From NCBI RefSeq assembly GCF_020745735.1, contig NC_083409.1, forward strand, positions 7,367,534 to 7,431,533: DNA of 64,000 bases, given 5' to 3'. The translations under genes and the position numbers were made by a program. This stretch comes from Hemiscyllium ocellatum (Eukaryota). Positions 1-64,000 of the stretch are shown piece after piece (the first letter of the stretch is position 1; the number at the start of each line of letters is the position of its first letter). A model generated the notes under the pieces. That model saw only the letters and a list, made by a program, of their open reading frames with translations. It had not been told where the DNA came from and made no database searches.

Positions 1-244
1 GCCACACACCCCCACTTTTACCCCCATCTCTGACCCTGCTAAAACATTTAAACCCTGGAACCTGTAGCAGCCATTCCTGTCCCTGTTCTACCCACGTCTC
101 TGTAATGGCCACAACATCGAAGTCCCAGGTACCAACCCACGCTGCAAGTTCACCTACCTTATTTCTTATACTTCTGGCATTGAAGTATACACACTTCAAG
201 CCACCTTCCTGTTTACAGGCACCCCCCTTCCAGATCGATGCCAT
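1..244 (-). CDS. CR1 ORF2 N-terminus (apurinic-like endonuclease), partial
   Basis: Open frame ...GGLKCVYFNARSIRNKVGELAAWVGTWDFDVVAITETWVEQGQEWLLQVPGFKCFSR..., which carries the NARS and ITETW endonuclease motifs. No stop before the window edge. Confidence 0.85.
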   Translation of the reverse strand, partial: MASIWKGGACKQEGGLKCVYFNARSIRNKVGELAAWVGTWDFDVVAITETWVEQGQEWLLQVPGFKCFSRVRDGGKSGGVW

Positions 245-315
245 GTTCCTAACCTCCCTACACTCAAGGTCCTGTACTCTAAAGCTACAGTCCAGGTTCC
301 CATGCCCCTGCAGAG

Positions 316-1240
316 TTAGTTTAAACCCTCCCAAAGAGCACTAGCAAACCTCCCCCCAAGGATACTGGTGCCCCTTAGGTTCAGGTGTAGACCCTCCTGT
401 TTATAGAGGTCTCACCTTCCCCAGAAAGAACCCCAGTTATCCCGAAACCGGAATTCCTCCCTCCTGCACCATCCCTGTAGTCACGTTTTTAACTGTTCTC
501 TCCCCATTCCTCGACTCTCTATCACGTGGCACGGGTAACAATCCAGAGACAACAACTCTGTTCGTTCTAGCTCAGAGCTTCCAACCTAGCTCCCTGAAAG
601 CCTGCCTAACATCCTCACCCCTCTTCCTACCTATGTCTTTGGTGCCAACGTGGACCACGATCTGGGGCTGCTCCGCCTCCCCTTTAAGGACCCGGAAAAC
701 ACGATCAGAGACATCACGTACCCTTGCACCTGGGAGGCAACATACCAATCGTGAGTCTCTGTCGCCCCCGCAAAACCGCCTATCTGTGCCCCTCACTATT
801 GAGTCCCCAATAACTTTTACTCTACCTTTCACCACCCTTCCCTTCTGATCAACGGGGACAGGCTCCGTGCCAGAGTCCTGAACCTCGTTGCTTACTCCTG
901 GTAAGTCATCCCCCCCGCAAGTATCCAAAACGGTATACTTGTTCTTGAGTGGAATGACCGCAGGGGGTCCCTGCACTGGCTGCTTCTTCTCACTCCCCCT
1001 CACTGTCACCCATCTCTCTATAACTTTCGGAGTAACTACTTCCCTAAACCTCTGATCTATGACTGCCTCTGTCTCCCGAATGATCCGCAGTTCATCCAAC
1101 TCCAGCTTCAGTTCCCTAACACGGTCTTGGAGGAGCTGGAGATGGGTGCACTTCTTGCAAGTGTAATCAGCAGGGACGCTAATGGCTTCCCTGACCTCAT
1201 ACATGTTGCAAGAGGAACATTGCACTGCCTTCGCTGCCAT
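316..1240 (-). pseudogene. CR1 ORF1 (zinc finger/leucine zipper + SGNH esterase-like domain), disrupted
   Basis: 222-aa ORF with CSSC...CKKC, a coiled coil (LQDRVRELKLELDEL), GDSIVRG and VVHVGTKD. It continues past TGA 572-574 through a frameshift near 500 and TGA stops at 481-483 and 412-414 to EGLHL...GLN* (316-318). Confidence 0.88.
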
Positions 1241-1919
1241 CCCACTAAAAGATAAACTTTAAAACTAGATCTAAAGAAACAAACAAGCAAAATGCAGCAC
1301 TTCCCTGCTTACCACAACAGGTCTTATTATTAGGTTAGAGAAGGAGGGCGGGTGAGAGGCTCTACCCCTGTAGTGCCTCGGGTTCCTCGCCTGCGTGCTT
1401 TTATAAGAAAAAAAACCTTCCCAGGTAAGCTAGCGCGACACCAACTTCCGGGTCCGCTAGGCGCTTAAAAAAACTTTAAATTTTAGCCGTTTAAAGAAAA
1501 CAAACCTGGACTATACCGCAACTTAAAAAAAAACACCACCAGACAGCCGTTACCTTCTCCGCCGAGAGAGTGAATGTTTTATGCCTGGTGATCACATGAT
1601 TCTGATGGTAGCGTGTATGGGGGTCAATTTAATTTATAACTCGGTTTTCGAAATAGATTTCCAGAAGATTATTCAGGTTTGTAATGTCACACTACCATAG
1701 TCGGAATCCATTAGAATATGTCACAATTCTCTGACAATAACGCTCCTTTTTTGGATGAAACAGGTAATCTTCACTGCTTGACTTCTGTGTCTGGTTGGAT
1801 AATGTTCATAATATTGTATAGAAGACTGAAGGGATTTTGTCTGCTGCTTTATGCTGAGGTCTGGAGGTGTGCATAATATTTGGTGGTGCCAGATATATGG
1901 GACTCCCCTAACTGCAAGT

Positions 1920-2140
1920 TACGCTCCAAGGCACACACCATTCTCACTTGGAAGCATAAACCATTGTTTCAAAGCGGGTGGACCAAAATCCTAGAACTCC
2001 CTCAATTAAAAAAAAACATTGCGGGTTCACATGCAGCAAATGATCTATAGCAGTTCGCGAAAGGAACTCGCTGTCATCTTCTCCAAAGCAATAGGGAATT
2101 AGTAATAATTGAAGCCCTAGTTCGTCACAGCCCAGATCCC
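1920..2140 (+). mobile_element. Decayed 3' end of an older CR1/L2-like LINE
   Basis: gctccaaggcacacaccattctcacttgga...caaaatcctagaactccctc resembles LINE 3'-terminal sequence as I recall it; heavily diverged. Confidence 0.45.
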
Positions 2141-3599
2141 ATCAATTGTTTATTTTCTTGCAAAGTGGGCACCCAGTTCTCGTTTGTGTCTATTTCTTAA
2201 ACTCAGGATTTTCATGTTTAAGGAGGAGCTGGTTTCACTGCAGGATGTCGAGGAACGGTGATGGCATCCTCCCAGAAACAGAACCATCACATCCCCTTTA
2301 CCTATGCGATAACACGGCAATATAACCTGCACCAAAACAGGTGAGGCATAATGAAGACAAAGGTATATGCTTTTAGAGATAAAGTGACGAAAGGGTATGG
2401 AGAAAAGAAATGTGAATGGGGTACTGAATTGAATGATCAGCCATGATCACAGTAAATGTTCGAGCACGTTGAAAGGTTGGAATAGCCTATGCCTGCTTTT
2501 CGCTTCTGTGTATCGATATAAGCAGAGGGTCAATTTAGTGAAAGGCAGATTGGTGAGGGATTCTACAGGCAATTGATCTCCCGAAGCAGTTTCACTTGAA
2601 GCTGGAGGCATCTCAGCCGAGATATATGATTCCAGTGAACTAGCCACTGGGCATATAAATTCCTAGAAAGAACTATGCTGAGATAGAAATGTTTTATTCT
2701 GTTTAATGAGGTGGTGTTTCACTGAAAAGTAAACACAAAGACTTATGTTTCGCAATAAATTGGAGATTATTCCACCATAATTAAAACTGGTATTAAAAAG
2801 TTATCTGAATATACTTTAAAATATTCCAAAACATATTAAACAAAAACACATGTACTCCCACAAACCATTATTTGACAGATGCTCAAACGCAAGGGGAATG
2901 TTGCTACCATGTCTCATCTGTAGTTTTGATTCGGTTACTTTTACGTTCTGGCTTCCCAAGCTGTAAAACCATTTTGTTTTCTTCTATTTTTCTCAAACCC
3001 AGCTTAACAAGCTGCATGCCACAAAAATCACACTGACATTTGCGTTTCATTCTGTTAACTAACAACCATCACCAGTCAAATAAGAGGTCGTGAAGTCAAT
3101 TGAATCATTATAAGCAAAGATCATTGTGGACAACTGAAAGTGTGGGAATGGACTAAATCAAAATAAAGTTGGAGGGAGGAATAAGACACCCTACAATGAC
3201 CACCCGTCTCTCAAGGCATTGAGAACACTGATGAATACCACGTGCTCCTATTCCAAGATCACCTGGCTTTGAAATATTTTCTTTCAAACAATCTCAATCA
3301 AATCAAATTATCCTTGCTCATTCTCATGTTGTTGTCGTGGAGTTAGATTGTGGACATGGACATCTGGATGTTCAGAAAGATTTGATTTAGATTCAGTCAA
3401 GTCCCGGCTCATTTATGTGATGAAAAAAAAACACGAGATCAACACTTCAAACATGTAATCATAAACAAGTCTCAGTCCTGAATCTGAGACACAATAATTG
3501 CAAAATCAGAGTCCTGTAGTGACATGCATACTCTTCCACACACGGAGTAGATGATTCATCATTTGCACGTTTGCATTTGTTGGCGTCTCAGATATTTGG

Positions 3600-4188
3600 A
3601 AGACTCAGCGAATCCATTTTGATGCAAAACGCTATACAGCTTCTCCCCAGAGTGAACCCGCTGGTCACTCAGCAGGCAAGCTGAATTTTTGGAGAACATG
3701 ACTGGACGTTCCCCTATGTGAGCTCACTGGTTTCTAAGCAGCTCCTGGATGTGAGTGACTATCCCACACTTGGAGCAATTGAATGGCCTTCACTCAGAAT
3801 GCTCTCGCTGGTGTTTCAGCAGGTCAGAGGATGAAGTGAATCTCTTGCAACACTCGGAATGTTGAATGGCCTCTCCTCAGTGTGCATGAGCTAGTGTCTG
3901 AAAAGGCGGGAAATTTAAATGAAGAGTTTCTCGTACATAGAGCACATAATGGTTTTAAATCGAGTCAATCCTTTCTCACTTGCGGGGCAAGTGAACGGTT
4001 TCTCCCCATTTTGAATCTTTCTTTGATTTTTCAGCTGGGAATGTTAACTGAGTTCCATCTCACAGTCCCCACATATACACAACTTTGCCCTCATCCGGTT
4101 GCACATGTCTCCTCTTAGTTCATCCTTAACCACACATTGAACGCAGGAAAGGTTCATTCGGTTTGGAGATTCTGTTTTCCCCTTCCAT
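3600..4188 (-). pseudogene. C2H2 (Kruppel-type) zinc-finger gene remnant, about 5-6 decayed fingers
   Basis: The minus strand gives MEGEN... then repeated linkers GEKPFTC, HTEERPF, HSE*RPFNCSKCG, HIGERP and HSGEKLY, plus the finger SECCKRFTSSSDLLKHQREH, with several stops and frameshifts. Confidence 0.85.
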
Positions 4189-4349
4189 TTTACTGTAAAT
4201 GATTAGGATTGCTGAATTGGGTAAGTCTCAGACTGACGTGATATCAAGATTGGCTTTGACATCTGAGAACCCTTAATCACTGTCATTATTGTCAGAAATT
4301 TGCAAAAGGAATAGAAAACAGCTTCTGGGATTTGATTGTAAGTTGTTTT

Positions 4350-4490
4350 TCAGAATCTCATTCCTGATGAAGGGCTTGTGCTCGAAACGTCGAATTTCCT
4401 GTTCCTTCGATGCTTCCTGACTTGCTGCGCTTTAACCAGCAACACATTTTCAGCTCTGATCTCCAGCATCTGCAGACCTCACTCTTTACA
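4350..4490 (+). mobile_element. Solitary Penelope-like terminal repeat fragment (family A)
   Basis: Matches the 3' end of the PLE at 31150-31250 (attcctgat.aagggc...gaaac.tcgaatttcctgttcct...gctttaaccagcaacacattttcagct). Confidence 0.8.
4360..4395 (+). ncRNA. Minimal type I hammerhead ribozyme motif, core intact
   Basis: attc-CTGATGA-a-gggc(ttgt)gctc-GAAAC-GTC-gaat: helix I attc/gaat, helix II, palindromic ACGT helix III, GUC cleavage triplet. Confidence 0.75.
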
Positions 4491-5468
4491 TTCAGAATCT
4501 CATTGCCCTGCTGTCTACGTTACCATCAATTTGTCTCTCAATGTCATTGCCGCTTTAAAGGAGCATAGCAGAGAGGGAAGATATTACTTCTGCACAGGGT
4601 CTAAAGGTTCAAATGAGCAGCTTAAATCTCAACCTGTGCTCGGCTGTCGCCAAGAAAATGATGTGAAGTAGGCATGCTGGAAAGAAGGTACATAAGAGGC
4701 TGAATCGGTGAGGGAAGTGAATTTGCCAAACATTCTGTGAACAAAGACACAATGCAGGAGAGTGTCTGACTGAGACTCACTTCTTTCCAAACCTCTTAGC
4801 TTCTGGCTTTCTGTTCTTCTGACTACTAACTCTTGTTAATTCCATTACTCAAAACTCGTGCTTTCCCTTCAGTTCTCCAAAACTCAAGCTTGACTACTGC
4901 AAAACACTCAGTATTGTGCCATTTTCTCATAAGACCTGTGAAAATAAATTAATAATATTTTTAACAACTTTCTGCATGTTACCAACTAAACTGACATTCT
5001 CTCCTTTTTTAAAAAATTCTTAACCAATTGGGAATTTGTGAATGGCTTTTCTGACAACTCTGATGTTTTGATCACATCTCTGGCACCAATCAATTTTAAT
5101 GCACTTCTAACATCTTTCGAAAGATTGTGCCTAAAAAAGGTATTTCTCAAGAGTGGGAGTTCTGACATTCACCAGGCAATAAGTTGGGACTTTTTTTCAA
5201 ACTCCACACTGCGTCTGGTAATTAAATGCGCAAACAACTGAAGATATTTTAAATTTACACAGTCTGTTTGGATAATTTCAATGTGTTAACGAGATTGTAA
5301 GATACACCAGTGAAATACATTATAACAAAGTATGGAAGGTGAGGAGAGATTGAGAAGAATGGAGCTGTGTTCTATAGAGCTTTTAAGAACAAATCGTACA
5401 AACTTTGAATCGTAAAAAAAACCGAAAAGGGCTCAATTGGGTAGCTACAAAAATGTTTTGCCTCTTAG

Positions 5469-5950
5469 ATGATGTGTCTAAAGTTTGGGAGAAGATTTCT
5501 AGCTCGAGTGCTCGTTGTTGTGGTTCTGTTCGCCGTGCTGGCAATTTTGCGTCGCAGGCGTTTCGTCCCTTGTCTAGGTGACATCCTCAGTGCTTGGGAG
5601 CCTCCTGTGAGGCACTTCTGTGATGTTTCCTCCAACATTTGCAGTGATTTCTATCTGCCGCTTCCGGTTGTCAGTTCCAGCTGTCCGCTGCAGTGGCCGA
5701 TATATTGGGTCCAGGTCGATGTGCTTATTGATTGAATCTGTGTATGAATGCCACGCCTCTAGGAATTTCCTGGCTGTTCACTGCTATAATAATAGTGTTG
5801 TCCCAGTCGAACTTATGTTGCTTGTCATCTGAGTCTGTGGCTACTTCATGTCGTTCGTGACTGTCAATAATAAGCAGTTTTGGTGGTATCTTTCCCAGCC
5901 TCCCCTTCAGCTCCATACATAACTGAGATTTCTGTGCTGTTCTAATTCCA
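5469..5950 (-). mobile_element. Penelope-like element 3' fragment (family B; end of GIY-YIG region + terminal repeat)
   Basis: The minus strand encodes HERHEVATDSDDKQHKFDWDNTIII and, in another frame, EFLEAWHS. A hammerhead-like motif lies at 5554-5593 (ctgagga...gtcacc/gggac-gaaac-gcc; triplet mutated). Confidence 0.7.
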
Positions 5951-6837
5951 GTCACATTAACATTTACAGTTTTAACTGTTGTAAAGCTTTGACATTCAAA
6001 TTATAAGATTGGGATTACATCCCGAAACGTCTATACTTCTGCTTCTCACTTTGCTTCACTGAGACATGCCTTCAATATGAACTCTTCACCAAGGTGTTAT
6101 TTACTTGCTCCCTTTTTTTCCTAATATGTATTAAAATTAACGGTTCACAGAATTGGAATGGAAGGTATCTGGTGCAACAGCATTCCACTGCAGCATCTCA
6201 CTGAATGTCATTCTCCTAACGTTTTTCCTGTAGCACTGTGCATGCTTACTTTTCAAATAATTGTTAGTTTATTTTTCGAAAAATATCCATTGTTCATGGC
6301 TCCACCACACTCTTTGGCTGAAACGTTTTGCCTCTTAATACATTTGTTTTGTTTGTGATTTCCTTTACATCAGCGTTTTCTTATTCTTCATTCCTTCATG
6401 CATGGGAACATTTTATACTTAAATCCCGACTTCATATCTCTCGTGTTGGTAAATTAATACAGTATCAACGTTCGACGTTCGCTTGCAGCCTACTGCATAG
6501 ATAGGGTCGCCCCTTCTCCTTAACTGCCATCCAACTAGAATACACATGAAGAGGATATTTAGCTACGATTTTCACCATCTACATCGAGATGTTACCACGA
6601 GACACATATTAACGATAACCTCAATTTTTTAGCTTTCCTCAGGGTCAATCCATCCCGGATCCACACTCTGGTCTCGTGTTCATTCACACGAAACACCTCA
6701 GCAGAGCCTCACGAAACGTTTCCCTGAAACGTCATAGGTGGCATCAACTGTTGGTTTACGTCAGGCAACCACAGTATCGAATGGCCCAACTCACCTCACC
6801 GATGAGTTAGCACTTTCCCTGGACATCATACAATCTG

Positions 6838-7278
6838 GGTAAAAGCAATGATTGCAGATGCTGGAAACCAGATTCTGGATTCGTGGTGCTGGAAGAGTAC
6901 TGCAGTTCAGGGAGCATCTGAGGAGTAGTAAAATCGACGTTTCGGGCAAAAGCCCTTAATCAGGAATACAGGCAGAGTGCCTGAAGGGTGCAGAGATAAA
7001 TGAAAGGAGGGTGGGGTGGGGAGGGAGTAGCATAGAGTACAATAGGTGAGTGGGGGTTATGAAGGCGATAGGTTAGGGTGGAGGGTGGAGTGGATAGGTG
7101 GAATAGAAGATAGGCAGGTAGGACAAGTTATGGGGACAGTGCTGAACAGCTAGTTTGGAACTGGGGTGAGGTGGGGGAAGGGGGAATGAGGAAGCTGTTG
7201 ATGCCCTGGGGTCGAAGTGTTCCGAGGTGCGATATGAGGTTTTCTTCCTCCAGCCGTCGTGTGGTGAGGGAGACACTA
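6838..7278 (-). mobile_element. Penelope-like 3' fragment (family A)
   Basis: Resembles the reverse complement of 30900-31250. The hammerhead motif at 6932-6967 has a core mutation (CTGATTA). Confidence 0.75.
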
Positions 7279-7919
7279 CCGCATTTGCTGCTCAAAGTAT
7301 TTTCTCCTCTACATTTGGAAAACGAGCGAGAGACTGGGTGATCACTTTCCAGAACAACTGCTTTATATTCCCAGGAAAGAAATCTTGTGCTTAGAGATGT
7401 TTGTCACTTCAACACATCACCCTGTTTGGTGGAAAAATATCCACATGTAAACACCTGGGAAGTAAACCAAAATGCGGCTTTGCTAACACTGAACAAGTAA
7501 TGATGACGTAATTTCATTTGAACACGGCAGTCTCTTGACCCAACATTGCCACAAATGTAATATTTCCCTTTCCTCAAATGGGGACCTTTGTGCATGGGAA
7601 GTGTAACATGGAGTTATGAGCATGCTTAGCAGTGTGTTGAAATGTCAGGAACCGTGGTTCTTGTTTACAGTTGGGAAGAGACAGTGGGGCGAGAAGGGCG
7701 GAATGGAATTACTGTGTGACCAGAAAGGGTTCACTTACACATTGTGTCAACTGCAACTGTGGAATAAATACTTGTTGCACTAAGAATTGTGGCCGAATTT
7801 CAACGGCCGTCAGTACAGAGTGGCATACAGGCAGAGTATTGTGACAAACGTCAGAGTTTGTGTTTGCTTGTTTTTGACTAGGAGAGTTTTAGTGGCTCCT
7901 ATATTTGATTCTCAGTCTA

Positions 7920-8700
7920 AAATTAAGAGCGGGAGAACTGGAAACAAGTCAAGGAAAGGGAAGAGAAACTGGGACTAGAAACAAAATGGGTGAAATGCGA
8001 CTGCTGGGAGGAAGGATTCATTGATTTTGGGCAACAGAAGCAGCAAGAAAAGAAGCATGTGTTGTGATTTCCGTCTTTGACTTCTAGTAATGATTTCAAT
8101 AAACAAATTTGACAGGGTATAAGAGGAGTATTCATGAAAATGAATAGTTCAAGAATTTCTCTTGAATATCATTGCACTTCCAGCCAAAGCAGAGAAATAT
8201 TTTCCTTTCGAAAAGAAATGATAAGCGCATTCAGAAAAATATTTGCAAAGATGTTGCCAGGACTGGAGGATTTGAGTTACAGGGAGAGGCGGAAAATGCT
8301 TGAGTTTTTAATTTCCCTTGAGTGTTGGAAACAGAGGTGTTACGTGAAATAAGTGCATAAAATCATGAGGAGAATGTATAAAATGTAAGTGGAGATCTTT
8401 TGTTCTCTGGTAGTGGTATGCACAACCAGAATGAATAAATTCAAGGTGAGAGTGGAAAGATTTTAAAAAGTACCAAAAGGATAATCTTTTCACATATAAG
8501 ATGGTGCATGTATGCAACGAGCTGCCAGAGGAACGGGTGGAGGCGAATACAATTAAAACACTTGGAAGGCACTTAAATTGGTACCTGAAACGGAATGTTT
8601 AAGAGGGATATGGGACAATTGCTAGCAAATGCGACTTGCTCATTTTGGAATGTCCTGTCAGCACGAATGAGTAGGAACAAAACGTCTGTCCCCGTGCAGT
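7920..8700 (+). mobile_element. CR1 LINE 3' fragment
   Basis: FAKMLPGLEDLSYRER, a motif of the CR1 RT C-terminus, followed by a decayed CR1 3' UTR. Confidence 0.7.
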
Positions 8701-8949
8701 GTTACTCAACGATTATTTGAAGCATCACTACAACTGGAGCACAAATGAACATATTTTCAACTGGATAAACGTGAGCAACGCATCAGCAGTAAAGAAGCTC
8801 TACGTAGTAATGCAGTTTGAAAAAAAAAAATTCGACCTCATGTTGACCATGAGTTTCATGCATGCAGGTCCCTTCTTATATGTTCGATATCTTCGCTTGA
8901 AGTAAATTGCCTTTTTTGCATAGAGGATATTTGTTTCCAACATTGACAT

Positions 8950-10060
8950 GCCTGATGCCATTTCCTTCTTTCCCACCGGCATGTCTGGGCAGATTAGATT
9001 TAGTCTGTGTGCAGATTCTTCTTCCCTTTAATATGCTGAGGGATTTGTCCCTCTATTTGCATAAAGCGTGGGCTTATAGTTAAACATTAATCAATAACTT
9101 TTGGTATCGAGTGAGATTATAGCTGCTTATTTAAGCTTGCCTTAAAAGTTTTGTCAAATTTTTGCACTACACCATTTACCGAGAAATAGTCTTGTGCTAA
9201 GCTTAAATGCTGAATACCATTCACTATCAGGAAATAATCGAGTCCCGTGCTGGCAAATAATAGACCGTATAATCAAAATCTCTGGGAGCCCACGCATTCC
9301 AAAACATTCTCGCAGCTTTTCAACACCGTTGTCTCGATGTTTGACTAATGAACTCCATGCACATACAAACATTTCACATGCTCGTCCACATTGACTAAAA
9401 TCATAGATCCGCTGGAGCGACTGGTTTAGTAGATGTTTAACCAAGTCCAGCATTTTTCGTCCGTTCCTACGAATATGGGTGACCTGCTGTGGTGGCTTTT
9501 GTCTGAGTCGGCACTCAGCACTCTGCCCATTAATGTGGCAGTGTCGGCATCCAGTCCTCGCCAGCACACATGGCGTCCAGAAAATATCTTCATTTTTGAA
9601 ATCTCTGAATGATGCATGTGGAGTTCAACCAGTTTCTGGAGGCGACCTTTACTCTGGATAATTGCTCTTCCTCCCTGAAATAATATGCCACCGTTTATGC
9701 GGATCTCGTATCGCTGAGTTCAGACATGCTTCAATTCTGTTTGAGTTCACCCTTTTGTGTCGCAAATTACAATCAATTACTTTCGTTTTCTCTTCAGTGT
9801 GGGATTTCTTTCCCTGCACACAGTCTGCAATTATCAGCAGTGAAATGAAAGGTGTTCAGTGAGTTTAATCGTGAATGAAGTCTTCTCGAGGCTGCACCAT
9901 CGATTTCGTTGTCTACTAACAACATGTAAAAGCAGCTGGATGTCCGTCCCGAATGAGGAGTTGTACAGAAAATACTGGTGTATTGATCTGCAAGCTTCAA
10001 CAAGCATCCCGCCCAGCACAGGAAGTGGTTCAGACCACATCAGTGCATTAGAACTTACAC
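8950..10060 (-). mobile_element. Gypsy/Ty3 LTR retrotransposon pol remnant (RNase H linker-integrase)
   Basis: Frameshifted minus-strand pieces in integrase order: LNSLNTFHFTADNCRL; HHSEISKMK...VCWRGLDAD (HHCC zinc-binding region); VEKLRECFGMRGLPEIL; NGIQH...NGVVQKFDKTFKASL. Confidence 0.75.
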
Positions 10061-10392
10061 ATAGATCATATATCTGTGTCGCACTGTGAGGTGATCACAC
10101 TGCACCAGTTGATTGATCTATTAACTCAACCTAAGTCATGTACTGCACTTTAATACGTTCAGACTGTATTTGTGCATTGATTTATTAATCCACAAAACCT
10201 GGGGTGTCCTGCAGACGCACTGATGTATTTACCTATAATTATGGACAACATATCTGTCCAAAATGGGAAACGGTACACACCAGTCTAGTAAGTCTTTCTA
10301 TAAACTAGGACTAGATACTTGCACAGCCTTCAGAGCTGTACAGACCATAGTAACATATTGATTTATGATCACTAATGAGATGTCTATGCAGT

Positions 10393-10690
10393 GGGTGGCA
10401 CGGTGGCACAGTGGTTAGCACTGCTGCCTCACAGCACCAGAGACCCGGGTTCAATTCCCGCCTCAGACGACTGACTGTGTGGAGTTTGCACGTGGGTCCC
10501 CTGCGGGTGCTCCGGTTTCCTCCCACATTCCAAAGATGTGCGATTCAGGTGAATTGGCCATGCGAAATTGCCCGTAGTGTTAGGTGAGGGGTATATGTGG
10601 GGGTATTGGTGGGTTGTGCTTCGGCGGATCGGTGTGGACTTGTTGGGCCGAGGGGCCTGTTTCCACACTGTAAGTAATCTAATCTAATCT
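10393..10690 (+). mobile_element. HE1-type tRNA-derived SINE
   Basis: Pol III A-box TGGCACAGTGG (10404-10414), B-box GGTTCAATTCC (10448-10458), LINE-like 3' tail and (TAATC)n end. Small internal deletion relative to the copy at 28831-29133. Confidence 0.9.
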
Positions 10691-11376
10691 ATTCAGTACA
10701 CTAGTGGATTAATCTATATATTCGCACAAGCTCTCTATCGCAAATATTCGCAAATTACACGAGGTCAGCGAATTAAGTCTGAATCAGCTTTCCAAGCAGC
10801 ATCGGGTGCTGAACAGACAAAAACAGTGCAATGGTCTGTTAAAGAGTTTGAGATGCTGATTTTGGACAGGTTTAGACTATGTTAGAAATCAGGCCACAGC
10901 AGGTGATAATTCAACAGGCTAATTTGAAACCTCAATCTTTCGGAGCATTGCCACTTCATCACTTGGCTTCTGACCGAGCTCTATTAACCCAGAACACAAA
11001 TCTGCTAAGCAATGACACCATTATATTGATCCGTAAGCCTGACTCAGTTACCACTCCGCACTGCAGTGCAATGTTCTCCAAAGCCAGACTAGATATCTGC
11101 TAATCACGGAGAGTTGCACGGAGCACGTCAGTGTATTGATTTATCTGCCTCGAAGAACTATTTGTCCACCATGGTGACCTCCATAGATAAGAGCAGTGCA
11201 AAAATATATAAACCTGGTCGAGGAAAATGTTCAGCATTAGTAGCTATTGTTATACAGTTGAAGGCGTTTATTGGGCATTTAAGAGAGACTGAATTCTTTT
11301 CTAAACAGAGAGCTTCCAAGTACCTGTGTATACGACGAGATGGAAGTCACTGAGCGTATTGAAAAGTTTGAAATAC

Positions 11377-12050
11377 GTAATATTTGTCTGTGAAATGGTT
11401 GCTTAAGTTTTGTTTGCTGTTTGACAACAATTCGAATTAAACCAGTTTAAATTATGCCCCAGGACACTAAAACTCAATCGTGGTGAGCATATTGTTTGAC
11501 GAACGATCTGATGAAGTTGTGAGTTTAAAAATGTAAGCATTTTGAAAATTGGAGAGAGCAGCTGCCATTGAGAAAGATCCAAGAAATTTGGAAACCCTCT
11601 ATATCAAAGGTGCATTTACATATGAAATAAACTCGTAGTAAAAATAAAGAATACGATCCGAGGAATTCAGCAGCCAGAAGACTGAAGTCACAGAAAACGA
11701 CAGCGGCTGGGTGTTTTCGAAATTAAGCTGATGTAATTTAATAAGTGCCTTATTGGCACAGCAAATTGTTATAGGGTAGTAGGCCGTTCATAAATAGTTC
11801 AGAGAAAGTATGGTGGTGGTGGTAGGGGGGGTGGGGGCGAGGGTAGAGGATTTTAGAATTTTCAATATTGGTTGTTGAATGTTCACTTTTGGAGTTAGGA
11901 CATAACTAGATTTTATTTTCTTTAAATAGTGGAATTAGGGAGCTCTCTGTCTCTCATATATTTTACCATATTGCAAGATGAAGTAAGACTTTCTGGGTGT
12001 TTGGTTTAATTAACAGAGGAGTTAACCTCCGTGTCGTAAAACTATGCAGT
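11377..12050 (+). mobile_element. Possible solo LTR
   Basis: Non-coding block of about 670 bp starting tgt... and ending ...gttaacctccgtgtcgtaa, resembling shark LTR ends as I recall them. No clear target-site duplication. Confidence 0.3.
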
Positions 12051-12663
12051 GAACAATAATGCATTGATCTGTTATCTTGGAGCCGTCATTCTACCAGCAT
12101 TTGGAGCTGTGCAGAACACATTAGTGCATTGCGGATTAACATTGAGTTGATTACTGTCCAATATGGGGAAAATGGGAATTCCATTCTGGGCGGTGCAAGA
12201 TGTTAGCTCCCATCCACTTACAGATACATATGTTGATTGTGCCATGTCAAGGATTGTTGCTGAAGTGAAAATGGTTGCCATACAGAAATGCAAGGGGAAT
12301 TCGTATAAATGGCAACAATTGGGAGCAGATTGGAAAAAGACGGAGAGAGAGACTGAGAGAATATCATCATTGAGGAATGCGTTTGCAGGTTTAAGAATGC
12401 TGAAATGAAGACATTTGGAGGCAGTCATGCAACATGGAGGAGTACTTCCAGGAATGATCTGTGATCAGGATATTGTGTGAGCTTAAATGGCGGAGCATGA
12501 TGGAAAAACGTTTCTTGTGAAGCTTTAAAACTAGGAGGACGATAATCACAGAATTTGATTTATCGGACTGAATATTGCAATAATTTGGCTGAAAGACCAT
12601 TTGCATTGAGATTGATCGAGGCTTCCTCTTTTTAGGCTGAATGATAATGGACTATATAGAATA

Positions 12664-13175
12664 ATAGAGACATAGAGATGTACATCATGGAAACAGACAC
12701 TTCGGTCCAACCCGTCCATGCTGACCAGATATCCCAAACCAATCTAGACCCACCTGCCAGCACCCGGCCCATATCCCTCCAAACCCTTCCTATTCACATA
12801 CCCATCCACATGCCTCTTAAATGTTACAGTTGTACCAGCCTCCACCACTTCCTCTGGCAGCTCATTCCATACACTTACCACCTTCTGCGTGAAAAAGTTG
12901 CCCCGTAGATCTCTTTTATATATTTGCCCTCTTACCTTAACCCTATGCCCTCTAGTCCTGGACTCCCCGACCCTAGGGAAAATACATTGTCTATTTATCC
13001 TATCCATTCCCCTCATAATTTTGTAAACCTCTATTAGGTCACCCCTCAACCTCTGACACTCCAGGGCAAACAGCTCCAGCCTGATCAGCCTCTCTCTATA
13101 GCTCAAATCCTCCAACCTTGGCAACATCCTTGTAAAGTTTTCGTAACCCTTTCAAGTTTCACAGCATCTTTCTAA
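12664..13175 (-). mobile_element. CR1 LINE 3' end (relatively young)
   Basis: ORF 12744-13127 MLPRLEDLSYRERLIRLELFALECQRLRGDLIEVYKIMRGMDR...RGNFFTQKVVSVWNELP, followed by the CR1 tail. Confidence 0.9.
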
Positions 13176-14069
13176 GTGTTCTAACGTTCAGGTTATAAAG
13201 GGTGGTGACATGGTGTGAGTTTAGCTCAATTTATAAAATCAAGCCCTCCTATCTGAGACTGAGTTCAGGGTATGCCTTTCTCCTTCGTCTTGTGCTATCT
13301 GTGGCATTCGCATCCCCAGCGAGCAGTTATAAATCTGTTATGGAGCAACCTCAACTCAATTGATTTTTCATGAATGCGGGAGTCAATGCTTCTTGGGAAT
13401 AGACAGGAAATTGTGTTCAAGCACAATCAGAACACGTAGACTCTCTGAATATTTCAGTAGTCATAATATGCTGAATGAGACAAAAACTGGAATCAACTGC
13501 TGCTACGAAGGCATGTGTCATTATATTTTTCAACAATTCGAGGTATTCGAATTTGGGTAAGAGCCCAGTCAGCCAGTCGGGGCTCAGTGTAATGATACAG
13601 AAGGTGACCGATCTTTACCTCTAATAAATTAGACAAGAATAGAATTTGGCGTTCAAACGATTGAGCACATTTTACAGCACAGCACATGGCGGTTAAACGT
13701 TCCAGGATGCTGCGCTGGATTAGGGATTCATTTCTTAGACAAATAAATACACGAAGTAGAATTTTATAGTCTAATGCGTTTATTTGGAAATACCTTCTTT
13801 CAGAGCGAAGATCTTTCGGCTGGTATCTTGCCAAGCAGAATCATGGGACACTAAACTTATATTAAAAGTGCACAAGTTAACTTTATCTACCCTAGTCTAA
13901 CACCAATGCCTCGACATGAAAAATAAATACATAGCAGAGGGAAATATGTATTCTCAGTTAGTAAAGCTATACCTAGTGGAATTGCTACGAAATTGCTGTG
14001 GAATCAGCAATGATTTACAATCTATATTAATGACTTGGTTCAGACGACTGAGTAAATTTCAGCTGAATT

Positions 14070-15245
14070 ACATCATCAACCAGTCACTTCCTAACTGATA
14101 CAAACGCAATCCTTGACACCAATCCACATCAGTCCGATAAACAATAGTCCCAAATTCTCTGACACCGATTTCCCTTTGAATTATTCCTTTTAAAAAAAGC
14201 ACAGTCACTGACCCTAAACTCCATATTGCTGTGATGAACCAGTCCTACAGTCACTGATGTGAAACTCCTCAATTCTGATGCAAATCAGCCACACAGTCAA
14301 TGGCATCGATTATCTCCTGTCTGATATAAACCAGCCACACAGTCACTGACGCCAATCTACTAGCACCTGACAAATACTAGTCACATTGTCAGTGGCACCA
14401 AACTCATGCTATTTGGTATAATCTGTCCTCATTCCCCTTTTGTCTAATATAGAAACAGCCCTGAAGTAATTTTTTCAGGCTTCTTCTCTCTGATATAATA
14501 CAACACAACAGTTAATGACACTAATCACAACCTGATATGTACGAAATGTCTCACAATCATTAAAACCAATCTCTTCGAGACAGATTAAAAAATCTAACGA
14601 TCACGAGCATCAAGCTCCTGCTGTCTAATATAAACCAGAGACAAATTGATTGACAGAAAACCTCTCCTCTCTGACATAAAGTAGCCCCACCGTCATATAA
14701 ATCACCTCCTGTCTGAATAAAGTAGCTACATTGCTACTAACAACAATATCTTTCTCTCTGACATAGGCATTCCACAGACACTGATACCAATCTCTTTCTT
14801 TCTAACATAAACAGAACGCACAAGCACTTTCGACAACCTTGTACAAACCAAGAGAAACCACCAACTCAGTCACTGCCACCAATACCATCACGCCTGATTT
14901 AAGACAGCCCAACAATCACTGACACAGATTACTTCCTTTCTGATATAAGCCAGACCGACAATCACTGAGACCAATAAAGGATATTTCGAAATTTATCAAA
15001 CCCATACTTACTGACGCTAATCTCATCCTGAATGAAATGAACCAGCGCCACAATCACTTTGACGGACCTCTTCCTTTAAGATGAATCCCAGCCCCATTGT
15101 CACTGAGACCAATTCTTTGATGCCTGACAAAAAGTAATGCCACAGTCTTTGACACCAATATAATCACGATTGATTTAAAACAATTATGCAGTCACTCACA
15201 CCAATTTCCCCTGGTTTAATATAAACCAGTCCCTCTATCACTGTC
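14070..15245. repeat. Diverged 46-bp minisatellite array
   Basis: The cagtca(c/a)tg core recurs at 14202, 14248, 14294 and 14340 (46-bp period). The unit is approximately cagccacacagtcactgacaccaatctcctcctgtctgatataaac and decays towards the edges. Confidence 0.8.
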
Positions 15246-15479
15246 AGCGATTAACTGCTCTGCCACTTGAAGGGTCCATCCACATACGTCTCGAATGTTA
15301 TCAGGATTTCTGCATGTATCAACCGTAGAGACAGCGAAATTCTACATAATTTTTGCTGCATGAGATCATGGAAACGGAAACGGTACATTTGGATCTGTAC
15401 AAAACAATAATCAATTAACATTGCGGCGGGTATGGCCAATATGATATCACAATGATTACCAAAGCTACCTCAAAGCCCC

Positions 15480-15625
15480 AGGCACTGTGTTCAGTTCCAA
15501 CCTCGGGCGATATATGGAATCTGTACATTTTCTGCGTGTCTGTTTGGGTTTCTGCCGTGTTCTGTCGTTTCTTCCCACAATCGAAAGATGTGCAGTTTAG
15601 GTGAATTGGCCGTATTTAATTGCTT
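15480..15625 (+). mobile_element. Decayed HE1-type SINE fragment
   Basis: Diverged match to the SINE body (ttcccacaatcgaaagatgtgcagtttaggtgaattggcc). Confidence 0.6.
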
Positions 15626-15719
15626 AAACTGTGGAGAGGAAAGTCGGTTGAACTAATTTGAATGAATCACACGCTTCCATGACATTGGGATTCAAGACGG
15701 AGGTTGAGGGGAGGACTGA

Positions 15720-16090
15720 CTTAGGTCAGCAAAATCATATGAGGGGTAGACAGCGTGGACAGCAATAATTTTTTTTTCAGATTGTGGGAGTCGATTACTA
15801 CAGGTTAATTTTTTTTAAAGTGGGAGAGAAAAGATGTAAGGAAGATATACATGGAAAGTTCTTTACGCGGAGGATGGTGGGTGCCTCGACCGTGTTGCCA
15901 GCGGAGGTTGTAGAGGCGGCCACATTAGTGTCATTTAAGATGTATCCAGACACCTACATCAATGTCAGGTAGCAAAGGGTTACTGACCTTTTGTCAATAG
16001 TTGACAGGCTTAGATAGAGTATCTGGATCAGTGCAGGCTTGGAGGTCAGAAGGGCTTGTTTCTGTTCTGTAGATTTCTTTTTTATTTTGT
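15720..16090 (+). mobile_element. CR1 LINE 3' end
   Basis: GKFFTRRMVGASTVLPAEVVEAATLVSFK followed by a CR1-like tail. Confidence 0.7.
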
Positions 16091-16929
16091 TCTTTGTTCG
16101 ATCATCTCTCAGGTAATCTGAAATATTCGGGGAGGTTTCTAAAAATGAATCAAGTCGGCTTGATTGAAATGCATGATAAGGATTTTAATCCTGATTTGCT
16201 CATGTGAAATAGATGTTGTTGATACACATCAACAACATCTATTTGTGATCGACGGACTGTTCTTCTCAAGCTTTACCTTCACCTTGGGAACAGTAAGGTT
16301 CAGGTTAAACCACCATCAGACCTATCTCTGTTTTGAGAGAACAAAACACTTGTATATTAGGACAATAGTGACTTAACGTCTCACACCTTGATGCCACTGT
16401 ATCAGGATGCTGAAATAACGGAATGTTAAAGGTGGTGAATGCGGTATCACACAGGCACAGTGCGTGTTCCTGCAGGATGTATGCTTCCTTTAATATTGTT
16501 TGAGGCTGTTATGATTCAAGCCAGTACAGAATGTTAGCATGTCTGCAGTTTAGCGAGAACAATGTAAAGTATCAAGATGACTTTTGATAAGACTTGATAT
16601 TGGAGAAAGATGCAAATTTAGGTCTGCTATGTATGGTTTTGTAAGGTAGTGGAAAGGAAGGATGCAGCAAAGACAGCTGATTGACTTGTCTCAATCTTAT
16701 TGACAAATAAACTGCATGCACCTCTCACATTGTCAGAAGGAAAGATGAAGGAGACCAGAAGATGGACAGTATTTTGCAAAGAGACAAAGCCTTTGTCAAT
16801 TATACTTAAAAATGAGAGAAAAAACTTGAACTTTTAAAAGTTTATGCCAACTACTAAAATGCACAACTGAAGGCTAGATTTGAATCGCACCTCAGTAGAT
16901 TGCGGAGTATGAATTCAACAAAAAATAAC

Positions 16930-18900
16930 TGGAATTAAGACTTTACTGATTGCCACGGAAACATTACCATTTTTCAGAATAGAATACACTATGCCCTTTA
17001 TTCCATCCTCAGCTGCTCTGGCTTAAATGTGACGCCATAGACTCACGAATGTGGTTGACTCTCAACTGCCCTCTGAATTGGCGCAACAAGGCATCCAGTT
17101 GTATTATAAACTGCAAAGTCTCAACAAAGGAATGAGATTTGATGCACTACCTGATCGCAAACAAGGCACTGGAAAATTCTGCAGCAGATGTAGCCCAGTC
17201 GACCCTACAAAAGCCTCCACACTAACATCTGGGCGATAGTGACAAAAAGTCGAAAGTGGTCAAATTATAGTCTGACATATTCATGTTCACGGAATCATGC
17301 CTGACAGACAATGGCCTAGGTGCCACAATTACAATCCCCAGCTATGTCCTGTTTCAACAGTAGAAAAGAACAAAATGAGTTGGCAGAACAGTGGTATATA
17401 ATTGGAAGGGAGTTTTGATTCGGGTCCCCATCAAGTCTCATGGTTTCAGGTTAAACAAGAGTAAGCAAACCTTCCACTGCTTATCACCTACCATTATAGA
17501 ACATAGAACATAGAAAAATACAGCGTAGTACAGGCCCTGCGGGCCTCGATGTTGTGCCGACCAAAGCCTACCTAACCTACACTAGCCCAATAACCTTCAC
17601 ATGCTCATCCAATGCCCGCTTAAATGACCATAAAGAGGGAGAGTCCACCACTGCTACTGGCAGGGCATTCCATGTACTCACAACCCGCTGAGTAAAGAAT
17701 CTACCCCTAACATCTGTCCTATACCTACCACCCCTTAATTTAAAGCTGTGTCCCCTAGTAACAGCTGACTCCATTCGCGGAAAAAGGTTCTCACTGTCAA
17801 CCCTATCTGAACCTCTAATCATCTTGTACACCTCGTTTGGCTGATGGATTCATCCTCCTTCATGTTGAAATTTGTGAAGGAATCACTGAGTAGGCAATAG
17901 CACAAAACATATTCTTGGTGGGGATTTCGATGTCCAACATCAAGAATGCCTCAGCTGTGACACGATTTAGGATATAGGTATTGGACGGGTTCTGCATCAG
18001 TAGGTGAGAGAACGGACTTGATATACTTGACATAATCCTTGAAAATCTATCTGCTGCAGATGCATCTGTCCAGGGAAGTGTCGATAAGAGTGACCACTCT
18101 GCTGTACTGGTGGAACGAAACACCACCCTCACATTGGAATTTGCGCTGTATTGTGTTGAGTAACAGTGTCACTATTTTGAATGGGACAGACTTCGAACAG
18201 ATTTACCAACTCTCTATTGGTCAGGCATCAGGCACTGTGGGTCATCAGCAGCAGCAAAAGTGTTCTCCAGCAAATCTGAGATGTTATGGTGCAATATATC
18301 TCCCAATCAAATATTCCAGTCAAGCCACTGGACCGATCCTGGCTCAATGGCTACAGAAGCACGGCATGCCAGGATAGGGTCCAGAAATAACGAATAATGT
18401 GTTACCATTCCTGGATAAACTGCCAAACAGGACCACTGGCATGACAACTATATGCCACCAACAAAGATAGAGCCAAGTAATTACACAACAAATGGATCAG
18501 ATTTAAGATCTGCAGTTCTTCCACACTTAGTCCTCAATGGAAATGGAGAATTAAACAATTCGCTGGAGAATGAAACACAACTGTCACGAGGCCTACTTGT
18601 AGAAGAATCCAATATGCAAAAGATAAGATTATAACATTCCCAGCAATCTTCAGTTGAAGTGTTAATTGGCTGATTGAATTCAGACGCCTCTAGTGTTTAC
18701 TAACATCCCTAAAATGACTATCTTCAGCCAGTTCGATTTTATTGACATAATATCAAGGAATGGATGAAGGAAACTCAACTGGATAGTGCAACAATGAACG
18801 CTTCCAATATTCTGAATGATTACTTGTTTTACCAGCTCAAAGATAACCTACGCAGTGACACTCAGTTTTTATTTCGATAGAGCCATTCAAACGCTGAATT
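16930..18900 (+). mobile_element. Older CR1/L2-like LINE 5' region with decayed endonuclease, interrupted by a CR1 insertion
   Basis: Decayed APE-endonuclease pieces (FTES.L, LLITY, ILD...ADASV...KSDHS). The same family lies on the minus strand at 24200-25750. Confidence 0.65.
17496..17833 (-). mobile_element. Young CR1 3' fragment nested in the older LINE
   Basis: ORF 17577-17831 MYKMIRGSDRVDSENLFPR...RGRFFTQRVVSTWNALP with an (ATAGAAC)n tail. Confidence 0.9.
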
Positions 18901-18958
18901 TTAGAGGTGGGATGAGAGTGAAAGCCTAGAAACGCATCAAGACCACCTATTTACACGA

Positions 18959-20440
18959 TAAAAATCACACAAACCAGGTTATAGTCCAACAGGTTTAATT
19001 AGAAGCACACTAGCTTACTAAAATTGTAAGGCACAGAATTTATAGCAAAAGTTTGCAGTGTGATGTAACTTAAATCATACATTGAAGAATACCTTGATTG
19101 TCTGTTGAGTCTTTCATCTGTTCGAATACCATGATATTTTCACTTCTTTCATGTGTAACTCACAAAACCGCTTTTAAAAGTTGCATTCTCAGGTTAACTG
19201 TAACAATTGGTGTTAGCTAGACAAAATGTTGAAGGTGCTAGCCCCCTGTGTTTTCTGTCTCTGCCAAGATGTGTAGACTGATTCTTATCTACGATGTGAG
19301 ATAACAGAGGTTTAAATGAATTCATACAGTTTCTGAGCAAAGTACAATGTAATTCTGCAAGTAGAAATTCACACCACAAACATATATGCATATGTATGCA
19401 TGTGGGTCTTTGTGTGTGTGTGTGCGTGTGTTTGTGTGTGCGTTTGTGTGTGTGTCTGTCTGGGTTGTGAGTGTGACACAGTGCATGTGTGTGTATGGAA
19501 GTGTCAAGTTCCTAAGTCTGTGAGGGAGTGTATGTGTGAGTGTGGGTGTGTGTGCGTGAGTGTAGAGTGATCTAAATCTGTGAGAGGATGCATGTGAGAG
19601 TGTGGGAGTGTGTGTGTCTGTAAGAGTGTATGTGAGTGTCTGTGTGCGTGTCTGTGTGTATGTGTGTGTATAGGAGTGCCTGTGCTTGTCTGTGTTTGTG
19701 TGAGTGTGCTTACGTAGTAGTGTTTGTGTGTGCGTGTATATAGTGCAATAGTGTTCACCATAATGTGACATGAATCCGAGGTCCCGGTTGAAGCCCTCCC
19801 GATGGTATGGAACTTAGCTATCAGCCTCTGCTCGGCTCACTTCTCTGCTAACTGACCCGAAGCCCGCCTTGGAGGATGGTCATCCGAAGGTCCGAGGTCG
19901 AATGTCCTGGACCGCTCAAGTGTTCCCCAGCTGGAAGGGAACACTCCTGTCTGTTGATTGCTGTGTGGTGCCAATTCATCCGTTGCTGTACCCTTTGCTC
20001 GATTTCCTCAATATACAATGCCTCAAGGAACCCTTGTCTGCAACGTATACGATGTACAATGATGGCTGAGTTACATGAGTACCAGCCATGTTCATGGTCT
20101 GGAGGTGTCTCCACGTGTAATGGTGTCTATGTCCACACTCTGACAAGCCTTGCAGCGCCGACAGTGACAGTGTTGTCTGGAGTTGTCCTGAAAGCCAGGC
20201 AGCTTGCTACCAACAATGATCTGTTTGAGGGTGGCGGTTGTTTAAAGGCAAGCGTTGGAAGTGTGGTGTCGGTCTTGGAGAGGTGCTCATCCTCATTGAT
20301 AATGTGTTGTAGGTCACGAAGAATATAGCGTAGTTTTTCAGCTCCTGGGCAGCAATTCGAATCTGTTGGACTACAAACTGATCGAACATCTGTGTGCACT
20401 GGGGATTGCGGGACTAGTTTGCTAAAATGTTCCATTTCAA
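18959..20440 (-). mobile_element. Penelope-like element 3' part (family C) with GIY-YIG endonuclease and internal (TG)n tract
   Basis: LAFKQPP and YSCNSAIIVHRIRCRQGFLEALYIEEIEQRVQQRMNWH (GIY-YIG-like). Terminal repeat taaaaatcacacaaaccaggttatagtccaacagg, with the hammerhead segment deleted near 19018. Confidence 0.85.
19390..19745. repeat. (TG)n-rich low-complexity tract within the PLE
   Basis: Directly visible; source of the spurious His/Thr-rich ORFs. Confidence 0.9.
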
Positions 20441-21529
20441 TTTTAAATAGATATGCAAAACGTAATGACTAAAACACTTTCAATCTCTGTCGGTTCTCAT
20501 ATCTCCAGGGTAAGGTAACCCTTTCAGTAGTATGATGCTGCAATATTATGAATTCAACAACAAAAGAATTTTGCCATTTATTAAATTGAATTGAATTAAC
20601 GGTATTGACACGTAATCACACCAGTAAACTGAAAAGTTTACAAGTCGACTATTTTAGCTGCACGATCTTACACACAAATATCACAGATTATTTAGCATAA
20701 AATTGAAAAAAAATAATAAAAGGGAAACCAAAGAAATAGAAAGTAGGCAATTTGCAGTTGTGCAGTGCACACTGTACCTCGCCACAAGACAATACTGGAT
20801 ACTCACTTGCAGGTTGCAATGGTGAATTACCCCCAGTACGCATTCTCATTTATTTTGAACATTCGAAACTCGCATTTATTGTCCTTTGAATCTTGCATTT
20901 GAAGTGCAGTAGATGAACATAATTTAGAAACTGGATTGGAAATATACCGAGTCAGAGATCATGAAAAATTGAAGTCGGATTTGAAAAGGCTTCCTGCAGC
21001 TAAAACCTAAAGTTAGCTCTTGAAATATTTGTCAGCGCATTGATGAATGATAGTGAGGCGAGTCTCGTACATATGTCATTCCTGTCGTGAGAGGAACAGA
21101 AAATTATGATGGATATGCAGAATATCACCTTGTTAAGTCAGGTGTATCTTCCTCATATGAGATATGACTAGAAGCAGAAGAAGGTTACTCAGAGAAGAAC
21201 AAAGATATCAAACATCCTAGAAATGTCTTTGCCGTAGAGACCAACCAGAAACAGAAATGAAGACTCAAGAAAGACAAAGAGCTTGATGACAGAGGCAGCA
21301 AAATATACAAGAAGTTCTCTCACTGTTGTACTGTTCAGTTATTGGTATGAGCAGTGTAAATCACAGTCAATCGTTGCCTGAGTTTATCACTTTAGTCTGC
21401 TTAACAACCGATAACGTTCTCCATGCATGTTCTCAACAAAGTTGATTAAAACTCAGCTCTACTAACAAGTCTGCTCCTGCCTGAAAAGGGGCATGGTCCA
21501 CACAAAATCATGGAATTCTGATTTTCAAT

Positions 21530-22720
21530 CCAGGCTGGGAGATGAACTCCACTTCCTCACCACTGGCTCCACCCTCTTCCAGAAATCCATCTGAACCTGA
21601 AGCAGAATGGTCACGGCTGTTGTGAGATATTTAAGCCCAAGATGAACTTCCAATTACATAAACCCCACCTTCACAAATAGCACTGATACTTCATCTTCAG
21701 AAACATCTCAGTTCACCTGCGTCAGTTACTCTCATCCATGTCTCTTTTACTTCCACACTTAATGACCCCAATACACTCCCAGACAGCCTGCCACAGTCCA
21801 CCTCCATGTAACCTTGCTCATCCACACTTCCAAAGATCGTACCATGAACCCTGTATTCTCTATTGCAGTTACTCCTTCCAAAGTGGATCACCTCACACTT
21901 TACGCATTAAACTCTATTTGCTCAGCTCTGCAGTTTGTCTATGTGCTTCTGTAACTTGCAATATCCTTTCACACTGCCCACAACGCCACAGACATTAATG
22001 ACAACTACAAATTTGCTTACTCAACCATCTACGCAAGCATCCAGTTTATTTGTGAAAATGACAAGCAGCAGTGGCCGCAAAACATTTTTTTGCGGGACAC
22101 TGCTAGTAACTGAACTCCAGGACGAACATTTCCCATCAGACACCAGCCCATGTCTTCTTTCAGCAATCTAATTTCTGATCCAAACCGCTAAATCACCCTC
22201 AACCATAAGCCTCCGTAATTCCTCCAGTAGGCTATCGTGGGGAACCTAATCAAACATTTCATCGATATCCATATAAACCCCATGAACCACTTTACCCTCA
22301 TCCACCTATTTGGTCACCTTCTCGAAGAATTCAATAAGGTTTGGGAGGCACGACCGGCTCTTCACTAAACAGTGCTAACCATTCCCAATCAAAATAATTC
22401 CTTTCTTCATGTTTATACATCCTATCTCTTCTAACCCTTTCCAACACCTTACCCATAACTGAAATAATTACCAGGGTTGTCTCAAATCCACAACTTGGAC
22501 GTGGGGACAACATTTCCTATCATTCGGTCTTCGAGCACTAATCCTGTAGACAATTATGACATAAATATTGAAATCAAAGTCTCTGCAATCTTCTCCATAG
22601 CTTCCCAGGGAATCATTGGATAAATCCCATTAGGCCCAGGGGTGTTATCTATTTTGAAACTTTCCAGAATTGCTAACAACTCCTCATTCTGAACTTCAAT
22701 CCCGTCGAGTCAAATAAACT
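21530..22720 (-). mobile_element. Decayed CR1 RT fragments
   Basis: MIHFGRSNCNREYRVHG and VMGKVLERVRRDRMYKH are typical of CR1 RT. Confidence 0.65.
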
Positions 22721-23124
22721 GTATCTTGGTATTGTCCTCAATATCATAGTCCTATTCCTGCGTAAATACTAATGAAGAATATTAATTTTACACCTCTGCT
22801 ATCTCTTTAGTCAACGCCCTTGACTTCCCAATACTGTCCTTGATCGTCCTCAATCTTACACTTGTCGCCAACAATGTCTGCTTGTGCTTCTAATTTCCAG
22901 CATCCAAGATTTGTCCAGTTATCCTTACGAGACGTTTGCTCTCACTGACCTCCAACCATCTATGGACTTCTAATTCTATCAGTCCATTTCTTTCACGTTT
23001 TTGATGCTTTCCCTTCTCAAAGCGATAAGCTTATCAATCTCCTCCCTCAAACTTCTGAATTTTAAGAACAATTTCTTCATTCCGGATGCAATGTAGAATT
23101 TAACTCTTTGACCCAGCTTTTAGT

Positions 23125-23127
<3 letters not shown>

Positions 23128-23159
<32 letters not shown>

Positions 23160-23178
23160 CTTCGTTCTCATGTGTGTG
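23128..23178. repeat. (TG)n microsatellite
   Basis: About 15 perfect TG units, followed by diverged TG-rich sequence. Confidence 0.9.
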
Positions 23179-24199
23179 CCTTGGTTCAACTGTCCTCACT
23201 ATCTAACTTTCCAGGTTAATAAAAAAGACAATGCAGCCTTTCTCTTTCTCTCAAACACTCGAATCCCAGGAATCTTCTTGCAAATTTTCACTCACTCTCT
23301 TAAGGTTAACATCATTCTTTCTATCGAAGGTAAACCAAAATTGTAAGCAGTGTTCCAGCTGCATCATGACGTCCGACACTTGTCTTCAATGATACGACCA
23401 ATGAAGGCAAGTATATCTAACGCCTTGTTTACAATTCTGTAAATGAGTTTTCTGCTGTTGTCATTCAGGATTAATATGCTGCTCTATTACCAGTTGGAAT
23501 ATTCTACGTTATTTTTTGGGAATTCTTTTTTTACCCACTCAGTCCATTTCCCTCGTTTTTATGACGATGAAATTCTCAAGATTTTCATTCACTATAATTC
23601 ATTTTTCTCATCCAGAAACATGAAACCTGATTCTTCCTCCACATATACAGGAGTTGTTGCTTAATCTCGTTTGCCCGTGGGGTACGTGAGGTGTAATATT
23701 CTTGGGCTGCTGCAGTTCAGTTGATGAAAGGATTCCACAATGTGATCAGGTAAGGAGTTAAATATTACGTCAGCAGTTTTCATGAAGAGTCGACGCTATG
23801 CGTCGAAATAACGAATAAATTGTAGTATTATTACGTTTCTAATTTCACAATAATATTAACAATGAACTGTTGACATGAGAACACAGATGGTCAAACGCGT
23901 TTCCACATCAGATTTTCCCGAGTATCTTAAAGGTGGAAAAAAGACCTGACAGGTTTCTGGTAGGAAGTCCAAAACGTGTTTCGTTGGCAACAATTGAAAG
24001 AACCACCAATGTTGGAGCAGTGAATAAGCACATTGTGCAAATTAGAAAACGGATGTTCTCAAAGGTCGTGCGGTGCAAGGGGATGCAGATGGTCCCGAAC
24101 AGGAGGGAAGCCAAGAGCAAAGAAAAAATTACATCACTGTCTATAAATAGGAGTCTTCGTATGTCAGGGTGCAAAGGAGCCATGGTTGAATAAATCTTG

Positions 24200-25750
24200 T
24201 ATGCAGAGAACCCCTGGGCAGCAGTGTTTAGTTATCATTGAGATTGCAGGAACATTTAATCTGGGAGGTCAGCCAGGAGTATGTTTCGATACTGAAGTCT
24301 TCAGTTTTCACAGAAATGAATGAGAACTTCAACAGATGAATTGAGAAGAGGGTAGAGTTGGTTAATTTCTGTGAAGTGGAAATAAGCGATCTTGGTGCAA
24401 GTCTATTCAGTCATGCTCAGCTTACTTCTAGAATCTCGGTAATTTGTCAAATTCTGAGTCAAGTCTGTGATAATTTAAGGTGCTGAGTGGCCTTAATAGA
24501 AATTAAACTGGGCGTCTCTGTGAAGGTTACAGCTGAGTAGGTGCTGCTTTGAAATATTGTTGTAGGCTCCTTCCACCACTTTACTGATGACTGAGAGAAG
24601 ACTGTTAGGTGCTTCTTTTAAATCTTGTGTCCAGGACATACCGTAATCAATGATTCACAGTGTCGAATCGACGCCAGTGCTGCAGCGTGCTTGGAAGTGA
24701 TTGGCCTGATGAGACCAATTCTGGAGCATAGTTCTTCATTAATATTTCCAGAATGTTCTCATGTTCCATAGCATTTACCGCATACAGTAACTCCAACCAT
24801 TTTTTGATATCGCATGTAGTGAATCAAATTGGCTGAAAACTGGCCTGTACAAAAGTGGTGAACAGTAGAAACGTCGAGAGGCACCATCACTTGTATATTC
24901 CGGTTGAGGATTGTTGAAAATGTTTCAGTTTCAGCCTTTGCATGAATAACTTGGACACTTCCGTCAGTGAGGGTTGGGATATTTGTGAAGTCGCCTCTTC
25001 CTGTGAGTGGTTCAATTGATTATCGATAGTCACGGACTGTGTTTTGCAGAGTTGCAGTGCTTCAGAGCTTATTTATGACCTGTTGGTTGTGGGGTCATTT
25101 AGCTCTAGTTCTTGTTCCTCATGCATTCCGGTTTGGCAATTTGAGCAATTGAAACCTCACTTCTCGGTATGCGTGGACCTGCTTCAAGCATGCCCTCCTA
25201 TACTCGAATTGAACCAGAACTGATTTCCTGGTTCAATTGTAATAGTTAGTTGTGGGATATAACGAGACACGATGCTACAGATGCGCCAGAGTGCAATTCT
25301 ATTACAGATCTTCCACGTTGATTTATGGAGTTCCAGTCTTGTGTTTCTTGATATGTTCTTACTTAGAATGACGATCGCGCCTAACAACACGATGCAGTAT
25401 ACTCTCAAAGTGAAGGCGGCTTTTTGTCTCCAAAGGCACTGTGTAAATGGTCACTCTTAACGATATTCTCACAGACAGATGCGCCTGCAACTCTCAGATC
25501 ATTAAGTACGAAGTCAAGTATGTTTTCTTTCCTCTTTTTTTTGATTCCCTCACCACCTGCCACAAAAACAGTCCAGCAGCTCGGTCGTTTCTGATCCCAC
25601 TAACGTAATCAGGAGTACTGCTGCCTAGCCGCTCTGTGGTAGACGTAGAAACCTCCCGCTTACAGTACATATTGCGCAATTGCTTTCCTCAGTGCTTCCT
25701 CCAAGCCTTTTACAAATTGGAGGAGCACTGATACGTCAACTGAGAGAAGG
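24200..25750 (-). mobile_element. Older CR1/L2-like LINE fragment including endonuclease
   Basis: ERLGSST...WQVVRES.KR / ENILDFVL...VAGASV...KSDH correspond to the APE PTRGxNILDLVL and SDH motifs; colinear with 18040-18350. Confidence 0.7.
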
Positions 25751-25849
25751 CTATGCACGGAAATCAGTGGGAGGTTTCCTTGCCCATTGATAACCGGAAA
25801 CCATTAGTCTTCAAGGGAATCAAAGGCAAGGGTAAGAATTCCATAAGAT

Positions 25850-27720
25850 AATAACACCAGAAGACACAGGAGCAGAATTTAGGCCATTCAGACCATTGAG
25901 GCTGCTCCACCATTCATTGAACTTGATAAATTTCTCCACGCCATTCGTAAACTTTGGTCATCTCGGCAATGAAGAGTGAATCTCTCTTAGCCTTAAATAC
26001 TCAAACACCTGGCCACCACAGTCTTCTATGCAAATGAATTCCATAGATTCACCAGTCACTGCCTGATGACTCTCCTCGTTATCTCTTCTCCATTTACGCT
26101 AAGGTTCTGTTTTAGGTTCTTCGTCTCTCCTACCATGGAAACATCTTTCAAATATCCAATCTGTCCAGGCCATTCAATATTCTGTAAGTTTCTGTTAGAT
26201 ACCCACTCATCTTTGAAAGCTCCTTCGAGTATAGTTCCAGAGTCCATAAACACTCCTCATGAGTTGAGCATTTTATTCCTGGGGCCATACCCGTGAACTG
26301 ACTGTGATCATTCTCCAGGGTCAGTACGTCGACCCTGAGATATGGCAATCAAAACTGCGCACAAAATTCCAAATTTTTTCTGACCAGAGCCTCATCGAGC
26401 CTCAGACGTACATCACTGATTTTATATTCAAATGCAATCATTGCATTTGTCATCCCAACTATTGAATTTATCTGCATAATTAACTTAATTACTTGAAAAA
26501 CAAACTGACGAAAAAATGTAACTTGACAAAGAGCTGTTCCAATTTGCTGCAATAGCCTTGGTTAAAAGGTAAATATAAACACAGAGGTTCTTACAGGGGA
26601 GGAATTTCAGACAGTGAGTCCGCTGGAAAATGTTGAATTGGGGAACCTTTCTCACCAGCACCTTTCTTTATCCAAGAGCATCCAACCGACTGTTTGTCAA
26701 AAACAGCAAACTGGAAGAACTGGCCACTCTCCTTTTACTGGACAAATGTTTACTATAAAACCGAAAAGCCTTTTCCCTGACTGCTGCCTTCGGCATTATC
26801 TGTTATCCATGAGCAAAGTCCCTAACCCAGACAAATTGGAACCTCGGCCTTTACAACCCCTCTTGAAAAAAATCCAAGGACCACTTAAACTTGTGAAATG
26901 AGCAGCATTGTCACACCACTGTGAAAGCTGATTTAAAGCACCGATGCACTTCTTCCACCATTTCTTTGTCCCCCATTACTATTTCTGCCTTTTCCAGTGG
27001 TACAATTTGTATTATTGACTCCCTCTTGCCTTTCACATATCTAAAGAAAAACTCTTGCAATACCCTTTTATTTTACGAGCTCAAATACCCCTATATTTTA
27101 GTTACTCTCTGCTCTTTTTTTAAAGTCTTCCCAATCCTCCGGCTTCACAATAATCTTCACCACATTGCATGTTTTTTCTTTTGCTTTTATGCTCACCCTG
27201 ACTTCCCTCATCAGCCATGGTTGCCTTGGCCTCCACTCAGTCCCTTTCTTCTTCCTTGGATTGAATTCCTGCTCTGCCTCCCAAATTACTTCCAGAAGCT
27301 CCTGCCATTGCTGCTCCATTCTCTCTTATGCTCAGCTTCCATTCTTATCAACTCTGGCCAGCTCCTCCTTCATGTCTTTATAGTTCCCTTAAGTTAATTG
27401 CATTACCAGTACAACTGACTCCAGATTCTCTGTCACAAACTGTAGGGTGAATTCTGTCATATTACGGTGAATGTTCCCAAGGGATTCCTTCACCCGAAGT
27501 TCCCTAATCAGGACTGCTTCAATACACATCATCCAATCCAGAATTGCCTGTTCCATAGTGATCCCTACCACAAGCTGCTCCTAAAACCATCTCGTAGACA
27601 TTTCATTAATACCTTCCCTTGACATCCCCAAACAACTTAATTTTCCAGTCTACCTGCATATTAAAGTCCCTCATGACTATTGTAACAGAGCCTTCTCTAT
27701 TACCTGTTTTATTTTCTTCC
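25850..27720 (-). mobile_element. CR1 LINE fragments (3' end and ORF2 middle)
   Basis: LTETYRILNGLDRLD; EQAILDWMMCIE..LIRELRVKESLG; PRQPWLMREVRVSIKAKEK. Confidence 0.7.
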
Positions 27721-28054
27721 TCATATCCTGACTACTGCTGGCGGGGTCCTGTGCTAAGTTCTCATCATGCTCTTTGAATCCCATCTTCTGTGCCTTTCAT
27801 TTTCTCACATTCTGTGCAACTGAACCCATTTGCTTTCTCTTTGAGTTGACTTCAGGTCAATATTTATACCTGAAACATCACTGAACATGCTTCATAATCT
27901 CATTTACTATTGTGCAATGTTGTTGTGTACAAATTGTGTTTTCTGCATGACAGCAGTAACCAGTGTCCAGTCAAGTCCCTCACTCTCTGTAAATGCTTAG
28001 GGAGAGCCTGACATAAAAGTCTTTCTTTTGATGCACTGCGAGCCTTTCAGATAG

Positions 28055-28155
28055 CAGAGATTTCCTGATGAAGGGCTCTGGCCCGAAACGTAGAATTTTC
28101 TGTTCCTAGGATGCTTCCTAACCTGCTGTGCTTTAACCAGCAACACATTTTCAGA
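28055..28155 (+). mobile_element. Solitary Penelope-like terminal fragment (family A)
   Basis: Same sequence as 4350-4490 and 31150-31250. Confidence 0.8.
28061..28096 (+). ncRNA. Minimal type I hammerhead ribozyme motif, core intact (GUA triplet)
   Basis: ttc-CTGATGA-a-gggc(tctg)gccc-GAAAC-GTA-gaa. Confidence 0.7.
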
Positions 28156-28830
28156 GCAGATATCAGAGATGCCATTCCATTTATTAGACAGACAACAGGA
28201 CGGTTTCTCCTGGTGTCCTGGTCAATATTGATTCCCTAATTAGCATCACTAAAAATCTGATCCTCGCCTCATTGTCACCCAGCTCTCTGGCATCTTGCTG
28301 AGCACAGTCTGATGGAAAGAGCCACTGCGGCATCTTTAGGTGGAGGCAGGTGCAACATAAATGCAAGTAATTCTTTGAGGTTGGAGTCTCCTGAACCTGA
28401 CCCTTGCCCATTGGATGCACGCTTCCATCTTCCAGGGAACATGGGATCATTTAGAGCCGTGACACTGTCTGATCCCGGGACACTGAGACTCTTTGCAGCC
28501 TCACATTTGACCTTACCCAGTGTTGAGCTGGAAGATTTGAAACAACATCTAGAACCTTCTCCATGGATACCCAACGTGAATCGTTCCTGAAGTGTGGATC
28601 CGGCTCTGCTCCAATGTTGTTGGATAAAGTTCTCCCGAGCTGTGTGTGATCGAAGGTTTGTTAAAGAGTTGAGGAACTCCACCCCAAATACCAGGTCTTG
28701 CTCCATAGCTCTGGAGGCTTTGGTGTTTCAAGTGAATATCCAAGTGTTTTTTCAATGTGATGAGGGTTTCTGCCGCTCTCACCCTTTCAGACAGTGAGGC
28801 CCCGATCCCACCAGCCACAGGGTGAAGACA

Positions 28831-29133
28831 ATTAGATTACTTACAGTGTGGAAACAGGCCCTTCGGCCCAACAAGTCCACACCGAGCCGCCGAAGCGCAA
28901 CCCACCCATACCCCTACCCCTACATATACCCCTTACCTAACACTATGGGCAATTTAGCATGGCCAATTCACCTGACCCGCACATCTTTGGAAACCGGAGC
29001 ACCCGGAGGAAACCCACGCAGACACGGGGAGAACGTGCAAACTCCACACAGTCAGTCGCCTGAGGTGGTAATTGAACCCAGGTCCCTGGCGCTGTGAGGC
29101 AGCAGTGCTAACCACTGTGCCACCGTGCCGCCC
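28831..29133 (-). mobile_element. HE1-type SINE, near full length
   Basis: Reverse complement of the 10393 copy; it ends about 75 bp upstream of the Ig constant-exon splice acceptor. Confidence 0.92.
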
Positions 29134-29209
29134 ACCTGATGAATTGATTGAATCGGTCAGATTACTCATGGATACAAATGTTCAAAGGTTTGTTTCTCTT
29201 GTCTTTCAG

Positions 29210-29537
29210 GCCGTGACAACTCTCAGCCCAAGCTGTCCCTGCTGCCCCCCTCACTGGAGCAGGTCAATGCCAAGGGCACTGCCACCCTGGTGTGCCTTGC
29301 CAATCACTTCTATCCCGATGAGCTGGAGGTGCAGTGGAAGAAGAACGGTGCACTCATTTCGGACGGGGTTCAGACTAGCAACTACCTGCGAGCTTCGGAC
29401 AGCATCTATAGTGTCAGCAGCCTGCTGACCCTCTCTGGGTCTGACTGGGAGTCCAAAACTCACTTCCCCTGTGCCCTCACCCGTGTGACCCTCCCTCTTC
29501 CCTCAGCAAGAGCAACAGGAAATCAGAATGTGTGTAG
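29210..29537 (+). pseudogene. IGKC: Immunoglobulin light-chain kappa-type (shark type III/NS4-like) constant exon with a 1-nt frameshift near the 3' end
   Basis: Acceptor tttctcttgtctttcag| at 29208-29209 (phase 1). It encodes RDNSQPKLSLLPPSLEQVNAKGTATLVCLANHFYPDELEVQWKKNGALISDGVQTSNYLRASDSIYSVSSLLTLSGSDWESKTHFPCALTRVTL, a C1-set domain with both Cys and the Trp. The expected end LSKSNRKSECV* (TAG 29535-29537) lies in a shifted frame. Confidence 0.92.
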
Positions 29538-29639
29538 AGTGTTGGAGACAATCCACAGAGGAGATACAACTTTAAATAGAACAGGACTGAGGTGGCAGGA
29601 CAAAGGTCATTGTCAGCGCAGAATTTCAACTCTCTTCAC

Positions 29640-31250
29640 CTCTTCCGCTTCTTCCTTTCCCGCCGCACCAACCAGTTCACTTCCACTGACACCCTCCTTC
29701 GACTTACTGAACTGGTCCTCACCCTGAATAACTTCTCTTTCCAATCCTCCCACTTCCTCCAAACTAAAGGAGTCGCCATGGGCACCCGCATGGGCCCCAG
29801 CTATGCCTGTCTCTTCGTAGGATATGTGGAACAGTCCATCTTCCGAAACTACACTGGCACCACCCCCCACCTTTTCCTCCGCTACATCGATGACTGTGTC
29901 GGCGCTGCCTCGTGCTCCCACGAGGAGGTTGAACAGTTCATCAACTTTACCAACACCTTCCATCTCGACCTCAAATTCACCTGGACTGTCTCAGACTCCT
30001 CCCTCCCCTTCCTAGACCTTTCCATTTCTATCTCGGGCGACCGACTTAACACAGACATCTACTATAAACCAACTGACTCCCACAGCTACCTGGACTACAC
30101 CTCCTCCCACCCTGCCCCCTGTAAAAACGCCATCCCATATTCCCAATTCCTTCGTCTCCACTGCATCTGCTCCCAGGAGGACCAGTTCCAATACCGTACA
30201 GCCCAGATGGCCTCCTTCTTCAAGGACTGCAGATTCCCCCCATACATGATCGATGATGCCCTCCACCGCATCTCCTCCACTTCCCGCTCCTCCGCCCTTG
30301 AGCCCCGCCCCTCCAACTGCCACCAACACAGAACCCCACTGGTTCTCACCTGCCACCCCACCAACCTCCGTATACAGCGTATCATCCGCCGACATTTCCG
30401 CCACCTCCAAACGGACTCTACCACCAGGGATATATTTCCCTCCCCTCCCCTATCAGCGTTCCACAAAGACCAGTCCCTTCGTGACTCCCTCGTCAGGTCC
30501 ACACCCCCCACGAACCCAACCTCCACTCCCGGCACCTTCCCCTGCAACCGCAGGAAATGCAAAACTTGCGCCCACACCTCCTCCCTTACTTCTCTCCAAG
30601 GCCCCAAAGGATCCTTCCATATCCGCCACAAATTCACCTGCACCTCCACACACATCATCTATTGCATCCGCTGCACCCGATGTGGCCTCCTCTATATTGG
30701 GGAGACGGGCCGCCAACTTGCAGAACGCTTCAGGGAACACCTCTGGGACGCCTAGACCAACCAACCCAAAAACCCCATGGCTCAAGACTTTAACTCTCCC
30801 TCCCACTCCACCGAGAACATGCAGGTCCTTGGACTCCTCCATCTCCAGAACATAACAAAACGACGGTTGGAGGAAAAGCGCCTCATCTTCTGCCTGGGAA
30901 CCCTCCAACCACAAGGGATGAACTCAGATTTCTCCAGTTTCCTCATTTCCCCACCCCCCACCTTGTCTCAGTCGATTCCCTCGAACTCAGCACCACCCTC
31001 CTAACCTGCAATCTTGTTCCTGACCTCGCCGCCCCCACCCCACTCCGGCCTATCACCCTCACCTTGACCTCCTTCCACCTAAGACATCTCCGTCGCCCCT
31101 CCCCCAAGTCCCTCCTCCCTACCTTTTATCTTAGCCTGCCTGGCACACTCTCCTCATTCCTGATCAAGGGCTTTGGCCCGAAACATCGAATTTCCTGTTC
31201 CTTGGATGATGTCTGACCTGCTGTGCTTTAACCAGCAACACATTTTCAGC
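29640..31250 (+). mobile_element. 5'-truncated Penelope-like element (family A): RT C-terminal half + GIY-YIG + terminal repeat
   Basis: ORF 29592-30755 has KGVAMGTRMGPSYA, LRYIDD and IIYCIRCTRCGLLYIGETGR. A single TAG (30753-30755) is followed by the same frame to TAA at 31004. The terminal repeat carries a mutated hammerhead at 31156-31191. Confidence 0.93.
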
Positions 31251-31518
31251 TTGGTAAGTCCTTGCCAACTTTCACTCTTTAAACGGTACAGTACACGCCT
31301 ATGCATTCATAATAATGAACATATTTTATTCTTAAAATTTATTTCCGTAGTTTTAAACACCCTAGAAAGAGAAAATATGTATCCAGCATCTATTTTTTCA
31401 CAAAATCGTGTATGGCTCAAAACGATTTCGCATCCAATACTTGAACTGAGAGTGTTTCGTATCAAACAGCCTCCCAGGAACATGTGCACAGGGAGGAGGA
31501 ACATCATGTCTTGGGCAC

Positions 31519-31645
31519 ATTCCTGATGAAAGCCTTCTGCCCGAAAGATTTACTTTCCTGCTCCTCGGATGCTGCATGACCTGCGGTGCTTTTCCATTGC
31601 ACCATTTTTCGACTCTGACCACCTGCATCTGCAGTCTCGCAGTCC
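31519..31645 (+). mobile_element. Diverged PLE terminal fragment
   Basis: ctgatgaaagccttctgcccgaaa...ctcggatgctgc.tgacctgc.gtgcttttcc. Confidence 0.7.
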
Positions 31646-32334
31646 AGATGCAGTAAAGCATTGCTACGATTAAACCCGACACTCTTTCCCAGAAACAACA
31701 TCATTTGAAACCACTTGCTACATCTGCAGAATAACGTCATGGATCGGAGCAGCAGTTGGTTATTCAGCTGCACCATTTAGAATGCTCATGGCTGATCCAA
31801 ATGTGTCTGTCCATCCGTCTCCAGTTTGTTCCCAGTAAACACTGACTCTTCTGTCCAGCAAAGATCACTCGAGCTCAGCCTTGAACATTTTCAATAACTG
31901 CGTCTTTACTTCTCCCTAAGGTCAAGGCCACCACAGGTAGCACAACACTAAAGGGAAAAGGACATCCTTATTTCATGCAAGACCCGTTAGTTTAAAACTG
32001 TGCTAACCTAACATCAAATTGCCAATTCTTTTGATACGTAAGGACAGAATAATTAGGTATAGACATAAACAATATAGCCCTCTAAACCTGACCAACATTG
32101 CCAGTGAATCTTTGCAATCAAGTATGTATTAAACTAATTCTCCGCTCTTGTCACAGGAAGAGAACACCACATGAGCATTTTAAAAAGGATTAGAATTAGG
32201 CCATTCGGGCAATCGAGTCTGATTACCATTTAATAATGGCTTAGAGGTTTGTCAACATCATTCTCCTTATTTCTCTCTGTAACTCTTGGTACCCAAATTC
32301 ATCAAAATCCCGTCTATCTCTGGCTTTTAGCCAC

Positions 32335-32600
32335 AAGTGCCTATGTTTCTGTGTGTCTGTGTGCGTGTGTGTATTTGTTCATGCGTTTTTGTGTGTCTGT
32401 GTATTTGTTTGTATACATTTGTCCTTCCGTGTATTAGCCTCTGCATTTTATCTGTGTTTACGTCTGTTTGTGTGTGGCTGTGTATGTCTCTGTATGCCTC
32501 GACATGAGTGTGGGCCCATCTCAATGAATGTGCTGTGAGTGTTAGTATATTGAGGTGTTCACGTATGTCTCTAAACATTTCTGTGTCTGCATCCTTCTGC
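32335..32600. repeat. (TG)n-rich low-complexity tract
   Basis: Directly visible. Confidence 0.8.
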
Positions 32601-34049
32601 AATGAGATATTTGGTGTTTTGGGAGGAAAAGGAGTAGTGGAACAGAAAGAGCATTTAAAGTGAGTACTGCCCTCCAGAGAACATTGTTCCTTACTCAGTA
32701 GGACGTGGATATTACGGAATCTCCATATGATTCACTCAGTCCTCTCTGGCTCGTGCCAGGGTTCTCCCAAACTGGCGGGGAGAGTGGAGAAAGGGAACGG
32801 ATACCGAGCACTCCAACACCCGGCTTGACCCTTTCAGTCCTGTTCCAGGCTGTTTCTCCTGGAATGGGAGTAAGGGAAGGGACAGGGGGTGGGGTGGTGG
32901 TGGAATGAGCTGTTCGTACTGTTATAGGTGATGGTCGTGGCGGGGAGGGTTGCTGAATGGTGAGGTGTCAGGTGGGAGTCAGTCCATAGTGCAGAATACA
33001 TAAGGTGTTATTTGTGTGGGGGTATTGCATAGGCGACGGACAAAATGATGGAGGAAGGTCCTGAATTCAATAGTGATAGTGGTCGTGCATGAATTTTATC
33101 TGGAGACAAAGCGTGAGCTTTGTTCGGTGGTAGGTGCTATAACAGCTATTCAGTAAGTGTGTCGGTGCAGAGAGAATACGATGACACTTATCCTGGCAGA
33201 AGTAGGATGCAGAATGTCCTGTATTGCTGGATATTTCTTCAGATCATCTCAGCATCGAGGTGCGCCTCAAGGAACGTCTTGTCTAAGTCTGTCACTATTA
33301 ATCAACCGACCCTGTCCCTCAGATCCCACAGAATTAGTTTGGGAGGATCTTAAAAACGAGAAACAAACATGAGTGTGTTCTGCCCTGCAAAACTGTCGAG
33401 CAAATTTTGTACATCTTATGCTCTGGAAATTAGATATTGTGGTTGCTGCAGTAATACTGAATTATCTCAAGTTATGTCTAAACCTCGTTAAATAAGTGAC
33501 TGCTAATGCTATGAAAAATAAATTCTAACAGTGTTATCAGGTAACTTGAAGAGTTGTTGTTATCCAAACTAGAGAGCAGGTTTGTATGGATTTGGTAATG
33601 TGTGCTCAGAAGGACTAATTAAGGAGCTTGTTCTGAAGAATAGTGACATTAATATGTTGCATTTTACACGGCATCTGCACATAAGAGCGAATGTTGAACA
33701 TGATGTTTAAACATCATGGAAGCCTGGAGGCTAAAGGGGCAAGTTCGCTCCAGTGAATTAAGAAAGCGAGAAATAATAAGAAGCAAATCAATCACTTGAA
33801 GGAGACTGACTAACATAGGGATATGGACACCTGCTGGCAGCAAGATCAGGAATACTCTCCAGATATTCTACAAGTGTGTCAGCTGGAATAGAATAACTAG
33901 GGAACAGTTAGGACTTATTAGAGACGTGCCACGTTGCATCCAAATCAACTTTGGGTTAGCATAGAGAGCATGGTGGTAGAGGGCTGTTTGTGTGACTGGA
34001 GACTGGTGTCCAATGATGTACCACCGGATCAGTGCTGTGATCCACATTA

Positions 34050-34190
34050 CACTAGATTATAGGTCAACAGGTTTATTTGGAGGCATTAGCTATCGAAGCG
34101 CATCATCACCTGACGAAGAAGCAACGCATCGAAAGCTAGTGCCTCTGAATAAATCTGGTGGACTATAACCTAGTGCCATGCGATTTTTTA
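34050..34190. mobile_element. Inverted pair of PLE family C termini (palindromic mini-element)
   Basis: The left arm ttataggtcaacaggtttatttggaggcattagctatcg is a diverged reverse complement of the right arm cgaaagctagtgcctctgaataaatctggtggactataa. The right arm holds cac-CTGACGA...GAAAG-CTA-gtg. Confidence 0.75.
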
Positions 34191-35520
34191 AAATTAAAAA
34201 CGATTGGCCCAGTGTTTAGACGTGATATGTAACTTACAGTAAGGCGTAAATGGAGTAGTCAGATGGGCAGATCAATGGCAGATGGATTGTCAACTTGATA
34301 AAGGTGATGTAATGCACTTTGGAGGGAGGAATCAGACAGGGTAGTACTCGATGAATGGCAGCACACTAGGAAGCTCAGCAGGTGCTGCTCCACATATCCT
34401 TGAATGGGATGGACAGGGTAACACACAAATTGACAAAGTATAGCGACCGTAAACATCGCCTTTATTCATCAAGGTATACATTATAAGAGCTATGCAGAAC
34501 TTTAGTTAATCCAAGATGGAATAATGTGTGTAGTTTTGGGATCCACATTACAGGAAGGAATATGATTGTTCTGGAGGGAATGCAGAGGAGATTCACAAGG
34601 ATGTTCCCTTGGATGGAGCATATCAGAGATGGAGAGAGGCTGGATACGCTCGGGTTGTTTACTTTGGAGCAGAGAAGGCGGAGGGGATTGTGATTCAGAA
34701 GGATAAAATTACGAGGGACATGGACAGGGTGGACAGACAACAGCTGTGCCTTTTATTGAAAGGGTCAAGAACAGGAAAGCACACTTTTAAAGTGAAGGGT
34801 TTGAGGTTTAGTGAGAATTTGATGATTGTTTTTCTTAACTCAGCAGGTGTTGGGGCTGGTATGCACATCCTGAGAGGGGATTTGTCACGGGTAACCTCAC
34901 AACCGTAAAAGAAAATACATTGTCGTGCACTTGAAATGCTATAACGTTCCCAGCTACGGATCTTGTGTCAGAAAGTGGGACTAATGTCGACAGTGCTGTA
35001 TTTGTGACGGTACAGAGTCTATGCTCTGTCATTGTATGGCTCTGGAGTGTCAGTCATTCAGCAGCTTAAGACAGGAATTGATGCGTTTCTGAAGAGTACG
35101 TTAACGAGGCTTTTAAAAGTGCAATTATAATAGTATCTATAAGCATGTCAGTAGCAAAATAAAGGGAAAAATGTGCAGCTTCTGACAGGCTGCAACCAGA
35201 GAATTGAGGACAGTGAAATGGCAGAACTATGAAGCAAATATTTCTTTTATGTCTTCACAGAAGAAATCAAATCAAAAAACATTCTTCCTGGCAATATTAG
35301 GAAACTTTAGTCTGGTGAAAAAGAAAGGAAATAGAATGATATTAGCAACTAAACAGTTTTAGAGAAATTACTGCGACCGAAAGTAATGGGCATAGACAAA
35401 GTCAACACAGATTTATGAAAAGAGAATCATATTTGAGAAACTGACCGTGCAAAACTATGGAGAAGCAATCAATGTAATACGAATGGATTTTTAGGAAAGT
35501 AGTTGATAAAGGCCCAACTA

Positions 35521-35649
35521 GGAGAAAGTCAGGACTGCAGATGCTGGAGACCAGAGTTGAAAAATGTGATGCTGGAAAAATACAGCCGGCCGTGCAGCAT
35601 CCGAGAAGCAGGAAAATCGACGTTTCGGATATAAGCCCTTCTTCAGGAT
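35521..35649 (-). mobile_element. PLE terminal fragment with hammerhead motif (35616-35649)
   Basis: Minus strand atc-CTGAAGA-a-gggc(ttat)atcc-GAAAC-GTC-gat. Confidence 0.75.
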
Positions 35650-38089
35650 AAAGGTCCAAGTCGACCATGCAAATTTAAAACTTATGGGACTGGGATATAT
35701 ATGTGAACATAGTTTAGAACGCGACACAGCACACAGAAAGTTGGAGTAGAACAATGTGTTTTCGAGTGGAAGGCTTACGAGTATAGCAGGAATTGGGGAT
35801 TGTGCCCCAGCTGTTCCTAATAAACACCAAACTTTTGGCGAAAGGCAGAAAATGTGTTATTCCCAAATCTGCTGATGGCATGAAACGATGTCGAATTGTG
35901 AGTCGGTGTGCAGGATGTAAAAAAAAAAGCTCCAAGGTGACTGAGACAAATGGAGTGAATGGGCAAATACGTGGCAGATAGGAAGCAATGGGGGTAGGTG
36001 TTACTTTGTGCCCTTTGGTGGGAAAAACAGAACGGCAACCTTCCATTTGAAAAGGGATTGGTTGAAAAAGTATTGATTTGCAAATGAACTTATGCTGCAT
36101 TTTTGTTTCTTTCTGCGCATACCTCCAAGGTCCATGCAGGAGAGTGAGTTCTGAAGTCAGAATTCAATACTGGGAATGGCATTGACACGCTGACCAGTGT
36201 ACACAAAACCATTGAAGTGGGGAGCTATAACATTGAAAAGGATCTGGATCTCCCTGTACACCAGTCACTGAAAGTAATATTGTAGCATTAGAATGCAGTT
36301 AGGAAGATAAATATTGTGTTGACCTCCATTTTAGGGGGATTTGAGTCCAGAAGCAAGGGTGTCTTACTGCAGTTGTACTAGGGCTTCGTGAGACCTCAAC
36401 TAGAACATTGTGCAGGATTGTGTGCAGTTTTGGTCTCCTTACCTCATAAAGGAGAAGCCTGACATTGAGGGAGTGCAGCGGAGGATGACCAGATCTCTGG
36501 GATGACAGGCTTGTAAGAAGAGAGTGAGGATCGACTGGGCCTGTATTCCATGGGCTTTAGGAAAATGATTGGAAGCCTCAGTGAAATATAAAAAACTCTG
36601 ACAGGGTGAGTCCGATTGGAAGCAGGGATCATAATTCCCCTGGATCGGACGACTAAAACAAGGGGCCACAATATTAGGTACAGACAGGCCACTCTGCATT
36701 GAGATAAGAATGAATTCCAGCACTGGAGAATGTGCGGAATTTTCTGATACATAAGGCTGTGGAAGTCAAGACATTGAGAATGAGTAAGGAGTTCAAGACA
36801 GAGAGCAAGGCAATGCTATGGAGATGGGTGATCAACCATCATTACAAGTAGTTCTCCAATAATGCAGTTGATTTGCTTATGTGCAACAGCGTGTCATAGA
36901 TAGAAAATGGTGCAACATAAATAATGGGGGCGATGAAGAAAAGAGGATAAGGGGCGAACCCTAAAATATCAGTGAAAACCAAATATGAAAGGTGGTCTAA
37001 CACAAACACACTCGCACAGTCTAAGTTAATCTTTAAGACATTTTCACAATGAAATAATACATTAAATGCAACATTTTGACACTTTAACAAATGTAACAGT
37101 CACTGACTACAGCCCTGTACCTTTCACGATGCTCTTCACCAGACGTTTTCGGAGCTCACTGACCACGTGATGCTAATGTGAATTCCCAGTACTTCCCAAA
37201 GTTCTCCTCCAGGTCGAGCTGATGTTCATTCGAAATGTAATCTACAATTTCGAGTTTGACGCATAGTTTCGAGGCTTGCAGAGCGGATTACATCCCTGTT
37301 TAAGCTGACCACACTGAGTGCGCATTTTTTCAAATAGAAAACCCTGAGCTTGGATTTGGTGTTCAGCCGATGTCGGGGATGGAATTGCCTAACAGTGAAC
37401 AGAAACTTGCTTGATTGAAAAATCACACACAATTCAAAAACGGCATTGCAGCCAATTTGCATTAATTCAACACGTGTCATCGCAGAACTGTCTGTGTATT
37501 GAATGGAGGAGCAAAATTGATGGATAGCAGGGACGACAGTTGTTCTCATTACATATTTCACAATGATTAAGAGTATTAAGGGATATGAACACTGTGAGGA
37601 AAACTACATTGTGGAGATTTTATCCATGACCTAGAATGGGGAAGATTCAATGTGTTAATTGGCCTAATCCTTTCCCGATGTTTCTGTGCAGTCTGCTGGA
37701 AACCTCTGTTAATGTTATCACAAACTCTCAGATGTTAGGAAGGACGTCTCTGTAGTGTCGATGGGACTATATTTCCCGTTCCCTTTTCGGAAAATGAGGC
37801 TGGTGCCGAGTGTTCTGTCCAGTTTTACCCTTTAAGACCCTGGTTCTGTTTGATATATTTGAGTGATTTTCTTGGCCGTTTCAGAGTCCATTGCAGAGGT
37901 TGTCACATGCCTGTGTATCTGGAATCACTTTTAGGCCAGACCAGGAAAGAACAGAAGATTTGCTTCTGAAAAGTACTTTGGGGAAAGAAACACATGTTTA
38001 CAATCGACATTGTCTTTAGGGTCACTATTACTGACACCAGATTTGAGATCTTGATATTTCATTAATTGATTTCAACTTCCACCAGCTGC

Positions 38090-39000
38090 CAGTGCATTAG
38101 CCTGGACTGGATTAGTAATCCAGTGATATTTACACAACAGCACCATCTCTACATGGGTACCTATCGGAAACCACACTGAGCAGGTAATTTCTGTGCTGCC
38201 TGTCAGCTCTATAAGAACTCCCACCAATTTGACTATTGTAATGAGACTGAAGGATTGATTATTGGTAAATTTGTAATTAGTACTCTCTTTGGGAACTGGA
38301 CATAGCTGAGTAATTTTTCGCATTGCCAGGGAGATGTCAGACTTGGAGATGGAAAGGAACAGCTGCCCCAGGGACACGGATTGTCGTGCAGCACAAGTCT
38401 TCAGGCCCATTGCTGGAATGCTGTCATGGCCCATTGCCTTTGTCCTATCTACTGTGTTTCTCCATGTCACGTGCAGCAAATCGAATTGATTGAAGTCTGC
38501 CATCTGTGATTCTGTGGGTATGATGACGAGGATGAGGTGGATCATCCCCTCAACACTTCTGGCTGAGAATGTGAAGTCATCTCCTCCAGTAAATTGTTCA
38601 ATGATCCATTGACATTTATGACTAGATGTGGCAGGACTGCAAGTCTTAGATCTGATCGGTAAGTCTTGGGATAATATCTCCGTCTTTATCAGATGTTAGT
38701 TCTGCATGTTTGGAATCTAACCAGTCAAGCGTGGTAACTTTAATGGGTTATCATTACGTTTAGATACACATGTTTCTGACACTAGCACGTTCACCGCACA
38801 TTCGTCACTGAGCCATAGATAAGCTTGATGCTCATGGTAGACTGGTGGATTATGTTGAGAAAAGAAATACAGACTGTGATTGAATACAGTTCTGATTGTG
38901 CTGCTGATGATGTCTACATTCAGCATCACATGATAGTCCAGTTTGAACTGGGTAAGTCAATTCAACTGACTGTCCCCTAGTTCACACCAAAACCTATTAA
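38090..39000 (-). mobile_element. Older CR1/L2-like LINE RT fragment
   Basis: DRTKAMGHDSIPAMGLKTCA...LSISKSDIS...QLCPVPK resembles the LINE RT N-terminal region. Confidence 0.6.
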
Positions 39001-40099
39001 TCCAACAGCCCTGTACTCAGTGAGCTAACCTGTTTTCTGATGTGGTAATACTTCAATTTTCATATTCTCATTCTGCTGTGGATCGCTCCATGGTGTCACG
39101 CCTCCGATTTATTACATTACTCAAGCTTTTACATATTCATCTGAATCGTATTCATTCCTGTAGTGCCATCATCTGTGTTTGATGTGAATGTCTTTCCCTC
39201 TGTTTCTTTCCCTGACCATGATTAAGAGCTCTTCTGTGTCAGTGATGACATCCTTATGTAACTTCAGAGCTAATGAATGTGTGCATTTTGCATTATCATT
39301 CACTTCCCAGTTACGGCGCTTTATGTTGGACAGGGCGTTTCATCTTCTTAGACACACGTCGTTGGAACATGTTCAAAAACAGAAATTGCTGAAGAAGCTA
39401 AGCAGGTCTCGCCGAATCTTGTGGAATGAAAGCAGAGTCAATCTTTCTGGTGCAGTGGTCCTTCTACAAAGCTCCCATTTTCTCCAGCAATTAGTGCATT
39501 TTTCTTTCCAGTATCCAAGGTTATTTGTTTAAACGAACATGTGAGCATTGCGAATTATTTTCTCGAGAAACTAAGCGTCTGGCAGCATCTGCACAGACAG
39601 ACGAACCGAGTTATCGTTTCAAGTCCAATTGACACATCTTCAGAACTGAAAAGAATTGTAAAATGGGCTTTTCAATCCCTTGTCAGAAGTGCAAGATGAG
39701 TGGCATCCGAAGGACGGTGTGGCAAACGATAAACGGGCTTTTAGCAATGGTGAACGAGAAGATGATGTAAAATGGGTTTAAATTAATGTGTGAATTGGGC
39801 AAAGGTGTTCTCTCTCTTGAGTGCAAGATAAAGAAGACAACAACCACGTAAGGTCATAGGGAGGCCAGGAGGGAGAATGTTGACCACGTGGTATTACGTA
39901 GATCTGGTCAGAGATACGTTTTCACTGTAGAGATCATCATCCCCTCCAGACAAAGGAATTCAGTTGTTTGACATCTTGGCACCAGTAAGAATTTCATACT
40001 GCCTTGATAGTGTAATGTGAAGAAAAATAAGTCAAAGTATGAAGTTTAGGCTGAGTGTTGAGTGCTGTTTACCTGTCATTTTTAATATTATTTAAAATT

Positions 40100-42100
40100 T
40101 ACAGTGCTTATCTTTAATTGCTTTCTCTTAAAGTGAGTATCAGATGGTGTGTAGAAGTTTGGGCTGACATTATAAACGTTTATAAAATCATGAGAGACAT
40201 GGATATGGTGAATAGTGAAGGGCTTTTCCACAGGATAGGGGAGGCCAAACATAGACGACATAGATTTAAGGGGAAAAGTGGAAGATTTAAATGGGACAAA
40301 GGGACAACTTATTTCCACAGAGGGTGATGCAAGTATAAAATGAGCTGCTGGAGGAAGCTTGGTAGATATATGTACAACTTCAACATTTTAAAGGCATTCA
40401 GAAAAACATATGAGTGTGAAACGTTCAGAGGCATTTGGGACAAATCCAAGCAGATGGGACTAATTTAAATTGGAAAACCTGGTCAGCATGGACAAGTTGG
40501 ACCAAAGGGTCTGAGTGTGCGTGATATGACTGTATGAATACAGAAATCGAGGGAAAATGAAGAAAATATATGATGTAATCAAATTGTCAAAAAATATAAT
40601 AACAACTATCACGGGCTTTTTCGTGTGTATAAAAGTTTTCAGATGAGTGTGTAGCCTTTGTTAGAAAGAAAGACAAGAAAATATATTTAGGATATTTAGA
40701 GGTTGTGACTCGATAGAGGGAACAGGCAGATTATTTATACCAGTATTTTACATCGTTCCTCAAAGGGGAAGCCAGTTTAATATTTCAATGATAAAAACAA
40801 AATGTTAATAGGCGTAAAGTTCTTGAACTGTCTCTAACAAAACTAAGGAAGATTTTAACAAACAGATAATGCAAAGAGTAGGCAGGTCAGCAGTAATTCA
40901 TGGCTGACAAGAAGTAAAAATAAGTGGTTATGTAGTGACTGGCAACATTGTGTGAAATATTCCATAGCTCCCTCGATTACAGCGTTTCAGCGTAACTGGA
41001 AAACCTCCAATGTGGCGACTCTCTTCCAGAAAGGCATGAGACAGAAAGCATTCTTGCTGGGAATCTTCTAGAGTCTGTTATTACGGAAGGAATTACAGAG
41101 CATTTAGAAAAAGCTTCACAAAAAGTCAGCATGGTTTTGTGAAAGGGGATCCACATTTTGCCCTGTCAAATCATGCAAAGTTTTTCTGGAGATCCCTATG
41201 AACGTAAGAGGCAGACGTGATAAAGCGGAACTGGTACACATGTGGCTTTCCAGAGATTTTCCTCAAGGTACCACAAAATAAATGTTCTGATACAAGACAG
41301 AAGCTCACAGTGTGACAGATAACGTATTAGCACGGAATGACAATTGGCAAACACATAAATATCGGAGGTTCAGGAAAAATGGCTCTTTATGATAAAATGT
41401 AGCGAATGGACTAGCACAAATAGCAGTCTGTTGACAAAAGTTATTTGCGAGCTATAATGATTTCCTGACGGTGAGAGAGACGTGCAATATACATCTGAGT
41501 TTGTGGATGGCACTGTTATTTCATGTGGTGGACTCCCAAAAAAGGAGCAGTGCAAAGGGATTGGAATGGTCCTGTGTGTGAAACATAAAGTCAGCGTGCT
41601 GATGCAGCAAGTGACGAGGATGGTTCATGAGGCGGCATTTTGTGATGAAAGGGTTGATTGAGTACTTCTAAAATGGTTAGGCGATTATTCATTGTGGTTG
41701 AAATGAATAAGAGTGATATTACTGAAACGTACAAGATACAGAGGGGGCTTGGCAAGGTAGATTTTGAGAATGTGGTTCCACACGTGGGCAGAATCTTGAG
41801 CTCAGGTATGTATATACAGAATAAGGGATATCGATTTCAACCTGAGATGAAAAGAAATGTCTCCTTTCAAGAGGTCGTGAATGTCTGGAATTCCCTAACC
41901 CAAAGTGTTGTGGGGCTGGGTTACTGTATGCATTTATAGACGGGGTGGATTGGGTTTGGACGTATCAGTGAGTTGAGGGATGTAAGGAGTTAGCAGGAAA
42001 GTGGAGTTGAGCCGTGGAACAGATCAGCCATGTTCTTATTGATTGACAGTGCAGGCTTGAAGGGCCGAATATCCTGCTCCTGTTGCCATTTCTTACGTTG
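40100..42100 (+). mobile_element. CR1 LINE fragments
   Basis: INVYKIMRDMDMVNSEGLF; ETYKIQRGLGKVD...FQEVVNVWNSL; CR1 tail at about 42010-42110. Confidence 0.7.
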
Positions 42101-42879
42101 TTATGTTGTGCTTTTGGAAAGTAACTGATTATTTTCCCAGAAGTTGAATTGTACAACATTGTATTCAGGGAGATTAGAGGATTTCTTTGAGTTAAACCTG
42201 GCTGGAGTATGGGAGCTGTATTCACAGCGAATCTGGGTCTGTAACATGACCCACATTGTGAGCAGAAGTTACAGAGAAGGGAAGACTGGAAAGAGAGATT
42301 GGGAGTGGCGGTCACATCCTATCCAGCCTGGATTTTCCAAGTACATTTCAGAAACTACCCCTAACCATCGGAGTGGTCTCAATTTGCCGCTACGTAGCAG
42401 GTCTGAAGGGGTGAATGGAACAGCAGAACACAGGGCTGAGGGACATGAGTAGGCCATTCGGCCCTTTGACACTACTCCACCAGTAAATAAGGTCGTGGCT
42501 GATCTCGTTGTGGTCCCAGCTGCACTTTTCATTCCATGTACCATAATCCCTGATTCACCTGTCCACGGAAAATCAAACAAAGCCAGCCTCGATATAGTAT
42601 AACGATTCAGCCAACACAATTTTCTAGGAAAAAGAATTCCCACTGGAATGAATTCCCACTTTGTGAATTTCTCCTCACTCCGGTTCTGACTGAGATTGGA
42701 GGGTGTCACTGTGTCCTTTTCTAGTTCCACTCCTCCACTGCTCGCAAACAATTTTAAATGTAACGAGTTTAGTGATATGGCCAATGAGAAAGGTCGCAGA
42801 CTGGATCAGGCTCATTAATTGGAATAAATCAGGTAGATTTCTTTAGTCAGGCACAAGTAAAGAATATAACTAACAGAGG

Positions 42880-43210
42880 AGCATGGTTAGCACTGCCACC
42901 TCCCATCACCAAGGAGCTGAGCTCAATTCCAATTTCGGGGAACCCTCAATGTGGAATTTAAAATTCTCCCGTGTCTGTGTTGATTTCCTCCCAGTGCTCT
43001 AGTATCCTCCCTCAGTCTAAAAATTTATAGCTTTGAGTGGACTGGCCATGCTAGACTGTCAATAGTGCCCAGATGAGTGCAGATTAGGTGGGTTAGTCAT
43101 GGAAAATGTAGGATTACATGGGTAGTGTAGGGGGACAGGGCTGGGTAGGATGTTGCTTAGTGCGTCGGTGTAGTCTCAAAGGCTGAATGTCCTTTTTCAC
43201 ACTGCAGGAT
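42880..43210 (+). mobile_element. Old HE1-type SINE
   Basis: Diverged full-length match to the 10393 copy (ggttagcactgcc...ttctccccgtgtctg...tttcacactg). Confidence 0.7.
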
Positions 43211-45103
43211 TTAAGTGGCAATGACAAGTTTGGACTACACAAACACCTATTGTGTATCTACCTGATCCACTCTCCTCAATGTTTTGTATGTTTCAATAAG
43301 TTCTCCTCTCACTCCAAGTGTAACATGTTAAAGCTTCCATAATTTCAGCCCTTCATCCCTAGAATACATGAAGAGAAACATCTCTGAACTGCTCCCAATA
43401 TAATTATATCCATTCTTATGAAGGAAATTAAAACAAAACTCACACCTCAGATTAGGCTAGTTTTTGTTTTCTCAAAGTTGTGTTTCTTTGTAACTCTCTT
43501 CACCGCAGATCATTGGAGGCAGACATATTTCATATGTTTAAGACAGTGACAGAAGGTTCATAGATAACAATTGAGTCAAGGATTATTGGGGAGTGGGCAG
43601 GAATGTGCAGTGGGGGGTAAATGTTGACCGTGCTACAAAATCACACGCTCCAGAACACTGCCAAACAGAAATCATAACATGGATACAATGTTTCAATGCT
43701 CACAGTGATCAAATAGAGTTCGAAAGGACCATGGGGCTGCTCTGTCATGAGAGAAAGTCCATTCGATGTGATTCACCTGAGTGTCACCACACCTGGGTGA
43801 TGGGGTGAGGTTGAGAGTGCGTCCCCTTCATGGTAACCTCTGTCAGTGTGGGAGAATTGAAGCTGCGCTGCTGGCATCCCTCTGCATCACAAACCAGCCG
43901 TCCAGCCAACTGATTGGGAGACAGTGTCCCTATTACAGACAGAAACAGTCACAGACAAAGGGCAATAGCAACTTCCATGAAAAGGCAATAGATACAATTC
44001 AAATAATGGTCAAGATAACATCTGAGGATAAAAACGTTCTCTGCTCGAAATTGCATTTTGTACCGAGACAAGTGTTTAGAATCTGTGTTTGGCTGAAGAC
44101 AATAAGGTGAGGCAAGTGAAATAACCAGAATGTTTAATTGTGATTGGATATCGATAACCCTAAAATAAGTGCATGTTTTTGCCTGGTCAGTGTAAAATGT
44201 GCTGACCATTACATAAAAGTGTAAAGCTGAGGGAATATATTGGTTGGAGTGTCCATCTCCATGGGAAATGCCCCTGCACATGCGCTTGAAGAAAACCAGG
44301 GTAAAAGTGCCTGAGTGTCGTCTGCTCAGTGACAGAAACCCAGGGAGTTGAATGACTGTCAGTTCCTGTAACATGGAGCTGAGGAAACCATCAGATCAGC
44401 CGCGATCTTCTTCAATTTTAGAGCACGTTTGAAAGGCTGAATGGTCTCATGATGGATTTGAATTGCATGTGATTTGAAAAACGTGCAAGTCTACTCCTTC
44501 TTCTTCTGTGTTATATAAGGGAGCATTGATATTTTCCTGAAAATGGGAATTAATTGCAACACTAGCTGGAACATCCGATAATCAGCATTCTTCAGAACAT
44601 TCTATACACATGTCGAGATATTGCAAAGGTGAGATAGAGAGAAAGAGAGAAAGAGAGAGACAAAGAAAGAAAGAGACAAAGAGAGACAGAGGGAAGGTGC
44701 TGCATTCAGCAGTGAGAGTGGTGGAGCATGACTTTTGTTCGGGGGAAGTTGTCATAACAGATGTACAGTGAGTGTGAGGGAGCATCGAGAACATGGTGAG
44801 CCTTACTCTGATAGAGCGGGGAAGGTTATTATCCTGTATTGCTAGACATGTCTGCAGACCGCAGATACTACACTGAGCTGGGTGGTGAGTTCAGACGATG
44901 TTTGCTGGGTCTCGTAGTGTGCCCCCCTCCGTGAAGAGAATAATCCTCCTCTGTACTAGCCCATCCACATGCCCCATCGATAAATTGTGGTGAAATTGAT
45001 CCTTTTGTGCCCTGTTCTGGGTAAACTGTGCAAGACAGCTCTAAACTGAAACCGTTTCGTCCGGATTTCTGAATCAATGCACCACTATGGTATGTATTGC
45101 TCC

Positions 45104-45255
45104 CCATCCTGGACAGATAGTTGGATTATACTGAGCCTGGTCCACACACTATTGCACCCTAGACAAATTGCTGGATTGTACTGAGCCTGGTCTGCACAGT
45201 GTTCCATCCTTGACAGATTGCTGGGCTGTACTGAGGTTATCTGCGCAGTGCTCCA
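45104..45255. repeat. Three copies of a 50-bp tandem unit
   Basis: gaca(g/a)at recurs at 45112, 45162 and 45212, each followed by tgg..t.tactgag. Confidence 0.8.
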
Positions 45256-47112
45256 TGATGTGCAGATATCTCATCTGGACTGTCACATCTCTGGGCTGGA
45301 TCTGTCAGGTGGATGAAGTATGCAATATAATTTCTGATAGAGCTACCACTACTCCAGCTCAGCGTCTTCTGCTGTCAAACCCCGTAGTTCAGCAACGTGT
45401 TGTCCATGAAGTAATTCTACAATTAAAACGTGAATATCTTTCCTTTTTGCTATGTTGCCGAGCAGACGCCCCGCACAACAAATGACGAAGTAAGTCTGGA
45501 CACGAACGTTTTCTTAATTTAGAGGTAAATGTGAGGTGCTGTGTTTCAGCTACAATTCCCTCGGTCAAAATATTCGACTTTAAGCAATGTGCAATGTTTT
45601 CAAACGCTATAGACAAAATACAACAAAAGCAAGACGAATATGGAATAACTTAATTCTACTGGAAAACCGAACAGAATAAGAGGCGACTTAACTACTAAAC
45701 AGGAAAAGCTTCAGTATGGCAACATCCCCTAAACATACATTTGTCACAAAAACAAATTCAGGAAACAGGTTGTCTCACATGCAGTTCTCCAATACAAGGG
45801 CAAAGAACATCGAAAGACAATTCTGAGAGAAATCTCACAGAGGGTGCTGCAGCTGAGAGAGATTTCCTGCCTTCCAAACCTGCTGAGACCCTGGAAAATA
45901 ACTGGAGAAATATAAATCTAAGAATCATGGTTCTGTGAGAGCTTGACCATCACTCCACAGGACCAGACTGTGGCTGCAAGGATCACAAGGTATGCACAAT
46001 ATTTACACCGTCTATGGCACGGTAAAGCCTCTCAAAAATGCCTAGCTCCATCTTAGCCGTTAAACGATGATCAGTTAAATGTCAAAGTATCATCCTCAAT
46101 ATGATTGAGCCCAGCAGCTACCGTGAGAGGGACAGGAAGAGAATCTTAGAACAACAGACTGGAATGTTCCAACAATGGCTCAGAATCTGAGAACATTAGG
46201 CTGGAAAGTTACAACAATTGACAGGAGTTTATCCTGGGGTCTTTACTGGTCTTCTCGAGATTGGTCATGGTTAGATGTGCGGATATGAGCTGTACTGATG
46301 ATTATTCAAGCAGGTTACTATCCCATCCTGGCGATTATTAGTATTCCTGGTAAGCCTATCCCTGTTCATTCCATAAACGATGGTGAAGCTGATTGCTATT
46401 TCGGTTATTTATATTTAATAAATGCATAATCTGTTATATTCAGTTTCAGTCACAAACTCCATTTCATTTCCATCAATTTCAGAATCCTCACTCATAAACA
46501 TCTCAGAAGGAAAAAAGTCTGTTCAGACCCTTGAGTCCTCCTTTTGCCCTGAACAGTTTTATGTCTCTGTATTCTCTTTGCCATCAACTCGGCCGACACC
46601 CACCTCTATAATATCCCCAGTCTCCAGCTCTGCTTCAATGCTGTTGCTGAATTAACCATCATCTGCCCGCTTGTAAAGTTCAGATTTTACGGCTCCAGTT
46701 CTTTTCTGCGCATTCTTCCAGTTATAAATATTTTGACCACAAACTTGTTTTTGACTCTCCACTTTTTTCATAATAGGGGCCTCGTGTTAAGCAATATTGT
46801 CACTGGCCATGTAATTCAGAGGCACAAGTTGTGACCTTAAAGGCATTGTTTTAAAGCACACCACAATTGATGATGAATCTTAAGTTAGAATGCCAACAAT
46901 TGGAATGTAACCGCATTTGCAAACCACAGCTATAAACCATCAGGATTTATTTTATTATTTCTCCGATAGCCTCTGTCATGAGAAAAAACTGATAAAGTTT
47001 CGAATATATTGACCCTATATCACAACTGAAAGCAACTGGGAAAATATTATTTATATCAGTTTTGGTCGGTTGAGTGAGGAGGAGGTTAGTTGACGGATAT
47101 AGAAATGACCAA

Positions 47113-47140
47113 GGAGAGAGAGAGAGAGAGAAAGAAAGAA

Positions 47141-47180
<40 letters not shown>
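47113..47180. repeat. (GA)n/(GAAA)n microsatellite
   Basis: Directly visible; a similar tract lies at about 44630-44690. Confidence 0.9.
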
Positions 47181-47181
<1 letters not shown>

Positions 47182-47765
47182 TGAAAAGCAAACACAGTGA
47201 CTGCTGATGCTGAACCAGAAGTAAAATAAAATGGGAGTGTTCTCTAAAATTTTCCATTTTCCCATATTCCTGAATATCATGTCAATTTAGATGTGTCCCT
47301 GTTAAAATTGAGTTATATTCTCTCTGTCTTTCTTCTCTGAGTGGGGTGATCAACTCCATTGGCAATACTGGCGCTGCCGTTATAGTTGCTGAGATACAGT
47401 GAAATGGAATGTTACATTGTCAACTGCGTTTTTAGAGAAGGGAACTGTACCTGTTGGACTATGCAAAGATCTAACTGTTTTTCTTTGGTAGGAAGAGAAA
47501 CATTTCCGTCATGGAATTGGTGCACTATGTGTGATAAAATTTGACTTACTGTTGTCATTACAGAGTAAAGGGATGTTCTTAGGTGTGTGTTATCAGCTGC
47601 TGCGTTCATTCAGTGTGACCCAAGGGTATGGTAAACCCACTCTGGACGAGATATGAGAACTGCATTTACAGAGTGTTCTGGGTCCATGGTAAATACATGG
47701 AGTCGAGGCTACACCGAAGGGAAGCTCCGTACACATGGAGGGGCAGGGCACTGCATGATTCTCCC

Positions 47766-48084
47766 TGGGATTTCCAGGAACTTTTATCTAAGCTGGACCC
47801 ATTCCAAGTTTAAAATGTGAAATCAGTGTCTGTCAAAAATGAGGTAGTCACTGAGCTGTTTTGCCTCCTTCAATATAGCCTGTAAGCTCACACCAGGGAC
47901 AGGACAGTGTTGACAAGCTCCATGAACTGAACTGGATTGATTCGGGAACTTTCCAGGCAAGAATGAGTGACATATCCATCGTCATAAAATGTATTGGATT
48001 GATTATGGAACTTTCCAGGCAGGTGTAAGTGACATATCCAGAATGCAGTCCTCCGATATTACACGAGCTGACAGAAGCCATCTG
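47766..48084. promoter_or_regulatory. Candidate enhancer: duplicated kB-like sites with E-boxes
   Basis: GGGATTTCC (47767-47775), GGGAACTTTCC (47944-47954) and GGAACTTTCC (48007-48016); CAGGTG (48020-48025) and CATCTG (48079-48084). The 46-bp unit is duplicated with a 62-bp period. Confidence 0.35.
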
Positions 48085-50899
48085 CCTGCTGAAAGGAATA
48101 CATTTGTTCTGTCTCCACAGAGGAAGGTGCAGAAACGAACTTCCAGAAATGCTAGGGAACAGGGGCACTGGTGAAAATGAGAGACTGACAAAATTACAGT
48201 TAATGAAAGGTATTGCTTTCAAAATCTAATCAAATTCAAGGTTGGGATGTTGCTGGATCTGAGGAGCTACATCCCAGAGAATTGAGGAGTTTAGAACAGA
48301 GCTAGTGTAAGAATGACTGCGTATTCTTCAAACCTTGTTAAATTCTGGAAAATGCTGCAGACTGGATAACAGCTATTGTAAATCTAAATATTTAAACTAG
48401 GACGGAGAGGGAAAACAGAAAACTAAATAGTTTGCTGTCAGCTGTCAGGAAAAACATTGTAACTTTTTATAAGGAATGTGACAACTAGACACTTGGAGAA
48501 TCATGAAATGATTTGGTAGAGTCAGCCTGGATTCAGGAAAGGAAAATGATCTTTGATAAGTCTGCTGTAATTTGTGGAGATTTTTCTTTGTGACATCGAC
48601 AATTGAGAAACAGTGGGAGTAGAATATGCGAATTTTCAGAAACAGTTTGATACGTTGTAATACTGGTGTGTGGGGAATATGACAGTCCATGGGTAGGTAG
48701 GGGTGGAACATACCAAATGAATCAAAATTTGGATAATGGGAAGAATGAAGAGAATAGTGTTTTTTCTCTGGGTGGAAGGCTTCTGGGGAATCAGAAGGAT
48801 CAGTGCTTTGGCAATATCTGTTCATATGGTATAAAATGATTCAGAGGAGAACAACAAATATTTTGACTTTTTATTTATGTTTATTAAATGAATAGAGGTT
48901 GGGAAGTTATGTTGTTGAAAAGCACCTGGATGCCCTTGGTTCTAAGTCCCTAACAGAATTCAGATGGGACTGCAAGTAAAGATAACTGAAAATGATATCT
49001 GGTCTTCCATGCAAAATACGCGAAGTACCACAGTAAATATATCTTACTCAATGGCAGTGTTTTGATGAAAGAATAATTGAGGGTATTGTGTACAGACTGA
49101 GTCTGCTTTATAAATAATAACGTCACCGAGACAGTGCAAAGGAGTTTCACTAGACTGAACCTTGGCACTATGGTACCATCAGGAAAGAGTGCAGGAACTA
49201 TGTGTTTACCTTGTAGCGCTGTGAGAGAATACGAAGTTGAAACTTGATGGTTATGGACGAACAATCATTACATCCCAAATAGCCATTGATAAGGTGGGAA
49301 TTTCCATACTTTCCACAGGATGTCCGATTCCCGATAGACCTCATTTCCATTAACAGAGAGGTCCAGGCTCTGAAAGAACTCTGAACACTTTCATGTACAG
49401 TTACTGTGTGACCCTGCACTCAACGTAACATTGTTCACAATCCTATCAGCATCCACAATATATTAATTCTGAAAATTAGCCATTCTCCATCAGCCTCTGA
49501 CTTCCAGAAAGAATGTATGTCTACTCTCTCAGCGATGGATGATGCCTTTGAAACTGGTTAAAATGGCTTCATTTCCACTGCCAGAAAACCACGTAACGTA
49601 ACACAGATGAACCATGAGTGAAGAAGCGATTAGGAATAACATTGAACAGTCCATTTGCTCAATTCCTGATCCATTTGTTTGTGAATTTAGAGCATATATG
49701 ACATCTTTTGCTCTTGTGTTAGTGGCTTGTAAAGCAAAATGACCTCTTCCTGTTCTTTTCTAAGTGACACTAGGTGTGAAATGTTTACTTTCTGATCCCG
49801 TGTAAGTGATGTGTGGGAATGAGCAGATGCCTTGTCTTCCAGTGTCACAGGGGGAGGGACTGATTGGGCTGTCCCTCTTCTTGTCCAGTAGTTTTGATGG
49901 GCTGCACAACATTCCCATATTCCTGTGAAGCCATATTGAGGTACTGAGTGAACTCCTCCATTTCCCGGGGTAATGTGCAGCGCTGTTTCATGAATGTTAC
50001 CGACAGTTTAACAGCACAGGCTTGAACGTTGTCTCAGTCTTATTGTACATGGACACAGACTGCACCAGGAGGTCAGGGATGACGAAGCTTTCTGAATGTT
50101 ATGAAACATACAGGATATATCCCCACTTCTGATCGATGTGGACTCAATGGGATGAATGGCCTGATTCCTCATAGCAGGGATTCCCCGCTGACAAACTGAG
50201 GATGCCTGGGCTGAGGGTGCTACCGTGAGGATCTCATGAAGTGACGTCCCACTGCTAAGATGATTGATACCCACCGATGATGAACATGTTCCCCTTGTAC
50301 TGTGAATGACTCCAAACAGTGGAGAGTTCGCAAATAATTCTGGTGAAGTGCAATTTTGCTCAGGCTGCCTGATGTCATCCTCAGTTGAATACTGCCTTCA
50401 TTTCAGTGCCAGTCGGTCTTTGCTAAGCTGTTGTATTCACCGCTACTGCTCAATTCAATAGGTCATGGCGTAGGAGCAGGCAGTGGTATCTTCAAACAGA
50501 GGCTCGGGAATGTCAGGAATTCTGCATTCCAGAGATTCAGGGCAGCTATAGCAGTAAGTGGCCTCCAACTGCTCCTGCCTAGAAGGTTAGAGGATCTGAA
50601 TGGAACATCAGAACATCGGACTCAGGAGAAAGATTAGATCGTTAGACACTATGAACCTTCTGTACTAGGCACTAAGACTGTGGCTGATAAGGTTGTAGTC
50701 TCAGCCCAACTTTCCCGTCTGTATCCCATTATCCATGATTCAACCTCTGTCAAATATTTATTACACTCAGTTTGCATAAATGTGAACAAAGAGGCACGAC
50801 AAACCTCTGGAGAAGAGAATTCCCACTCAAATTGTCTTTTTCGAAGTTCTTCTCATCTCTTTTACAGTGTCATATAACAGGGAACCTTGTCCACGTAAA

Positions 50900-52220
50900 T
50901 AAAGAAACCAATCTGATCTAGTCCCTTTTGCCGCCATTAGGCCAATATCTTTCGAAATCCTTCCTCTTAATATATATATCCAGATGCCTTTTAAATGTTG
51001 TAACTATACCAGCATCCATCACTTTTTCTGACTGCACATTCCATACACACACCACTAACTGCATGAAATTGTCGTCCCTTTACTATCTTGCTCCTCTCAA
51101 CTTAAGCTTATGTCCTATAGTTCTCGACTCCACTGACCTTGGCTATTCAGATTTTTCGTGTTCCTCATGATTTTGTAAATATCTATAATGCCACTCCTCC
51201 ACCTCCACTGCTCCAGAGTAAACAAGCCCCAGTCTGCTGAGCTCAATCCCTCCATACCCGGAAAAAGCCTAGTACATCTTGCCTGCACCCTCTCAAGTAT
51301 AACATCCTTACTGCAGCAGAGAGAACTTAATTAAACACAGGTTTCTGAATCTGGCCTCACCAACATTCTGCCCAGTCACAACATGATCTCCCAACTCGCA
51401 TACTCAATATACTGACCAAAAAAAGGCAAGCATACCAAAACCTTGTTCGCCTCCCTGTCTACCTGCGATTCTACTTTCAAGGGTCCATGAGCCTGCAGTT
51501 TGGTTCAACAACTCTCCCTATGGGCTCAACATTAATTGCATATCTCCTGCCCTATTTTACCGTTCCAAACTACAACACTTCACATCAATCTAAATTTCAC
51601 TCCATCTGTCACTCCTTGGCCCATTGGCCAATCTGACCGATGTCCCATTGTACTCTAAGGAAAATCTTGCTGGCCACTGCCCCTCCAATTTTAATGGCAT
51701 CTATAAACATAATAAACAGGCAAATATTAACATTCAAATAATTTATATAAATACTGAAAAGCATTAGATTCAGCACTGCTCCTTGTGCTACATCACTGGT
51801 CACAGATATCCTGTCTGAAAAGCAGTCCTCTAGCACCCTCGTTCTCCTAAATTTCCTCTAAATCTGTCGTCATTTGGCTAGCTTCGCTTGGATCTATTTA
51901 TGACCTCACCTTACTAACTTGTCTATCATGCAGAATCCTTTCGAATGCCTTTATGAAGTCTATATGGACAGCGTCTACCACACTGCCATCACCAATCTTC
52001 TTTGTCACCGCTTCATAAAATGCAATCAACTTGTTAGAAATGATTTCCCATGCGCAAAGCCACATTGACTCTCATTCATCAGTTGTTGCAATTGCAAATA
52101 CATGTAAATCCTGACCCTCTCAATGCTCTCCAACAACATGGCTACCCATGACGTCAGGCACACTGATCTATAGTTGAGGACATTATTCTTTTTCTTCATC
52201 CCACGCATCCACTGCTGACT
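50900..52220 (-). mobile_element. Decayed CR1 RT/3' fragments
   Basis: SVTSDVAQGAVLNLMLFSIYIN...FIDAIKIGG; NYRSVCLTS...SQCGFAHGKSFLT. Confidence 0.7.
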
Positions 52221-52634
52221 GCAAATGTTAATGTAACCGGGATGGTGATATGATCAATAATCTAAGTCTCAGACTGTGTGAGGGTTAGGAACAAGTCAGG
52301 CAGGATTATTTAATCTGCTAAAATTAACAAGTTTATGACCAAATAAAAATTATTCAAACTACGACTGAAAGATAATCATAAAATGTTTGAATGTTGCAAA
52401 TCTGTGCGCAGATGTTGCCTTCTCTCAAAATCATGACACAAACCTACGTTTGATGACAAACTGAAAAATATAATCTCTGCAGAACGTTCATTGAGAGAAC
52501 TGTGATCAAAGATTAATTGAACTCATCACGAAATGAAATATGCGTGATTGTTCCAAATATCCTTCAGCTTATGGATGATCTGCTTATCCAAGCTACTCGT
52601 AATGGGATTACTTCCTGGAACAGGTGGATTTAGC

Positions 52635-53548
52635 TAGAACATAGAATATAGAACAATACAGCACAGAACAGGTCCTTTGGCCCACAATGTTGTGGCGAAC
52701 GTTTGTCCTAGCTTAAGCAAATATCCATGTACCTATCCAATTGCCGCTTAAAGGTCACCAATGATTTGGACTCTGCCACTCCCACAGGCAGCCCATTCCA
52801 TGCCACCACCGCTCTCTGAGTGAAGAACCTACCCCTGACATCCCCCTATACCTTCCACCCTTCACCTTAAATTTATGTCCGCTTGTAACACTCTGTTGTA
52901 CCCGGAGAAAAATTCTCTGACTGTCTACTCTATCTATTGCCCTGATCATCTGATAAACCTCTATCAAGTCACCCCTCATCCTTCTCCGTTCCAATGAGAA
53001 AAGGCATTGTACTCTCAACTTATCCTCGTACGACCTATTCTCCATTCCAGGCACCAAGCTGGTAAATCTCCTCTGCACTCTCTCCAATGCTTCCACCTCT
53101 TTCCTAAAATGAGGCTACCAGAATTGATCACAGTACTCCAAATGTGGCCTTACCAAGGTCCTATGCAGCTGCAACATCACCTCGCGACTCTTGAATTCAA
53201 TCCCTCTGCTAATGAACGCTAATACACCACAGGTCTTCTTCCAAGTTCTCTGAACATAGACCCCATGATCTCTCTGCTCCTCCACCTTACTAAGAACCCG
53301 ACCGTTAACCCTGTATTGCACATTCTTATTTGTCCTTCCAAAATGGACAACCTCACACTGGACAGGGTTGAACCCCATCTACCACACCTCAGCCCAGCTC
53401 TGCATCATCCCTTTGCAGCCGACAACAGCCCTCCTCACTATCCACAACTCCACCAGTCTTCGTATCGTCTGCAAATTTACTGAACTGCCCTTCGACTCCA
53501 TCTTCCATGTCATCAATAATAATTAAAAACAGCAGAGGACCCAGAACT
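52635..53548 (-). mobile_element. Young CR1 LINE 3' fragment
   Basis: GFNPVQCEVVHFGRTN...LVRPHLEYCDQFW; MEALERVQRRF...RGDLIEVYQM; (ATAGAAC)-type tail. Confidence 0.9.
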
Positions 53549-55199
53549 TGCCTTTACTTCAGGCAATGTGGCGATTCCTGTGAATCCTCGACAGGAATCC
53601 TCCATGAGTGGTAAAGATGACGAGGTGTTTTCACCTCATACACATTGCTGGAAAGAGCAACACAGAGAGAGAGAGGGAGCAACAGGCTGTGCCTTTTCAA
53701 GAAGGATTCATTTTCTCACACTCTGAGTTGGATCACACAATATCGTTTTTCGGCACTAAACTGGAACAAATGAGGTCTGTTTCAACAGTGTCTGAACTGT
53801 ACCACTCCATCCCATTCCCTGCTCCATGTAGGCACATCACTGCTGCTGTTGGACACCCAACCATTTCTTTCGGAACAAGTAGCGCCACTAGATTTGAAGA
53901 TACATTTATATGTTCCCGTGTACATGTATAATACAACTTGTAATATCTTCACAATATCTGCATTTCAGTGACTGTACCTTGTTCTTAAATTAGCTCCCCA
54001 GCCTTATTCTCCCATATAAGATAAAATATTCATCATTTATTGACCAGCGCAAAATCTTATATGGTCAATAATAACATGTCTCGTTCTTCGGCCAAATCTT
54101 CGAATTGTTCATAACACAATGCATTCATCGCAAAACCGAGTGAAGAGAAACATCACTGAAACATTTCAAAAGCAATTTGTTTTTCACTTCAGTGAAATTA
54201 CAACCACACACAGTACATCAGTTGCCTTCTCAACCTCGGCCTGTACAGATGCAGAAACACATCCTTAAAATCAGACCCAATACTATTTATCAAGAAAATA
54301 AATCTCCATTTACTTTCCAAATCACGTGCTGCGTCCACAGTCTAACTTGTTGTGATTTATGTACCAGGACACTCAAATCCCTTTGTACCACCGAGTTCTG
54401 CATTCTGCCTCCAGTTACATAATTTATTGTTGTTTCATGATTCGTCCACAACACAAACTTCCCATCGCCCACATTGTCCATATTTTTGTTTTGCTGAAGG
54501 TTTGCTTACGACCCTCCCCTGTCTGTCTCCTAATGCAGACATTGTGTCTCCACTTGACATCTAATTGAATGAAGATCCTGGTGTACGGGCAAATTGAGCT
54601 TCAATCCGTTCATCGGCGTCATCCAAAGCATTATTCTAGATTGTAAACTGTTGATACACTCACACGGATCTCTGAGCAATTTCATTAGTTACAGCTTTCC
54701 AACTTGAAAACAAGTAATTATCGCCATTCTGTATTTCCTTGTCGCTGTCCAGGACTCCTCTGTTCCTGTGTAGCAGGGCAGCCTCGAAAGATTGCATGGC
54801 TTTCTGCTATGCTGTGTAGCTGATTGTCGATTTGTTTCTGATCTCAGCGATCCCCCATTCGGCCTTTTGTTGTCAGATGATCAAATGGAGTTCGTACTGT
54901 CAACGATCCTGATCCCTGAGATTTTAAAAATGAGCACAGAAAATAGAATCACATTTGGGGGGATCGCTAACCGGTCAAAAATGTGGAATTTCTGATGCAG
55001 CAATACAACAATTCTGCAATATCAGTCATGTGATAAATTTTGACCTTTAGACACTGAGGAGGTGTGTGGGAGGGACAACTTCCTATGAGCCTGATTAACA
55101 TGTGTCCCCTTAACAACACAACCAATAATCTTCATCATTAGTTTCATTTTTGGCAGTTGGTGCTGTGTTGAAAAATTGCTGCAGTCACTACATGGCAAA

Positions 55200-56878
55200 A
55201 TAAACTATTCTCTTTGAGAGGTGACCTTATACAGGTTCATAAAATCATGATGGGCATGGATAGGGCAAATAAGCAAGGTCTTTCCTTTGGGAAAGGGAGT
55301 CCAGAACGAGACGACATAGGTTTAAGGTGATGGGGCAAGATATACAAGGGACCTAAGGGGCAACTTGTTCACGCAGAATATGGTGTGTGTGTGTGTGTGG
55401 AATGAGCTGCAATTGGAAATGGTGGAAGCTGGTATAATTACAACATTTAAAAGTCATCCAGATGGGTATATGGAAAGGAATGACTCAGAGGATATGGGTG
55501 AAGTGCTGGCAAATGAGGACATCTGGTTGGCACGAATAAGTTGGCCCAAAGGGTCTGTTTCCCTGATGTATATCGCTATTTTACTATGACTGAATCCTTC
55601 ATTCTATTCCCGTGTATCTCCTTCGAGGGGCAGAATGCATGCCTCCTGCCTCATTGCAGTGTTACTGACTATATTAATGGGGTCTTCTTCTCCCTCTGTA
55701 AGAGGCTTAAGGGATGCCGTGAGAGAACAACATGGGAGAGGAGCTCCAGCCAGCTACTCAGTTTTTAAAGGTAATGGCTGCTCTGTTTGTGGCCGAAAAG
55801 CCCTTTCCTGCCCATTCCCAACAAACACTGACTCCCCTGTCCAACAAAGGTCAGTCAAGGTGAGCCTTGAATATCTTCAATGACCCCCCCACTACTTTTT
55901 GTCATTTATATAAATGATTTGGATGTGGGTATAAGAGGTATAGTTAATAAATTTGCAGATGACACCAAAATTGAAGATGTAGAGAACAGCAAAGAAGGTT
56001 ATCTCTTAGTACAATCGGATCTTGATCAATTGGACCAATAAGCTGAGAGGTGGCTGATGGAGTTTAATTTAGATAGATATGAGGTGATGCAATTTTGGAA
56101 ATCAAATCTTAATAGGACTTATGCACTAAATGGTAAGATCCTAGGAAGTGTTGCTGAACAAAGACACCTTGGAGTGCAGGTTCATAGCTCCTTGAAAGTG
56201 GAGTCGCAGATAGATAGGCCAGCGAAGAAGACGCTTGGTAGGCTTTCCCATATTGGTCAGAGTGTTGAATACAGGAGTTTAGATGTCATGTTGCGGCTGT
56301 ACAGACATTGGATCAGCCACTGAAGGAATATTGCGTGCAATTATGGTCTTCTTCCTATCGAAAAGGTCATTGTGAAACTTGAAAGGGTTCAGGAAAGATT
56401 TACAAAAATGTTGCCACGGTTGAAGAATTAGAGCTATAGGGAGAGGTTAATTATTCTAGGGCTGTTTTACCTGGAGCATTTGAGGCTGAGGAGTGACCTT
56501 ATAGAGGTTTACAAAATCATGAGGAGCATGGATAGGATAAATAAATGGTCTTTTCCTTGAGGCGGGGAGTCCAGAACTGGAGGACTTAGGTTTAAGATGA
56601 AAGGAGAAAGATATAAAAGAGACATAAGGGTCAGCGTTTTCCACGCAGAGGGTGGTACGTCTATGGAATTAGCTGCCGGACGAAATGGTGGAGGCTGGTA
56701 CAATTGCAACGTTTAAAAGGCATCTGAATGAGTATATGAACAGGATGGGTTTGGAGGGATATAGGTGAGGTGCTAGTAGGTTGGACTAGATGGCGTTGGG
56801 ATATCTGGTCGGCATGGATGAGTTATACCTAAGGGTCTGTTTCCGTGCTGTCCATCTCTATGAGACTATGACTCTATG
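55200..56878 (+). mobile_element. Two CR1 3' fragments (about 55200-55590 and 55891-56878)
   Basis: FADDTKI..., MEFNLDRYEVMQF and FTQNMV...WNELQ, ending in a (CTATGA)-type tail. Confidence 0.8.
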
Positions 56879-58839
56879 GCCTAGTCTTTACTGTTCTCTG
56901 AGGTTGAGAATACCACAGACAGCACAACTCTAAGGAGATAGGAACATACTTATCTCAACCTTTAATGAGAAAGCCTCTAAATTTAAAAGTGTATGAGCCT
57001 CACAGCAAGTCAGCTTCTCTTCTTTTAAAAAAAAATAGGCACAACCAATAGGAAAGGCATGGATCATTCAGCCCTTCAAACCTACCCACATTCCCATTGA
57101 CTCTGTTCAGTAAAGTATTTGTCAAATTCAGCCTCCACTGCTCTCTTGGGTCAACATTTCAGATAATGTAAACCATAAAACATATGAAATTCTTGCGGAA
57201 ATGGAAAGTTTGGTCTATCGAATCTGATCTGCTGTTCCATACTGGTTAACATGTTTCTTAGTAAAATTTTTCCACCTTCTCCCTCTAACGCTTGAACCCT
57301 TATCAATAAATAAATATATATATATATATATATATATCTGTCTTAAAGACAAACTGTGTCTGTGTCTCTGTATGTCTGTATGCATGTTTGTGTGTGTTGG
57401 GTTATTGGCGGGAGGAGTGTGACTTTGGGACTGGAGGCCTGTGACCAGCGCCATTCCACTGGTATTGGTGTTGGATCCACATTTGGTTGTAATTTATCTC
57501 AATTATATAAATGAGAATTATAGAATTACAGCTGACACCAAGATTAGTTATCATAGGAAGGTAAAGAAGGATACATAAGATGACAGAGCGATCTTTTCAA
57601 ATTGGATTGATGAATTGTAGAGTTGTACAGGGCAGAAACAGACACTTTTGTCAAACTCATGCTTGCTAATCAGATGTCCTTAATTAACTTTGTTTCTTTT
57701 TCTACCATTTGTTCCATATTCCTCTAAACTTTTCCTATACATATCAATATCCAGATAATTGTAACAGCCTCTACCACTTCGTCTGGGAACTTATTGCATG
57801 CACGTACCTCTATCTATGTTAAAATGATCCCCTTAGGTCCCTTTTATATCTTGTCCATCTCAACTTAAATCCATGTTCTCTAGTTTTGGAGTTCCCTGCA
57901 TTGGAGTAAAGACCCTGACTATTCACCCTATCCATGCCATTCATGATTTTATAAACCTCCAGAATGTGCAAATTTGACTCCAATCAACACGAATGGCTTT
58001 GTTTTCGGGAAAATCAGGCCTAAGCTTTCAAATACAATACTGACACCTCATCCTTCTCCAACACATCATAATTCTAAAATTATTTTAATCAACTTGTTCA
58101 GCCACATTATGATACATCTATGTGGAATTTGAATCTAGATATTAGGCTCAGAAGTAGGAACATTACCACCAGTTGGCAACAGTCCCTAAAGCTGCAACAT
58201 TATTCACTTCTGTGTTTGTTCATCAGCCTGTTTTTAAATACTGTGACTTATCTCCGTGACAGGCAGTACTTTAATCCAGACTTCTGGTCCAGAGTGAGAA
58301 ACACGACCACGCAAGTTCGATTATTGGAATCAAACCCAGAGCTCATGCTCAGAGGCTTGGGCGTTACCCACCAAACAGGACTTAAACCATGCCCAGATTT
58401 TCGGTCACATTTTAAATGTCATCTTTCAGCTCGGTCTGAATTCATTCAAAATTGGTTCTATTTTACTAAATTACACAGTTAAAAGAATAACATTTTTGCA
58501 ACAGATAAATCATCCTCACCTCAAATGTAGGATGTTGAGTTTATGTGCTCTGCCTTCATGATAAACTATGAATATATTTAATTGTTTGGCTATGATTTCC
58601 AACTTAAGTGATTATTATCTGTGGTCTGCAATATGAGGGAAATGCGTCCTGCAGACACACTCTGTGCTATGAAGGACTTGGATTAGATACTTGTGCCTGA
58701 ACACCAGAGATGAAGAAAAAGCGTACGTTATGGAGCAAAATCACCAATCATTCTTTCTCACCAGTAAAATGTGACTGCCCTCTTCTTAAAACCAATAAGT
58801 GATCCAAGGCAGATGATTACTGTCCAGCCTTTCTTTCCA

Positions 58840-61480
58840 AGCACTACCACTCACTGGGCTAAGGAGTGTCAGATGAAGTTTCATTTCCATAAATACAAAT
58901 ATCACAATTTGATAAAACAAACAAGGAAAGGATATACAAAATTAAATGTCGGGTCATTGGTAGCGTTGTAGAAGAGAGGGATCTAGGAGTTCTGGTATAT
59001 TTCTTTGAAGTTTGCATCATGTGAAGGCAGGGTGGGTATGAAGGCGTTTGGTTTGCTGGCCTTCAATGCTCAGACCTTTGAGTACAGGAGATCGAACATT
59101 TTCTTCAGGTTGTGCTGGATATTTGTGAGCTCTTTCCTGGAGTACTGTGTAGTTGTGGTCACCCAGTTGCATTGAGGATATTATTAAACTGGAGAGGGTT
59201 CAGAAAGCCTTAACGGGTTGTTGCTGGGAATGGAGTGCTTAAATTATAAGGACGGTCTCGATGGACTGGGGCCTTTTCCACTGCAGCATAAGAGGTTGAG
59301 ACCTTATCAACCTTATAGAGGCTTATGAAATAATGAGGGGTATAAATAATGTTGAATGGCAAGTGTTCTTTCTCTAGGGTGTTGAATTTCAAGACGGGGT
59401 AATTTTAAGATAAGAGGAGCAAGACATCGTGTCATAGAGCTGTCCAGCATGGAAACAGGCCCTTCTATCCAACTCGTCCCTAAATTACCAGATGTCCTAT
59501 ATTAATGTTGTTCCATTTGCCAGCATTTGCCCATACCCCCTAAAAACTTCCTATTCACGTGCCCATCCAGATCCCTTGTAATTTTAAATGTGATAATTGT
59601 TCCCGCCTTCACAACTTCATCTGACACCTTTATTTTTTGAAAGCGTTGCCCCTGAGACTCCTTATAAGTCTTGCCCCTCTTACTTTCAACCTATGTCTTC
59701 TAGCTTTGGCGAGTGCTACCCTTGGAAAGGCTCTTGGCTATTGACACTACCAATTGCACTTATGACTTTAGAAACCTTTAATATCACCTCTCAACGACGG
59801 ATGCTCCAGGGAGAATAACCCCAGCATATTCAACCTCTCCATAAATCGAAAAACAGCCAACCCTAGCAATATCTTTTCAATCTTTTCTGAATTCTTGCAG
59901 GTTTCACACCTCCTTCTTCAAAGAGCGAGACTGTAACTGCACGAAGTATTCAATCGTGACCTTACCAATGTCCCATACAGCCGCAATATGACCTTCCAAC
60001 TCCTACATTCAATGCACTGACCAACAACGAGAAGCATATCAACTACCTTCTTCTGTTTCTTATATGCCTGTGACTTCACTTTCAAAATACTATGAACCTG
60101 CACTCCAAGATCTCTTTCCTTAGCAACACTCCCCAGGGACCTAATATTAAATGAATAAGCCAAGCGTTAATTTTCCTTTCCAAAATGCAGCACATCACAT
60201 TTATCTAAATTGATCTCCATCTGCAACTCCTCAGCGCGTTGGTCCATCCGGTCAAGATCCCGTTATATTCTGAGGTAATCATTTTCTCTGCCCACTGCAC
60301 CTCCAATGTTGGAGTCAACTTTGAACTGACTAACCATACCTCCTGTGTTCATATCCAAATCACTTATGTAAATGATGAACAGCAGTAGACAGAGCACCAA
60401 TCTATGTGGCACACCACTGGTCACGGGCCTCCAGTGAGAAAAACAACCCTCTACCACCACCCTCTCTCTTCTATCTTTGAGCTAATTTTGTATCCAAATG
60501 GCTCATTCTCTTTGTGTTTCATGAGATCTCACCTTGTTAACCAGTCTCCCATGGCGAACATTGTCGAATGCCTTACTGAATTCCATATCGATCACGTGCA
60601 CTGTTCTGCTCTCATCAATACTTTTTTGAACTTCTTCAAGAAAAGAATAATCCAGTTTGTGAGACATGATCTCCCATGCACAAAGCCACGTTGACTTTCC
60701 CTTATCAGTCCTTGCCTTTCCAAACATATGTAAATCCTGTCATTAGGATTCTCTCCAACAACTTGCCCACCATCGATGTCAGGCTCAGTGGTTTATTGTT
60801 CCCTGGCTTTTCCTTCCCATTTTGTTTAATAATGGCACCACGCTAGTCATCTCATATCTTCCATCACCTCACCTATGGCTATTGATGTTCAGAACATGTC
60901 ATTAAGATTTCCAGCAATAATTGCACATAGAGTATAGAACATTGCCACGCAGTACAGGCCCTTGGGCCCTCGATGTTGCACCGATCTGTCATACCAATCT
61001 GAATTCCATCTAATCTATACTGTTCCATATACGCCCATTTGTTGGTCCAAAGACGAGTTAAGTGTACTTAAAGTTGGCGGAATTACTACCGTTGCACGGA
61101 AAAAAAAACATTCTATACTCTAACTGCTCTCTGAGTAAAGAAACTACCTCTGACATCTGTCCTATATCTAACACCCTTCAATTTAAAGCTATGCCCCCAT
61201 GCTCGCTGTCACCATACTTGGAAAAGGCTCTCCCTGTCCACTCTATCTAACCCTCTGATTTTTTTAAATGACTCTATTAAATCATCTCTCAACCTTCTTC
61301 TCTCTAACGAAAATAGTCTCAATACTCTCAACCTTTCCTCGTAAGACCTTCCCTCCATACCAGACAACATCCTAGTGAATCTCCTCTGCACATTTTCCAA
61401 AGCTTCCACACCTTTCTTTTAATACGGTGATCAGAACTGTACACAATACTCCAAGTGCGGCCGCACCAGTATTGTACAGC
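58840..61480. mobile_element. CR1 fragments: + at about 58840-59400; - at about 59420-60900 and 60927-61480
   Basis: WRPVTSGVP...LFIIYISDLD; VIDMEFSKAFDNVRHGRL; MEALENVQRRFTRMLSGMEGRSYEERL. Confidence 0.8.
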
Positions 61481-61764
61481 GGCACTTCTGGAGCTTCCCA
61501 CCGAGTTCTCACGTGTACCTGATCAAGACCCATGAAGTGCATTGTGAATACACATCATTTCCTTCATGTATGGCATGACCGTCCTCAGAAGTGATTGATG
61601 TGGGTAAAGTTACAACGTTTAAAAGACATTTTTTTAGTACAAGAATAAGAGAAGATTTGGAAAATCATGGCCCAAGTGCAGGAACTTGGGACTAGTTTAG
61701 TTTGAGATTATCATTAGCATTGAGCGTATGGGCCAACAGGTCTTTTTTCACACCAATTGTATAA

Positions 61765-63325
61765 CTCTCTGATTCCATGTGTGTTTGTATGTCCAAGTAT
61801 GTATCTGCATATTTCTGACCACACTTGTCGATTTCGCTGTGTGTGTGTATATGTACATGTGTGTATTTATCTCTTTGTGTGTTCCTGCATTAGTGTGTGT
61901 ATGCATGTTTGTATCTCCATCTCTGCATTTGTGTGCAATGGGAGCTATTTTGTTTTGGGGTAAATCATTGAATGGGGTTCAAGGCCTCCCTTCCTCCCTT
62001 TCCCTCTCCCTTTGTCTCTCTCCCTTTTGCTGAAAATGATACAATTCCATGCTCTTCTGCTGTGTTTTAGGACTTTTCAATTCTTTCTGACTGGTAAGGG
62101 TAAGTCACATTTTACAGGAGTGTGTGCGTGTGCGTCAATGTGTGTGTGCCTCTGTGCCTGTGCAAATGTGTTTGTATGCTGTGAGTGTACAGCTGTGTGT
62201 ATGTATGAGCGTCTGTGTGTGCATGTCTTTATCTGTGTGTTAATGTGCTCCTTTATTGTGTGTGTGTGTGTGTGTGCGTGCAGGTTTGTCTGTGTACGTT
62301 CATGCATGTGCATGTGTGTGGGTAATGTGTGTGTCTGTATATGGGGGCATTGTGAGTATCTGTTCGTCTGTCTGTACGTATGCATGCCTGTGTGTTGGTT
62401 TGGGTGGGTGTGTCGGCATGTATGGTGTATGTCAATGCATGTGTACATCTGCATGTGTGACTGCGTGTTTATGCCTGTCTGTCGGTCTAACTGTGTCCCT
62501 GTGTGCATATGTGTGTGGGTATATACGAATGTTATTTGTGAGGGTGTCTGTGTGAGTGGGTGGGGATTATGAATATCTTCATGGGTGGGAAATGTGGCTG
62601 TTTGTGTGCGGGTGTGTCGGCATGTGTGTGTGTGTCTCTGTCTGTGTGTGCGATTCTGTGTCTGTGTGTGCGTGTGTGGATCTGTGTTGAAGTAGTGTTT
62701 TGCTGAAAAAGCACAACTGTTCGGGCAACATTCAAGGAGAAGGAGGGTCGAAATGTCGAGCATAATCTCTTCATTACAAATGAGGCTGTGGGCAATGATG
62801 GCTGTGGGATAAATGGGAGAGGGTGGTGCTGGGGGGAAGATTGTTGTGAGGCGAATGTTAAATGAAGATGGGGTGAATGTGATAAGTCGGCGTCGAGGTT
62901 GGAATGGATGGATGGGAACGAAGCTGGAAAGGTAGTACATTTCAAGAAAGAGGTGCCGAGTTTGAGGGTGGGATCTGGAATAAGGTTGGGAGGGAGAGGA
63001 AATGAGGAAAGGGGTAGAATCTTTGGCTGTGAATGGTGCGTGCGTGTGTGTGTGCGCGCATTTGTATGTGTCATTTGGAGTGTGTACGTCTCTCGGGTGT
63101 CTGTGCATCTGTGTCTCTCTGCATTTGGTTGTGTATGCGTGTGTGTGTGTCTTTGTGGGATTCTGTGAGAGTGTGTGCCTGTGTGCAGCTGTATGTGTGT
63201 CTGTTCCGGTGAGCATGTATGTGTGCATGTGTGCGAGTCTGTGTGCGTGTGTCTGTGTCTGATTCTGTGCGTGTGTGTGTCTGCGTCTGCGTGTGTCTCT
63301 TCCTGTGTGTGCGTGTGTGTGGGGG
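61765..63325. repeat. Long (TG)n-rich low-complexity region
   Basis: Directly visible; produces the spurious 383-aa His/Thr ORF. Confidence 0.9.
62690..63025 (-). mobile_element. Old PLE 3' fragment embedded in the TG tract
   Basis: Minus strand tttcctcatttcc...ctcaaactcggcacc resembles 30940-30995 and ends with a decayed terminal repeat (gtgctttttcagc). Confidence 0.55.
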
Positions 63326-63789
63326 TCAGCTTGCGTTTGTTGATGATGCTGTGAGCTGCTGTCCTCCCTCTGTCCTTACCAAACTGTATCCCTCATGATT
63401 TCCATCCTCCAGAGTCACCTGTTCAGTGGTGTGGGGAGGCCAGCAGAGACTGACAGCAACAGAATGCTCAGCAAGGCTGACAGTATCTGTTGGCAAAAAT
63501 AAAAGGACTCTTCCTCAGAGCTCGTGTCAGTGGGATATTACATCACTTTAAGCTGGACAGAGACTGCCAGACTCGCTCCACACTGATACACTCAGATAGG
63601 CACACACTGATACAGACACATAGAGACACTCATTAATATACAGAGACTAGTAAAGACATGGAATGCCTGTCAATATATCTCTTCCTCCGTAGTAACCTTG
63701 TCAATATTTCACTTAATCTGGCTGGTATGTGCGACAGGGTTTAAGCATGTCCTTATGGAGTGTGTTAGTATTGCACTTGCTCACAATAT

Positions 63790-64000
63790 TGAATGAGTCA
63801 GTATTTATGTGTGGAGTGTGACTGTAGGATAATTTCAATGTTTGCAAATACCAAACTTGGACGAATTATAAAGTGTGTGGAGGATAGTGTGGAACTCCAA
63901 CAGGGCAGTGACACGTTGGTGTAGTTTTCAGATTTATGGCAGACCAGGATCATTGAAGAGAAGGGTGAGGTGATGCACATTGGTAGGAATAGCTCTGAAA
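63790..64000 (+). mobile_element. CR1 RT fragment
   Basis: FANTKLG...EVMHIGRN (decayed FADDTKLG and CEVMHFGR motifs). Confidence 0.65.

What the first reader, a model, noticed from the sequence alone, without database searches (positions are those of the whole stretch)
29210..29727. Ig kappa constant exon whose frameshift removes the C-terminal Cys and reads into UTR/Penelope sequence
Seen: the C1 domain is intact, then accctccctcttccctcagc is one base short. Adding one C to either C-run restores LSKSNRKSECV*. As written, the frame runs on for about 70 extra residues to the stop ending at 29727, the last part read from PLE DNA. Known: the near-terminal Cys of Ig light chains forms the inter-chain disulfide. 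Inference: this is a pseudogene, a light chain unable to bond covalently to heavy chain, or an assembly indel in a homopolymer.
Basis: partly seen in the sequence, partly recalled or inferred. Interest (0 to 1): 0.72.

Follow-up and report, generated by a model that had tools for sequence, protein, structure and literature searches.

The report
Dead orphan shark kappa constant exon
This is a stranded, broken copy of a shark antibody light-chain constant exon: it has a real one-base deletion, no V or J segment, and a tail cut off by a mobile element, so it is an ordinary pseudogene.

Summary
Window 29210-29537 (+) is a shark kappa (type III/NS4) light-chain constant exon. It is up to 89% identical in protein to bamboo-shark and epaulette-shark kappa chains. 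Against two Chiloscyllium punctatum genomic copies it has exactly one 1-bp gap, in the C-run 29493-29495 (CCC here, CCCC or CTCC there). That gap puts ...LSKSNRKSECV* out of frame, and the frame runs on to the stop at 29725-29727.

The deletion is probably not an assembly slip. A 124-nt read-derived contig from a public DNA run matches 29427-29550 with no mismatch and no gap, at about single-copy depth. Intact-frame paralogues sit in the same run at roughly 65-fold higher depth.

The frameshift is not the only defect:
- The 64-kb window holds no V, J or RSS.
- Kappa homology ends 100 nt after the old stop, where a 5'-truncated Penelope-like element begins. The poly(A) signal, about 0.5 kb downstream in relatives, is missing.
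- A SINE sits 73 nt upstream of the splice acceptor.
- Six residues that are invariant in 12 other shark kappa C domains are changed.

The pseudogene reading is supported. The "non-covalent light chain" reading is not. Other first-stage notes list several more orphan kappa C exons on other DNA of this genome. Interest is low.

The parts
27404..27589 (+). Possible remnant of the J-C intron (weak evidence)
   Evidence: It resembles the N-terminal 'exon' of predicted protein P0030, whose C-terminal half is a kappa C exon (tblastn E 2e-8, with stops). It was found nowhere else in the window, L001 or L002.
27828..28014 (+). Possible remnant of the J-C intron
   Evidence: nhmmer E 3e-11 to L002:13601-13797, which lies 300-500 nt upstream of that cluster's C exon. 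The order is co-linear with the C exon.
28062..28154 (+). Solitary Penelope-like-element terminus with a CTGATGA...GAAAC core
   Evidence: Direct repeat family D2, 89% identical to 31157-31249. Similar copies occur elsewhere in the window and in L001.
28831..29136 (+). SINE inserted 73 nt upstream of the splice acceptor
   Evidence: 78-83% identical to copies in L001, L002 and window 10398-10687. Read-contig depth runs in the millions.
29137..29209 (+). Last 73 nt of the J-C intron, with polypyrimidine tract and AG acceptor
   Evidence: 29190-29211 is 22/22 identical to L001 intron/exon. Paralogue contigs depart from the window upstream of 29190. Alignment A2.
29210..29537 (+). Kappa (type III/NS4) constant exon, phase 1, broken by a 1-bp deletion
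   Evidence: Pfam C1-set E 2e-19. Up to 89% amino-acid identity to C. punctatum and H. ocellatum kappa chains. 90.9% DNA identity to L001:28449-28897 over window 29190-29637.
29493..29495 (+). C-run one base shorter than in relatives; the frameshift at codon 95
   Evidence: The only gap in alignment A2. X1 record 5 matches 29427-29550 exactly at depth 13.9. Paralogue contigs carry 'C put in behind 29492' at depth 904.5, 703 and 198.
29529..29537 (+). Ancestral Cys-Val-stop, now out of frame
   Evidence: Frame-3 translation ...KSECV*. Homologues end ...SECV or ...SECA.
29538..29637 (+). First 100 nt of the 3' UTR; the remaining ~430 nt and the poly(A) signal are absent
   Evidence: 90/100 identical to L001. 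In L001 and L002 the UTR runs on to a shared GGAATAAA about 525 nt after the stop. The distal UTR was found nowhere in the window. No AATAAA or ATTAAA occurs before 31669.
29638..31249 (+). 5'-truncated Penelope-like retroelement in the same orientation as the exon
   Evidence: ORF 29592-30755 gives weak Pfam RVT_1 and GIY-YIG hits. 688 relatives carry RVT_1, PF26215 or GIY-YIG domains, the best being C. punctatum at 76-79%. Homology starts at residue ~227-358 of ~660-residue relatives. Terminus at 31157-31249.
29725..29727 (+). Stop codon of the shifted frame, inside PLE DNA

Best explanation
This is a dead, orphaned constant exon of a shark kappa (NS4/type III) light-chain mini-cluster. It sits in a TE-rich stretch of the chromosome that carries the multicopy kappa array. 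It descends from a normal V-J-C cluster. What survives is part of the J-C intron, the C exon and 100 nt of the 3' UTR. The V and J segments, which carry the only known promoter, are gone. A SINE has landed 73 nt upstream of the acceptor. A 5'-truncated Penelope-like element replaces the rest of the UTR, including the poly(A) signal. Free of selection, the exon then collected a 1-bp deletion in a C-run (CCCC to CCC at 29493-29495) and several replacements at otherwise invariant residues. The deletion throws the inter-chain Cys and the stop out of frame. Shown here: the anatomy, the deletion, the absence of V/J/poly(A), and read support for the deletion. Inferred: the order of events and the lack of expression.
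For: Kappa identity and frameshift. No V, J or RSS anywhere in the 64 kb, by motif scan, tblastn with 33 light chains and blastn with C. punctatum V-J DNA. Normal clusters put V-J 3.5-13 kb upstream of C. Kappa homology runs only from about 29137/29190 to 29637, and the distal UTR and its poly(A) signal are missing. PLE identity and 5' truncation. The deletion is real: X1 record 5, a 124-nt contig with 0 mismatches and 0 gaps over 29427-29550 at depth 13.9, next to intact-frame paralogue contigs at depth ~900. Relaxed constraint: six private changes at sites invariant in 12 other shark kappa C domains (T9S, D45N, T65I, A83T, S86P, H91R), against 0-4 in any other sequence. The window lineage has 8 replacement and 4 silent changes. 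The exon (90.7%) is no better conserved than the UTR (90%) against L001. Same-organism paralogue contigs carry the consensus bases at 29236, 29255, 29405, 29457 and 29458. Literature: shark L-chain genes are V-J-C clusters, promoters are found only at V, and a C-terminal Cys links CL to CH1 (PMC5192425). About 50 NS4 genes including pseudogenes were described in nurse shark (PMC2193156).
Against: No RNA run of the likely source organism was found, so silence is inferred and not shown. A V-J more than 29 kb upstream, outside the window, cannot be excluded. Read support rests on one contig of one run, whose relation to the assembly's own sample is unknown. Pairwise dN/dS (0.4-0.6) does not separate this copy from the others. 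The exon has no in-frame stop before the shift, and its splice acceptor is perfect.
Confidence: 0.85

Rival explanations
1. The missing C is an assembly or polishing error in a short homopolymer, and the exon's reading frame is really intact.
For: The site is a C-run, and adding one base restores a tail that fits all homologues. High-depth contigs with the extra C exist in the same runs, though they carry other mismatches and look like paralogues.
Against: A read-derived 124-nt contig reproduces the 3-C sequence with no mismatch at about single-copy depth. A 3- versus 4-base run is too short to be a typical homopolymer error (my own knowledge of sequencing error patterns). Even with the frame restored, the exon would still lack V, J and the poly(A) region, and would still carry six changes at invariant residues.
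Confidence: 0.07
2. The kappa piece did not decay in place. It was carried here as a chimera with the Penelope-like element, for example by template switching from PLE RNA to unspliced kappa pre-mRNA during reverse transcription, or by TE-associated rearrangement. It is still a dead copy.
For: The kappa 3' UTR breaks exactly where a 5'-truncated PLE in the same orientation begins. The rest of the UTR does not resume after the PLE anywhere in the window, which a simple insertion would leave behind. Other first-stage notes list several other orphan kappa C exons in this genome (unchecked).
Against: Co-linear intron-like remnants lie 1.2-1.8 kb upstream, at 27404-27589 and 27828-28014, which suggests a larger piece of a resident cluster. 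By earlier notes, kappa genes lie 1.6 Mb before and 1.9 Mb after the window on the same chromosome, so decay in place is the simpler account. No target-site duplication was identified.
Confidence: 0.1
3. The exon is expressed and yields a light-chain constant domain with a new 76-residue tail and no inter-chain cysteine, pairing non-covalently with heavy chain.
For: The acceptor site and C1-set core (Cys28, Trp42, Cys87) are intact, and the shifted frame stays open for 76 codons.
Against: There is no V, J, RSS or V promoter within 29 kb upstream or 34 kb downstream. There is no poly(A) signal until 31669. The tail has no domain match. Hallmark residues such as His91 and Ser86 are replaced. No RNA holder was found.
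Confidence: 0.02

Closest known systems
Shark kappa (NS4 / type III) light-chain V-J-C clusters, e.g. C. punctatum and H. ocellatum 'immunoglobulin kappa light chain-like' and nurse shark NS4
   Same: The C exon is up to 89% identical in protein and 84-91% in DNA, over a stretch that also takes in the adjoining intron tail and the first 100 nt of the 3' UTR. The phase-1 acceptor is the same, and so is the tail once the frame is shifted back.
   Different: No V or J segment and no distal UTR or poly(A) signal. There is a 1-bp deletion before the C-terminal Cys, and six changes at otherwise invariant residues.
NS4 pseudogenes described in nurse shark (Lee et al. 2000, PMC2193156: R6, R19, S5, S15, S32)
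   Same: Dead members of the same multicopy family, disabled by point defects.
   Different: Where the paper gives details (S5, S15), the defects are stop codons and faulty splice or recombination signals in V-J-bearing genes. This copy is a lone C exon with TE-truncated flanks.
C. punctatum locus L001 (BEZZ01001156.1, protein P0012)
   Same: The closest DNA available (90.9% over 449 nt). Its C exon also shows hallmark replacements (Y34C, Y66N, W79S), and its V-J lies an unusual 13 kb upstream.
   Different: L001 keeps the reading frame, the full 3' UTR with its poly(A) signal, and a V and J on the same contig.
Penelope-like retroelements (reverse transcriptase followed by GIY-YIG endonuclease)
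   Same: The element abutting the exon encodes RT then GIY-YIG in one frame. It ends in a repeat with a hammerhead-like CTGATGA...GAAAC core.
   Different: This copy is 5'-truncated, lacking roughly the first 225-357 residues of the ORF. No Rfam hammerhead reached the gathering score.

Membership tests
Ig light-chain kappa (shark type III/NS4) constant exon | C1-set Ig domain with the intradomain Cys pair and the conserved Trp | tested here: met
   Pfam PF07654 E 2e-19 against a cutoff of 21 bits. Cys28, Trp42 and Cys87 are all present in alignment A1.
Ig light-chain kappa (shark type III/NS4) constant exon | Closest relatives are kappa/NS4 chains and not lambda, sigma or heavy chains | tested here: met
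   The listed hits whose source names them by chain type are mostly kappa or NS4, at 73-89% identity. A few unnamed, contaminant or lambda-1-like entries rank lower.
Ig light-chain kappa (shark type III/NS4) constant exon | In-frame C-terminal ...SEC(V/A) with the inter-chain cysteine, then a stop | tested here: not met
   A 1-bp deletion at 29493-29495 puts ...KSECV* in another frame.
Functional shark light-chain cluster (V-J-C) | V (or fused VJ) and J with RSS within a few to ~13 kb upstream of C | tested here: not met
   None on either strand of the 64-kb window. Reference clusters L001 and L002 have them.
Functional shark light-chain cluster (V-J-C) | Complete 3' UTR with a poly(A) signal | tested here: not met
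   Homology stops at 29637. The GGAATAAA shared by L001 and L002 about 525 nt after the stop has no counterpart here.
Functional shark light-chain cluster (V-J-C) | Transcribed and spliced J-to-C in lymphoid tissue | not testable with these tools
Penelope-like element | Reverse transcriptase followed by a GIY-YIG endonuclease in one ORF | tested here: met
   Weak direct Pfam hits in the right order (RVT_1 19 bits, GIY-YIG 21 bits). Strong homology (E to 1e-186) to proteins carrying PF00078, PF26215 or PF01541.
Penelope-like element | Terminal repeats with a hammerhead ribozyme motif | tested here: inconclusive
   A CTGATGA...GAAAC core was seen in the repeats at 28062, 31157 and 31520. No Rfam family reached the gathering score in 24000-36000.

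The most novel reading that the evidence does not exclude
The exon is still used. A distant or trans-spliced V-J, or a sterile transcript, splices onto 29210 and yields a kappa constant domain with a new tail and no inter-chain cysteine. That would be a naturally non-covalent or decoy light chain.
Probability: 0.02. Interest if true: 0.55.

Novelty: new member of a known kind. Interest (0 to 1): 0.1.

Why it matters
It matters little on its own. It is one more decayed member of a large shark light-chain gene family in which pseudogenes have been known since 2000. Its practical value is for annotation: this exon should be flagged as a pseudogene fragment, and the frameshift should not be 'corrected' as an assembly error. 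If a census showed that the many orphan kappa C exons noted in this genome share breakpoints with mobile elements, that would say something about how cluster-type antibody loci shed and scatter parts. This single copy does not show that.

Tried and rejected
- **Closest homologue DNA.** Fetching genomic DNA for the closest functional homologues (P0001, P0003, P0004, P0005, P0007) failed because the files or gene ranges were too large. P0030 is not on record. Only two older C. punctatum contigs (L001, L002) could therefore be compared at DNA level.
- **RNA evidence.** No run on record as RNA holds the stretch. All runs of organism A look like whole-genome DNA.
- **dN/dS.** Pairwise values of 0.41-0.61 did not discriminate between copies. 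The lineage-polarised count of 8 replacement to 4 silent changes is small.
- **Inversion idea.** Window 28655-28830 matches, inverted, a segment upstream of V in both L001 and L002. I rejected an inversion because no inverted V follows, and because the segment looked to me like a diverged interspersed repeat (my impression; no repeat library was searched).
- **3' control element.** A 96-nt block 96% identical between L001 and L002 downstream of C looked like a control element. It is a palindromic interspersed repeat with several copies in the window.
- **Other checks.** Rfam found nothing in 24000-36000. Eight other long ORFs in the window have no Pfam match. The SINE appeared to extend to 29182 in nhmmer, but the multiple alignment shows the copies diverging after 29136.

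Full report
**Observation.** After the acceptor tttgtttctcttgtctttcag at 29209, frame 1 from 29212 reads RDNSQPKLSLLPPSLEQVNAKGTATLVCLANHFYPDELEVQWKK...SDWESKTHFPCALTRVTLPLP. It then runs on for 76 more residues to the stop at 29725-29727. The frame starting at 29472 reads ...PSSLSKSNRKSECV* with TAG at 29535-29537. Pfam gives C1-set at E 2e-19. Among solved structures, the best matching domain stretches are light-chain constant domains.

**Identity.** The closest proteins are 'immunoglobulin kappa light chain-like' of Chiloscyllium punctatum and Hemiscyllium ocellatum (up to 89%) and the nurse shark NS4 chain (84%). Catshark, horn shark, basking shark and dogfish kappa chains follow. All of them end ...CALTH(V/E/K)(T/S)L(P/S)(S/C)(P/A)(L/I)SKS(I/V)(R/S)R(S/A)EC(V/A). 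Kappa is the current name for shark type III/NS4 (PMC5192425). The source is therefore an orectolobiform-like shark.

**The frameshift.** Two C. punctatum genomic copies could be fetched, L001 and L002. Window 29190-29637 aligns to them at 90.9% and 83.7% over 449 columns. The multiple alignment has exactly one gap in the shared region. The window reads GACCCTC-CCTCT where L001 has GACCCTCCCCTCT and L002 has GACCCTCTCCTCT. The run 29493-29495 is one base short, at codon 95. That is 13 codons before the inter-chain Cys.

**Is the deletion real?** Four runs of one coded organism (A) were laid on 29100-29720.
- Their contig sets total about 4 Gb each and give the SINE million-fold depth, so I read them as whole-genome DNA.
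- X1 record 5 is a 124-nt contig at depth 13.9. It covers 29427-29550 with no mismatch and no gap, and bridges the site by more than 31 nt on each side.
- In the same and sister runs, contigs with 'C put in behind 29492' have depth 904.5, 703 and 198. One contig has 'T put in behind 29493' (the L002 type).
- The intact-frame versions are therefore collapsed paralogues at roughly 65 times single-copy depth, and the 3-C version exists in reads at about single-copy depth.
- No run holds more than 0.42 of the stretch's sampled words. X1 may thus be another individual or a close relative rather than the assembly's own sample; I cannot tell which.
- Either way, an assembly homopolymer slip is unlikely. 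I put it at about 7%.

**Surroundings.**
- Motif scans found no light-chain V or J motif, and the exact RSS pattern (CACAGTG, 10-25 nt spacer, ACAAAAACC) had no match.
- tblastn with all 33 light-chain hits and blastn with the V-J DNA of L001 and L002 found no V or J on either strand of the 64 kb.
- In the references, V-J lies 3.5 kb (L002, germline-joined) or 13 kb (L001) upstream of C.
- Downstream, the homologues' 3' UTR runs about 525 nt to a shared GGAATAAA.
- In the window, homology stops at 29637. The distal UTR occurs nowhere in the window, and the next AATAAA/ATTAAA is at 31669.
- From 29638-29644 the DNA belongs to a highly repeated family, shown by a depth jump and loose ends at 29644.
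- Its ORF (29592-30755) is related at up to E 1e-186 to animal proteins carrying RVT_1, PF26215 or GIY-YIG domains. Homology starts about residue 227-358 of ~660-residue relatives. This is a 5'-truncated Penelope-like element in the exon's orientation, ending near the terminus repeat at 31157-31249.
- Upstream, a SINE occupies 28831-29136. Only 73 nt of intron remain next to the exon.
- Further upstream, 27828-28014 resembles the L002 J-C intron (E 3e-11). 27404-27589 resembles the upstream 'exon' of a gene model that ends in a kappa C exon. Both are co-linear with the exon, so a larger piece of the intron probably survives between TE insertions.
- Eight other long ORFs in the window have no Pfam match.

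**Constraint.**
- At columns where all the other sequences agree, the window has six private replacements: T9S, D45N, T65I, A83T, S86P and H91R. The other 12 sequences have 0-4 each.
- With L002 as outgroup, the window lineage has 8 replacement and 4 silent changes. That is close to the neutral 3:1 of sites.
- The exon (90.7%) is no better conserved than the UTR (90%) against L001.
- High-depth contigs of organism A carry the consensus bases at 29236, 29255, 29405, 29457 and 29458. These changes are therefore private to this copy and not a species feature.
- Pairwise dN/dS (0.41-0.61) was not informative.

**Mechanism.** Shark light-chain genes are autonomous V-J-C clusters. Promoters appear to be associated only with the V segments, and a C-terminal cysteine of CL bonds to CH1 (PMC5192425). 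An exon with no V-J, no poly(A) region and a shifted tail cannot yield a light chain. The best account (0.85) is a cluster remnant that lost V-J and its distal UTR through TE-associated insertion and deletion, then drifted and picked up the 1-bp deletion. The order of events is inferred.

A variant account (0.1) is that the piece travelled as a chimera with the PLE. The UTR breaks exactly at the 5'-truncated PLE and does not resume after it. The co-linear intron remnants argue against this. So does the window's position inside the chromosome's kappa region, which earlier notes place 1.6 Mb before and 1.9-16.5 Mb beyond the window (unchecked).

**Comparison and novelty.** About 50 NS4 genes, several of them pseudogenes, were described in nurse shark in 2000 (PMC2193156). 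Other first-stage notes list at least six further orphan kappa C exons in this genome on other DNA. This is a new, unremarkable member of a known kind.

The Penelope-like element was only described.

Noticed in passing
proteins P0013 and P0025: Entries labelled Aeromonas veronii (507-bp contig) and Salmonella enterica (990-bp contig) are shark kappa light chains, 78% and 69% identical to this C domain. They look like vertebrate contamination in bacterial assemblies.
   Followed up: no
L001:28471-28797 (C. punctatum BEZZ01001156.1): This annotated C exon (protein P0012) carries Y34C, Y66N and W79S at hallmark positions, and its V and J lie 13 kb upstream. It is probably another dead copy annotated as a protein.
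   Followed up: partly
L002:10133-10576 (C. punctatum BEZZ01000502.1): V and J are contiguous in genomic DNA (...DYYCMQDYSVPQTLSFGKGTKLQL). This is a germline-joined kappa gene, a phenomenon known from nurse shark since 2000.
   Followed up: partly
window 28062-28154, 31157-31249, 31520-31612 (+); also 4360-4483, 6832-6966, 35519-35648: A repeated ~93-nt Penelope-like-element terminus with a CTGATGA...GAAAC hammerhead-like core. No Rfam family reached the gathering score in 24000-36000.
   Followed up: partly
window 28655-28830 (-) versus L001:13862-14039 and L002:9167-9320: A ~175-nt segment that sits 0.4-0.8 kb upstream of V in both C. punctatum clusters occurs once in the window. There it is inverted and lies directly upstream of the SINE next to the C exon. 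It looks like a diverged interspersed repeat, but no other copy was seen in the 127 kb examined.
   Followed up: partly
window 18959-19016, 34043-34188, 10866-10961; L001:33884-34078; L002:17101-17196: A palindromic ~95-nt interspersed repeat (…CACCAGGTTATAGTCCAACAGGTTTAATTGGAAGCAC…) is 96% identical between the two C. punctatum loci downstream of C. It could be mistaken for a conserved control element.
   Followed up: partly
window 62077-63228 (-): The second-longest ORF in the window (383 aa) has no Pfam match. It may be an unclassified TE protein.
   Followed up: no
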